Source of the DNA: a virus
Lineage: Duplodnaviria > Caudoviricetes
Reading direction: 5' to 3' (one strand)
IMG/VR virus record: IMGVR_UViG_3300025635_000063
Span: 1 to 39,162 of that record
DNA: 39,162 nt
The notes below the pieces were generated by a model. That model searched no databases. It was given only the letters and a program-made list of their open reading frames with translations, and was not told where the DNA came from. A program made the translations under genes and the position numbers. This document shows, piece after piece, positions 1 to 39,162 of the stretch (position 1 is the first letter of the stretch; each line of letters opens with the position of its first letter).

Positions 1-1224
1 ATTCAACGCGGTCGGCACTAACTGTTGCGAGACAACCCGGCAGGGGGTGTACGCTCCAGACCCGTGTGTGTAGTTCGTGCCTGCATTGGCCGCGTCCGGC
101 ACGGTGTAGGTATCAGAAAAGATCGTCGTGCGGAAGGTCGTGTTCGTCGTGGCGTACACCACGGCGCTATAGGCCCCTTGATTGCCTGCGGAGTCAAAAT
201 CGTTGACCGCATATCCGTACACCGTACCCGACGCGAGGCCCGTATCCGCATAACTGGTATTGGCCCCGCTCAAGGTGCGAGCGGCGGAGGTCGGCGTACA
301 CGCAGCCCCCGTACAGCGGAGAATGTTTTGCCCAACCACACCGCCTACATCGGTTCCATTGACCCAGGTCAGGTTGATCTGCCCTGCACTGGCTGTCGCC
401 GCCAAGGAGGTTACTTGGCTTGGCGCGACGGTATCGCCGGGGGCCGGAGCGGACCCGCACCCGATACGAGTATTGCCTACGGCAAAATCATCATAGTAAA
501 ATTTCCCCTCGCCGCCTTGGGCGATGATTTTCGTCCGGCTGATGCCGTCTGGCTGGCCAGACGCAAGAATGGCCTTGTTGTAATAGCCCAGCGTTTGTAC
601 GCCATCGATAAAGATTTCATATGACCCATTCGCTTGCCCTGCCGTGCCGAGATTGGCATGGGTTTCAATGCAGTACCATTGATTGTCATTAAGCGGGACG
701 CGGGCCATATTCACAGGATAATCGCAACTCGCTCCCGTGTTCCCGCTCGGGCAGAGCTGAGAGGGGATACCCTGTACGCTGACCATGAGCTCCCGGCTCC
801 CCCATTTGTGCTCCCAGACAATGCTAGGGGTATCGTCTGTGGCATAGTCATAGACGTTTTTGGAGTTGCCTGACGTATAGCCCCCGTTGACCGTCCTAAA
901 CCAAAACCGCTTCCAATGGTCTACCGATGAACGGAAGGTGCGCGTGATATGCACTCCAGATGATCCCGTGCCCCCATCAGGATAGAGCGCCCCCGTATAA
1001 TCGGCCTCGACTGAGTGCGTCCCAGAACGGGGGAGTGCTGTGGAGCGGGTAGGGTTGCAGCCATCTGCCCAAGGGGCACTCGCTGGCGCAATCCACACAC
1101 AGGCATCCGTCGTCCATCCGCTACTCAGGAGCGTGCCCGTGTCAAAGGTTTCATCAAAAAACGTCTCCGCCCCCGCCACGGTCGGGAACAGCATCACCAG
1201 CACACACACAAGTCGAATCAGCAT
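1..1224 (-). CDS. Secreted-type protein, truncated by window start: signal peptide + ConA/LamG (polysaccharide-lyase-like) jelly-roll + fibronectin type III domain
   Basis: Not in the ORF track (no stop in window). Manual translation from ATG 1224 (TAATG overlap with upstream stop) is open for 408 codons: MLIRLVCVLVMLFPTVAGA|ETFFDETFD...NQWYCIETH...YEIFIDGVQ...YYDDFAVGNTRIGC, then FN3-like DTVAPSQVTSLAATASAGQINLTW...YADTGLASGTVYGYAVNDFDSAGNQGAYS. Confidence 0.8.
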   Translation of the reverse strand, partial: MLIRLVCVLVMLFPTVAGAETFFDETFDTGTLLSSGWTTDACVWIAPASAPWADGCNPTRSTALPRSGTHSVEADYTGALYPDGGTGSSGVHITRTFRSSVDHWKRFWFRTVNGGYTSGNSKNVYDYATDDTPSIVWEHKWGSRELMVSVQGIPSQLCPSGNTGASCDYPVNMARVPLNDNQWYCIETHANLGTAGQANGSYEIFIDGVQTLGYYNKAILASGQPDGISRTKIIAQGGEGKFYYDDFAVGNTRIGCGSAPAPGDTVAPSQVTSLAATASAGQINLTWVNGTDVGGVVGQNILRCTGAACTPTSAARTLSGANTSYADTGLASGTVYGYAVNDFDSAGNQGAYSAVVYATTNTTFRTTIFSDTYTVPDAANAGTNYTHGSGAYTPCRVVSQQLVPTALN

Positions 1225-3473
1225 TAGTTCCTCGCAGCGCGTGTGGCGGCAGGATCGCCGCTCGATGATTGATAGGCTCCGATGTCGGGGCGGTCGGGGT
1301 AACAGGCGCGGCCACGGTAGTCGATACAGAGTACCCCGCCCGTTCCAGCTCTCCGAAGCAGGGATGTGGGCCGTAATCGGTAATCCGTTGTTGACATAAA
1401 GAGCGGGTCAGTTTGCAGCCCGTTTGCTTCTTTCCCTTGTGCCTGGAAGCCTGTGAATGTGGTGCTTTGCGTGGCATCTCCTCCGTCTGAATACTCAAAC
1501 ATGGCCGCGCCAGTCGTCACATAATCGTTGTAGTTGACAATGTTCGCGGCGAAGGCGGCGTTTGTCATGCTGCACATGGTCATGTTCTTTGTTGTCGCAG
1601 ACACCACGTTATTGACAATCTTCTGTGCGTTCGCTGCGAGCCCCAACATCAACCCATGCGTGACACCAGAAAAATAATTATTACTGACTATGGCGGTGTT
1701 GGCGGTACGGTAGCCGAGATACCCCACCGATTGCCCAGCCGTAACACAGGTCCCGATATTTGCCGTGGCGGGGTCAAGATCGTGGATCTTATTGCCAAAA
1801 TACACGGCGGTCGTCATGCCTGTACTTTCGGACTGTTCCCATAGCCCAATCGGCACATGCGACACATCGTTCAGTGAGGCGTAGAATCCAACAGAAGGCC
1901 GAGCCGTCGCGCCATGCGAGGCAATGCCGTACAGTGCATACGACAGCGTGTTCCCCCGCACCACATTACTATCTGTCGCAACGTCATTTGAGGCGAATCC
2001 GATCAGGCCCCCTTCGTTGTCTAGTGCCGCCATCGGTATCGCATGGCTTACGGTATTGTCTACTGCTTGGCAATAAGAACACCCCGACAGATCAAGTAAC
2101 CAGTCGCCGTAGGTGAGAGTCGAGTTGCGAACGATCATGCGAAGGCGAGCCGTCACATTCGTAACGTGGGCCATCAGTTGCGCCGTTACTCCATCCATAA
2201 TGAAATCGTTCGTGACGCCTTTTACAAGTTGATGCCCCGACGCACGTACATCCAGACCGTCTAGCGTAATAAAGGTTTTGCTGTTCACATCAATAGTCGC
2301 ACTTGTCGAACCGCCTATCGCATAGATGTTGCCGCCGTTGTAGGACTCAGAGCTTGGAATCCCTTCTGGGGAATAGACATAGATTGCAGCGTAGTTCGTT
2401 GCGTAGTTGCGGCGATACCAAATGGCGCTACTCGATAGGGAATTCTGATCGGCGGCTTGATCGGTAAACACAGTTCCCTTGAGCAGCATTGTTTCCGAGA
2501 GGCTCCCACTTAACACCCCAGCAGGAGTGCTCCACACACCATTGTTACGGTCTGTCCAGAGTGGACGCCACGCCACTTTCCCGATGTACACACTTGATCC
2601 GTTCGCTCCGGCTGCAAGAATTTGCAACGTGGGACCGCGGTTACTCGCATCGACGCGAACGCGGATAGATTTCGTGGTCCATTCCGTATCCGCCGTGGTG
2701 CAGGCGAGCGCCGCAATGTAGGCCCCGCCAGCCGTGCCCCATGTTGAGTACTCTCCGTTACCATCAACGCTATCAGACAAGCTCGTGGTATCGTTAAAGC
2801 GCACAGTGGCACTCGCCGTACCATCGCTCTTGCATTGATAGGTGAATTGATAGGCTTCCTCCTTGGTCGCATAGAAATCGTTGGAGAGTCTTGTCGGACC
2901 CGCCGTACCGTTGGTGACTTTGGCGCTGTAGTATTCACCTGTCGGCACAACGGTCGTCTCCTGGGCGATTGTTGCGGCTGTGCCTTTCGTCTCCGTCCAT
3001 GATGTAAAATTGGACGAATCCCCACCCACCAGTGACGCGAATCGGCCATTAACAAATATCCCTAGCGTGTCGGATTGCCCGCGTCCGTGCAGGAAATACG
3101 CATCATCGTCCTCTTCGTTCAGTCGCACATGCGCCGGGGCATACAGCACCACCCCAGACTGTTGCGTGATGGTAATTGGCGACCCGGACGTTCCAGAGTC
3201 CCCGACCGTCAGCCCATCTTTGAAGTCAGTCCCAACGATGGTTAAGGTATCCCCTGCTACGACTCCTCCACCGCCCCACACGATTGTCGAAGCCCCAGCC
3301 GTTCCCGCCCACGCCCCCACGCCCCCATCGCTCGCCGCGCATGTTGACGCCGTGCCATCCCCATTAAAGGCGCATGGGCCACTAGGACGCGATTGCGTCA
3401 CATACCACGTTGTTGCCTTAGCCCATGACGGCATCAGCAACGCTAGGAGGAGAAGGAGGAGAAGGATGGGCAT
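1224..3473 (-). CDS. Signal-peptide-bearing right-handed beta-helix (pectin-lyase/tailspike-like) protein with CBM-like insert and choice-of-anchor-Q-like C-terminus
   Basis: ATG 3473 overlaps the upstream stop (TAATG). N-terminus MPILLLLLLLALLMPSWAKA|TTWYV; Asn-rich beta-helix repeats (VVRGNTL, YFGNKIHD, IVSNNYF, IVNNVV); C-terminal DPLF...DYRLRPTS...DIGAYQ. Confidence 0.75.
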   Translation of the reverse strand: MPILLLLLLLALLMPSWAKATTWYVTQSRPSGPCAFNGDGTASTCAASDGGVGAWAGTAGASTIVWGGGGVVAGDTLTIVGTDFKDGLTVGDSGTSGSPITITQQSGVVLYAPAHVRLNEEDDDAYFLHGRGQSDTLGIFVNGRFASLVGGDSSNFTSWTETKGTAATIAQETTVVPTGEYYSAKVTNGTAGPTRLSNDFYATKEEAYQFTYQCKSDGTASATVRFNDTTSLSDSVDGNGEYSTWGTAGGAYIAALACTTADTEWTTKSIRVRVDASNRGPTLQILAAGANGSSVYIGKVAWRPLWTDRNNGVWSTPAGVLSGSLSETMLLKGTVFTDQAADQNSLSSSAIWYRRNYATNYAAIYVYSPEGIPSSESYNGGNIYAIGGSTSATIDVNSKTFITLDGLDVRASGHQLVKGVTNDFIMDGVTAQLMAHVTNVTARLRMIVRNSTLTYGDWLLDLSGCSYCQAVDNTVSHAIPMAALDNEGGLIGFASNDVATDSNVVRGNTLSYALYGIASHGATARPSVGFYASLNDVSHVPIGLWEQSESTGMTTAVYFGNKIHDLDPATANIGTCVTAGQSVGYLGYRTANTAIVSNNYFSGVTHGLMLGLAANAQKIVNNVVSATTKNMTMCSMTNAAFAANIVNYNDYVTTGAAMFEYSDGGDATQSTTFTGFQAQGKEANGLQTDPLFMSTTDYRLRPTSLLRRAGTGGVLCIDYRGRACYPDRPDIGAYQSSSGDPAATRAARN

Positions 3474-4330
3474 TATTTCCACTCCTGGATGACAAGATAA
3501 CCAGGGCACCCGTTGCCGCCTGCAAAGGTCGGAGCGCCCCCGCCACCACCAGCTCCGTACCCACCAGTACAGGCAGTGCCTACCGCATTCGATCCTCCAA
3601 TAGCCCCTGTCCCCATGAGCGAGTTGCCCCCCGTGCCACCGCCACCTTTCGTACCGTTTGACGCGCCTCCCGCGAGGTTCGCCATGGCCGCGCTATACCC
3701 ACTCATCGCAGGCACGATGCCGCCGTTCGCTGGTCCTGTGGCTCCCCCACCAGCCGAGCCACTTTCGATTCTCGTGGCATCGCCGCCCTGGACGAGGACT
3801 TGCGAGATCACCCCCGCCGCGCCAGTTCCCGTCCCCGTCACAGGGCATGTCTGAAGAATCGCATGGCACCCTCCAGCCCCACCGTTTGTTACGGTGCCTG
3901 TCCCTGGTGCGGTATTGGGTCCGTGGATACTGTAGGTCCCCAGCGGGAGTCCGGCGATGGTCGTGTGAAGATTCACGATTCCACCAGCCGATCCAGCCGC
4001 CGCGCCAACTCCTGCTGTGCCAATCGTTATGGTGAGGGCTGTCCCTGGCACGACGACAATCGGTTGTCGGACGACACAAACCGCGCCCCCTCCACCGCCT
4101 CCGCCGCCGCCTGGGTCGGCAGTATGTCCGCCTGCCCCGCCCCCGCCAGCGCCGCAGCCGGTGACACTGATGAAGTTACTGGTGGGAGTGTATGTACCGT
4201 TCGCCGTGAATGTCGTCGTCACAAGTGTCTGCCCAGGTGAGCCAGCAGCACTAGTGGTAACGGCTGCGGCCCACACCCCCGTCGGCAGGAGCAACGCGAG
4301 GATGAATATGGAAGTTAAGAGTTGTTTCAT
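3473..4330 (-). CDS. Signal-peptide-bearing glycine-rich (polyglycine-II sandwich-like) protein
   Basis: MKQLLTSIFILALLLPTGVWA|AAV; TFTANGTYT...GAGGGGAGG...GGGGGGGGA...VVPGTALTITIG...GGNGCPGYLVIQEW, a pattern typical of phage glycine-rich adhesin domains. Confidence 0.75.
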   Translation of the reverse strand: MKQLLTSIFILALLLPTGVWAAAVTTSAAGSPGQTLVTTTFTANGTYTPTSNFISVTGCGAGGGGAGGHTADPGGGGGGGGGAVCVVRQPIVVVPGTALTITIGTAGVGAAAGSAGGIVNLHTTIAGLPLGTYSIHGPNTAPGTGTVTNGGAGGCHAILQTCPVTGTGTGAAGVISQVLVQGGDATRIESGSAGGGATGPANGGIVPAMSGYSAAMANLAGGASNGTKGGGGTGGNSLMGTGAIGGSNAVGTACTGGYGAGGGGGAPTFAGGNGCPGYLVIQEWK

Positions 4331-4340
4331 GGTCGCCCCT

Positions 4341-4865
4341 TTAATACATCGCATACATCACCGCCGTGGTTAGGCCAGAGCTGGCCGTGGTTATTACGTA
4401 GTAGTAGCTGAAGTTCGCTGTCACAACAGGGCACGCATCGGAGGTGGCTGTGGTTCCTGTGAGGGTCAGCGTACAGAGCAGCACCCCGTTAGAGGCTGTC
4501 GAACTGAACGCCCCATAGAGCTTCATGGTCTGTGCAATCGCGCCTGCGCCGGTCAGGACACCCATGAAGGTCTTGGAGCCTGTAGGCACCGCGACAGCGG
4601 CAGAGGTGGTATCGGTGATTTGTGATTCGACGGTCGTTTGCCGAACCACGCCACCGCTGGTTTGGAGCAGGTTATTCGTCTGTTCCTCACCGGAGATGAG
4701 GGTGCCGAGGGTCACACGCAAGTTGCCTGAGGTATCGCAACTTAACAGCCCCATGGCCGTAAGATCGGCAAACGTTGGTGCGGCGGTTCGCACATCGCAC
4801 ATCGCGGCCCATGACTCAGAGGCCGTCCAGACGGCCATCAGCACTAGAACCCTCATCCATTTCAT
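4341..4865 (-). CDS. Signal-peptide-bearing beta-rich Thr/Ala/Ser protein
   Basis: GGAGG RBS before ATG 4865; MKWMRVLVLMAVWTASESWA|AMC; four Cys in the mature part. Confidence 0.7.
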   Translation of the reverse strand: MKWMRVLVLMAVWTASESWAAMCDVRTAAPTFADLTAMGLLSCDTSGNLRVTLGTLISGEEQTNNLLQTSGGVVRQTTVESQITDTTSAAVAVPTGSKTFMGVLTGAGAIAQTMKLYGAFSSTASNGVLLCTLTLTGTTATSDACPVVTANFSYYYVITTASSGLTTAVMYAMY

Positions 4866-4890
4866 ATGCGGCCCTCCTTGAATCCTCACG

Positions 4891-5829
4891 CTAACCTCCG
4901 TCATGGGTGTAAATAACGCAGCCTTGTAACTTCACGGTGCCGCCTGTCGGGAAATCGGTGATTGCCAGAATGGCGCTAGCCTGTCCTGATCCGCTCGCGT
5001 AGCAAGTCACCTGCGTCGAGGCTGAGGCCACAGATCCGACCACTTGCGTATAGTTTGCTTTCGTCATGCCGGAAAACATGACCGCTTGCCCCATAAAGGG
5101 ACTCATAAGCGTGGAGGCGCGAAACAACAGCCCTGTAATCAGGAGATTTCCCGATGCCGTGGTATGCGTAAAGGACGAGGTGATGATGTTGAACCAAGCG
5201 GTAATCTTGTTGCCGGAGATTTCGAGATAGCCCGTCTGCGTGGTGTAGGCTACCGAGAGATCGCCAGGGGTGACACAGGTCAAGACCGGCGTCCATCCGT
5301 CCAACCCCTTGCGGAGATTCAACACCTGCAGGTAGGTGCCGTCGTATTGCACGGTGACGAGATCCCCGATGCGGAGTTCTCCGCCCACGAGGGCCAGCGT
5401 GCCGTTATGACAGGTCTTAGCGGCCAGCCCTGAGATCGCCACCGTCGTACTGCCCGTATTTGTCGCGCCGACGATAAAGCTGAACTTCTGGCCTGCCACA
5501 TACGCCGTAATGGCAGGCGAAGGCGTCAACGTGATCGCGTTACCCGTCCCGCCGACCGTGCCGACATACACGCCGGTCCCGTCCTGCACGTTCCCAATGT
5601 TGCAGGAGTCGGTGCGGGCGCTGCCTGCCCCCAATCCCGTGAACTTGTAGGTGGCCATCGGGATATTGGCTGTGATGGTCGTTTGTCCGTCCTTGCAAAT
5701 GCGGTTACTCATCGCCGTCGCCGCATCGGCGGTATAGGCGTTGAACACTGCCGCCATGATGGGCGTATCCGTAATGACGGGTTGCCCTGTGCTATTGACG
5801 ACATACACCCCTGAGCCGTTATCTGACAT
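4891..5829 (-). CDS. Tail fibre / tailspike-adaptor protein
   Basis: Follows the ejection genes; N-terminal MSDNGSGVY...GQPVITDT...DGQTTITANIPM resembles podophage fibre anchors; Thr/Gly beta-rich; no signal peptide. Confidence 0.65.
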   Translation of the reverse strand: MSDNGSGVYVVNSTGQPVITDTPIMAAVFNAYTADAATAMSNRICKDGQTTITANIPMATYKFTGLGAGSARTDSCNIGNVQDGTGVYVGTVGGTGNAITLTPSPAITAYVAGQKFSFIVGATNTGSTTVAISGLAAKTCHNGTLALVGGELRIGDLVTVQYDGTYLQVLNLRKGLDGWTPVLTCVTPGDLSVAYTTQTGYLEISGNKITAWFNIITSSFTHTTASGNLLITGLLFRASTLMSPFMGQAVMFSGMTKANYTQVVGSVASASTQVTCYASGSGQASAILAITDFPTGGTVKLQGCVIYTHDGG

Positions 5830-5831
5830 CG

Positions 5832-7250
5832 TTAGTTCCCCTGGTTCGCCAGTTGTGAAGCCGTTGCGCCAGTGATCGGCGTGCCTCGCTTCAGCAATTC
5901 ATCGAGAATGGCCTGATACCTTGGATTGATCCCTGACGTTGCGAAGTTCTGATAGGGGTTCGACAACACCAGCGACCGTGCCGGACTGCGTAACAGCGGC
6001 AAGGCGGCAGCAGCCATGCCAGCAGGCCCACCAGCGGCCCCATAGCCCACCGTCCCTAGCAAGGCTGAGGCGGCAGCATCAGTGCCACTCACGCCCGATG
6101 ACGGCACCCGCGCCCCTTCCCGCATCACCGATGGGAAGGCTTCGGCCATTTGCCCGATGGTCCTGAGTTCGCCGCTTTTCGCGGCCATGCCTGCTTTGTC
6201 GAGTTGTCGCCCGATGATGGGAGCGGAGATGTTTTCGTCACCAAAGTTCAACGCCTTCTCCACATCGTGGATCTTGGCAATCTTAGTCCGCGCTTCGGTC
6301 AACGCCTTGACGAGATCCTCGCGGCCATTCGCCTTCGCAATGTTGACAATATCTTTATGGATCGACGCGGCTTGAGCATCGAAGGCTCGTGCGGCGTCCC
6401 GCGCCTCAGAGTTGCCCATCTTCGACGCTTTCCATGCGTCACTCGCACTCTCTCGCGCCTTGGCGAGCTGCCCCACAAGATCCTTTTCGTGGAAGCGCGG
6501 GAACCACTCCATCTTGTCGGTAGGCTTGAGCTGTGAGACTTCTTCGTAGACTTTCCCCGCTTGTTTCCGTGCGGCCCGTAAGGTGTCCTCTGTCAATGGC
6601 GCATCGTCAGCCAAGCCAAGGGCCTTCTTCGCCAGGGCATTCGTCACGGCCTGATTGCGTTTGGCCGCTTCCTGGCCTACGGCGGCTTTCCCTGCCACGC
6701 TTTCGAGCTTGTTGGTGAGCCATGAGGGGTTGACGGTAGACGGCGGCACCACATAGCCCGCCTTGCGGCCTTCTTTGAGCGTTTCAGCCGCAACGGGATT
6801 GAGCAGGGATTTCCCAGCCCCCATGACCTTACTGGCGATGCCTGCCACAGCGGGCACTACGCCTTGCATCGCCCCAGTGATCGCGATACGTCCTATATCC
6901 GGTTTATTCGCTTCAGGGATGACGCTTCCAGCCGGTGTCAGTCCGGTTGCCTGGCTGATCGTTTCACCTAATGCCGCCCCTGCCATCGCCCCAGGCACGC
7001 CACCAATGGCCGTCCCTGCCGTCGCGCCCAATGCAGGCAACGCCCCTTCGCGCACGAATCGACCCGCGTATTGCGGCAAGGACTCAGCCTGCTTTGCGCC
7101 CGCTATCGCCATTTTGTAGTCAAGGGAGTTGGCGTGAGCCTTGAGCGCGTTGAGATCGACGGGCGCAACAGACGCGACTTCAGGCGCGTTCAACCATGCG
7201 GGAGTTCCGCTAGGCTGTGCCTCAATCACTGGGGCGTCTTGCCATCCCAT
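5832..7250 (-). CDS. Internal virion / DNA ejection protein
   Basis: 472 aa, Ala/Gly-rich helical with hydrophobic GxxxG stretches; synteny with P22 gp16-type genes. Confidence 0.6.
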   Translation of the reverse strand: MGWQDAPVIEAQPSGTPAWLNAPEVASVAPVDLNALKAHANSLDYKMAIAGAKQAESLPQYAGRFVREGALPALGATAGTAIGGVPGAMAGAALGETISQATGLTPAGSVIPEANKPDIGRIAITGAMQGVVPAVAGIASKVMGAGKSLLNPVAAETLKEGRKAGYVVPPSTVNPSWLTNKLESVAGKAAVGQEAAKRNQAVTNALAKKALGLADDAPLTEDTLRAARKQAGKVYEEVSQLKPTDKMEWFPRFHEKDLVGQLAKARESASDAWKASKMGNSEARDAARAFDAQAASIHKDIVNIAKANGREDLVKALTEARTKIAKIHDVEKALNFGDENISAPIIGRQLDKAGMAAKSGELRTIGQMAEAFPSVMREGARVPSSGVSGTDAAASALLGTVGYGAAGGPAGMAAAALPLLRSPARSLVLSNPYQNFATSGINPRYQAILDELLKRGTPITGATASQLANQGN

Positions 7251-8773
7251 TACGGCTTCTTCCTCTGCTTCCCATCAGGGCCAATGAATACGGCACCAGA
7301 CGGCAGCGCGTTGTAGTCGGCATCGCTCGCAATTTTGGGAGGTACGCTAGACGGAGCCGCTTGCGTTGGTGCCACTGGCCCACCGTTCGGCGTAAAGAAG
7401 GACCCTTCGCGCAACTGTTTGGCCTTTTGCGCGTTCTGCTCCTCGCGCCGTTTCGCCATCGTAATGGCCCGCTCGTAAATGTCTTTGCGCTGATCGGCCT
7501 TCATGTTGACGGAGCCCTGCACTTCCAACAGTATCTTGCGTTCGCCCTCTGTCGGCATCCCGCCAAACACGGCACGCAACTGCTCAAGGGCTTGCCCTGT
7601 CACAATGTTATTGAGTTCAACCGTGGCATCTTCCCCTTCAAACTTCCCAGGGACGTAGCCAAGGATCTTTGAGCGGGTCCCCGCCGTCCCGCCGTCAAAC
7701 GCCTTGTCATTAATCTCTAACGCCTTGGTGAGCGAGGAGACGACATTGCGCGAGGCGTTCACCGCGTCATCGGCTTCAAAGAGTTCCTTTTGCGCGGTAG
7801 GGGAGAGCGGAGTTTTCTCGTTCGGCTTTTTGGTCGCGGCAAGCTCTTTGATCGTTTCGTTGTGTTGCTGTGCCGTCTCTTTCCTCGTCTGCAACTCAAG
7901 CTTCTTCAAGTCTGCCGCTTGATCGGCTAACTGCTTCTTGAGGGCGTTCGCGTCTTGTCCCGCCTGCATCCTGGCGTCGATCTGCATTTGCGTGAGCGCC
8001 ATCGTGTTTTTCATCTGCTCCACGCGGGTCAACGCATTCGCCTCGATGCCTTCACGCCGCACGGCGCGATTCTCGTCAGCCTGTTGCGCCTGGAAGGCGC
8101 GAGCGGCCTGCTTCTCGTCTTCCTGTGCCTTCGCCTGCTCCATGAACCGCACCGCTTCACGCACGCGCGGGTCTTGGTGGCTCATCGCTTCCATCACGGC
8201 TTTGCGTGAGGCCATAGGATCAGGTACTTGGAATTGCGCCTCGTTCACCGGCCCTTGCGTGGGAGGGGTGCCTGGTATCGTAATCTGCGCCGGTTGCTCC
8301 TGAATCGCGCCAAACTCGCCGGTCATGGGGTCTGCTGGCTGCGTGATGTTCGGCGGTCCTTGGACCGGCACCACTTGGTCTGGCGTGCCCTGGGGCAACG
8401 TACGCTCTGGGACCTGCTTGCCTTGTGTTTCGTCGATGTACCGTTGAACGGCCCTTGCCCGCTCGTCGTTCATGTCGGTGGAGAGAGCTTGCCGCTTCTT
8501 ATCGACGACATGCGTCCCGACTAAACCCGCGAGCAATTCCCCAATCTTGGCGGCGTGCTGTGTGCCTGAGGTCGGGACGTAGAACCGGCCCACCATTTGC
8601 CCTTGTCCTGCTCCCTGCAACCCTTGCTGCATGAGGAGGTTGGCAATCTGCTGCTTCCGGTTAAGCGCCTGCTCCTCAATAGCGACATCGGGCGCAACTT
8701 CGCCGTTGTAGCCGTAGCGGTCTTGGACGCCGTAGCTATTGAGGTAGGGTGCTCCGCTGAATTGCTGCGCCAC
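7250..8773 (-). CDS. Internal virion / DNA ejection protein
   Basis: 507 aa, Gln/Ala-rich coiled coil; position in the ejection gene block. Confidence 0.6.
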   Translation of the reverse strand: MAQQFSGAPYLNSYGVQDRYGYNGEVAPDVAIEEQALNRKQQIANLLMQQGLQGAGQGQMVGRFYVPTSGTQHAAKIGELLAGLVGTHVVDKKRQALSTDMNDERARAVQRYIDETQGKQVPERTLPQGTPDQVVPVQGPPNITQPADPMTGEFGAIQEQPAQITIPGTPPTQGPVNEAQFQVPDPMASRKAVMEAMSHQDPRVREAVRFMEQAKAQEDEKQAARAFQAQQADENRAVRREGIEANALTRVEQMKNTMALTQMQIDARMQAGQDANALKKQLADQAADLKKLELQTRKETAQQHNETIKELAATKKPNEKTPLSPTAQKELFEADDAVNASRNVVSSLTKALEINDKAFDGGTAGTRSKILGYVPGKFEGEDATVELNNIVTGQALEQLRAVFGGMPTEGERKILLEVQGSVNMKADQRKDIYERAITMAKRREEQNAQKAKQLREGSFFTPNGGPVAPTQAAPSSVPPKIASDADYNALPSGAVFIGPDGKQRKKP

Positions 8774-9097
8774 TTAGTACCCCTGTGGTTTCAAGTAATC
8801 GTAGGCACTGGGATCTGTTGCCATGCCCGTTCCTTCGCCCATGACGGGATCTGGTGCTCGCATCGCCATCGGACGAGGAGTCGCCGGTCGCTGCATCTGC
8901 CGCATCCCGTACATCTGCAAGCCGTTGCCGAGGGCGGTGTTAAGCCCGCCCAATATGCCCGTACCTTGGGGCTGCATACCGCGTTGCATCTGCATCGCCA
9001 TCGCAATACGTTGGCGTGGGTCCATCCCCATCGGCGCTTGTGCGGGTTCGGGCGTCGGCATCGCCGGGTTGGTCGTGACAGTCCGTGGGTCGATCAT
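8774..9097 (-). CDS. Small Met/Pro/Gln-rich protein, probable virion-internal protein
   Basis: AGGAG RBS before ATG 9097; its stop abuts the start of the next gene (8773). Confidence 0.55.
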   Translation of the reverse strand: MIDPRTVTTNPAMPTPEPAQAPMGMDPRQRIAMAMQMQRGMQPQGTGILGGLNTALGNGLQMYGMRQMQRPATPRPMAMRAPDPVMGEGTGMATDPSAYDYLKPQGY

Positions 9098-9632
9098 ATG
9101 CACTCTCCTGGGCTAATCGGATACGGGTGATACTCGTAATGGCAGCGGCGGTATCGGCAGCATTGCGGTAGATCCACCCTTTGACCGTCTCATTCTTAAT
9201 CTCGGCAATCTGTCTCAACACCTCCGCCCCATGCTGCCCATCATGTTCGGCGTGGAATCGCACACAGGGGAGCGGGCCTACAATGGCCTCCATTGCATCA
9301 ACTTGAGCAGTCGTAAACGTGCGGCATTCCAAGACCGCGCAATAGCCGAGGAGCACGCGGGGGTCGAGGTGTTGGATGAAGTAGTATTGAGCACCGGCAA
9401 TGGCGGCGGCGGTGAAGTCATACGGGATCGTTTCGATGCCAAGCGCGGCGAGGTCTTGCTTGAGCCAGTCGGCGTGTCCTTTTTCCTCATCGCGTTTCTC
9501 CTCCATGCCCGCCAGGTCCAGCAGCGGATCGGTTGCCACCATGAGCGAATGGCAGAATTGTAAATGCCGCACCAGTTGCGCTTTCGTCTGAATCGGGGGG
9601 AGCGGATACTGTGCGAGAATGTCGTGAATCAT
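8940..9632 (-). CDS. Heme-oxygenase-like diiron enzyme (iron-containing redox enzyme family)
   Basis: Motifs DEEKGHADWLKQDLAALG, IAGAQYY...LLGYCAVLE and RFHAEHDGQH match the E/H/D metal-ligand spacing of HO-like diiron oxidases (PqqC/CADD/TenA fold). Confidence 0.7.
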   Translation of the reverse strand: MIHDILAQYPLPPIQTKAQLVRHLQFCHSLMVATDPLLDLAGMEEKRDEEKGHADWLKQDLAALGIETIPYDFTAAAIAGAQYYFIQHLDPRVLLGYCAVLECRTFTTAQVDAMEAIVGPLPCVRFHAEHDGQHGAEVLRQIAEIKNETVKGWIYRNAADTAAAITSITRIRLAQESAYDRPTDCHDQPGDADARTRTSADGDGPTPTYCDGDADATRYAAPRYGHIGRA

Positions 9633-10654
9633 CAGAACATCATCGCTCCGGCCATCAAGGCGGTCCCGCCAAGCCCTACTAGCCCTGCCGTGTTCGCGCT
9701 ATTTCTGGCCTGATTCGCGTTATAGACATCGGTCCCGTACTGTCCGGCCTGTTGTGCCGCGTTATAGACCGGCGCGGCTTGGACGCTGGCGTTCTGTGCG
9801 TACCCTGGCATCTGGAACGGGTTGCTCGTTTGTGAGCCGGACATGAGCGCGGTGATTTCATTCAGCGGCACCTGACGCTGCGCGAGGAGTTCAGAGAGGC
9901 CCTGTTGACGGCTCTGCATGTCCATCCCGTAGGCTTGCTGCGTCTGATTGCCTGCGTTGATAATGGCTTGCTGTTGCGCATCGTTCTGCTGCCGGTTAAT
10001 CAGGTTCATCTGCGCGTCATACGCCTTGGTGCCTGGCCTGATACCCGCTGCAATGAGGTCTGAGTTCGTGTTGTCGCGCTTGATGCCGAGATCCTCGTTC
10101 GGGCGGGCCATCATCGCGTCATAGACTTGATTGCGGAGGCTGTTGTAGTCCCCAGGCGCGGCAGGCGCACCGGAGTAATCGACCTTGCTACCGATGATGC
10201 CTTGCGCGGCACCAATGCCTTGATTGGCGAGTGACCCCAGCCCTTGCTGATTGCCGACTTGCTGGTTGTAGAGGGCTTGCTGTTCAGGGGAGAGTTTCTG
10301 AATAATCGTAGCTTGGTTCGGGTCGCTATACGTACTGCGATCAGGTGGGGCCAGGGCGTTCAACGTATTGAGCTGTTGCGCTCTGGCGTCAAGCTGCGCC
10401 TGTGACCAGCCGTTCGTATCTTGCGATTTGAGCGAGTTGATCTGCGCTTGATTGGTGTTATAGGCCGCCAGGTCTTGATTGTACTGATCCTCGTTAAACT
10501 TCCCCCATTGCGTTGTCTGCGTGCCGTAGGGGCTGATGACGTTCGGGTTATTGATCTGCCCCTGTACCTTCGCCGTTTCGACGTTCGCGGCGCCTTGAGC
10601 CTGCGCTGCGCCCACGTAATCCGGTGCCGGAGGAGGACTACCGCCCTTTGACAT
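9632..10654 (-). CDS. DNA ejection/pilot protein (P22 gp7-like position)
   Basis: MSKGGSPPPAPDYVGAAQAQG start, Gln/Asn/Ala-rich, C-terminal hydrophobic GLVGLGGTALMAG. Confidence 0.6.
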   Translation of the reverse strand: MSKGGSPPPAPDYVGAAQAQGAANVETAKVQGQINNPNVISPYGTQTTQWGKFNEDQYNQDLAAYNTNQAQINSLKSQDTNGWSQAQLDARAQQLNTLNALAPPDRSTYSDPNQATIIQKLSPEQQALYNQQVGNQQGLGSLANQGIGAAQGIIGSKVDYSGAPAAPGDYNSLRNQVYDAMMARPNEDLGIKRDNTNSDLIAAGIRPGTKAYDAQMNLINRQQNDAQQQAIINAGNQTQQAYGMDMQSRQQGLSELLAQRQVPLNEITALMSGSQTSNPFQMPGYAQNASVQAAPVYNAAQQAGQYGTDVYNANQARNSANTAGLVGLGGTALMAGAMMF

Positions 10655-11081
10655 AATAGCTCCTCTTCAAGAATCGGCAGGCGTCTTTCTGCATCGTGTA
10701 GAGCAGCATCGCCCCTGACGGATCGGCCTGCGGGATCTGCGTCACTAGGGAGAACCCTAGCCGCTCGCACAAATGACGCGACTTGACGTTCCCTTCAGCC
10801 ACCAGGCCGAGAATGACGTTCACGCCGAGATGCACAAAGGGATAGTGGAAGATCGCCCACAACCAGCGGCGAGTGATGGGGCCAGCTATGGCGATGCTCG
10901 CCATGATGGAAGCCCCGTTGTAGTAATCGTAGAGTGTACCGGCCACGAGTTCGCCATCACGTTCCAGGCCGATGCACGTAGCCCGATCCCGTGACGCAAT
11001 CGCGCCGTGCTCTTGCATCCAAGAGCCGACCCGATGGGTATCTGTGGTGATGTGGTAGTCTGTGGGGCAACTCACCGGCAT
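10638..11081 (-). CDS. GNAT-family acetyltransferase (phage virion module)
   Basis: IGLERDGELVAG...FHYPF...VAEGNVKSRHLCERLGF GNAT motif B; typical position after the podophage nozzle gene. Confidence 0.8.
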   Translation of the reverse strand: MPVSCPTDYHITTDTHRVGSWMQEHGAIASRDRATCIGLERDGELVAGTLYDYYNGASIMASIAIAGPITRRWLWAIFHYPFVHLGVNVILGLVAEGNVKSRHLCERLGFSLVTQIPQADPSGAMLLYTMQKDACRFLKRSYYVKGR

Positions 11082-11137
11082 TGGATCATCCTTGTAAGAC
11101 GTTCCGCTGTCGGCGGTATGACAAATGCGATGCGGTA

Positions 11138-11166
11138 AGAATGCAGAAAGACCGCTAGAAAGTCAA
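11138..11166 (-). promoter_or_regulatory. Putative sigma70-type promoter internal to the late operon
   Basis: Minus strand TTGACT-17 bp-CATTCT in the intergenic gap upstream of the GNAT gene; resembles TTGACT-17-CATTGT at 27629. Confidence 0.5.
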
Positions 11167-11169
11167 GGT

Positions 11170-12738
11170 CTAAATCCCTTGCCCGGGTTCATACATCATA
11201 GACGCGCCCATCCATTGCACCGTGAGCACGTTCGACGTGATCTTGACCTTGCCTGAGATCCATCGCCCTTGCCATTCTGACGGCGAGGACCATTGCCGGA
11301 CGATCTCAGAGGATGCCGCCCAGTATCCGCTATCCCAGAGCGAGGTATCCCATACGGCCCCTGCGGTCGTCACATACGTCACCGTCCCGCTGATCGGTTC
11401 GTCCTTAAAGTCTACGTCAATGTCTGCGCCGTAGGCGACTGATCCATCCACCACCAGGAACGGCATGAACAGTTTGACATGCTTCTGGCGCGAGTCGCCA
11501 AAGTCTTGAAAGGCTTGTTTGGCGTAGAAGTCAATCGCGTTGCCGTTGTCTGCCGTACCGGTCCAGGCTTTATAGACCGTCGTGCCTTTGCAGAAATACA
11601 GCTCTCCGCTCAGAATGCCGAAGTCCTCCGCATTCCAGCCGGTGAAGCGGCACCAGGACTTCGTAATCGTATTCATCACGTATTGCTGATGGGTGCCGTC
11701 CTCAGACTGCGGGATGTTGACCAACAGCGCGTCATACTTCGGGAAGGCAATGGCTCGCCAGCCGTAGACCGTGCCATAGAGCCGTGCGGCTGCGGTAAAG
11801 GCGTCTTGGATCTTGTAGGAGAGTGCAAACTTGTTGCGGTCGTCGCCGCTTTGCAGTAAGGCCGTGAGCGGGAACGTCCCGTTTTCCGTAATGACCACGC
11901 AATCGCCGCCGTACTGAATCACACAGCGCCGACCCAGTGGCCGTCCAATGGTATAGCTGCCCACCTTACCCCAGGTCGTCGCGCTCGAGGGGTTGGTGCC
12001 TTGATAGACGGCTACTTCACCCTCAGAGGAGAGAAATACGGCAAAGTCATCAGGGCCGCTCCCAGCGTCCCGCGTCCAGGTTGCCATCGCCATGAGATAG
12101 CCACCACTCTTGAACTCGCCGGACAGGTCGTATTCAGTCAACGCCCCCCCTGCGGCCCCTGCGGCGAGATACCAGAACGAAAGCGATTGTTTCGGGATGA
12201 AGAACAGTCGGCCCTTAAAGACGTTGACCCCGATGAAGTCCTCGACCGCGTTGCCGGTATAGCCGGTCAGGGCGGGGGAGGTCGCGTGCGTCACCGCCGT
12301 CCATGCCGATCCGTCGTAATACGCGGGCTTATCGACCCCATTCACCGCAATCAGCCAGTTGCTTGTGCCGTCGCCAAAGCGTTCATGCTGGTGCTTGCCG
12401 TTGGTGCGGACCAGCACAGCAGCCCCTACAGCCCCCGCTGTGGTCACTTCGTAGACCCCCGAAGAAGTTGAGCAATACAGCTCATTCGTGCCGGTCAGCG
12501 TGTTGTAGGGCATCAGCGTCTTGCCGTTGCCCGTCATGCCGGTAGCGTGAGAGGCATGGCCCCCTCGAAACTCCACATAGGAGGGGCGGGGATACCAGTT
12601 CTGCAACTCAATGGCGTCCGTGGGTTTCATGGAAGCGAGGGCGTCACGCGCATTCCAGCCCCCCACCGGCGCAGCGTAGGACTTCATTATGGAGACTTGC
12701 TGTTGCGGGGCACCTTTAGCACGTAATGGCATTCTCAT
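11170..12738 (-). CDS. Tail nozzle / DNA-stabilization protein (tail tubular B, P22 gp10-like)
   Basis: About 522 aa from ATG 12738; APVGGWNARD...NWYP start and beta-propeller-like repeats; synteny. Confidence 0.7.
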   Translation of the reverse strand: MRMPLRAKGAPQQQVSIMKSYAAPVGGWNARDALASMKPTDAIELQNWYPRPSYVEFRGGHASHATGMTGNGKTLMPYNTLTGTNELYCSTSSGVYEVTTAGAVGAAVLVRTNGKHQHERFGDGTSNWLIAVNGVDKPAYYDGSAWTAVTHATSPALTGYTGNAVEDFIGVNVFKGRLFFIPKQSLSFWYLAAGAAGGALTEYDLSGEFKSGGYLMAMATWTRDAGSGPDDFAVFLSSEGEVAVYQGTNPSSATTWGKVGSYTIGRPLGRRCVIQYGGDCVVITENGTFPLTALLQSGDDRNKFALSYKIQDAFTAAARLYGTVYGWRAIAFPKYDALLVNIPQSEDGTHQQYVMNTITKSWCRFTGWNAEDFGILSGELYFCKGTTVYKAWTGTADNGNAIDFYAKQAFQDFGDSRQKHVKLFMPFLVVDGSVAYGADIDVDFKDEPISGTVTYVTTAGAVWDTSLWDSGYWAASSEIVRQWSSPSEWQGRWISGKVKITSNVLTVQWMGASMMYEPGQGI

Positions 12739-12748
12739 GGTGATGTGC

Positions 12749-13555
12749 TCATGTGTAGAAGTTAGGGGCTTTTTGCTTCGTCCCGATGTTCGTGCTTTGA
12801 TAATGAATATCGGCCTCAAGGAGAAAGGGCGCAGGCACGCTCCCGCTTGCGACCGTAATGTTATTAGCCGACAGATAGAGCCGCATGGAGAGCAGGCCGT
12901 CCACCTCCAGATCATCCGTGTCGATCTGCGAGGCAGTCGGCGTGCCCGCCGATAATTGCCCCTCGGCAATGTGATGCCATCGGGTTGTCGTTGAGCAATT
13001 TTGCTGAACTGTCATCGTGATGGGGGTTGCAAACGCCGCTTGCTGATGCCCTTTCGCATACGTGACCTCTGCTCCCCATGTCACCGACCCGCCCGTGACG
13101 GTCCCCGATGCCGCGCCTGCTTTCGTCGTGGCATTTTGCACCCAATGGAAATGGAGAAAGAGGTCGGTTCCCAGCGCATAGTCATGCGGCATGTGAAAGA
13201 GCAGGAACACTTCATCATTCACGGCGAATTGAAACTCTCGCACCCCACCAATGAACGCATTGAAGGCAGGTATGGTCCCGCCAGCCCCACGAATCGTAAT
13301 GGCCCCAAGCATGTCGTGCCACGGATACGTCGGGGCATCCAGGTCCACCTTGATACCTTGGGCGCTGGTCTTACCAATCACCGCCGTCAACGCTCTCGAC
13401 GTTGTGAGGAGATCCCCGATTTCCCGTACTGCGGGTACGTCGTCAAGATAATACCCGCGACCGTCAGATGACGTATCAATGACAATCGGCGTTCCGCCGG
13501 TCGAGGCGAAATCCGCCGCTATCGGGACGCTCTCCTTATGGCGAATCTCGGTCAT
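12749..13555 (-). CDS. Putative virion structural protein (beta-rich)
   Basis: ATGA overlap with the upstream stop; lies between the adaptor and nozzle genes. Confidence 0.55.
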   Translation of the reverse strand: MTEIRHKESVPIAADFASTGGTPIVIDTSSDGRGYYLDDVPAVREIGDLLTTSRALTAVIGKTSAQGIKVDLDAPTYPWHDMLGAITIRGAGGTIPAFNAFIGGVREFQFAVNDEVFLLFHMPHDYALGTDLFLHFHWVQNATTKAGAASGTVTGGSVTWGAEVTYAKGHQQAAFATPITMTVQQNCSTTTRWHHIAEGQLSAGTPTASQIDTDDLEVDGLLSMRLYLSANNITVASGSVPAPFLLEADIHYQSTNIGTKQKAPNFYT

Positions 13556-14262
13556 AGGCTCCAAGACTGATCGGGTACAAACACCCCAGGACTGGGCTTG
13601 CGAATGCTGCCGTCCATGCTCAATGTCACCTTGCCACCATCGCGGCCTAGCGCGTCCTTCACCTGCATTTCGTAGGTGCGGAAGTCCTCGGCATAGTCAA
13701 AGCCCTTTTCCTTCTTCCAGCGCCACCTGAGGCCCATAATGACGAGTTCTTCGGGCAGTAAGATCGTGTCAGTGTCTAGCGTGAAGTACTGCTTGTAGGT
13801 GGTGCCGTCGATACCAAGAATCCAGTACTTGCTGATGTATTCAAAGACAAAACTCAGCGAGGCAGAGGGCACGGGGCTGATAAGCATTTTCCCACCACGA
13901 ATGCGCCAGGAGTAGCGCGGGCCGGTAATGGCAAGGGCTTGCCGTGCCTGCCATTCGCTATCAGACAATGGCCCAATGATGGGGAACTTACTCGTGCGGT
14001 CCCAAAAGGTGTCCTTCTTGATGTAGTCGAAGCCAGAGGCCGCTAACGTGGTGACGGCTCCTTGATCCTCTGCCGCCGTCGAACTCCATGAGGCTTCCTT
14101 CACGATGCCTTGCCACGGGCCGCGCTTGCGAAGGTCCTCGCCTTCTTCCTCCACCAGCCGCAAGAGTTGCAGCACTTGTGGATCTGAGGTGCCGAGGACC
14201 GAGGACGGCACCGTGACGCCGGTTCGTCCGGCCACGTATTGAATGACGGTAAGCAGTGACAT
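13552..14262 (-). CDS. Head-tail adaptor (tail tubular A-like)
   Basis: 236 aa, MSLLTVIQYVA...LPEELVIMGLRWRWKKEKGFDYAE; synteny before the nozzle gene. Confidence 0.65.
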   Translation of the reverse strand: MSLLTVIQYVAGRTGVTVPSSVLGTSDPQVLQLLRLVEEEGEDLRKRGPWQGIVKEASWSSTAAEDQGAVTTLAASGFDYIKKDTFWDRTSKFPIIGPLSDSEWQARQALAITGPRYSWRIRGGKMLISPVPSASLSFVFEYISKYWILGIDGTTYKQYFTLDTDTILLPEELVIMGLRWRWKKEKGFDYAEDFRTYEMQVKDALGRDGGKVTLSMDGSIRKPSPGVFVPDQSWSL

Positions 14263-14271
14263 GCGGCCCCC

Positions 14272-14946
14272 TTATTCGTCGATCAAATCGCTGGCTGAAA
14301 TGTCGTCCGATTTCTTGCGACCGCGTGCCGATGGCTTCTTCGCGTCCTTCATCTCCGCTTGCATCACCTCGATTTTCGCGGTGAGCGTGGTGACGGTGTT
14401 CAAGAGCTGCTCGTTCGTCCGTTGCAGCGCCGTCATGTCTTGCGTCAGTTTACCCTTATCCTGCGAGGCCGTCATCCAGTTTTTTGCCTTGTTCTTGAGT
14501 TCAATCGCGCCCATGCCGATCTTGCGCAAGCCTTCGTCGTTGAGATCGGACAAGTCCTCAACGGTCCTGATCCCCACCCGCAGAAGAATCTCGACCTGTG
14601 CGGGGCTAATGACAGGCCATGACTTGATGGGCGTACCGTGGACCGGCATCTCCTGCCCGGCCTTCCAGCGTTTGTAGCTTTCCTCGTAGGCGTTCGCATG
14701 GGAGGCGTCGAGCCGTCCCGCCTGTACGTCCAGCTTGTTCTGTGCCAGCCATTGTTCCACCTTAAAGACGACGGAATCGGTAGCCCCAAGCTGCCGGACT
14801 GTGACCATATCCACATCCCGCGCCACATAGCGCCCCGCTTCTTCACTTTCCTTCTTCTGTTCCTTCGCAATCGTCTGAAAGCTCACAAAAGCGGGCTTGC
14901 CGTTCTTCGTGCTTAACTCTCCGGCTATGTCTGCGATACCGTTCAT
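14272..14946 (-). CDS. Phage protein with HhH-like segment and C-terminal coiled coil
   Basis: GTPIKSWP...GIRTVEDLSDLNDEGLRKIGMG; ATGA-coupled to the upstream gene. Confidence 0.5.
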   Translation of the reverse strand: MNGIADIAGELSTKNGKPAFVSFQTIAKEQKKESEEAGRYVARDVDMVTVRQLGATDSVVFKVEQWLAQNKLDVQAGRLDASHANAYEESYKRWKAGQEMPVHGTPIKSWPVISPAQVEILLRVGIRTVEDLSDLNDEGLRKIGMGAIELKNKAKNWMTASQDKGKLTQDMTALQRTNEQLLNTVTTLTAKIEVMQAEMKDAKKPSARGRKKSDDISASDLIDE

Positions 14947-16043
14947 ACTGCAACCTCCTCAGCAAAAGGGACGATAAAGTTCAAATTGGGGAACTGGGCA
15001 CGGATTTCTCGCTCAAAGTTCCACGCCGTCAGAATCACGCCCGCTGGTGGACGTTCCTTGAGCATCTGCATCGACGCAATCGGGATCTTCGTGCCAGGGA
15101 TAAACCGGCCCTGCTTGGCAGGGGTGTTGTCTACGCAGTAGTCGATCACCTTGGCGAGTCCAAAGTGATGAATCAAGGTGGTCGCCTTGGCCGTAGCCCC
15201 AAAGCAGGCCAGCGTGCCGTCTACGTCGAACACTTGCCGCTGGATCACGCGCTTGGCTTGATAGATGCGCTCCTGAAACGCTCGCCAGTCTAGCGGCTCT
15301 TCCGGCAGGACCATCCCCACCCCAGGCCGTTCGCAATAGACGCGAATGGAGCCGCCATGCGTCCCTAGAAACTCATAATTCGTGATGACCAGGCCATACC
15401 GCTTCAGGAACGGCACCCACGGCTTGAGGGTGTGATAGTCACGATGCTCGTGGTAGATCATGTCGAAGGCCCCCATGTGCATCATGGCGGGCAGGTATTG
15501 CACTTCAAAGACCAGTACGCTGTCATCGTGCATCAGCCGGTCAATGCCGGAGAACACATCGCGTAAATCGTCCACATGGGCCAATACGTTGTTGGCAACG
15601 ATCAAATCGACGGGCGGCAAGGTCATGGCGAGGGCATGGGAGAACGGGGCTTTCACGCCCACCGTGGCGCAAGGGTCCACGCCGTAGGCATTGATCCCCA
15701 CCCGCTGCAATTCTTCCAGATAGAGGCCGTTATTGCTGCCGATTTCGAGGCCGGTCTTGAGCGACGGATAGCGGTTGTGAATCCGTTGCGCGGCGTCAGC
15801 CAAGTGTGGCCGGTTCGCTTCGGGCGTGCTGTACTTGTAATCCACCCAATCCACCGTCACCTTTTCGCGTAACTGCACATGGCCGCATCGCAAGCACTCC
15901 TGCACATCCAGCGGCAACCGTTCGGCGTGGGTATCTGGTTCAGCGGGAAAGCTGTTCGCAATCGGGGTGGGTGTCAGCGAGAGCATGACGCGGGATTCCC
16001 CAGCGCACATGCGACAGGCCCATTCAGAGTAGTGTGCGCCCAT
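14943..16043 (-). CDS. NDP-sugar C-methyltransferase (TcaB9/EryBIII/NovU-type)
   Basis: Zn ligands CRMC...CLRC-GHVQL, SAM motif LEIGSNNG, NNVLAHV, DMIYHEHRDY, THGGSIRV, FGATAKATT, VDNTPAKQG, LTAWNF. Confidence 0.9.
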   Translation of the reverse strand: MGAHYSEWACRMCAGESRVMLSLTPTPIANSFPAEPDTHAERLPLDVQECLRCGHVQLREKVTVDWVDYKYSTPEANRPHLADAAQRIHNRYPSLKTGLEIGSNNGLYLEELQRVGINAYGVDPCATVGVKAPFSHALAMTLPPVDLIVANNVLAHVDDLRDVFSGIDRLMHDDSVLVFEVQYLPAMMHMGAFDMIYHEHRDYHTLKPWVPFLKRYGLVITNYEFLGTHGGSIRVYCERPGVGMVLPEEPLDWRAFQERIYQAKRVIQRQVFDVDGTLACFGATAKATTLIHHFGLAKVIDYCVDNTPAKQGRFIPGTKIPIASMQMLKERPPAGVILTAWNFEREIRAQFPNLNFIVPFAEEVAV

Positions 16044-16519
16044 TATGGCTTGACCCCCTCAATCCGCATATCCCGTGCGGCGATATGAAAGACCGGCTCC
16101 ATCACCGTGACAGACTGATAGCCCACGCTATTGAGGGCTTCCGTCAGTTCGTCCTGTGACCAGCACCATTGATGCATCATGTCAGGCTTGCCGTCGCGGG
16201 GATCACCAAAGATCCCAAACAAGGTGAGCCGCAGATTCTTTTCGCCGTTGACGATCATGCGGGCAATCTTGTCGAGGCAGGGCAGCTCTAACACCAGCTT
16301 CCCCCCAGGCTTGAGCACGCGAAACCACTCAGTCAGCACTTGCGAGGCGTCTTTACGATGCAAATGCTCAAGTAAGTGAATCGCCCACAGTTCGTCGGCG
16401 TGATCCGTTGGGAAGGGCAGGGGGAAGGCATCGCTGTTGATGTCCTGGTTGCCGTGGCGGTCGATATTGACGAATCCAGGCAGGTATTTATCCCCCGCGC
16501 CCACATTCAAACGAATCAT
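16043..16519 (-). CDS. Class I SAM-dependent methyltransferase
   Basis: RLNVGAGDKYLPGFVNID, HLLEHL, EWFRVLKPGGKL; type commonly linked to glycan loci. Confidence 0.85.
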   Translation of the reverse strand: MIRLNVGAGDKYLPGFVNIDRHGNQDINSDAFPLPFPTDHADELWAIHLLEHLHRKDASQVLTEWFRVLKPGGKLVLELPCLDKIARMIVNGEKNLRLTLFGIFGDPRDGKPDMMHQWCWSQDELTEALNSVGYQSVTVMEPVFHIAARDMRIEGVKP

Positions 16520-17364
16520 GCGGCCACCCGCTCAATCAGTTCGCGCCATTGCTGGCCGACGTTGGCCGGTGAGAACTTCTCAATGTAGGCTTGCCCTTCC
16601 GCCACCAAGTCGTTGAGATGATCTTTTTCCGACTGTGCCCACTTCAGGCCGGTGATGAAGTTGCCCACCCAGGCCACTTTCTTGAACTCAAAGAGCGAGG
16701 GGAGTTGATCGCCGCAGACCGGAAAGCATCCGGCGCGTAAGGCGTTGACCAGTCTATTAGGGCTTTTGTACTCGGTGCCTTTGCGCGTGGGAATCAGGAC
16801 AATGTGCGCCCGGTGGAGTTGTTCGGCCTGTGCGTCAGGCGTCCAGCGGATATAATCGGCCTTCCAGTGATGGTTTTCGCCAGTCACTACCGTAAGGTCC
16901 ATGTCCTTCAAATACGGCATCCACGGCGACAATTCTTTCAAGTTGATCTGATGCCCGTACCACAACAGCCGCTCGGCTCCGTTCGCGTGCGGGGTCGTCA
17001 AGGCTTCTTCATACGGGTCGGGGATGACCATATCGGCGTGCCGGTCAAAGTACTTGTAGAGCCGTCCTGACATATTGTCCGTCGGCGTGACAATGGCATC
17101 AGCCAGCCCCACCATCTCACGATAGACCGGACCCCACACAGGATGAGGGAACAAATCATCGCCTACGTCAAAGATGATCTTCAGCCCGTCCGCTTTCGAG
17201 TCTTTGGCAAGCTGAATGTCGTCAGGCGTCGGCTTGGAGAAGATCAAGACTTGCGCTTCGCCACCGTTCACCGTCCCGCCAATCGCCTCAGCAGGGATAG
17301 CAGCGCGATACCGATAACTCGCAAAGGTCGGCCCACTCCGATGCACAAAGACGGCTTTGGTCAT
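16516..17364 (-). CDS. GT-B fold glycosyltransferase (GT4-like)
   Basis: ASYRYR, IIFDVGDD, ADAIVTPT, VIPDPYE, LLWYG, KSPNRLVNALRAGCFPV. Confidence 0.75.
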   Translation of the reverse strand: MTKAVFVHRSGPTFASYRYRAAIPAEAIGGTVNGGEAQVLIFSKPTPDDIQLAKDSKADGLKIIFDVGDDLFPHPVWGPVYREMVGLADAIVTPTDNMSGRLYKYFDRHADMVIPDPYEEALTTPHANGAERLLWYGHQINLKELSPWMPYLKDMDLTVVTGENHHWKADYIRWTPDAQAEQLHRAHIVLIPTRKGTEYKSPNRLVNALRAGCFPVCGDQLPSLFEFKKVAWVGNFITGLKWAQSEKDHLNDLVAEGQAYIEKFSPANVGQQWRELIERVAA

Positions 17365-18149
17365 ACCCTCTTCCCCTGTTTCTTCCGTTCATCCAGAATC
17401 GCGGCAATCAGCCCGCCGCCTTTGGCTTCGATGTGTATATCAGGAAGGAGAGAGTACGTCACTAATTGAAATTCATTGGCCTGTGCCGCCATCGCCATAT
17501 TGCACTCAAACCGCTGTCCACCCACGTAGACATCCTGAGTCACTCCCGTGCGGGAGCCGTCAAAGCGTTTTGTCCCGTCTGCCGCATTACAAGAGTCATA
17601 CCCGTAGAGCACAAAGTTGCGGTAGCCCATGATATAGGCCAGGGCAATCGCCCGCAGCCCCGACGTAGACCCGCCTCCGCAGGCGTACTTGGTCGTGTCC
17701 TTGAACGCTTTCATCTCTTCGCTGGTGCCAAAGGCGTTCCAGAGCACCACATGGCAGTCGCTCAGATAGTCAAAGACTTCGACCGCGACACGCGAGGACA
17801 GCAGATAGAGGGTGTGCTGATTCTTCCGCTTGAGGTTCACACGGCGATCACGCGGTTCAACGGATACAAAGAGATCCGGTTCGATCCCTTGTTCGCAGAG
17901 ATAGTCATGCGCCCCTTTGACGGCGCAAATCGGGCGTCCTTTGGCGCGTTCCGCTTTGATCTGGTCGATGACGGTGGGGAGCGAAGGGCCACTCCCCACA
18001 CAGACCATCGTTCCGTCATGCGCGACAAGCGCAGGCACTAACTCCGGCAACCCACGAGCCAAATTCTTCTGGATCACCTCGATATGTTGCGAGGCATTGC
18101 CGAACTGGCTCACGTCGATGGTCAACGGTTTCAGGGTTGCCGTTGTCAT
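17361..18149 (-). CDS. DUF115/Maf (MptE-like, CstII/GT42-related) putative glycosyltransferase
   Basis: VCVGSGPSL, ICAVKGAHDYL...GIEPDL, GGGSTSGLRAIALAYIMGYRNFVLYGYDSC; ATG 18149 follows the upstream stop. Confidence 0.75.
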   Translation of the reverse strand: MTTATLKPLTIDVSQFGNASQHIEVIQKNLARGLPELVPALVAHDGTMVCVGSGPSLPTVIDQIKAERAKGRPICAVKGAHDYLCEQGIEPDLFVSVEPRDRRVNLKRKNQHTLYLLSSRVAVEVFDYLSDCHVVLWNAFGTSEEMKAFKDTTKYACGGGSTSGLRAIALAYIMGYRNFVLYGYDSCNAADGTKRFDGSRTGVTQDVYVGGQRFECNMAMAAQANEFQLVTYSLLPDIHIEAKGGGLIAAILDERKKQGKRV

Positions 18150-18150
18150 G

Positions 18151-18648
18151 TTACGCCGGGTTCGTGTACGGGTGGACGTACATCGGCGTCGCGGCCACAA
18201 CCGTGAGGGCGGTAGCCAACGAACCCGTTACCGGCAAGTACACCCCAGCCACGAGGCAGTTGGAGATGGTGGCATCATCCAACTCGCCCGCGTTGGCCGT
18301 AGTGAACAAGGGCACGTTGTCCGCGCAATCGTCGGACAAGCGCATGAGGAACGTCCCCTGACGCATCGCCCAGCCGTAGTAGGCCGAGGCGATGGAGGTC
18401 TGAATACAGCCGACCTTCTTCCCGCTTCCGGCGTCAGCCGCAAGGGTCGTGGTCAACGGAGCCGCCGTGCCCTGCTCATAGATCAGGACGGCGCAATACG
18501 CGGAGATCGCTTCTCCGGCAACAATGTACTCAGCCACGCCACCGGCATCCGTATGCACGATGGTGCCGACAGGAATGCGAGCGGTAGAACTCGAATCCGT
18601 CAGCGGGGGAGTGACAAGCGGACTGATGATTTTTGATGCGACAGCCAT
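18151..18648 (-). CDS. Putative capsid decoration/cement protein
   Basis: 165 aa directly after the major capsid gene; GGAG RBS; Ala/Thr/Gly beta-rich, YYGW motif. Confidence 0.6.
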   Translation of the reverse strand: MAVASKIISPLVTPPLTDSSSTARIPVGTIVHTDAGGVAEYIVAGEAISAYCAVLIYEQGTAAPLTTTLAADAGSGKKVGCIQTSIASAYYGWAMRQGTFLMRLSDDCADNVPLFTTANAGELDDATISNCLVAGVYLPVTGSLATALTVVAATPMYVHPYTNPA

Positions 18649-18696
18649 GTGCTATTCTCCTTGTTATTCGTGGATGATCGTCAGTCGATCACCAGC

Positions 18697-19662
18697 TTAT
18701 GCCTTGAGGACGCCCTGCATTTTGCGGTTGCTGCACACCAGATTCCCCATCCAGAGAATCGGGATGACGGAACCATCCTGGTTGACAGGCCGCATATCGC
18801 TCATCTCTTCCATGTCCGCATCCTTATGCGCGACCAACTCCAAATAGTTGGTGTTGATGAAGTAGGCGTGCGAGGCAGGGATGCCGGTCGCTGAGGTGTC
18901 GTACAACACATCCGCGCCCTTGTACTTCAAGGCCACCGCGCCCCCGTCGAGCGTACCGCTGGAAGAGTACCGCTTGAAGGAGACTTGTGAACCCTCGAAG
19001 TGCGTGTAGTACACGCTGTCCATGACGATCAAATCCGTCTGATCGTCCGGGCCGCGATCCGTCGCCAGCCACAGCGGCAACATACAGCCGAGTTCGATGT
19101 TCGACGCCGAGATGGTCGTCACCAAATCCGAGGCATCGGCCACGGAGTTCTGCCAGAAGGACCACACGTTGGCGTCAATTGAACCAACGGTATTGGTGTT
19201 GGTGTCGGCAATAATGGCCTGCAAGCCGTTGATCTGGTTCGTGAGCGAGCCAGCGGAGTACAGGTCAGACGAGAAGCTATTCGTAAAGGTACGAATGGCA
19301 TTCTTCAACCGCGCTTTCGCCAGGTTGATAATCTGCGATTCCCCGCTGTTAATGCGGAGTTCGCGGCCTGAGGCCACGACGTTAATCGCAATCTGCCGCC
19401 ACTGATATTCCGCGGCACTCAGCACATCGGACTGGGAGATGTTCAACACATCCCAGTCTGAATACCGCTGATAGGTCCCGTTGCTGTTGTAGTCCAGCGG
19501 GCAGGCAATCGTCAGACCGCCATCTTCCAAGCGGTAGTTGCCGCGCTGCTTCATACGCTTCACCAGCGCGTTGCGGTTGCTCAGGTTGTCTTTGACGGTA
19601 CTGCGGTGCTTCCGGTAGGTGGTCGAAACCAGCTCCGTGAAGGTAGAGTTTGCTGAAGGCAT
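18697..19662 (-). CDS. Major capsid protein (HK97 fold)
   Basis: 321 aa after the scaffold gene; AAGGAG RBS; GGLTI..PL, AEYQWRQ, INGLQAII, WMGNLVCSNR motifs. Confidence 0.85.
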   Translation of the reverse strand: MPSANSTFTELVSTTYRKHRSTVKDNLSNRNALVKRMKQRGNYRLEDGGLTIACPLDYNSNGTYQRYSDWDVLNISQSDVLSAAEYQWRQIAINVVASGRELRINSGESQIINLAKARLKNAIRTFTNSFSSDLYSAGSLTNQINGLQAIIADTNTNTVGSIDANVWSFWQNSVADASDLVTTISASNIELGCMLPLWLATDRGPDDQTDLIVMDSVYYTHFEGSQVSFKRYSSSGTLDGGAVALKYKGADVLYDTSATGIPASHAYFINTNYLELVAHKDADMEEMSDMRPVNQDGSVIPILWMGNLVCSNRKMQGVLKA

Positions 19663-19683
19663 ATGATGTCTCCTTATCGAGCT

Positions 19684-20715
19684 TTATTTGTCGCGTAAGT
19701 GAATTTTCGCGTAAGTGTCTTTTAAGGTGTCATCCAAGGACCCCACGGGGTCTGTCGAACTCCGTGCGGTATCACGGCTCCGCACATTGACGCCCTTCGC
19801 CGTTTTCTTCGGCAAGGCATCGAGGCGGGCGCGTTCTTTTGCCTTCTCGGCTTCTGTCTGAAGTCGAGCCTGCATCTGCTTTTCGCGTGTCACCGGATTG
19901 GCCCAAATCGCCCGCTGATAGGCTTCCTGTAAGGAGTCCCCAGCCTTGATGAACTTGGCGATGTCATCCGCCACATCCTCAAAGAAGGCGTTATTCGGGT
20001 CACTGGCGAACGCGTCCACTTCCTGCTTGATGGTGGCTTGTGCCGCCGCATACGCTTCCCGCTGTTTGGCGAGTTGCATTTCTTCGATCTGTGCGAGTTT
20101 CTGTTCAATGGTCTGTAGGCGAGGGTCAACCGGAGTCTGGGTGGCGGGATCGCCAGCCTGTTGCGGCTGTGCCGAGATGCCGAGATTGCGGCCCAATTCC
20201 TGATAGGCTTGCTGCCGTGATTCCGGCGTGCCGGTCGTCAGCCGTCGATTCGCTTCCAGCAAGAACTGCACGGCGCGTTGCGGTTCCACCCCATGCCGGA
20301 CAAAATCCTCGTGATACGGCGACACCACATCGTGAAACGTCTTGCCGAAGTTCGCGGCTTGCTTGTACTGCTCCAAGCCGTCGAGCATTTGCTTTTCGCG
20401 GGTCTGCCAATACTGCTGCACTTGCGGAGGCGTCTTGGTCCAGTGCTCGTGCATCTCTTTCGGCCAGGACTTCGGCGCGGTCCCTGTCGTCGTCTCAGGG
20501 GTTGTCGCTGTCGTCGCGGCAGGGGTCGTCTCTGTCGGTGTTTGAGCGACAGCCTCTTCCTTGGGCTGTTCGGCCAATGCTTCAGCGACCGTCTCCGTCG
20601 CGGGCTTGTCTCCTTCAGGCGTCTCGACTTCGGGGAACAGTTCATTCCCCAACCGTTCAACGGCTGAATCCATGTCAAACCCGGTCTGTTCTTCCGCTAC
20701 TTCTGTCTCAGGCAT
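19684..20715 (-). CDS. Scaffolding protein
   Basis: Acidic/Thr-rich N-terminus, APKSWPKEMHEHW, coiled coil; immediately upstream of the capsid gene; GGAGG RBS before ATG 20715. Confidence 0.75.
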   Translation of the reverse strand: MPETEVAEEQTGFDMDSAVERLGNELFPEVETPEGDKPATETVAEALAEQPKEEAVAQTPTETTPAATTATTPETTTGTAPKSWPKEMHEHWTKTPPQVQQYWQTREKQMLDGLEQYKQAANFGKTFHDVVSPYHEDFVRHGVEPQRAVQFLLEANRRLTTGTPESRQQAYQELGRNLGISAQPQQAGDPATQTPVDPRLQTIEQKLAQIEEMQLAKQREAYAAAQATIKQEVDAFASDPNNAFFEDVADDIAKFIKAGDSLQEAYQRAIWANPVTREKQMQARLQTEAEKAKERARLDALPKKTAKGVNVRSRDTARSSTDPVGSLDDTLKDTYAKIHLRDK

Positions 20716-20730
20716 AGAACCTCCAAGCAA

Positions 20731-20773
20731 TAAAAAAGGCCTACCGAGCAGCCGCGCTGCCTCGATAAGCCTT
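20731..20773 (-). terminator. Intrinsic terminator-like hairpin upstream of the scaffold gene
   Basis: Minus strand AAGGCTTATCGA-G-GCAGC gcg GCTGC-TCGGTAGGCCTT followed by TTTTATT. Confidence 0.7.
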
Positions 20774-20817
20774 GACCCCTGCGTGTTCTGAGGGGGTAAG
20801 CGATGATGTGCGAACGA

Positions 20818-20979
20818 TTACTTCAGTTGTTTTTTACATGCCTCGCAGAGCTGTTCTTTCATCGCGTCCGCCATCCATTGAGGTACGGGCGCGAACCGAT
20901 ACATGCCGTTCTCTTCCATCCCCACTTTCTCCTGGCAGGACTCGCACAGTACGAGGATGGGAACGCCGTGCCATTTCAT
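20818..20979 (-). CDS. 53-aa CxxC...CxxC zinc-binding protein
   Basis: Manual translation MKWHGVPILVLCESCQEK...LCEACKKQLK; ATGA-coupled. Confidence 0.55.
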   Translation of the reverse strand: MKWHGVPILVLCESCQEKVGMEENGMYRFAPVPQWMADAMKEQLCEACKKQLK

Positions 20980-21065
20980 TTATCTAGCAACTCCTTCAGC
21001 ATCCGGCGCAAGCCGTCGAGCTGCCGCAGAATGTCAATAATGCGCTGGCGGTCCTGGTCGCTCAT
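20976..21065 (-). CDS. 29-aa amphipathic helical peptide
   Basis: MSDQDRQRIIDILRQLDGLRRMLKELLDK; ATGA overlaps at both ends. Confidence 0.5.
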   Translation of the reverse strand: MSDQDRQRIIDILRQLDGLRRMLKELLDK

Positions 21066-21493
21066 GCCGTGGGCGTGCTCCTGACCACATCTGCTGTCAT
21101 GCCCTGGTCTACCATTTCGCTATAGAGTTGTGCCCGTTTCGCCGTGGGCATCTTCTCAATCGTCTCCTCGACATGGGCGTCAATCATCGCGTCGAGCTTC
21201 GCATCGCCCTCGTCAATCCGGCGCTTCGCATCGCGTTTCATCTCAGGGTCGTAGGGGACGCAATCGTTCCGCTTCAGGTCCTCTCTCCAGGCGTCATGCG
21301 AGGTGATCGGCCTGCCGTCGATCGGAGAATCAAAACACAACTCCGCCGCCACCTTGACCAACGTCGGGGCGGTAATGATCTGCGTGGCTTCCTGACCGCA
21401 TTCACACATCCAGACCGATGAATGCTCTGAGACTGTTGAGAACCGCTGGAAGCGATGACCGTTCAAGCACGAGTAGAGATAACTTGGCATCAC
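21062..21493 (-). CDS. FmdB-like zinc-ribbon phage protein
   Basis: MPSYLYSCLNGHRF...CECG, then SPIDGRPITS. Confidence 0.65.
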   Translation of the reverse strand: MMPSYLYSCLNGHRFQRFSTVSEHSSVWMCECGQEATQIITAPTLVKVAAELCFDSPIDGRPITSHDAWREDLKRNDCVPYDPEMKRDAKRRIDEGDAKLDAMIDAHVEETIEKMPTAKRAQLYSEMVDQGMTADVVRSTPTA

Positions 21494-22203
21494 ACCCCCA
21501 CTGGTTTCGGCATGTTCAAGGTTGGGAATGCGAGGTCCAGTTCAGCGAACCACTCCCGCGCATAGTCGCAGAACTGGTAGTCCCTGAACCACGGACCTCC
21601 TAAGGTATAGTGAATCAGTTTCGGGGTTTCGGTGCTCTGGTTCGGTTCAGCCACCAGATAGTTCCACTCCATCGGCAAGTCGCCAATGTTCTGCTCCACG
21701 CCCGCCCAAGTCATCCGGTGCAGGTCCAGACCGGAGGCCGTGTTGACGTAGGCCGGGGTGAGCCGGTCGCAGTACTTGTTGCGGAACACCATCACGCTCG
21801 ACCAGTTCTTCCGTGGATAGACCGTTTGCTCCTGCGCCTGCATCTTGAGCGAGGACGACGGCGTGTAGCTATGCTTGACGCACCAGACGGCGCGTAGCTC
21901 ATCTTTCTTGGCAATCTTAACCAGTTCATAGACATCCCCCTGGCAGAGCATGTCGCAGTCCATGAAGATCGAATAATCGCCGTACCCGCTCATGTAGGGC
22001 ACTAGAAAGCGCGTCAGCGAGAACTCGGTGCTTTCCGTCTTGCCCCGCTCCCTCGTATAGAGGCCAGCCTGGCGTAAAGAGTCTTGCACCAGCGGCGTAA
22101 TGGAGACAGGTCCCGACGCCTGCCGTAAGATACTGTGGCAAAGGACATGGTAGGCGACGGTTTCAGCGGGGTCATAGCCGATAAACACATTTAAGGGCCT
22201 CAT
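21490..22203 (-). CDS. GT-A fold glycosyltransferase (GT8/CDI-like)
   Basis: VFIGYD, STEFSLTRFLVP, DxD motif FMDCDML, YPRKNWSS, WNYLV, IHYTLGGPW. Confidence 0.85.
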   Translation of the reverse strand: MRPLNVFIGYDPAETVAYHVLCHSILRQASGPVSITPLVQDSLRQAGLYTRERGKTESTEFSLTRFLVPYMSGYGDYSIFMDCDMLCQGDVYELVKIAKKDELRAVWCVKHSYTPSSSLKMQAQEQTVYPRKNWSSVMVFRNKYCDRLTPAYVNTASGLDLHRMTWAGVEQNIGDLPMEWNYLVAEPNQSTETPKLIHYTLGGPWFRDYQFCDYAREWFAELDLAFPTLNMPKPVGV

Positions 22204-24509
22204 GCAGCTTCGTTCTCCGATTCTGTTTCTGCGGCTTCTTCCGCTCTCGCCGCTTGGGCGGCGGCACTGATCCGCGCCACTTCAATCTGTGCAGCGGCGG
22301 CAATGTTCGCCTTCTGAATTTCCGTCTCTTGGTGTATCAATTCCTGCATCTTCTTGGTGTCGCGTTCCGCCTGCATCTGTCGGCGCTGCATCTCCATCGC
22401 TTCGGGAGACGCTTTGGCCTGATGGACCGCATCACGCATCGCCATCTTGGCCTCGTTCACCTGTTGCTGTTGCGCCAAGACTTCTTCTTGCTGTTTCAAC
22501 TGCAGTTCGCGTTGTGCCAGTTCCTGTTGCTTGATCGCCAGCGTCTTTTCAGCCTGGAACTGTTGTGTTTTCAACTGCTCGCTCGCCTGCATCTGTTGCA
22601 TCTGCTGTTGGATCTGTGCGAGCTGCTGTTGCGCCTGCGCCAGTTCGGCGCCCTTGCCGTCATCTTCCGGTTTCGGCGGCTGCATCGCCTTGATGGTGTC
22701 CTCAAGTTCTGACCCGTACCGCCACCGTCGGACAATCGCCAACAGCATCACTTGGGCCGCTTCAAACGGGAGGGTGCCGGACTGAATCATCGGGCCAAGC
22801 CCTTGCAGCACTTGCGCGAGGACCTGCAAAATCTCTTGAATGTTCTTCTGATCCTCGGCTGCTTCCGGTTCGACCGTGCTATTCGTCTCAATGTCGATCC
22901 GGTAGGCGCGTTGGAGATCGTCGCGCAACATCGCCAGCACATCGGACCACTTCGGGGCCTTCAGTTGCTCTTGAATCTGCTGCAACTGCTGCATCTGCGG
23001 GTTCGGCTGAGGGGGTTGCCCAGGCTGCGGAGGCGGCTGTATCGCCTGTGCCCGCTGGATTTCTTGGCTTATGGCCTGAGCAACCGCTGTCAGCTCGTTG
23101 AACTTGGCGCTCACGAGGAAAGGGAGACCCGTCATCTTGGCCCAGGTTTCTTCGCTGAACTTCGTCGCGGCCAATTCCAACATGAGCCGCAGCAAATCCC
23201 GCGCATAGCGTGCCACTTCCTTCTGTGCCCGCTTCAGCCGCAACGTCCCCCACTGCGTCTTGATTTCCTGTGCGCCGAGCGTTTCAGAGGCTTTGGACGA
23301 TCCCCGCAGAATGTCCGAAATGCCGGTGATTTCGTAGATGACCTGTTTGCACTGTTCCCGGGCGCCGAGCAGTTCGCGCAAGGTGATGATGAGTTCCTGC
23401 ACCGGCATGAACCAAATGGCGTTCTGCAAGCCCTTTTCAGCAGCCAGGGAGGAGGATTTATCGGCGGGGACCAGTTCGTTATCGTCCGCCTCCATCAGCT
23501 TCTTGAGATCGTCGCCTAATTCGCTGTCATAAATGCCCCGCGCCTTGATCGCCTTGGTGATCATGCGAATCCGGCGCGTCAGTTCGTTCAGTTCCTTTGC
23601 CTGATTCTCGTACAGCACATAGACGGCGGTCGGGGTGAAGCTGTGGTTCTTCTTGAGGAACTGCAACGGCTTCGGGCAGTTGAAAAAGCCGGTCAGTTGC
23701 AGGGGGTCATCTTCTTCCTTCAGGAAATCGTCCTTGTAGGTGTCGCTGAGATAGCGAACCTTGCGGCCCCCGTCCTTATCCCACACCTGATAGATCCGGC
23801 AGGTCTTACGCTCGCCTTGGTGTGCGTCCTCTTTGCTCTTGGGTTCGTCCTTCTCCTGCGGCGTGTTGTCTTTCGAGTAGGTGAGCTTCGCCGCTATCTC
23901 CTTGCCAAAGAGCTTCGTGGCTTCTTCACGGTCAATTTCGTTCTCGTAGGCCACCCAGGGGACGTTGGACCACTTCTTCGCGTACCCGAAGTAGACCTTC
24001 TTCCAATCCTTGCTTTCGAGGCAGACCAGTTCGGAGGTCATTGCAGCCGGGACCGCTTCTTCGCCCTCTACCGGCGCAGCCTCGACAAGATCGGCGTCAT
24101 AGACCACGGCAGTGACCGCACGGCCAGGCAGTAAGGCATCGAGAGACGCGGCCTGCATCCCATCGTCAAACACTTCGTAGCCGTCCACGTTGGTATCGAG
24201 CAGAAATTCCAGGCCCCGTTGTCCGGCCTGGGCCGCTGCTTTGCCGAGGGGGTCGTCATCCTTGAACCGGCGCTGTACCACAGGGCGGGGAATGGCCGAA
24301 TAGACGGCAGGGAGCAGCGTTTCGGTGTTGCTGTAGAGGATATTAAACGGCGTTTCGTCCGACTTCGTGCCGTCATAAATGTCCAGAATGCGTTGGCCGG
24401 TCTTGCGAAAGTCGGATTCCCGCTTCTTACAGGCCTCGATTTCCTTGACCCATGCGGCCACGGCTTCTTGTTTCGTTTTCAACTCATCTTCGGCAGTCGG
24501 CTTCGCCAT
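22200..24509 (-). CDS. Portal protein (P22-like, long C-terminal coiled coil)
   Basis: 769 aa immediately after terL; FNILYSN, IYEITGISDILRG, Gln-rich C-terminal barrel. Confidence 0.85.
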   Translation of the reverse strand: MAKPTAEDELKTKQEAVAAWVKEIEACKKRESDFRKTGQRILDIYDGTKSDETPFNILYSNTETLLPAVYSAIPRPVVQRRFKDDDPLGKAAAQAGQRGLEFLLDTNVDGYEVFDDGMQAASLDALLPGRAVTAVVYDADLVEAAPVEGEEAVPAAMTSELVCLESKDWKKVYFGYAKKWSNVPWVAYENEIDREEATKLFGKEIAAKLTYSKDNTPQEKDEPKSKEDAHQGERKTCRIYQVWDKDGGRKVRYLSDTYKDDFLKEEDDPLQLTGFFNCPKPLQFLKKNHSFTPTAVYVLYENQAKELNELTRRIRMITKAIKARGIYDSELGDDLKKLMEADDNELVPADKSSSLAAEKGLQNAIWFMPVQELIITLRELLGAREQCKQVIYEITGISDILRGSSKASETLGAQEIKTQWGTLRLKRAQKEVARYARDLLRLMLELAATKFSEETWAKMTGLPFLVSAKFNELTAVAQAISQEIQRAQAIQPPPQPGQPPQPNPQMQQLQQIQEQLKAPKWSDVLAMLRDDLQRAYRIDIETNSTVEPEAAEDQKNIQEILQVLAQVLQGLGPMIQSGTLPFEAAQVMLLAIVRRWRYGSELEDTIKAMQPPKPEDDGKGAELAQAQQQLAQIQQQMQQMQASEQLKTQQFQAEKTLAIKQQELAQRELQLKQQEEVLAQQQQVNEAKMAMRDAVHQAKASPEAMEMQRRQMQAERDTKKMQELIHQETEIQKANIAAAAQIEVARISAAAQAARAEEAAETESENEAA

Positions 24510-24517
24510 TCTCGCTC

Positions 24518-25945
24518 CTACTGGCTCAACGCCCGTTCACGCTGTTTACGGCTGAAATGCTGCGCTTTGATCTGTCCAAAGGTCTGTTGACCGGGATTCG
24601 TGGAAAGGAGCACCTTGCTATCAAAGGGAGAGTCCGGCTGCTTGGGGTCGCGCATCTTCCACGAGAGCGACAGATACCGGAAGGCGTCGGCATCGTGCGA
24701 GGACCAATCATGCTCCGGCCCTATCGCAAACATCTTCTTCTCGTCATCCCATTGCCGGTGATACTGACGGAGCGACGAGAGGCCCTTGGCGCATCGAGTC
24801 GCATGAAAGCGGCAATAGGGGAACGTCTTTCTTGCGGCCATGATGCCTTCCTGCACATCCAAACGTGGCAGAATCACAAAGCGGCCCAGCGAGGGATGGA
24901 TCTTGGCGGCGTCATGGAATTGCTGAAGGATTGACTTGCCACCAGCGGCCAAGGTGCGAGGCCGAGCATCGTGCGGGAGGTAATGCGTGCCGTAGGTGAT
25001 GCCGTGTTCTTTGGCTTTATTGAGCAGCACATCCACATAGAACTGTACGTCTTTCCCGTTGGAGCTGTGATGGTCGATCAGGTTAATGTCACGGCCCAAA
25101 ATCTGCCGAAACCAGATCGCGGTGTCGTCGGTACGGCCTAAGTCGAAGGCGGTATCCACCACGGCAGTCTTGTCGATAGGCAAATCCAGTATCCTGCCTT
25201 CCTTCTGCGCCCGATCCAGGCAATCGCCCCAAATAGCCCCAGGAATGGCCGCATCAAAGGAGCAGAAGTATTCTTGCAGCCAGAGGGACGCCCCGTAGTC
25301 GTCGCCGTGCAGGTCGCACAACTGCCGCTTTTCTGATTCCAGCTGGTCCGTCGAAAACACGCCGGTCTGTTCAGCGGTCAGCACCTCGGCATACCAGCCT
25401 GCTTCCCGCCGTGCCGTTTTCAACATCGCTTCAAAATGGTTATGTCCGCGAGGGGTACTAATGAACAAGGCCCAGCCGTCATTCTCCATGAGGATCGGGG
25501 ACAGATAGGCCCAGGAGGACGGATTCGACAGCGCATATTCACTAAACACCATCCCCACCACGGCAGACCCGACCAACGAATTGACGTTATCTGATCCGAC
25601 CACCTGCCAGGTTGAGCCGTTCTTAAACTTAATCTTCATTTCCTGATCGTTCGTGGATTCACGAAGCTCGACAGGGAAGGCTTCGTCAATACGTTTCTTA
25701 CCGCTGTGACCATTGACGGCATCCCAGATCGCTTTCCTGGCTTGGGCGTATTCCGGTAACATATGCCAAAAATTTCCCACCCGTTCATGGATTGCACAGG
25801 CCGTATGGTGCAAGCAGAGCTCATCCTTTCCAGCCCGACGATGCCAGCAGGCCACGGCCCGCTTCCCCCCATTCGCTAAATAGTCCCACAGCTTCTGTTG
25901 GTATGGTCGAGGGGCCCAGTTATACGGTAGTTGAAATTGTGGCAA
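24518..25945 (-). CDS. terL: Terminase large subunit
   Basis: PRPYQ, Walker A-like WHRRAGKD, Walker B variant MVFSEY, FISTPRG, nuclease FDLGRTD, HDWSSHDADAFRY. Confidence 0.95.
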   Translation of the reverse strand: MPQFQLPYNWAPRPYQQKLWDYLANGGKRAVACWHRRAGKDELCLHHTACAIHERVGNFWHMLPEYAQARKAIWDAVNGHSGKKRIDEAFPVELRESTNDQEMKIKFKNGSTWQVVGSDNVNSLVGSAVVGMVFSEYALSNPSSWAYLSPILMENDGWALFISTPRGHNHFEAMLKTARREAGWYAEVLTAEQTGVFSTDQLESEKRQLCDLHGDDYGASLWLQEYFCSFDAAIPGAIWGDCLDRAQKEGRILDLPIDKTAVVDTAFDLGRTDDTAIWFRQILGRDINLIDHHSSNGKDVQFYVDVLLNKAKEHGITYGTHYLPHDARPRTLAAGGKSILQQFHDAAKIHPSLGRFVILPRLDVQEGIMAARKTFPYCRFHATRCAKGLSSLRQYHRQWDDEKKMFAIGPEHDWSSHDADAFRYLSLSWKMRDPKQPDSPFDSKVLLSTNPGQQTFGQIKAQHFSRKQRERALSQ

Positions 25946-26168
25946 CCCGTCTCCCTCTCACCTCAGCCGATGGATTCCGTCGTAACACCCGCCGACAGGA
26001 CCAACACATCTTCCCCACGCATTTCCGCCCCTGCTTGGAGACCCGCCCACAGCGCAAGCATTCCCTCGACATCACAGGGAGCGCCCGCCGTTGGTACCGG
26101 AGCCGCATGCGCAACAGACACAACCGGCAGAGCGTCCGCCCTGGCACCGCCTCCGCTGTATGGTTCAC
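25920..26168 (-). CDS. Cys-rich basic small protein
   Basis: GTGA-coupled start; CRLC, CLRC, CWSC. Confidence 0.5.
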   Translation of the reverse strand: MNHTAEAVPGRTLCRLCLLRMRLRYQRRALPVMSRECLRCGRVSKQGRKCVGKMCWSCRRVLRRNPSAEVRGRRVATISTTV

Positions 26169-26326
26169 GCATTGCTTTCCGGCTTCCGCAACTCTTCCCA
26201 TAACCACACCGCCCGATCCCATTCGTAACTCTCCTCCGGCGACCCCACTACCCCCACCAACCGCTTCACCTGCACCCGATGGATGATCGCCTCTAACTCC
26301 CGCTCCATCTCCTCCCGCGTCATCAT
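26165..26326 (-). CDS. 53-aa hypothetical protein
   Basis: Manual translation MMTREEMERELEAIIHRVQVKRLVG...; start/stop overlaps at both ends. Confidence 0.5.
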   Translation of the reverse strand: MMTREEMERELEAIIHRVQVKRLVGVVGSPEESYEWDRAVWLWEELRKPESNA

Positions 26327-26511
26327 CCCGGCTCTCTCTCAGTCAGTGCCTGCTCCCCGTAATGCCACCCGCATCCCGGCTCTGCCGGCGCGTGACAGAG
26401 ATTACACCACAGCCGACTCGCACAGACACAGATCCCTGCGCTGTCCTGTGCTGGGTCCTCCTCATCCCACACCACCCGCACCCCATGAAAGAACACCGCG
26501 GGGCGCTCCAC
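26323..26511 (-). CDS. Cys-rich hypothetical protein
   Basis: GTG start just after the upstream stop; CVC, CNLC, C..H; ATGA overlap at its end. Confidence 0.45.
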   Translation of the reverse strand: MERPAVFFHGVRVVWDEEDPAQDSAGICVCASRLWCNLCHAPAEPGCGWHYGEQALTEREPG

Positions 26512-26512
26512 C

Positions 26513-26743
26513 TCAGAACCCCGCCGGATAGGTCGCCAACGCCACCAACACGGCTGCCGCCTGGGTCGCCGCATTGTCTGAGGCCGTCGTACTCACAAAC
26601 TTCGCCTTCCCCGGATACGGCACGCCCCCCGTAATGTACCACAACTGCGTGGTCCCCACCGTCCCATAACTCCGCACCACCTGCGGCGCATTCAAATTCG
26701 CCACTCCTAACTCTGCCTGAAGAGCTGCCGTCGTAATCGCCAT
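26513..26743 (-). CDS. 76-aa Ala/Thr-rich protein, possibly structural
   Basis: AAGGAGG RBS; clean ORF. Confidence 0.6.
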   Translation of the reverse strand: MAITTAALQAELGVANLNAPQVVRSYGTVGTTQLWYITGGVPYPGKAKFVSTTASDNAATQAAAVLVALATYPAGF

Positions 26744-26955
26744 GACTATGCCTCCTTGATTACTGCGTATTCAATCCGTGGAACCACTAACACCCGATGC
26801 CGGAGCCGTGTAGAGCCTGAAAGCGTGGGTCTATGGCTAGGCCTGGGGTTCCCTTTGTCTAGCCCCGTCCTGCCCGAAAGCCCCCCGGCCTCGTTCTGTC
26901 CAGACTTGTCTCGATCTTTTTTCTGTCCTGGCATGATTTATTCCCCAGACTGACG

Positions 26956-26983
26956 AGTTAACATAATACACATTATCGGACTG
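26956..26983 (-). other. dif-like XerC/XerD recombination site
   Basis: Minus strand CAGTCCGATAA-TGTGTA-TTATGTTAACT versus E. coli dif GGTGCGCATAA-TGTATA-TTATGTTAAAT; intergenic. Confidence 0.8.
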
Positions 26984-26991
26984 ATGAGGAA

Positions 26992-27438
26992 TTACAATGG
27001 GTTATCAGTGTCCACTTCTGCACACTGACCGTTTATCACGTTGTCGTCTGTACCTACTACCTGTAGTGGTGTTGATCGCTGCACGATGACCGTAATCTTG
27101 TTATCTGTGGAAATGTCCTGCTTCGGTCCCCATTCCTTGCTCCGTCTACGCTCAAGATCGAATCGAGCAAACTTCGCCTCTTCGCGTGCGCGTGCGATTT
27201 GCACGCTGTCCGTGGCCGTGTGTAACGCTTCATCGGCATCGGCTAACCGGCAGACCATGGCTTGGGTAATGAGTTGGTAGTACTGCTGGTCGCCTTGGCA
27301 ATGCATCCAGTTGTAAATGGTACGTCTGGCGACTCGGGTATCAGTGGCAATCGTGTCGGTGGACTCGCCGTTGAGATAGCGTTGAATGATGTCAGGGAGT
27401 GTTGGGGGTGTGGTGGCGGTCTGGAGGTCGTCAGCCAT
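26992..27438 (-). CDS. terS: Terminase small subunit
   Basis: N-terminal HTH (YLNGESTDTIATDTRVARRTIYNW), helical middle, ERRRSKEWGPK; first gene of the late operon. Confidence 0.75.
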   Translation of the reverse strand: MADDLQTATTPPTLPDIIQRYLNGESTDTIATDTRVARRTIYNWMHCQGDQQYYQLITQAMVCRLADADEALHTATDSVQIARAREEAKFARFDLERRRSKEWGPKQDISTDNKITVIVQRSTPLQVVGTDDNVINGQCAEVDTDNPL

Positions 27439-27446
27439 AGACACAG

Positions 27447-27475
27447 GCTGTACTACGTTGGGGTCGCAATGTCAA
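27447..27475 (-). promoter_or_regulatory. Putative sigma70-type promoter of terS/late operon
   Basis: TTGACA-17 bp-TACAGC; ATG 8 nt downstream with no SD. Confidence 0.55.
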
Positions 27476-27628
27476 GGAAGGAAGAGGTGAGGATAACGCC
27501 TTCGGCTAGGTGTCTGCGCTGCGCTTCGCGCTTCTTCGCTCCGACAATGGATAAAGAAATACCATGAACTGAGCGGATTGGGGTGCATTTTAGAGTGATC
27601 CTGTTGAATTCATTCAGAAACAAAGTGC

Positions 27629-27657
27629 TTGACTGTAGCGCTACGTTAAGGCATTGT
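27629..27657 (+). promoter_or_regulatory. Putative sigma70-type promoter with palindromic operator
   Basis: TTGACT-17 bp-CATTGT; perfect palindrome GTAGCGCTAC (27635-27644) in the spacer. Confidence 0.55.
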
Positions 27658-27663
27658 CAGGCC

Positions 27664-27843
27664 ATGAAGAAAGACAAGAATCCTCACGCGCAGCAACTCG
27701 GACGGCTTGGTGGGCTTGCTCGAGCCAAGGCACTGACAGACGATCAGCGTAAATCTGCCTCGCTGCATGCTGTTGAAGCGAAACAGAAGAAGGCGAAGGT
27801 CCGTCGATTACTTGGAGAAGATCCGACATGGGAAGACAGCTAG
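27664..27843 (+). CDS. Small basic KGG-like nucleic-acid-binding protein
   Basis: KNPHAQQLGRLGGLARAKALTDDQRK. Confidence 0.65.
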   Translation: MKKDKNPHAQQLGRLGGLARAKALTDDQRKSASLHAVEAKQKKAKVRRLLGEDPTWEDS

Positions 27844-28286
27844 CCTCACACTTTGTCCAAATCAATCGCCCCATTCGCAAGTCTCAAGCTGAAGTCATTG
27901 CCGAGATTGTCGCGCAAGACAAAGCGGAGGATCGTGCAGAGAGGGCCGCAAGGCAACGCTTTGAACAATGGTGGCAGCGGAAGGTTGAGAATGCGAACCG
28001 GAGCGCACAGAAGCGCAGGCTGACGAAACAAGGCACCATCCTTAAACATGGCCAAGGAGTCTGCACACTGACGCTCCAAGAATGGCGCGAGATCGTGTAT
28101 CGCTATCAGTCCCGATGCGCCTACTGCCAGAAGCGGGGCCTGCTCACGAAAGACCACATTGTACCCATCTCCAAAGGCGGGTTTCATACGCATCTCAACG
28201 TCATTCCAGCATGCCATTCTTGCAATTCACGCAAGGGCAATCGACCTGCACATCTCTACTCTCCTAAGCTAATCCCATTCAAATAG
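27828..28286 (+). CDS. HNH endonuclease
   Basis: RCAYC...DHIVPISKGG...NVIPACHSCNSRKG. Confidence 0.9.
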   Translation: MGRQLASHFVQINRPIRKSQAEVIAEIVAQDKAEDRAERAARQRFEQWWQRKVENANRSAQKRRLTKQGTILKHGQGVCTLTLQEWREIVYRYQSRCAYCQKRGLLTKDHIVPISKGGFHTHLNVIPACHSCNSRKGNRPAHLYSPKLIPFK

Positions 28287-28310
28287 CTCTCTGTGAATAG
28301 TGGGAATAGC

Positions 28311-28448
28311 TGTAGCAGAATGGGTCAGCGGTGTAGAGAAATGCGGCGGCAATTGGCGTGGAGTTGTAGCAGAATGGGGCATTCACTGAATCTAGCCTAC
28401 TCATAACCCCTTGTTTTATAGTCTGCCCCTATCAGGCACAGGGCTTGC
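28311..28448 (+). promoter_or_regulatory. Putative sigma54 promoter with upstream activator repeats and IHF-like site
   Basis: GGCACAGGGCTTGC (GG-N10-GC, 28435-28448); TGTAGCAGAATGGG repeated at 28311 and 28365; TAACCCCTTGTTT at 28404. Confidence 0.65.
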
Positions 28449-28491
28449 TGTAGAGGCAGGTATGAACCGCAACCACACAACGGAGGATCGC

Positions 28492-28638
28492 ATGACACAC
28501 ACATCGAAAACACTCTGCGAATGGTGCCACAAGCGGATTGCACGATACACAGCCTATCGTGAAGTAGGCTTCGGAGTGGAAGTCAAGATGGCTGAGGTGT
28601 GTACAACTTGCAAACGCCGATCTGAAGGGAAGGCTTAA
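28492..28638 (+). CDS. Small zinc-finger protein
   Basis: GGAGG RBS; CEWC...CTTC; alternative in-frame ATG at 28462. Confidence 0.55.
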   Translation: MTHTSKTLCEWCHKRIARYTAYREVGFGVEVKMAEVCTTCKRRSEGKA

Positions 28639-28639
28639 C

Positions 28640-28831
28640 ATGACCGCATTAAGCATGAGCCACGCGATAGGCTGGGAAGTGCTGTGGACGACCGGCAGCT
28701 TAGAGATTGCCGTAAGGATCATCGATGTGAAGCAGGCCTATGGCCGCACACGCTATCTCATCACCCCGATTGCCGGCAGCAAGTCGATGTGGGTGCAGGA
28801 TGGCTTACAGTTTCACCAGGAAGGAGCGTAA
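28640..28831 (+). CDS. 63-aa hypothetical protein (SH3-like beta)
   Basis: VRIIDVKQAYGRTRYLITPIAG; tightly packed with neighbours. Confidence 0.55.
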   Translation: MTALSMSHAIGWEVLWTTGSLEIAVRIIDVKQAYGRTRYLITPIAGSKSMWVQDGLQFHQEGA

Positions 28832-28833
28832 GC

Positions 28834-29355
28834 ATGAGTATGCCAGTGTGTCCGTTTACGATAGGAACGACCTACTACAAGCCGATCCAGCAACCTGAAC
28901 AGGTGCGTATTCCGTGCCCGGTCTGTAACGGCAACAAATGCGTGACCATGATCCTCGGCACAGGAGAACATCTTGAGGTGCCCTGTGAAGCGTGCGGGCT
29001 TGGCTTCCACGTCAGCCGTGGATTTATTGAGGAGTACCAGTACACGCCACGGACTGCCGCGTTTAGAGTGGCCAGTATTGAAGGCTACGCCTATGAAGAA
29101 TGGGACCTAAAAAGTGACAAGGGGGAGCTGACACGTGGCTCAACACTCTTTGAGCATGAGGCGGATGCCCTCGCTGCCTCACAGAAACAGGCAGCGGAAC
29201 AACTGGAACGCAACGCCCGCTCTTACTCACAAACGAAAGCCTCGGCGAAGAAGATGACGTGGAGCGTTCGGTATCACCGAGAATGCATTAAAGACTTGGA
29301 GCGGAAGATTGCCTACCACTTCGGAGCCATTACAGCACAGAAGAAAGGAGTGTAA
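28834..29355 (+). CDS. Protein with DnaJ-like zinc finger
   Basis: AAGGAG RBS; CPVCNG...CEACG. Confidence 0.6.
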   Translation: MSMPVCPFTIGTTYYKPIQQPEQVRIPCPVCNGNKCVTMILGTGEHLEVPCEACGLGFHVSRGFIEEYQYTPRTAAFRVASIEGYAYEEWDLKSDKGELTRGSTLFEHEADALAASQKQAAEQLERNARSYSQTKASAKKMTWSVRYHRECIKDLERKIAYHFGAITAQKKGV

Positions 29356-29357
29356 TC

Positions 29358-29492
29358 ATGGGTGAATTTTACCAAGACAACTATTGGAAGGCCAAGCAAG
29401 ACTCCACCATGCAAGATCCTCTATTGCCTCGCCTCTGGCCGTATGTGCTGATGGGATTGGCGATGGCGCAAGCCGTCTGGTACTGGCTGTGA
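29358..29492 (+). CDS. 44-aa membrane peptide
   Basis: Manual translation MGEFYQDNYW...LWPYVLMGLAMAQAVWYWL; AAGGAG RBS. Confidence 0.5.
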   Translation: MGEFYQDNYWKAKQDSTMQDPLLPRLWPYVLMGLAMAQAVWYWL

Positions 29493-29522
29493 CTAGGGAT
29501 CTTACTAGGGACGTTTTTGTGC

Positions 29523-29551
29523 TTGACCACTGGGGTGTGGCCGTGTAGAGT
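29523..29551 (+). promoter_or_regulatory. Putative sigma70-type promoter for the replication operon
   Basis: TTGACC-17 bp-TAGAGT; ACTAGGGA direct repeats at 29492 and 29504 just upstream. Confidence 0.55.
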
Positions 29552-29567
29552 GTTTGCACAATTTGCA

Positions 29568-29681
29568 GCGGTTGGGATAAGCAACCGTGTCGAGTGTTTC
29601 CGGTTCCCCAGTAATGGCGAACCAGAACACAAGGGGCTTTCTAGGGGATCTTATCCGTCCCTTGGAAGGCCCTTTCTTTTT
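29568..29681 (+). ncRNA. Structured 5' leader (three hairpins ending in an intrinsic terminator) before the replication initiator
   Basis: Stems 29568-29588, 29594-29630 (GTAA loop) and 18-bp 29631-29675 followed by CTTTTT; loop 1 GGATAAG is complementary to loop 3 CTTATCC. Confidence 0.65.
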
Positions 29682-29693
29682 GGAGTGCATCAT

Positions 29694-30548
29694 ATGTGGG
29701 TTAAGATTGATGATGGGTTTGCGACTCATCCCAAGATTCTTTCTGCTGGTCCCCTTGCGGCCCTCATCCAAATCCGCGCCATTTGCTTTGCAAGCCAGAA
29801 TCAGACCGATGGATTCATCCATGAATCTGCCGTTGGCTTGCTTTTCATCGGGTTTGAACGGATCGGCATTGATAAAGGGCGCATTGGAGACTATGCCAGT
29901 TTTGGATCTCAAGCGGATGAAATAGACTGGCCCGCACTCATGGTTGAGCATGGCCTATGGGAGACTCGACCAAACGGATACTACATCCATGATTATCTCG
30001 AATGGAATTTATCAAAAAAAGATCGAGAATCTTTCATAAATCAGAAAAGTAAAGCTGGCAAAAAGGGCATGAAAGCCCGATGGACAAAGGCTAAACAAGT
30101 TATATCAGGCGTTATAACATATGATATAACAAAACCATATCACGCTATATCTACATCTACATCTAGTATTTCATCTCTTAAATCTTCTCCTTCTTCTCTT
30201 CATTCTGAATTTGAACAATTCTGGCAAGCATATCCCAAGAAAGCAGGCAAGAAGGCTGCTCAGAAAGCCTTCCAGAACGCGCAGGATCGCCCCAGGATCG
30301 ACGATCTACTGGCAGCTATACATCGGGCCAAGGGTTCACCCCAATGGGCCAAGGAGAACGGTCAGTACATTCCGCATCCGGCGACATGGCTGAACCGTGG
30401 ACAATGGGCAGATGTCCCAACAGAAACCAAGCCGAGTGTGTTTGAGGAGTTTTTAGCGAGAGGAGAGCGCGATGATGAATCGACCGGAGTTTTTGAGGGG
30501 CTGGCTGTTACTGACCGCTCAACCGTGGGGAAGGACGTATCGCAGTGA
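29694..30548 (+). CDS. Phage replication initiator protein
   Basis: MWVKIDDGFATHPK N-domain, YYIHDYLEWN, C-domain FEQFWQAYPKKAGKKAA...YIPHPATWLNRGQWAD; GGAG RBS. Confidence 0.85.
   Translation: MWVKIDDGFATHPKILSAGPLAALIQIRAICFASQNQTDGFIHESAVGLLFIGFERIGIDKGRIGDYASFGSQADEIDWPALMVEHGLWETRPNGYYIHDYLEWNLSKKDRESFINQKSKAGKKGMKARWTKAKQVISGVITYDITKPYHAISTSTSSISSLKSSPSSLHSEFEQFWQAYPKKAGKKAAQKAFQNAQDRPRIDDLLAAIHRAKGSPQWAKENGQYIPHPATWLNRGQWADVPTETKPSVFEEFLARGERDDESTGVFEGLAVTDRSTVGKDVSQ
30099..30152. repeat. Iteron-like repeats / probable replication origin inside the initiator gene
   Basis: GTTATATCA (30099), GTTATAACA (30111), GATATAACA (30123) at a 12-bp period, then degenerate copies, in an AT-rich patch. 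Confidence 0.6.
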
Positions 30549-30951
30549 CAATACGAACCCGCTGAATCCTGAACCGTCACCGGCCAAGATCCAGTGCGAG
30601 CTGTACTACAAAGCCATGTGCTATGCCTACGTCCCTGCGTGGTTGGAAGTGGCTGAACTGCTTGCGGCTGGGGACAAGTGGCCGAGCATTCACGAATGTA
30701 AAGAAGCCCTCCGGCATGCCAAGGCCAAGCCCTCGGTGCCGGTGATCGAGTCGCACGAGGTAGGATGGATGACGAAAGAGGAGTTCGGGACCGCCTTGTA
30801 TGAGACCGTCAAGACGGTCAGCCTCCTCAGGGAAGCCCCTGAATCGTGCAAGGATGGCTTGAGAGCGCAGTTAGCCCAACAGTTCAAGGGATTGACCGTT
30901 GATGAGCAGGCGGCGGTGTTGGGGCGGTATCGGGACTTGGTGAATCTATGA
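30472..30951 (+). CDS. Putative helicase loader / replication accessory protein
   Basis: Directly after the initiator; KWPSIHE motif; call rests mainly on position. Confidence 0.45.
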   Translation: MMNRPEFLRGWLLLTAQPWGRTYRSDNTNPLNPEPSPAKIQCELYYKAMCYAYVPAWLEVAELLAAGDKWPSIHECKEALRHAKAKPSVPVIESHEVGWMTKEEFGTALYETVKTVSLLREAPESCKDGLRAQLAQQFKGLTVDEQAAVLGRYRDLVNL

Positions 30952-31094
30952 TGACCGGCGATGCACTCATGCAGGGGTTGGTGGTGGTGTATGTACTGGT
31001 GGCGATTGTCTACGCCACAGAAGGGAACTGGCCGAAAATGACGTACTGGATCGGCGCGGCAATGATTACGAGCAGCGTGTTGGTGATGCGATGA
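30948..31094 (+). CDS. 48-aa two-helix membrane peptide
   Basis: MMTGDALMQGLVVVYVLVAIVYATEGNWPKMTYWIGAAMITSSVLVMR; ATGA overlaps at both ends. Confidence 0.55.
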   Translation: MMTGDALMQGLVVVYVLVAIVYATEGNWPKMTYWIGAAMITSSVLVMR

Positions 31095-31708
31095 GCTTGC
31101 CCACGCCGTATTACGAAGAAAACGGGATCGTGATTTATCATGGGGATTGTCGTGAGATTCTGCCGCACTTGCCGAAGGTGGATCTGGTGTTGACCGACCC
31201 GCCGTATGGGATTGGGTTTGCTGCACAGCCTACAAAGTGGCAACGCCTTGCCGGTCATGCTCCTGAGTTCTGGGATGAGTCGACGGTTGAGAATATGGAT
31301 GCTGTACTCGCGGCTGGGACTTCTCAGATTATCTGGGGAGGCAATTTTTACCCGCTTCCGCCTTCGCGTTCCTGGCTCTGTTGGTTCAAACCTGATGCAC
31401 CTCCTTCGATGGGCAGCTTTGAGCTAGCCTGGACTAATTTAGATAAAAATACGCGGCAAATATCATGGTCGATAGGGGCAACGAATGCGGAGAGGGTTGG
31501 TCATCCGACGCAGAAGCCATTGGCCGTTATTGCCTGGTCATTAACCTTTGCGCCTGATGCGCAGACCATCCTCGACCCCTTCATGGGCAGCGGCACCACG
31601 CTCCGCGCTGCCAAGGACCTAGGCCGCAAGTGTATCGGCATTGAACTGGAAGAGAAGTATTGCGAGATTGCGGCGAAACGATTGGCGCAGGAGGTCTTAT
31701 CGCTATGA
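31091..31708 (+). CDS. DNA N6-adenine/N4-cytosine methyltransferase (beta class)
   Basis: LTDPPYG, HPTQKP, LDPFMGSGTT, IGIELEEKYC. Confidence 0.95.
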   Translation: MSLPTPYYEENGIVIYHGDCREILPHLPKVDLVLTDPPYGIGFAAQPTKWQRLAGHAPEFWDESTVENMDAVLAAGTSQIIWGGNFYPLPPSRSWLCWFKPDAPPSMGSFELAWTNLDKNTRQISWSIGATNAERVGHPTQKPLAVIAWSLTFAPDAQTILDPFMGSGTTLRAAKDLGRKCIGIELEEKYCEIAAKRLAQEVLSL

Positions 31709-31896
31709 CCTGTCCCCAATGCAAACACCCGATTGACAGCATTCACCCTAATACCTACGGCGTGGGCTGGTGCCGTCTCGACATTCACCTCGCCTGCCTG
31801 CCGCTGCATGTGCGGAGCTGCCAGGCGTGCAGGCATCATAATGAGGGCCACATCTCACACCAACCTGTGAATTCTGTGAATAGCTGTGGCAAATAG
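31705..31896 (+). CDS. Cys/His-rich small protein
   Basis: ATGA-coupled; CPQC...HLAC...CQAC. Confidence 0.5.
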   Translation: MTCPQCKHPIDSIHPNTYGVGWCRLDIHLACLPLHVRSCQACRHHNEGHISHQPVNSVNSCGK

Positions 31897-32020
31897 GGGC
31901 ATTACTGGCGCATTATGCGACGGCGAAAACATTGGGGTTTCTGAGTGCTGCCCCGTTTCTCCCCAGGCCCGTAGATGAATGGTGCGATTGGCGTAGGGTT
32001 TTCTGTGGCATGGGAGTAGC
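31885..32020 (+). promoter_or_regulatory. Second putative sigma54 promoter with upstream activator boxes
   Basis: TGGCATGGGAGTAGC (GG-N10-GC, 32007-32020); 17-bp boxes at 31885, 31906 and 31949. Confidence 0.55.
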
Positions 32021-32033
32021 ACTAGTAACTAGC

Positions 32034-32243
32034 ATGAACACAAACACACAAAAGAAGTTGGATGCGGTGGCGGAACTGGTGAGGGACAATGGTGGGGAGT
32101 TGGGAGAGTGGACTCGCTCGAAATGGGGATTCTACGCGGTCTGTTCATGCTGTGGGGGATTGGCGGCGGTGACGATAACGCGAATCGAGCTACGCGAGTT
32201 GCCCCATTGCTGCCGAGTGGGAAGGAAGGACAGAGCATTATGA
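32034..32243 (+). CDS. Hypothetical protein (Cys-containing)
   Basis: ATG 32034; ATGA overlap with the next gene. Confidence 0.55.
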   Translation: MNTNTQKKLDAVAELVRDNGGELGEWTRSKWGFYAVCSCCGGLAAVTITRIELRELPHCCRVGRKDRAL

Positions 32244-32494
32244 AATTAGGCGATGCGATTACAGTCCTCAGGCGAATCATCGGGCAGCTTGCGACTCCTG
32301 AAGAGTTGCGAAAGCTACACATCGAACACCAGGCCCTTGTCGATGTGTATTACGGGCACCCGTTCAATGACCAGCGATGGAACATTACGGAAGCGTATGT
32401 CTACCGTGACGCCTACATGCGGGGCAGCTTGCAGCTTGAACTCGAGGGCCGTGGTGAGATTGATTACATCCCAACCAAGGAGGTAGAACGGTGA
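32240..32494 (+). CDS. Hypothetical protein
   Basis: AAGGA RBS; coupled at both ends. Confidence 0.55.
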   Translation: MKLGDAITVLRRIIGQLATPEELRKLHIEHQALVDVYYGHPFNDQRWNITEAYVYRDAYMRGSLQLELEGRGEIDYIPTKEVER

Positions 32495-33054
32495 ACATCC
32501 AAGAGTATTCGTGTGAAACTATGCCGCAGTCAGAAGAGTTTACCGACGAGGCATTGGCCTTGTTGGAAAAACTCGGTGCAGAGAATCAGTCACGGTTCTA
32601 CAAGCAGGATGGGGCCGTATTCCCATATCGCAAAATGTCTCCTTATGAACATGCCATTTACAAGATTGTCCTGCCTGTGCGTGAACCGATTGCCAAGTTC
32701 AAAGCGTGCCCGATCCCGCTGCGCGTGCTCCAGATTGGAGCGCACGCCTCAGAACTGATGGCTGGTGAATTGGTGATCTGGCACCAGGGCGAAGGGAAGG
32801 ACGACCCGTTATTGACCTTGCGTGAAGGAAATGAATACTCCGGCAGCTATTACTTGCTGGCGCGATGGGCTGAAGTGTTGGAAGAGTTCTCCGTCTTAGT
32901 CCAGCAGGCTATTACAATCAATACTGAAAGAGTCCGTGAGGAGTTGCTCGCCAAGAAATATGAGCTGCAAGCGTGGATTGATAATTGTGATGCGTTAGTG
33001 GCGTCACGATTGCGCGATGGCAAGGTTGATGGGCCGAGTGTCCATTGGTTTTAA
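32491..33054 (+). CDS. Hypothetical protein
   Basis: 187-aa ORF with GGAGG RBS. Confidence 0.65.
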   Translation: MNIQEYSCETMPQSEEFTDEALALLEKLGAENQSRFYKQDGAVFPYRKMSPYEHAIYKIVLPVREPIAKFKACPIPLRVLQIGAHASELMAGELVIWHQGEGKDDPLLTLREGNEYSGSYYLLARWAEVLEEFSVLVQQAITINTERVREELLAKKYELQAWIDNCDALVASRLRDGKVDGPSVHWF

Positions 33055-33067
33055 CCAAGGAGGGGCG

Positions 33068-33250
33068 ATGATGACGGGACGCGACACAACCAACGCATTT
33101 CTCTGCGACCAAGTGCGGACGAAACAACGGATGCGCTGCCTGACGGCGACGACACACCTCACTGACGAGGCTGAGATTGAGGTGGTGGTCTACGTGCTGC
33201 TCGCGGGCATCGTGTGGACGATGGTGGCGCTCGTGTGGATATTAACATGA
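33068..33250 (+). CDS. Small protein with C-terminal TM helix
   Basis: GGAGG RBS; VVVYVLLAGIVWTMVALVWIL. Confidence 0.55.
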   Translation: MMTGRDTTNAFLCDQVRTKQRMRCLTATTHLTDEAEIEVVVYVLLAGIVWTMVALVWILT

Positions 33251-33432
33251 AGAATGAAACGAACCGAGCGGCCCATCACTATACCGAGGGTTCATGGATC
33301 AATAAGCGAGAGGTGCTATTGAGTGCCTGGCCTATCAATCGCAAAGCAGGCCACATCGGGAGGACCCAGGCAGGTGGCACCAACATGGCGAAGAAGCTCT
33401 TGGCGCGGCTCACCGAGGAGGGATGGAAATGA
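33247..33432 (+). CDS. Hypothetical protein
   Basis: ATGA overlaps at both ends. Confidence 0.45.
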   Translation: MKNETNRAAHHYTEGSWINKREVLLSAWPINRKAGHIGRTQAGGTNMAKKLLARLTEEGWK

Positions 33433-33578
33433 AGCTGCCACCACTGAGACAGCGGAGGTCAATCGTCCGTGATTTTCGGCTAGGCGTATCCACAATTGGG
33501 ATTGCCAGAAAGTATGAAACGACAATCGAAATGATTGAGGCTGTGATACGCCTCGCGATGTTTGAGGTGAAAGCATGA
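33429..33578 (+). CDS. 49-aa HTH-like protein
   Basis: Manual translation MKLPPLRQRRSIVRDFRLGVSTIGIARKYETTIEMIEAVIR... Confidence 0.5.
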   Translation: MKLPPLRQRRSIVRDFRLGVSTIGIARKYETTIEMIEAVIRLAMFEVKA

Positions 33579-33787
33579 ACACCGACCGCATCACGTTCAC
33601 GCCGTACCCCAATGACATTCCGCTGCTGGAGCAGGCGGTGAAAGACAAGTTGTTTGTGAGTGTGTCCATGCTGATACGGGAGATCGTGGGGAACTGGTGT
33701 GCAGACCAACGCCGGGATAAGCGGCTGCATCTGCCAGCGCATCATTACACTTCTAGAGGGTCGGACGATTATTCAGAAGCCGAATAA
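33575..33787 (+). CDS. Ribbon-helix-helix (Arc/CopG-like) regulator
   Basis: RITFT strand, then helices LLEQAVK and SVSMLIREIV. Confidence 0.6.
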   Translation: MNTDRITFTPYPNDIPLLEQAVKDKLFVSVSMLIREIVGNWCADQRRDKRLHLPAHHYTSRGSDDYSEAE

Positions 33788-33799
33788 TGGGAGCAGATC

Positions 33800-34312
33800 A
33801 TGGCTAATAAGATAAAGCCAGTAAGGATCGACGGGGACGTTGCCTATATTACGCTATCGAGGGGCTTTGAAGCAGTGATTGATGTAACCGATGTGCCATT
33901 AGTGGAGAAATGGAATTGGACTGTAGATGTGCGTAAATATACCGCCTACGCCTATAGAACCATATACAACGGGAAGCACCGCACTGGAACTATAGTGCGC
34001 CTGCATAGAGAGCTTCTAGGGTTTCCAGATATGGACGTAGACCATATTGACACAAATGGATTAAACAACAGGCGCTCTAATCTTCGCGTGGCTACTAGGT
34101 CCCAGAATTTATGTAACCGTGGGGCCTGCGAGACTAATACTTCAGGGTTTAAGGGTGTCAAAAGACGTAAAGACTGCAACCGTTGGACAGCGCAAATACA
34201 ACTAAACGGTAAGTATAGATACATCGGCATATTTCGCACTGCACAAGATGCACACGCCGCCTACGTTGCGGCTAGCAAAGAGTTGCACGGCGAGTTTGCG
34301 AGGGCTTTATGA
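33800..34312 (+). CDS. HNH-AP2 homing-type endonuclease
   Basis: VDHIDTNGLNNRRSNLRVATRSQN, then AP2 NTSGFKGV...WTAQI...HGEFAR. Confidence 0.9.
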   Translation: MANKIKPVRIDGDVAYITLSRGFEAVIDVTDVPLVEKWNWTVDVRKYTAYAYRTIYNGKHRTGTIVRLHRELLGFPDMDVDHIDTNGLNNRRSNLRVATRSQNLCNRGACETNTSGFKGVKRRKDCNRWTAQIQLNGKYRYIGIFRTAQDAHAAYVAASKELHGEFARAL

Positions 34313-34524
34313 CCGACGAATGGATTATCGAAGTGATTGCCCGCCGTATGGATGAAGAGTGCGGCTGGTCGAAGGCGTCCACCGTGATGAATCATTTTGG
34401 TTGGGTTGATGTGGTGACGCACTTGTTCTTAGAGAAGGGGCTAAAGGCCGCGCTGTTGGATACCTACAAGACAGAGATCGTGAATGCGCGGGCGATGGAG
34501 TTGATGGACGTGGAGGGCTTCTAA
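34309..34524 (+). CDS. Hypothetical protein
   Basis: Coupled ORF. Confidence 0.5.
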   Translation: MTDEWIIEVIARRMDEECGWSKASTVMNHFGWVDVVTHLFLEKGLKAALLDTYKTEIVNARAMELMDVEGF

Positions 34525-34727
34525 TGGCACGCGAATGGTTGACGTGCGAGTGCGGGGCAGAATGGCGAGAGGAGCAGGACGACGAATGCCCGTACTGCAA
34601 GGCGAATAAGGGCCAGGCGATGAAAGAGGCCGCAGACGAATGGAAGCGGGAGCAAATGAAGGATGCACAATACGAGGATCTTGGACTTGACCCACGCGAA
34701 TCTGAATACTGGGACGGGTTACCATAA
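34524..34727 (+). CDS. Zinc-ribbon protein
   Basis: CECG...CPYC; TAATG coupling. Confidence 0.55.
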   Translation: MAREWLTCECGAEWREEQDDECPYCKANKGQAMKEAADEWKREQMKDAQYEDLGLDPRESEYWDGLP

Positions 34728-34963
34728 TGCCCATCTACCCCTGCGCCCGAGGGTCAAGTGAATGCTCCATGTGCTCGGTGGAGATGCCGTGGCATTGGAG
34801 CGGGTTGTGTGAGCATTGCCGCAGTGAGGCGATCTGCCGGAAGTGCGGGGAGACGCTGAAAGAGTACATGCTGGTTGAGTTGTGTGAGTCCTGCTATCGA
34901 ACAGAACCGTTTAAGTATCGGCTAGTGCCGAAAAGGAGGGTCGGTGGAATCGTCTCAAAGTGA
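34727..34963 (+). CDS. Cys-rich protein
   Basis: Four CxxC pairs; TAATG coupling. Confidence 0.55.
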   Translation: MPIYPCARGSSECSMCSVEMPWHWSGLCEHCRSEAICRKCGETLKEYMLVELCESCYRTEPFKYRLVPKRRVGGIVSK

Positions 34964-35645
34964 ACAGATTAACGAGTTGGCGGCGGCGATTGTGAAGGCG
35001 CAGTTGGCCTTGGTGCCAGCGGTGAAAGATCATGTCAACCCGTTCTTCAAGTCGAAGTATGCGGACTTGCCGAGCGTGTGGGAGTCAGCCATTCCCTTTC
35101 GAGAGAACGGCATTGCGATCACGCAAAGCCCGATGGATGCCCCGGATGAGTACATTGTGCTGGATACGCAACTGACGCATGTCAGCGGCCAATGGATGCG
35201 CTCACGGCTGAAGATCCGTGTGGCGAAGAATGACCCGCAGGGCTATGGTTCGGCGCTCACCTATGCACGGCGGTATGCGCTCGGCTGCATGACCGGCATC
35301 GTGACGGAAGAGGATGACGACGGCAATGCGGCGAGTCATGCCCCGAAAGCGCAAGCGTACACGAACGGCAAGCAGGCGGCGCAAGCGAAGATTGCGGAGT
35401 TGAAGGTTGAGGGGGAGAAAATGCCGATGCCGCCGTCACTCCATGACGATACGCACCCTGCTGAGGGCGCGGCTGATTCCTTTACCTGGCGCATGGGGAA
35501 GTACAAGGGCAAGGCGTTGGCTGAGTTGCCGATTGACTACTTGGCTTGGGCCTGCACCAATATCACGGCAGAGGATCATCGCGTGGCCGCTGCCGATGAG
35601 ATCGACCGCAGGCAGAAACAGGATGTCATGGCGTTTGAGGGGTAA
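34944..35645 (+). CDS. erf: ERF-family single-strand annealing recombinase
   Basis: NPFFKSKYADL, LTHVSGQW, DPQGYGSALTYARRYAL, EEDDDGN; C-terminal GKYKGK..YLAW domain. Confidence 0.9.
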   Translation: MESSQSEQINELAAAIVKAQLALVPAVKDHVNPFFKSKYADLPSVWESAIPFRENGIAITQSPMDAPDEYIVLDTQLTHVSGQWMRSRLKIRVAKNDPQGYGSALTYARRYALGCMTGIVTEEDDDGNAASHAPKAQAYTNGKQAAQAKIAELKVEGEKMPMPPSLHDDTHPAEGAADSFTWRMGKYKGKALAELPIDYLAWACTNITAEDHRVAAADEIDRRQKQDVMAFEG

Positions 35646-35755
35646 TAGCACGGTCGCCAGGCACCGTTGAGCCTGGCATTGAGGCCCCTGTCTGTACGAA
35701 GCAGGGGACGGGGCGGGGCCAGCGAGATACTGGCCTCGCCTGACAGGGAGGAATC

Positions 35756-36139
35756 ATGTGCTGCAAACGCTGTAACGGACTCGTGATTGATCGGTACGGG
35801 CAGAGAAGTTGCTGTAATTGCTCCTGGGACCCTGACCTAGTGCTCATCACCGTGAAGTGTGCCGATGTGGATTGCAGGCAACTCCCAGAACATAACGGCT
35901 ATTGCCTCTCCTGTTGGCATAGTCGCAAGCGGTCAGAGCTGACGGATCAGGAACGCAGTAAACGGTATCGGGATAAGGAACGGATCAAACAACGCAACCG
36001 GCGAGCGAGACTGAAAGGGGCACAGAATGCAGCAAGCCTTCACGATCCCGAACACGAACTACCCCGGCCTGAACGAGATCATCAAGGTGGCGAAGGCGCA
36101 CCCAATGGCCTACAGCAGCCTCAAGAAGCGGTGGGGTGA
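35756..36139 (+). CDS. Cys-rich basic protein
   Basis: GGAGG RBS; CKRC, CCNC, CLSC. Confidence 0.55.
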   Translation: MCCKRCNGLVIDRYGQRSCCNCSWDPDLVLITVKCADVDCRQLPEHNGYCLSCWHSRKRSELTDQERSKRYRDKERIKQRNRRARLKGAQNAASLHDPEHELPRPERDHQGGEGAPNGLQQPQEAVG

Positions 36140-36404
36140 GCTGACACAGCTCTACATTAAGAAGGCCAAGCTCAAGCCAATGGTAGGGCCGGTACAGATT
36201 CACATTACCTGGGTGGAAAAGACGCGGAGGCGAGATCCCGACAACGTGCGGGCAGGTAGCAAGTTCATCCTGGATGCACTGGTGAAGTCGAAGGTGCTCC
36301 CGTGCGACAGTCAGAAAACCATCTGGCAGATTAGCGATAGCTTCTTGGTGCATAAAGAGAACTGGCGGGTGGATGTGCTGATTACGGAGATGGAGGCGTT
36401 ATGA
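36027..36404 (+). CDS. rusA: RusA-like Holliday junction resolvase
   Basis: RRRDPDNV.AGSKFILDALVKSKVLPCDS. Confidence 0.8.
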   Translation: MQQAFTIPNTNYPGLNEIIKVAKAHPMAYSSLKKRWGELTQLYIKKAKLKPMVGPVQIHITWVEKTRRRDPDNVRAGSKFILDALVKSKVLPCDSQKTIWQISDSFLVHKENWRVDVLITEMEAL

Positions 36405-36413
36405 CCGACCTGC

Positions 36414-36881
36414 GTGCGGTGGCCCGCGCATTCTCACTATGGCCCAGAAATCAGAGCCGTGGAGCAACCGAACGGGCCGGATACTGATGAGCTAGTAGTT
36501 GACGACATGACGATTGACGAATACATCGGGAGGGAAGAAATGAACATGAAGCTACAGCGGAATCAACCGTGCGGGTGTATTGTCTGCATGTGTGATGATG
36601 ACGAACGCTGCCACGGTTGCGGGGCAAAACATTGCGGGACGCATCCAGTTGGGCAGATCCCGAACCCTATGACTGAACCAATCCAAGAAGCCGTCTTGAT
36701 CGAGCGCGGGCTGTATGAGCAGGTGGTGGAGGGGTTGAGGCGCATCGCTGAACCGGACCAAGAGCCTTTTATGACAACAACGGATGCTATCAGGGCGCTG
36801 TCAGCTACGCTCAAGATGTTGAACGCAGGACGAGACATCGCCCAACGCCTTCTCGCCCAGCTTACGGAGAAGCAATCATGA
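36414..36881 (+). CDS. Hypothetical protein with Cys cluster (start uncertain)
   Basis: PCGCIVCMCDDDERCHGCGAKHC; ATGA overlap with the next gene. Confidence 0.5.
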   Translation: MRWPAHSHYGPEIRAVEQPNGPDTDELVVDDMTIDEYIGREEMNMKLQRNQPCGCIVCMCDDDERCHGCGAKHCGTHPVGQIPNPMTEPIQEAVLIERGLYEQVVEGLRRIAEPDQEPFMTTTDAIRALSATLKMLNAGRDIAQRLLAQLTEKQS

Positions 36882-37381
36882 GCCTGGTGAAATGGGTCGC
36901 AGAATACTACGAGCGAGCCGAACAGGTGCCACGGGACCGGATCGGAGAGACAGTGGAAACGAAGCCGATCCCCGTTATCCCCCTGGCCGATCTCGCGGAG
37001 GTGGTGGAGGGGGAGCGGGATGAGGCGCAACGTAGCGAGACGCATTGGTTTCAGGTGGCGACCGATGACGGCTCAGCCTTAGCTGAATGTAGGCAACAAC
37101 TCGCCGCCATGACCAGGGAGCGGGATGAGGCGCAGGAGCAGCTTGTTGATGCCGCAACGGAAGCCAATGATGCAGCGGCTTTTAAGGCGCAACTCGCGGC
37201 GCGGGAGGCGGTCATCGAGAGGCTGAAGCGCGATTGCACAGAATTAGTGAACCAACAACAAGCCGCCGTGCAGGAGGTGGGGCGGTTGAGAAGAGCGTTG
37301 GCAATCCTATCTCAGCTCGGCGGGACGCGAAGTGAAGGCAATATGATTGCACAGCGGGCGCTTAATGGGTTAGAAGCATGA
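36878..37381 (+). CDS. Coiled-coil hypothetical protein
   Basis: ERDEAQ repeated twice; heptad pattern. Confidence 0.6.
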   Translation: MSLVKWVAEYYERAEQVPRDRIGETVETKPIPVIPLADLAEVVEGERDEAQRSETHWFQVATDDGSALAECRQQLAAMTRERDEAQEQLVDAATEANDAAAFKAQLAAREAVIERLKRDCTELVNQQQAAVQEVGRLRRALAILSQLGGTRSEGNMIAQRALNGLEA

Positions 37382-37548
37382 CGCTGCACGAACCCATCAC
37401 CCTCACCTACGTCCTCATCTCCGTGCTGGTCCTCGCCTTCAGCGGGGAACTGTTCGATGTGTTCCTGACGAAGCATGAGCGGGACTGTCACCAACGCAAT
37501 GAATGGCTCTTGCGCGATGGCGCACATGGGCCGATACAGGAGTGTTAA
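37378..37548 (+). CDS. 56-aa membrane peptide
   Basis: Manual translation MTLHEPITLTYVLISVLVLAFSG...; ATGA-coupled. Confidence 0.5.
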   Translation: MTLHEPITLTYVLISVLVLAFSGELFDVFLTKHERDCHQRNEWLLRDGAHGPIQEC

Positions 37549-37558
37549 AGGAGGACTT

Positions 37559-37792
37559 ATGGATCTTGCCATGTGGGTACTGGCGTTTCTGGTGACAGGG
37601 TGGGAAGGCAAAGGCGATGGGATCGACATGAAGGCGTACTGGACGCAGGAATCATGTGAGAAGGCATTGGCAATGGTGAAAGACAAGCCGCTCATTCTTG
37701 AAGGGAAACGGTACGAAGGCCGCTCTGCCTGCATTTATGAGCCAGAATGGAACAAGTGGGAGCGAGGGGTGGAGCGGGAGGAGAAGCCATGA
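37559..37792 (+). CDS. Small exported/membrane protein
   Basis: GGAGG RBS; MWVLAFLV...TQESCEKA...SAC. Confidence 0.55.
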   Translation: MDLAMWVLAFLVTGWEGKGDGIDMKAYWTQESCEKALAMVKDKPLILEGKRYEGRSACIYEPEWNKWERGVEREEKP

Positions 37793-37899
37793 GTAGCTTT
37801 TGGCTAGGGTTTCTAACAGGGGTGTGGGTAGGACCGACAGCGGTGGTGCTCGGCTTGTTCTTCTATGCCCAATTCACGCGCTGGCAGGTGCCGAAATGA
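37789..37899 (+). CDS. 36-aa membrane peptide
   Basis: MSSFWLGFLTGVWVGPTAVVLGLFFYAQF...; ATGA overlaps at both ends. Confidence 0.5.
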   Translation: MSSFWLGFLTGVWVGPTAVVLGLFFYAQFTRWQVPK

Positions 37900-38069
37900 G
37901 TGACACTGAACGGCTTGATGATGTGGTGGGCGTCTGTCTTGGGCGGCATATAGTCCATGAGCTGCTTGGCATTGTGCAGTACCCCGCTGGGTACTATGTC
38001 AAGATGTGCCGCGCCTGTTACGAGCGCAACTATCCTGATTATAGCTTTGATGAACTAGAGCAATGTTAG
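37896..38069 (+). CDS. Hypothetical protein
   Basis: Last rightward ORF; converges on the lysis cassette. Confidence 0.5.
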   Translation: MSDTERLDDVVGVCLGRHIVHELLGIVQYPAGYYVKMCRACYERNYPDYSFDELEQC

Positions 38070-38073
38070 CCGA

Positions 38074-38298
38074 TCACCGCGCCTCATCATAGCAAGCACT
38101 GAGCTTCTCCGTCATGCTCTTATAGCAGGTCCGATCGACCGCATAGACCTCAGGCCGCACGGTCCCCGACTGGTCATAAGTGATCGTCGGGGGACAGAAG
38201 TATTGGTTCCCGCTTGAGTGGCTGCACCCCGTCAAGCTCACGATCAACAGCGGCCATAGCATCCTGCGTCTGTTTGAGTTCAAGAGCTGCCAGCGCAT
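38074..38298 (-). CDS. Outer-membrane spanin (Rz1-like lipoprotein)
   Basis: RRRMLWPLLIVSLTGC lipobox; overlaps the 3' part of the Rz-like gene. Confidence 0.75.
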   Translation of the reverse strand: MRWQLLNSNRRRMLWPLLIVSLTGCSHSSGNQYFCPPTITYDQSGTVRPEVYAVDRTCYKSMTEKLSACYDEAR

Positions 38299-38401
38299 TG
38301 CGCTTCTCCCTCCGTGTATTGGTGCGAGATTCCATGAGAGTCAGGATTTGTGGCAAGGCCCCGATCAGCCCCGCCACAATCGCCAGGATCAGCGCGGCCA
38401 T
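38174..38401 (-). CDS. Inner-membrane spanin (Rz-like)
   Basis: MAALILAIVAGLIGAL TM segment followed by a charged helix; AAGGAG RBS. Confidence 0.7.
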   Translation of the reverse strand: MAALILAIVAGLIGALPQILTLMESRTNTRREKRNALAALELKQTQDAMAAVDRELDGVQPLKREPILLSPDDHL

Positions 38402-38402
38402 G

Positions 38403-38618
38403 TTACTCCTTCGGCACCGGCACGGCAATCGGCTGCGGGTGCTGCGAGTTCGAGACGTTGGCATCCTTGCTCGCCATACCTAACGCCGCCAGGAAGGCCG
38501 ACACAAAGGCCACGCCCCAGCCCGCGCCATCGCTCGGCAGGTTCGGCCCCAGCGCCACAAAGTAATTGACGATCCCACCGACAATGCCGATCACCGTTGT
38601 TTTCCAAGACCCGTTCAT
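38403..38618 (-). CDS. Holin
   Basis: SWKTTVIGIVGG...AFLAALGMASKD; two TM segments; AAGGAG RBS; lysis context. Confidence 0.7.
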   Translation of the reverse strand: MNGSWKTTVIGIVGGIVNYFVALGPNLPSDGAGWGVAFVSAFLAALGMASKDANVSNSQHPQPIAVPVPKE

Positions 38619-38631
38619 GTTCGCTCCTTGG

Positions 38632-38898
38632 TTAGTGTCCATTCGTATACGACATCCTCTCTATCGCTCTGAGTCGGTTTTCTTGGTCGTCGGTACGCTT
38701 CTCCAGCTCGGCAGTGCGGGGGATGAGTGACGCACGCTCATTGAGAGTAAGGCGGATGTCGTTAAGATCTCGCTCGATTGCGCTAGACCATAACCCAACA
38801 ACCAGCCCGCACAGAGCAATGATAAGCCCACAAGCACCAAGGAAGGGCCGACTGAAGAGGGCGTTGATCTCGTCTTTCTGGTTCTCATGTCCAGGCAT
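38632..38898 (-). CDS. Single-TM coiled-coil protein (holin/antiholin-like)
   Basis: FLGACGLIIALCGLVVGLW, then coiled coil ...ENRLRAIE. Confidence 0.55.
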   Translation of the reverse strand: MPGHENQKDEINALFSRPFLGACGLIIALCGLVVGLWSSAIERDLNDIRLTLNERASLIPRTAELEKRTDDQENRLRAIERMSYTNGH

Positions 38899-38937
38899 TC
38901 CGTTGACACCATCGCTCCTTTCTCGGCAATAGCGCCG

Positions 38938-39039
38938 TCATCGCTTGTTCTTCTTCGGGCATGTAAAGGAGATATGTCGATATACCTCATCATGTTTCAA
39001 CGGTGCTCCACAGTGGGGGCATTGATAGGTTTTCGCCAT
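38938..39039 (-). CDS. 33-aa C2HC zinc-finger peptide
   Basis: MAKTYQCPHCGAPLKHDEVYRHISFTCPKKNKR; TAATG overlap with the endolysin stop. Confidence 0.5.
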   Translation of the reverse strand: MAKTYQCPHCGAPLKHDEVYRHISFTCPKKNKR

Positions 39040-39161
39040 TAGATGACCGCACTCCCTTGCATGAGCGCAGCCAGTTCCCGCGCCCGCTTCTTGACCTGCT
39101 TGGCCCAAAGCGAATCCAACATCTCTACCGCCGCCGTCTCATACTCGCCACGCTCCACCGC
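39039..39161 (-). CDS. Endolysin, T4-lysozyme-like (GH24), C-terminal fragment
   Basis: ...YETAAVEMLDSLWAKQVKKRARELAALMQG resembles the T4 lysozyme C-terminus; truncated by the window end. Confidence 0.8.
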   Translation of the reverse strand, partial: AVERGEYETAAVEMLDSLWAKQVKKRARELAALMQGSAVI

Positions 39162-39162
39162 C

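Follow-up and report, generated by a model that had tools for sequence, protein, structure and literature searches.

Tailed phages are taught to make every part of the virion in the cytoplasm, and Sec leaders together with periplasmic disulfides are known from the structural proteins pIII and pVIII of inoviruses. Among the systems that come closest to the locus described here, the head spike of RcGTA consists of a pentameric base, Rcc01079, and a fibre, Rcc01080, that docks via its residues 2-10, according to the accessible text of the report (PMC7296036). XepA, in the accessible part of its description, is exported, does not occur in mature particles and has its gene in a lysis cassette (PMC6834076). 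The turrets of HFTV1 comprise a capsid-mounted base and a head protein, the latter having domains of carbohydrate-binding and deacetylase-like type (available portion of PMC12494034), and WceF, the product of a host gene, is an exported, tailspike-like protein with a beta-helix comparable to that of gene C below (available portion of PMC7949094).

The window, that is, the whole stretch of DNA that was analysed, is a 39,162-nucleotide IMG/VR record (IMGVR_UViG_3300025635_000063) of a tailed phage whose host is likely Nitrospira. At one end it harbors a cassette of four genes, A to D, the products of which all begin with predicted export leaders. From sequence and analogy, we see about an even chance that this cassette encodes a glycan-binding and glycan-cutting appendage of the head, matured in the periplasm and put together at lysis. 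The features of the locus are as follows:

4341..4865, minus strand: gene A, 174 aa, founding gene of the cassette
4806..4865, minus strand: predicted signal peptide of A, cut after SWA (heuristic and conservation in homologues)
3473..4330, minus strand: gene B, 285 aa, with predicted Sec leader 1-21, motif 22-30 and PF21722 domain 43-281
4241..4267, minus strand: nine-residue motif of B, predicted mature N-terminus and candidate docking peptide (putative binding role)
1224..3473, minus strand: gene C, 749 aa, with predicted Sec leader 1-20 and right-handed beta-helix
1227..1259, minus strand: Arg-containing C-terminal tail of C, candidate second docking tag (putative role)
1..1224, minus strand: gene D, 408 aa visible, lacking its 3' end, with predicted Sec leader 1-19
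4891..5829, minus strand: tail fibre of ordinary type that has the N-terminal anchor of its family but lacks a signal peptide, a neighbour outside the cassette
38074..39162, minus strand: end of the endolysin gene (lysozyme-like, phrog_33534 match) and small lysis-region genes

As originally predicted, the four genes follow the fibre gene in the late operon and are partly coupled: TAATG joins B to C and C to D, and the gaps are 10 nt between A and B and 25 nt between the fibre gene and A. The phage already has this leaderless fibre of its own, which speaks against a head appendage. Each gene of the cassette starts with ATG, preceded at 5-9 nt by a purine-rich ribosome-binding site. A Logan contig matches 1126-5900 with zero differences (its run is possibly the window's own source), and a second contig of the same run reaches 424 nt beyond window base 1, so D is truncated by the contig end. 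Beyond the assembly gap of a circularly permuted genome, D probably is followed by the lysis region, an adjacency that we infer; both the endolysin fragment in the window and the endolysin of another cassette locus, L090, match phrog_33534. A promoter and terminator scan gave results at chance level, with no separate promoter above chance on the cassette strand, no RNA holder is listed for the cassette, and there was no CRISPR spacer match, the four short DNA matches examined all lying outside arrays.

The leaders were scored with our own heuristic for the n-, h- and c-regions, not with SignalP. The N-termini given in the original prediction proved correct and scored 3.98 (A), 4.90 (B), 4.89 (C) and 4.85 (D), whereas 20 of the 22 other late genes scored 2.38 or less and the other two had no candidate cleavage site; by the same heuristic, 2 of 2021 internal windows of late proteins reached 3.9. 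The four leaders are short and tripartite, with a hydrophobic core and small residues at -3 and -1, and end in A-x-A; when A-D were scanned for a lipobox, a twin-arginine motif or a further transmembrane segment, none was found. Conservation among homologues, the check suggested along with the original prediction, bore the leaders out. A leader is present in 73 of 78 full-length A homologues and, within the fetched loci, in each of the 37 distinct A genes whose start is intact, in 10 of 10 B-domain matches in other loci, in 10 of 11 C matches (the exception is a 78-aa fragment) and, among the 22 proteins listed for D, in 19 of 20 other homologues that match its first domain, the exception lacking its start. 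On average, the A leaders are only 23% alike, yet their anatomy is retained. Moreover, all 73 leader-bearing A homologues contain at least two cysteines and all five leaderless ones contain none; a quick tree nests the leaderless forms among leader-bearing ones at two points. Fisher p-values were rejected as true probabilities, since the sequences share ancestry. Given that the leaders are kept despite sequence divergence and are lost together with the cysteines, the predicted Sec/SPase I-type export of A-D, with disulfide folding in the periplasm as had been proposed, is well supported. The cysteine count by itself, which also had been taken as a sign, was discarded as evidence: at 1.4-2.6%, the content of A-D is within the range of the other late genes (0-3.5%). 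The existence of intact leaderless A genes suggests that the role of A can be performed without export; this fits the view of A as a virion part.

Gene A encodes a phage-specific jelly roll that resembles XepA/YomS and Bbp16. The predicted leader (1-20) and a stalk-like segment (21-71) precede a single jelly roll (72-174) with a conserved pair, Cys131-Cys145, and for most residues from 80 to 174 the model has a pLDDT of roughly 90 or higher. The fold matches XepA with Z 9.3 (rmsd 2.7, 95 residues aligned), YomS with Z 9.1 and the capsid cement protein Bbp16 with Z 8.7, values of 8-9 being reached also by non-viral beta-sandwiches; small proteins of uncultured phages match with TM up to 0.83 by target. 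An Ena1-type pilus was rejected for A: it was the top Foldseek row, but with E 2e-3 and TM 0.36-0.50, and it was missing among the VIA rows listed. Rcc01079 of RcGTA is absent among the fold matches listed for A, and a PDB sequence search with A returned nothing below E 0.14. No match to A was found in 50,697 GenBank phage records, a single-protein scan with A retrieved this genome only, and a scan with the leaderless homologue P0058 gave stalk-repeat matches only. A complex prediction with four A domains and the B N-terminus scored 0.00, which carries no weight either way. XepA, structurally the best match of A, is exported and absent from mature particles according to the accessible text (PMC6834076), an observation that counts against a head appendage.

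Of the module types originally proposed for the cassette products, the tailspike reading of C and the LamG reading of D needed correction. The PF21722 domain of B is of the glycine-rich fibre type, its PHROG tail-fibre matches being weak. The gene after A almost always opens its mature chain with a nine-residue motif (family consensus x-G-V-L-T-P-A-A-G/N) that begins at or a few residues from the predicted cut in most of 34 genes and is common to about 13 otherwise unrelated bodies. This motif, which like the Arg-tail pattern was defined post hoc on sequences already seen, is likely to be a docking peptide; unlike the RcGTA peptide, it has no Leu periodicity of two residues and no Ile/Leu-Gly repeats. 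Both A and B look structural.

The product of gene C indeed is a right-handed beta-helix, with 10 cysteines, but its matches are secreted bacterial beta-helix enzymes rather than tailspikes. The ESM Atlas features (0.97) came with structure rows of the PF13229, DUF1565 and Pel9A-like types, 10 of 10 of them bacterial (TM 0.45-0.57 by query), and C probably contains a CBM4/9-like insert. A PHROG search with C gave no match, a word-index search retrieved only C itself, scanning viral contigs with a C homologue gave no match, and single-sequence AlphaFold2 yielded a pLDDT of 33. The leader of C is followed directly by an enzyme-type start, with no recognisable virion anchor, and the Arg-containing tail at the other end occurs also on C- and D-type cargo of other cassettes. 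C is a likely glycan-cleaving enzyme of secreted bacterial type. The lack of a virion anchor in C, and the presence of lysis genes in late operons, are points against a head appendage.

In D, a lyase-like domain (about 20-256) is followed by FN3 (about 260-360) and the start of a further domain. LamG is a less fitting label for the first domain than a polysaccharide-lyase-like beta-sandwich, possibly PL14/CIP1-like. A host homologue matches PF21294 with E 4e-4, which is under the family cut-off, and a CIP1 match has E 0.02; a Pfam search with D itself gave no match. The domain shares 42% identity with a protein encoded on a host chromosome, adjoining polysaccharide-synthesis genes, and, over short stretches, 74-84% DNA identity with Nitrospirota chromosomes. 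By sequence resemblance, D too appears akin to secreted bacterial glycan enzymes.

The cassette is mobile and independent of tail type. It is missing from 21 podovirus relatives, and relatives that have this fibre and nozzle do not carry it, so a tie to the neighbouring fibre was rejected and the proposed link to the tail is not supported. It is found in late operons with seven capsid-protein families, including those of a siphovirus and of a Nitrospira prophage, the latter lying in the only one of 401 Nitrospirota genomes in which A was found. Position gives the proposed tail association no support either: in unrelated phages it shifts among the regions for head, packaging, connector and tail (between terminase and portal, behind the capsid gene or amid connector genes), and in this genome, as in L090, L104 and L101, the lysis genes come directly after the cassette. 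The A-then-B order is fixed, and dozens of phages that otherwise have little in common retain the leaders, L098, L120 and L125 being possible tailed phages. In the siphovirus L088, only A and a 129-aa B are present, with no enzyme, and from this minimal form the A-B core looks structural. A separate cement-like gene exists besides A in L089, L093 and L100. If the products are on the virion, the head would be a likelier site than the tail. A literature search that covered few subscription papers and no supplements found no description of such a cassette.

Conceivably, many unrelated tailed phages of Nitrospira would share a split-compartment, lysis-triggered mode of appendage assembly that is swappable between capsid families, the leaderless, Cys-free forms being reversions to the cytoplasmic route; we hold this broader proposal tentatively, at slightly less than an even chance. 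Host Dsb enzymes would fold the exported base, fibre and glycan enzymes, and cleavage by signal peptidase would expose the B motif as the new N-terminus. In the head-appendage reading itself, A would oligomerise as a jelly-roll disc, perhaps a pentamer by analogy with XepA/YomS, on which the nine-residue peptide would dock B in the style of the RcGTA head fibre, and the Arg tails may hold on the bacterial-type enzymes C and D. Upon failure of the inner membrane, new capsids would meet the pre-folded parts and become decorated, and the resulting appendage would aid the virion in attaching to the extracellular matrix of Nitrospira and passing through it.

A possible but less probable account is that the exported proteins act off the virion, as suggested for XepA, with A as a hub, B as an adhesin and C and D as depolymerases that loosen the envelope and the microcolony matrix for escape. 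The export of XepA, its absence from particles and its place in a lysis cassette (accessible text of PMC6834076) fit this account, as do the two-domain XepA layout of the A homologues P0037 and P0066 (PF27453 plus the A domain), the likeness of C and D to secreted bacterial glycan enzymes and the frequent position of the cassette directly before lysis genes; it is harder to reconcile with the location elsewhere at terminase-portal, capsid or connector genes, with the enzyme-free L088 form and with the fibre-type domain of B. It is improbable that the genes, like morons, remodel or mask the surface glycan of the infected or lysogenic cell against superinfection: at least one carrier is a prophage and D is kin to host proteins in polysaccharide gene clusters, but the genes are translationally coupled in a late operon, with no promoter of their own above chance on the strand, and A and B are structural in type. 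Still less probable are uncleaved leaders that would anchor the proteins in the inner membrane or on vesicles carrying or wrapping virions; cleavage is predicted by the heuristic only, yet the leaders are short, with A-x-A ends, and the B motif lies at or near the cut in most of the 34 genes. The reading of the leaders as start-calling artefacts or non-functional remnants of captured host genes, for which the D-Nitrospirota DNA identity and the 21 cassette-free relatives could be cited, has very little probability and is largely refuted by leader conservation across the A family, with anatomy kept at 23% likeness and good ribosome-binding sites; A, moreover, bears leaders although it is phage-specific.

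If the cassette decorates virions, assembly would end after the inner membrane breaks, and disulfide-dependent secreted enzymes could be adopted nearly unchanged as host-range modules. Should the proteins instead serve escape off the virion, the cassette would still be a secretion system common among phages and directed at the matrix of nitrite oxidisers, organisms of importance for nitrogen cycling in wastewater, groundwater and soil. Together, A and B provide a marker for such phages and, with one 100-residue domain and a nine-residue peptide, a small system.

Compared with known systems, A shares the single jelly roll with the cement proteins BPP-1 Bbp16 (3J4U) and that of KHP40 (7DOU), with Z 8.0-8.7. 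Capsid cement and decoration jelly rolls, however, are made in the cytoplasm, unlike the predicted-exported A. Inovirus particles leave the cell by extrusion, and before assembly their proteins remain anchored in the membrane, whereas here the phage is lytic and tailed and the mature parts are predicted to be soluble. Tailspike depolymerases of the P22 gp9 type have the beta-helix glycan-processing fold of C, but they fold in the cytoplasm and carry an N-terminal virion-binding domain where C has a leader. XepA (PBSX, PDB 6I56) and YomS (SPbeta, 6I5O), the best fold matches of A, are likewise late phage genes, with 7-8% identity; XepA has two jelly rolls joined by a linker, as opposed to one jelly roll with stalk, leader, Cys pairs and coupling to a fibre gene in A, its host has no outer membrane, and the accessible text does not mention a signal peptide (PMC6834076). 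HFTV1 sets a precedent for glycan enzymes on the head of a tailed virus, although it is an archaeal virus with a hexameric base on hexons and, in the available portion of the report, no export (PMC12494034). The RcGTA spike is like the cassette in combining a small jelly roll with a fibre that docks, or in the cassette would dock, by its first nine or so residues, independently of the tail, and it binds a polysaccharide capsule, glycan binding being proposed for the cassette as well; as its fibre binds by residues 2-10, within Ile/Leu-Gly repeats, it would have no cleaved leader (accessible text of PMC7296036). In the cassette, by contrast, both partners bear predicted leaders and Cys pairs, the motif is a different one, and enzyme genes lie downstream.

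The window constitutes a complete virus record of 39,162 bases, with the assembly of which contigs from public runs concur, and its minus strand carries the late operon of a podovirus, with genes for the terminase, portal, major capsid protein (phrog_9953), SU10-type adaptor, a nozzle-position protein, probable ejection proteins and the tail fibre. The cassette of genes A-D comes directly after the tail fibre in this operon:

4341-4865, minus strand, gene A (jelly-roll protein)
3473-4330, minus strand, gene B (glycine-rich, fibre-type protein)
1224-3473, minus strand, gene C (beta-helix protein)
1-1224, minus strand, gene D (lyase-like and FN3 protein), cut by the gap

Because the cassette lies at one end of the window, and the end of a lysozyme-like gene together with small lysis-region genes at the other, a circularly permuted genome is probable, with a gap that interrupts gene D. 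Several other genes of the minus strand deserve mention. Insertions amid the head and tail genes (14943-18200 and 21490-22203) comprise two methyltransferases (one of the C-methyltransferase type), an MptE-like gene and glycosyltransferase-like genes, which possibly modify virion or surface glycans; a gene with a below-cut-off match to PF14518 (haem-oxygenase-like, iron redox; 8940-9632) lies between probable ejection-protein genes; and the nozzle-position gene (11170-12738) matches phrog_5107, labelled 'amidase', a label that seems wrong given that the gene keeps its position behind the adaptor.

The N-termini quoted for A-D in the original prediction are present, each with a good ribosome-binding site, and TAATG coupling occurs at the B-C and C-D junctions. 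In a purpose-written score of the n-, h- and c-regions (not SignalP), the leaders, that is, the predicted signal peptides, of A-D reach 3.98-4.90; among 22 other late genes, 20 score at most 2.38 and two have no candidate site, the tail fibre shows no leader, and 2 of 2021 internal windows reach 3.9. The several cysteines also pointed out in these proteins amount, taken alone, to an ordinary content.

The evidence for export that we consider the strongest is the pattern of leaders and cysteines in homologues, by which A-D are predicted to reach an oxidising compartment. The protein collection contained 82 homologues of A, of which 78 were counted after exclusion of four whose start falls inside the protein. 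A leader is present in 73 of the 78, in two cases recognised on visual inspection behind the called start, and each of these 73 proteins possesses at least two cysteines; the other five, one of which aligns to the stalk only, have neither a leader nor any cysteine. The leaders themselves are diverse (mean identity of 23% over their final 17 residues; 69 different sequences in a set of 71) and are under selection. In a quick tree of the A domain, three leaderless proteins group with sisters that have a leader (support values of 100 and 96); a fourth falls in a separate clade, and in both places Cys131 and Cys145 are substituted. Since all four share a single N-terminal segment, the leader may have been lost once. 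Leaders are also found on homologues of B, C and D. In the A homologue P0035, a leader is set before the same N-terminal segment that opens the leaderless P0049, P0052, P0054 and P0058, and four cysteines are kept.

The proposed link of the four genes to the tail did not survive comparison with other phages. In 82 loci retrieved through the nozzle or the fibre, no A domain was found; 21 of these reach at least 1.5 kb beyond the fibre, where 20 lack any leader-bearing gene and one has only a spanin-like one. Conversely, in the loci collected by A alignments in viral, metagenome and genome collections, the A genes whose start is intact, 37 distinct ones, all have a leader (seven genes truncated at the 5' end and two spurious matches were left out), and each of 18 loci checked has one to four leader-bearing genes downstream of A. 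In these loci, the position of A varies: it follows the tail fibre (in the same order as in the window in L109, a close relative) or the capsid gene, separates the terminase from the portal, or stands with genes of the head-tail connector. The phages span seven capsid-protein families and include one with a siphovirus tail tube (L088). The cassette is mobile and does not belong to this tail. In six loci (L098, L120, L125-L128), the neighbours of the cassette are small basic genes, and the scanned flanks show no recognisable head or tail gene; these loci could represent a different virus type. One locus (L106:87-993) carries a tandem pair of A genes, each with a leader, followed directly by a C-type gene, with no B. 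In a related podovirus (L034, L063), the ejection-protein genes are interrupted ~3.0-5.0 kb past the nozzle gene by leaderless genes, one of them with a start resembling that of a beta-helix enzyme.

The likely host is Nitrospira. L136 lies on a contig of a Nitrospira genome that opens with 12 kb of housekeeping genes and continues with phage genes, and is therefore a prophage; L134, within a Nitrospiraceae genome, has early and lysis-region genes in common with the window (35-46% identity). Two short matches come from a Deltaproteobacteria bin, and a search for CRISPR spacers gave no match. Among 401 Nitrospirota genomes, A was found in one, the prophage carrier itself. The first domain of D, by contrast, does have chromosomal homologues: matches to a close relative occur in 5 of 301 genomes, one homologue is 42% identical to D, short DNA stretches agree at 74-84%, and in one complete genome such a homologue adjoins glycosyltransferase and UDP-sugar dehydrogenase genes.

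Residues 72-174 of A form a single jelly roll, a fold predicted with high confidence, whose best matches among solved structures are XepA, YomS, the BPP-1 cement protein Bbp16 and the KHP40 cement protein (Z 9.3-8.0); non-viral sandwiches match at similar Z, and among predicted viral structures, small proteins from uncultured tailed phages come closest. A stalk repeat of A homologues recurs in other phages, in long proteins that lack a leader (L139-L149). Some A homologues (P0037, P0066, P0045, P0051, L098:9542-10438 and L112:1002-1841) contain an extra N-terminal domain, which in P0037 and P0066 is PF27453 XepA, and thus have the layout of a leader-bearing XepA-like dumbbell. B combines a Gly_rich_2 domain with weak tail-fibre matches; C has a beta-helix fold, probably with a CBM4/9-like insert, and resembles secreted bacterial glycan enzymes; D joins a lyase-like beta-sandwich to FN3, and its cassette-borne homologues are up to 1000-1500 residues long.

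Two short elements look like candidate docking tags. The predicted mature start of the gene after A reads x-G-V-L-T-P-A-A-G/N, with Ala at position 8 in 34 of 34 genes, Thr at 5 in 29 and Gly at 2 in 27 (duplicates and L106 left out). A motif score, built from the very sequences that it scored, is at least 8 in 32 of these 34 compared to 3 of 50 other leader-bearing genes, after four duplicate B genes were dropped. The bodies behind this motif fall into 13 BLAST groups, a few of them probably split by masking, and range from 84 to 1156 residues. The second element, R-x(1-2)-R near the C-terminus, a pattern picked after inspection of the sequences, occurs in 7 of 17 large cargo proteins with a leader, compared to 22 of 756 other genes; C shares it with a much less similar beta-helix protein in L099, and several long D homologues have it, whereas the short host-type ones do not.

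Our preferred reading, which we hold to be as likely right as wrong, is that A-D form an exported head appendage that is put together at lysis; it covers a mixed outcome in which the head bears A and B, and C and D are free. It is favoured by the existence of a minimal cassette of A and B alone, the fibre type of B, the independence from tail type and the viable-looking leaderless A. Its strongest rival, an exported complex that stays off the virion, seems to us rather unlikely. In its favour, C and D resemble free enzymes, and XepA is reported to be exported and absent from mature particles, although the accessible part of the same paper includes the authors' suggestion of transient binding to the vertex (PMC6834076). 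That the head of a tailed virus can carry glycan enzymes is described for HFTV1 in the available portion of PMC12494034.

In a survey of mainly open-access literature, at the level of main texts, no account of tailed-phage appendages exported by Sec was found. As far as the accessible text of each source extends, dsbA effects are treated as host-receptor effects (PMC13412088), an endolysin is the only protein reported with a leader (PMC10820202), and nothing on such a leader-bearing cassette appears in PMC11849493, PMC5735904 or PMC8812541. If attachment of the proposed head appendage to the virion is shown, its route of assembly would be a novel one among tailed phages. The pairing of a short conserved N-terminal peptide on swappable bodies with a small jelly roll that is always alongside matches the design of the head spike of RcGTA, as presented in the available part of PMC7296036, although the peptide itself is unlike the B motif.

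Follow-up and report, generated by a model that had tools for sequence, protein, structure and literature searches.

How a tailed phage meters its own replication when it carries no recognisable repressor is the question raised by the leader that precedes the predicted replication initiator of this phage. Many uncultured phages are in this position, and in the window (the whole 39,162-base virus record analysed here, with a completeness rating of complete) searches against PHROGs returned no match to integrase, cI-type repressor, or partition families among 65 open reading frames (ORFs). The minus strand carries the genes for head, tail, and terminase, and the plus strand those for replication, a methylase, Erf, and RusA. 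Amid the virion genes, genes resembling methyltransferases and other enzymes form a cluster (14943–17364 and 21490–22203, minus strand) that may serve particle or surface modification, and two non-coding regions (28291–28381 and 31865–31901) share 20–37-base repeats that are possible protein-binding sites. A preliminary description of this DNA proposed that the leader is an RNA switch, which controls the initiator through complementary hairpin loops and could replace a protein repressor. Comparative analysis now shows that the leader is a conserved three-hairpin RNA element with covarying pairing between loop 1 and loop 3, and that this element heads initiator operons.

The first gene after the leader (29694–30548, plus strand) encodes a predicted replication initiator of 284 amino acids, matching PHROGs 9327, 270, 9474, and 3926, which include replication-initiation and primosomal families (E-values from 6e-24 to 1e-17); no Pfam family was found for this ORF. 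The initiator has 159 homologues and appears modular, with one C-terminal domain joined to at least four unrelated N-terminal domains in the clade (alignments A1, A3, and A6). Inside the gene, four 8-bp repeats (30099–30151, plus strand) are candidate origin iterons and, by analogy, a candidate part of the replication origin, origin repeats within the initiator gene being the lambda O-type organisation.

The leader itself lies on the plus strand behind a sigma-70-type promoter-like site (29523–29551), composed of a -35 TTGACC (29523–29528), a 17-nt spacer, and a -10 TAGAGT (29546–29551). This site matches the consensus at 9 of 12 positions and by itself is a weak signal, 7 kb containing 8 sites of this quality and shuffled sequence 4.4. 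Just 5' of the -35 box, a 6-base motif occurs twice (29493–29498 and 29505–29510), 12 bases apart; it is found twice in L091, once each in L009 and L167, and as a variant in L346, is common to the RNA and zinc-finger types of locus described below, and may be an activator site. The predicted transcript start and 5' single strand (29558–29567) include an ACAATTT motif, the start being placed at the 5' end conserved in alignments. Hairpin P1 (29568–29588; 7 bp) follows, presenting loop L1, or "key", GGATAAG (29575–29581), then hairpin P2 (29594–29630), capped by GTAA (29611–29614) and abutting the long terminator-type hairpin P3 (29631–29675), whose loop L3, or "lock", is CTTATCC (29650–29656). 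The U-tract of the predicted intrinsic terminator (29673–29681; 7 U of 8) and a Shine-Dalgarno-like GGAG outside P3 (29682–29685) complete the leader, and the initiator ATG stands at 29694.

All these components were where the preliminary description had placed them, and loops 1 and 3 are, as it stated, exact 7-base complements. Its third hairpin of 18 bp was also recovered, with a length of 19 bp (-29.4 kcal/mol) once three bottom pairs overlapping the U-tract are counted, and the GNRA-type loop that it reported for hairpin 2 holds for the window (GTAA) but gives way to other cap loops in relatives, where P2 retains a bulged U close to the base and a mismatch beneath the variable cap. The minimum-energy fold of 29558–29682 contains all three hairpins (z = -5.9; equalled by 0 of 200 shuffles). 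Furthermore, a descriptor requiring one hairpin of 5 bp, a U-tailed one of 12 bp, and loops complementary over 7 bases matched once in the window and was present in 1 of 200 whole-window shuffles; no second copy of the leader was found in the window.

Relatives were gathered through initiator scans, DNA patterns, and the whole records of relatives, yielding 16 elements: the window, L001, L091, L092 (cut at its 5' end), L093, L094, L095, L099, L167, L262, L263, and L346, and the further copies G363b, G004b, G367a, and G367b, with L093 and L094 identical throughout the element. Absence of loop covariation in homologues had been named at the outset as the outcome that would speak against a switch; this was not what was seen, as each of the 16 elements pairs its own loops over 6–7 bases, in 13 different codes. 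Mismatched loops pair over at most 4 bases in 228 combinations, and in a permutation of the 11 distinct codes none of 200,000 draws reached the observed sum. The match was seen in eight of eight elements found without requiring it, seven of them by position and L346 by a pattern free of loop 3; the other seven were retrieved with a descriptor that demanded the match and by themselves are no proof of it. A covariance model blind to the loop–loop contact (hereafter the kiss) gave 10 matches in 100 loci, all with the kiss, five of them being its training set.

In a model-fitted alignment of 10 elements (A10), two-sided changes were detected in 40 of 44 pairs (P1, 7/7; P2, 13/14; P3, 15/16; kiss, 5/7), bearing in mind that this alignment favours the stems to which it was fitted, and not the kiss, and that two rows are misregistered in the loops. 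The two kissing pairs that do not vary are the final two bases of loop 1. The stems hold 38 G-U against one A-C, a count biased by hairpin picking; this excess favours a plus-strand RNA, for which the covariance model scored 128 bits on the plus strand versus 17. P3 measures 15–23 bp and -22.7 to -31.7 kcal/mol in 16/16 elements and is separated from the preceding helix by 0–2 nt, likewise in 16/16. The 8-nt tail has 6–7 U in 11 elements and 3–4 U in the other five. A promoter-like site lies 5–9 nt ahead of the element in most relatives; among 12 examined, it scored 8–10 of 12 matches in seven and 7 of 12 in two, and the script missed three.

These data bear on whether the repeated 7-mers act as RNA at all. 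The two form an inverted pair in DNA and could be the binding site of a dimeric protein, initiator or repressor, with the RNA fold incidental. This reading is largely refuted and hardly credible now, since the 7-mers sit exactly in hairpin loops in 16/16 elements, their spacing varies from 56 to 76 nt among the 14 measured, all three stems covary, and the same code precedes unrelated initiator N-termini (window and L346) when different codes precede close ones. A homodimer kissing through self-complementary loops was also rejected, as at most 4 bases would pair.

The initiators that follow the element have N-terminal domains of at least four unrelated kinds; in L263 it stands before a small ORF followed by the initiator, in G367a ahead of a helicase operon, and in G363 and G004 before a stretch leading to RecT or RecE genes. 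Its orientation is always that of the replication, helicase, or recombination operon that it heads. In genomes with two copies the codes differ (3/3), with a cross-pairing of 2–4 bases. Second copies with different codes lie at L351:3242-3356 (minus strand), L359:6513-6604 (minus strand), and L417:13421-13537 and 16780-16900, at recombination, helicase, and initiator operons.

An RNA of ~122 nt that stands alone would give the kiss a structural or oligomerising role and would act elsewhere, in immunity or as a decoy, the initiator being expressed from upstream promoters or by leak. The strength of P3 in every element suits such an RNA, and head-to-tail dimers would be sterically easier than a taut kiss in cis, judging from the linker model considered below. 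We regard it as unlikely, however, because the element invariably heads the operons just named in the same orientation, because its copies share no code in the three two-copy genomes, and because the loop 7-mers occur elsewhere in the window at chance frequency only. A phi29 pRNA-like packaging RNA was likewise set aside: genes for both the small and the large terminase subunits lie elsewhere, and the RNA travels with replication operons.

What occupies the same place when the RNA is missing was assessed in a close, non-redundant set of 17 loci whose identity to the N-terminal part of the initiator is 49% or more and whose upstream DNA is present (L097, lacking it, was dropped). Eight carry the RNA, six a zinc-finger ORF in the same slot, and three neither. 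This ORF, of ~50 amino acids with four cysteines, directly follows a promoter-like site and either runs into the initiator start or lies ahead of it; it was located at L008:3862-4017, L009:3865-4017, and L168:5324-5473, and in L010, L096, L098, L102, and L104. It reached the cut-off of no Pfam family, its Atlas matches are unnamed clusters, and it is a candidate autorepressor. RNA and zinc-finger ORF occurred together in no record fetched, including the complete G363 and G366. The suggestion that the RNA replaces a protein repressor is in keeping with this slot sharing (6 of 17 loci, never with the RNA), which is suggestive only. Repeated swapping between the two is not shown by the initiator tree (20 rows, mostly unresolved), because its RNA and zinc-finger labels are no more clustered than in shuffles (89 and 328 of 500).

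The loci with neither feature are L089, L090, and L011. L089 and L090 have a 90% identical initiator, but here P1 and P2 are lost and a short hairpin with an uncoded AT loop and a U-tract remains (L089:700-760), which looks like a natural loss of the switch. Beyond the close set, the leader was found in 0 of 15 loci of terminase relatives, a promoter pattern scan returned a single member among 46 matches, and a loop pattern scan gave no new member among 6 new matches. A different strong-fold leader (-52 to -56 kcal/mol) with a similar promoter pattern and no loop match was observed in three related contigs (L388–L390, ~1240–1400).

Regarding the host, Nitrospira is the probable one, because the best genome matches of the initiator search are two contigs of Nitrospira metagenome-assembled genomes (MAGs), L167 with the RNA and L168 with the zinc-finger gene, contigs that could be misbinned. 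Among 151 genomes of the MAG's family the covariance model gave a single match, L347, which was rejected as a chromosomal terminator whose loops do not match by eye. An initiator profile run on 301 genomes of the MAG's class gave 3 matches, two of them new and neither with the leader, and these yielded no integrated prophage context.

A dif-like site, which is context and not part of the leader, lies at 26958–26976 on the minus strand (0 of 100 shuffles). Xer-mediated integration via dif-type sites is known from filamentous phages, and by analogy this site could serve dimer resolution or Xer-mediated integration. In the Nitrospira MAG's family, 58 of 61 genomes contain a single-copy motif that a looser dif pattern matches and that the phage site resembles. 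The preliminary description had taken the site as a hint of a plasmid-like state to which an RNA switch would be suited; the site itself is genuine, but it shows no tie to the RNA and does not establish such a state. Sites of this kind are present in G363 (RNA type, with a tyrosine integrase), in G365 and G366 (zinc-finger type), and in G003 (neither), and the complete G367 has no convincing one. The proposed link is further weakened by the presence of the RNA in a phage with an integrase and by the lack of a recognised partition gene in the window. As a separate observation, dif-like sites at L350:13510, L354:9302, L357, L363:4089, and in the window lie close to that end of the packaging region where the terminase small subunit is encoded, and most dif-carrying tailed phages of the clade have no recognised integrase, so that Xer-exploiting tailed phages are possible.

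In view of the pairing, the terminator-type P3, and the position of the element, we consider it probable that the leader is an attenuator gated by the kiss. Control of transcription rather than translation is preferred because in two second copies, G363b and G004b, P3 is not immediately followed by a start codon. For the same reason it is very improbable that the leader acts on translation, with loop 3 switching between loop 1 and a third occurrence of its code close to the ribosome-binding site. In favour of such a switch, four of the 12 elements (L346, L262, L263, and L001) match their own code over 5–6 bases in the start region (permutation p from 0.001 to 0.14, varying with duplicates and the score used); the test is post hoc and not robust, and at the window's start region its own loop matches 4 bases whereas that of L095 matches 7.

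In the model that we propose, loop 1 would pair in the nascent RNA with the emerging loop 3 segment; P2, which shortens the linker and abuts P3, would help to keep the terminator base from closing in time, resulting in read-through (ON). In a second step, terminated transcripts of ~122 nt, their loop 3 folded, would capture loop 1 of new transcripts in trans while polymerase covers the ~68 nt that lead up to loop 3, leaving the terminator free to form (OFF). As phage templates increase, short RNA would rise and initiator fall, which is a negative feedback, and the variable 6–7-base code would keep the feedback of each promoter apart from that of other copies and phages. Taken whole, as a self-damping transcription attenuator for the predicted initiator that combines gating by the kiss with feedback by short RNA, the model is tentative and falls somewhat short of an even chance in our judgement, its attenuator part being better supported than its feedback part.

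Both steps have precedents. In the guanidine-IV riboswitch, a long-range kissing loop blocks assembly of the terminator and a longer stem shortens the linker (PMC11611296; PMC7736828), a model also reviewed elsewhere (PMC10907184), and structures a short spacer away from a terminator suppress termination (bioRxiv 10.64898/2026.06.17.733018). The logic of step 2 is that of antisense RNA attenuation in pT181 and pIP501 (PMC5703833), and the P4 CI RNA is itself derived from a leader (PMC4825925).

No conserved antisense promoter was found, the best antisense scores falling at scattered places in 12/12 elements, and scoring of consensus sites gave no minus-strand promoter between 29396 and 30694; therefore, any antisense partner would need to be the leader itself. 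A short-RNA input is preferred because ligand-like conservation and an antisense promoter are both missing, because the codes are strictly Watson-Crick, and because the alternative occupant of the slot is a small protein made from the same promoter. Moreover, L089 and L090, which have no P1, keep a short uncoded hairpin, as expected if the long coded P3 serves the kiss.

Several observations count against the model or narrow it. A crude linker model, applied to seven elements, has the kiss exclude only the last 1–4 pairs of P3 in six of them and no pair in L001 (in the window, mostly the pairs overlapping the U-tract), so that the estimate supports step 1 only marginally; with exclusion this marginal, the released RNA may kiss itself and hide its loop 3, defeating step 2. 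The poor U-tracts of five of the 16 elements count against an attenuator, and a simple upstream hairpin had little effect on more stable terminators in the tug-of-war study (bioRxiv 10.64898/2026.06.17.733018). Close initiators with neither RNA nor zinc-finger gene (L089, L090, and L011) also count against the model, and recurrence of the code GGATAAG in two divergent lineages (window and L346; L093 and L094) is not what strong diversifying selection would be like.

Covariation is blind to cis versus trans and to ON versus OFF, and it fits equally well an attenuator that works in cis only, in which the kiss opposes the terminator, the released RNA has no role, and read-through is either fixed or set by polymerase speed, Nus factors, Mg2+, or a phage protein or ligand on P2. 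The kept bulged U and mismatch of P2 could be a binding site for the latter, drift alone would also predict differing codes among copies in one genome, and guanidine-IV acts in cis with a ligand. Nevertheless, only 6 invariant columns were counted among 8 sequences in a sequence-only alignment, which is not an invariant base set resembling a ligand pocket, and a terminator kept merely to be defeated needs an input, and the analysis pointed to none. We treat the cis-only attenuator as a rather doubtful though substantial possibility.

The model with feedback by short RNA would make the leader a one-piece controller with an address code, target and antisense regulator at once, in which terminated transcripts count the templates and throttle the replication genes without protein, ligand, or antisense promoter, through orthogonal 6–7-base codes, and which would be evolutionarily exchangeable with a small zinc-finger autorepressor; in this wider form we offer it with reserve, as one possibility. 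If true, a compact RNA gate on the initiator would explain how phages of this kind meter replication, and kissing-loop antitermination, known from one riboswitch class, would extend to a ligand-free phage setting. The 13 natural codes, which do not cross-pair, make the model directly testable and, if the trans step holds, would constitute a ready library of orthogonal transcription regulators.

No description of the element was found in the openly available literature searched. Rfam, one of the checks proposed for the leader, gave no family match: three weak hits on the window were all far under the gathering score (ftsZ-DE over the leader, discarded at 24.7 against 72.2 bits, reflects terminator shape), nothing relevant appeared on 10 further loci, and no riboswitch among the families of release 15, whether or not guanidine-IV is one of them, matched up to an E-value of 5. 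Leader blastn gave 0 matches in 50,697 phage and 72,556 plasmid records. A catalogue of 10,006 viral candidate RNAs could hold this element; its accessible text has no kissing loops and the three supplements searched, which are part of the whole, gave no match (PMC10690425).

The known systems nearest to the leader each share one part of its layout. In I-complex plasmids, the repZ leader works through an activator pseudoknot mechanism. These plasmids resemble our leader in that loop recognition ahead of a replication initiator involves an RNA, Inc RNA, whose sequence sets incompatibility (PMC10286972; PMC7491321); control there is translational and relies on a leader peptide and on an antisense RNA transcribed separately, features not seen in the phage leader. 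In P4, the CI RNA (seqA, seqC) is a short RNA, processed from the leader transcript, that is complementary to a site upstream in it and promotes premature termination ahead of the replication genes; a second target of CI lies downstream (PMC4825925). The analogy with P4 drawn in the preliminary description is apt in that the leader is complementary to its own upstream site, and falters in that the two copies differ in code in three genomes. Here, the complementary segment is the terminator loop, copies within a genome share no code, and a seqC-like downstream target is absent from the window and present in part in four of the 12 elements (p from 0.001 to 0.14); Rfam and blastn gave no homology to CI, IsrK, or C4-type RNAs.

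In pT181 and pIP501, a terminator also lies just upstream of the initiator start and RNA–RNA pairing sets the Rep outcome, through a counter-transcribed antisense RNA together with a stem-invading pre-emptor (PMC5703833). In contrast, the leader has no conserved antisense promoter (a non-consensus one is possible), and its contact is loop to loop. HK022 put resembles the leader as modelled, being a phage RNA next to its promoter that influences termination with no phage protein involved, and the element stands right behind early promoters of replication and recombination operons, so that the folded leader might bind RNA polymerase and confer resistance to downstream terminators. However, put is described as a ~65-nt double hairpin without a loop–loop code, which modifies polymerase for distant terminators (PMC8632103), whereas the leader has three hairpins over ~122 nt, a terminator-type hairpin and terminal U-tract of its own, and a freely variable sequence, and we judge a put-like role to be very remote. 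The leader further resembles the tug-of-war riboswitch, in which a structure a few bases upstream of a strong terminator suppresses termination without shared sequence, in that P2 abuts P3 by 0–2 nt; in that study a ligand-bound aptamer drives the process, and the words "phage" and "kissing" are absent from its text (bioRxiv 10.64898/2026.06.17.733018).

A likeness also exists with guanidine-IV (GGAM-1/mepA motif) and its variant Gd4v, in which the loop of a 5' hairpin pairs with the loop of an intrinsic terminator, a contact proposed to keep the terminator from completing, much as in the model for the leader (PMC7736828; PMC11611296; PMC9788692). As described there, both have two hairpins, highly conserved bases around the pseudoknot, guanidine as input, and sugE-type genes; the leader differs by its three hairpins, by 13 loop codes in 16 elements in place of conserved bases, by the lack of a known ligand and of an Rfam match, and by initiators, helicase, and recombination operons downstream instead of sugE, GNAT, MATE, or transaminase genes. 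On the features tested, the leader fails to fit the guanidine-IV, pT181-type, P4 CI, and put families, and its sequence has the GC-rich hairpin and U-tract of an intrinsic terminator (7 U of 8 in the window). In brief, by analogy with these systems, the leader may be viewed as a Rep-type attenuator equipped with an expression platform that works in the manner of guanidine-IV.
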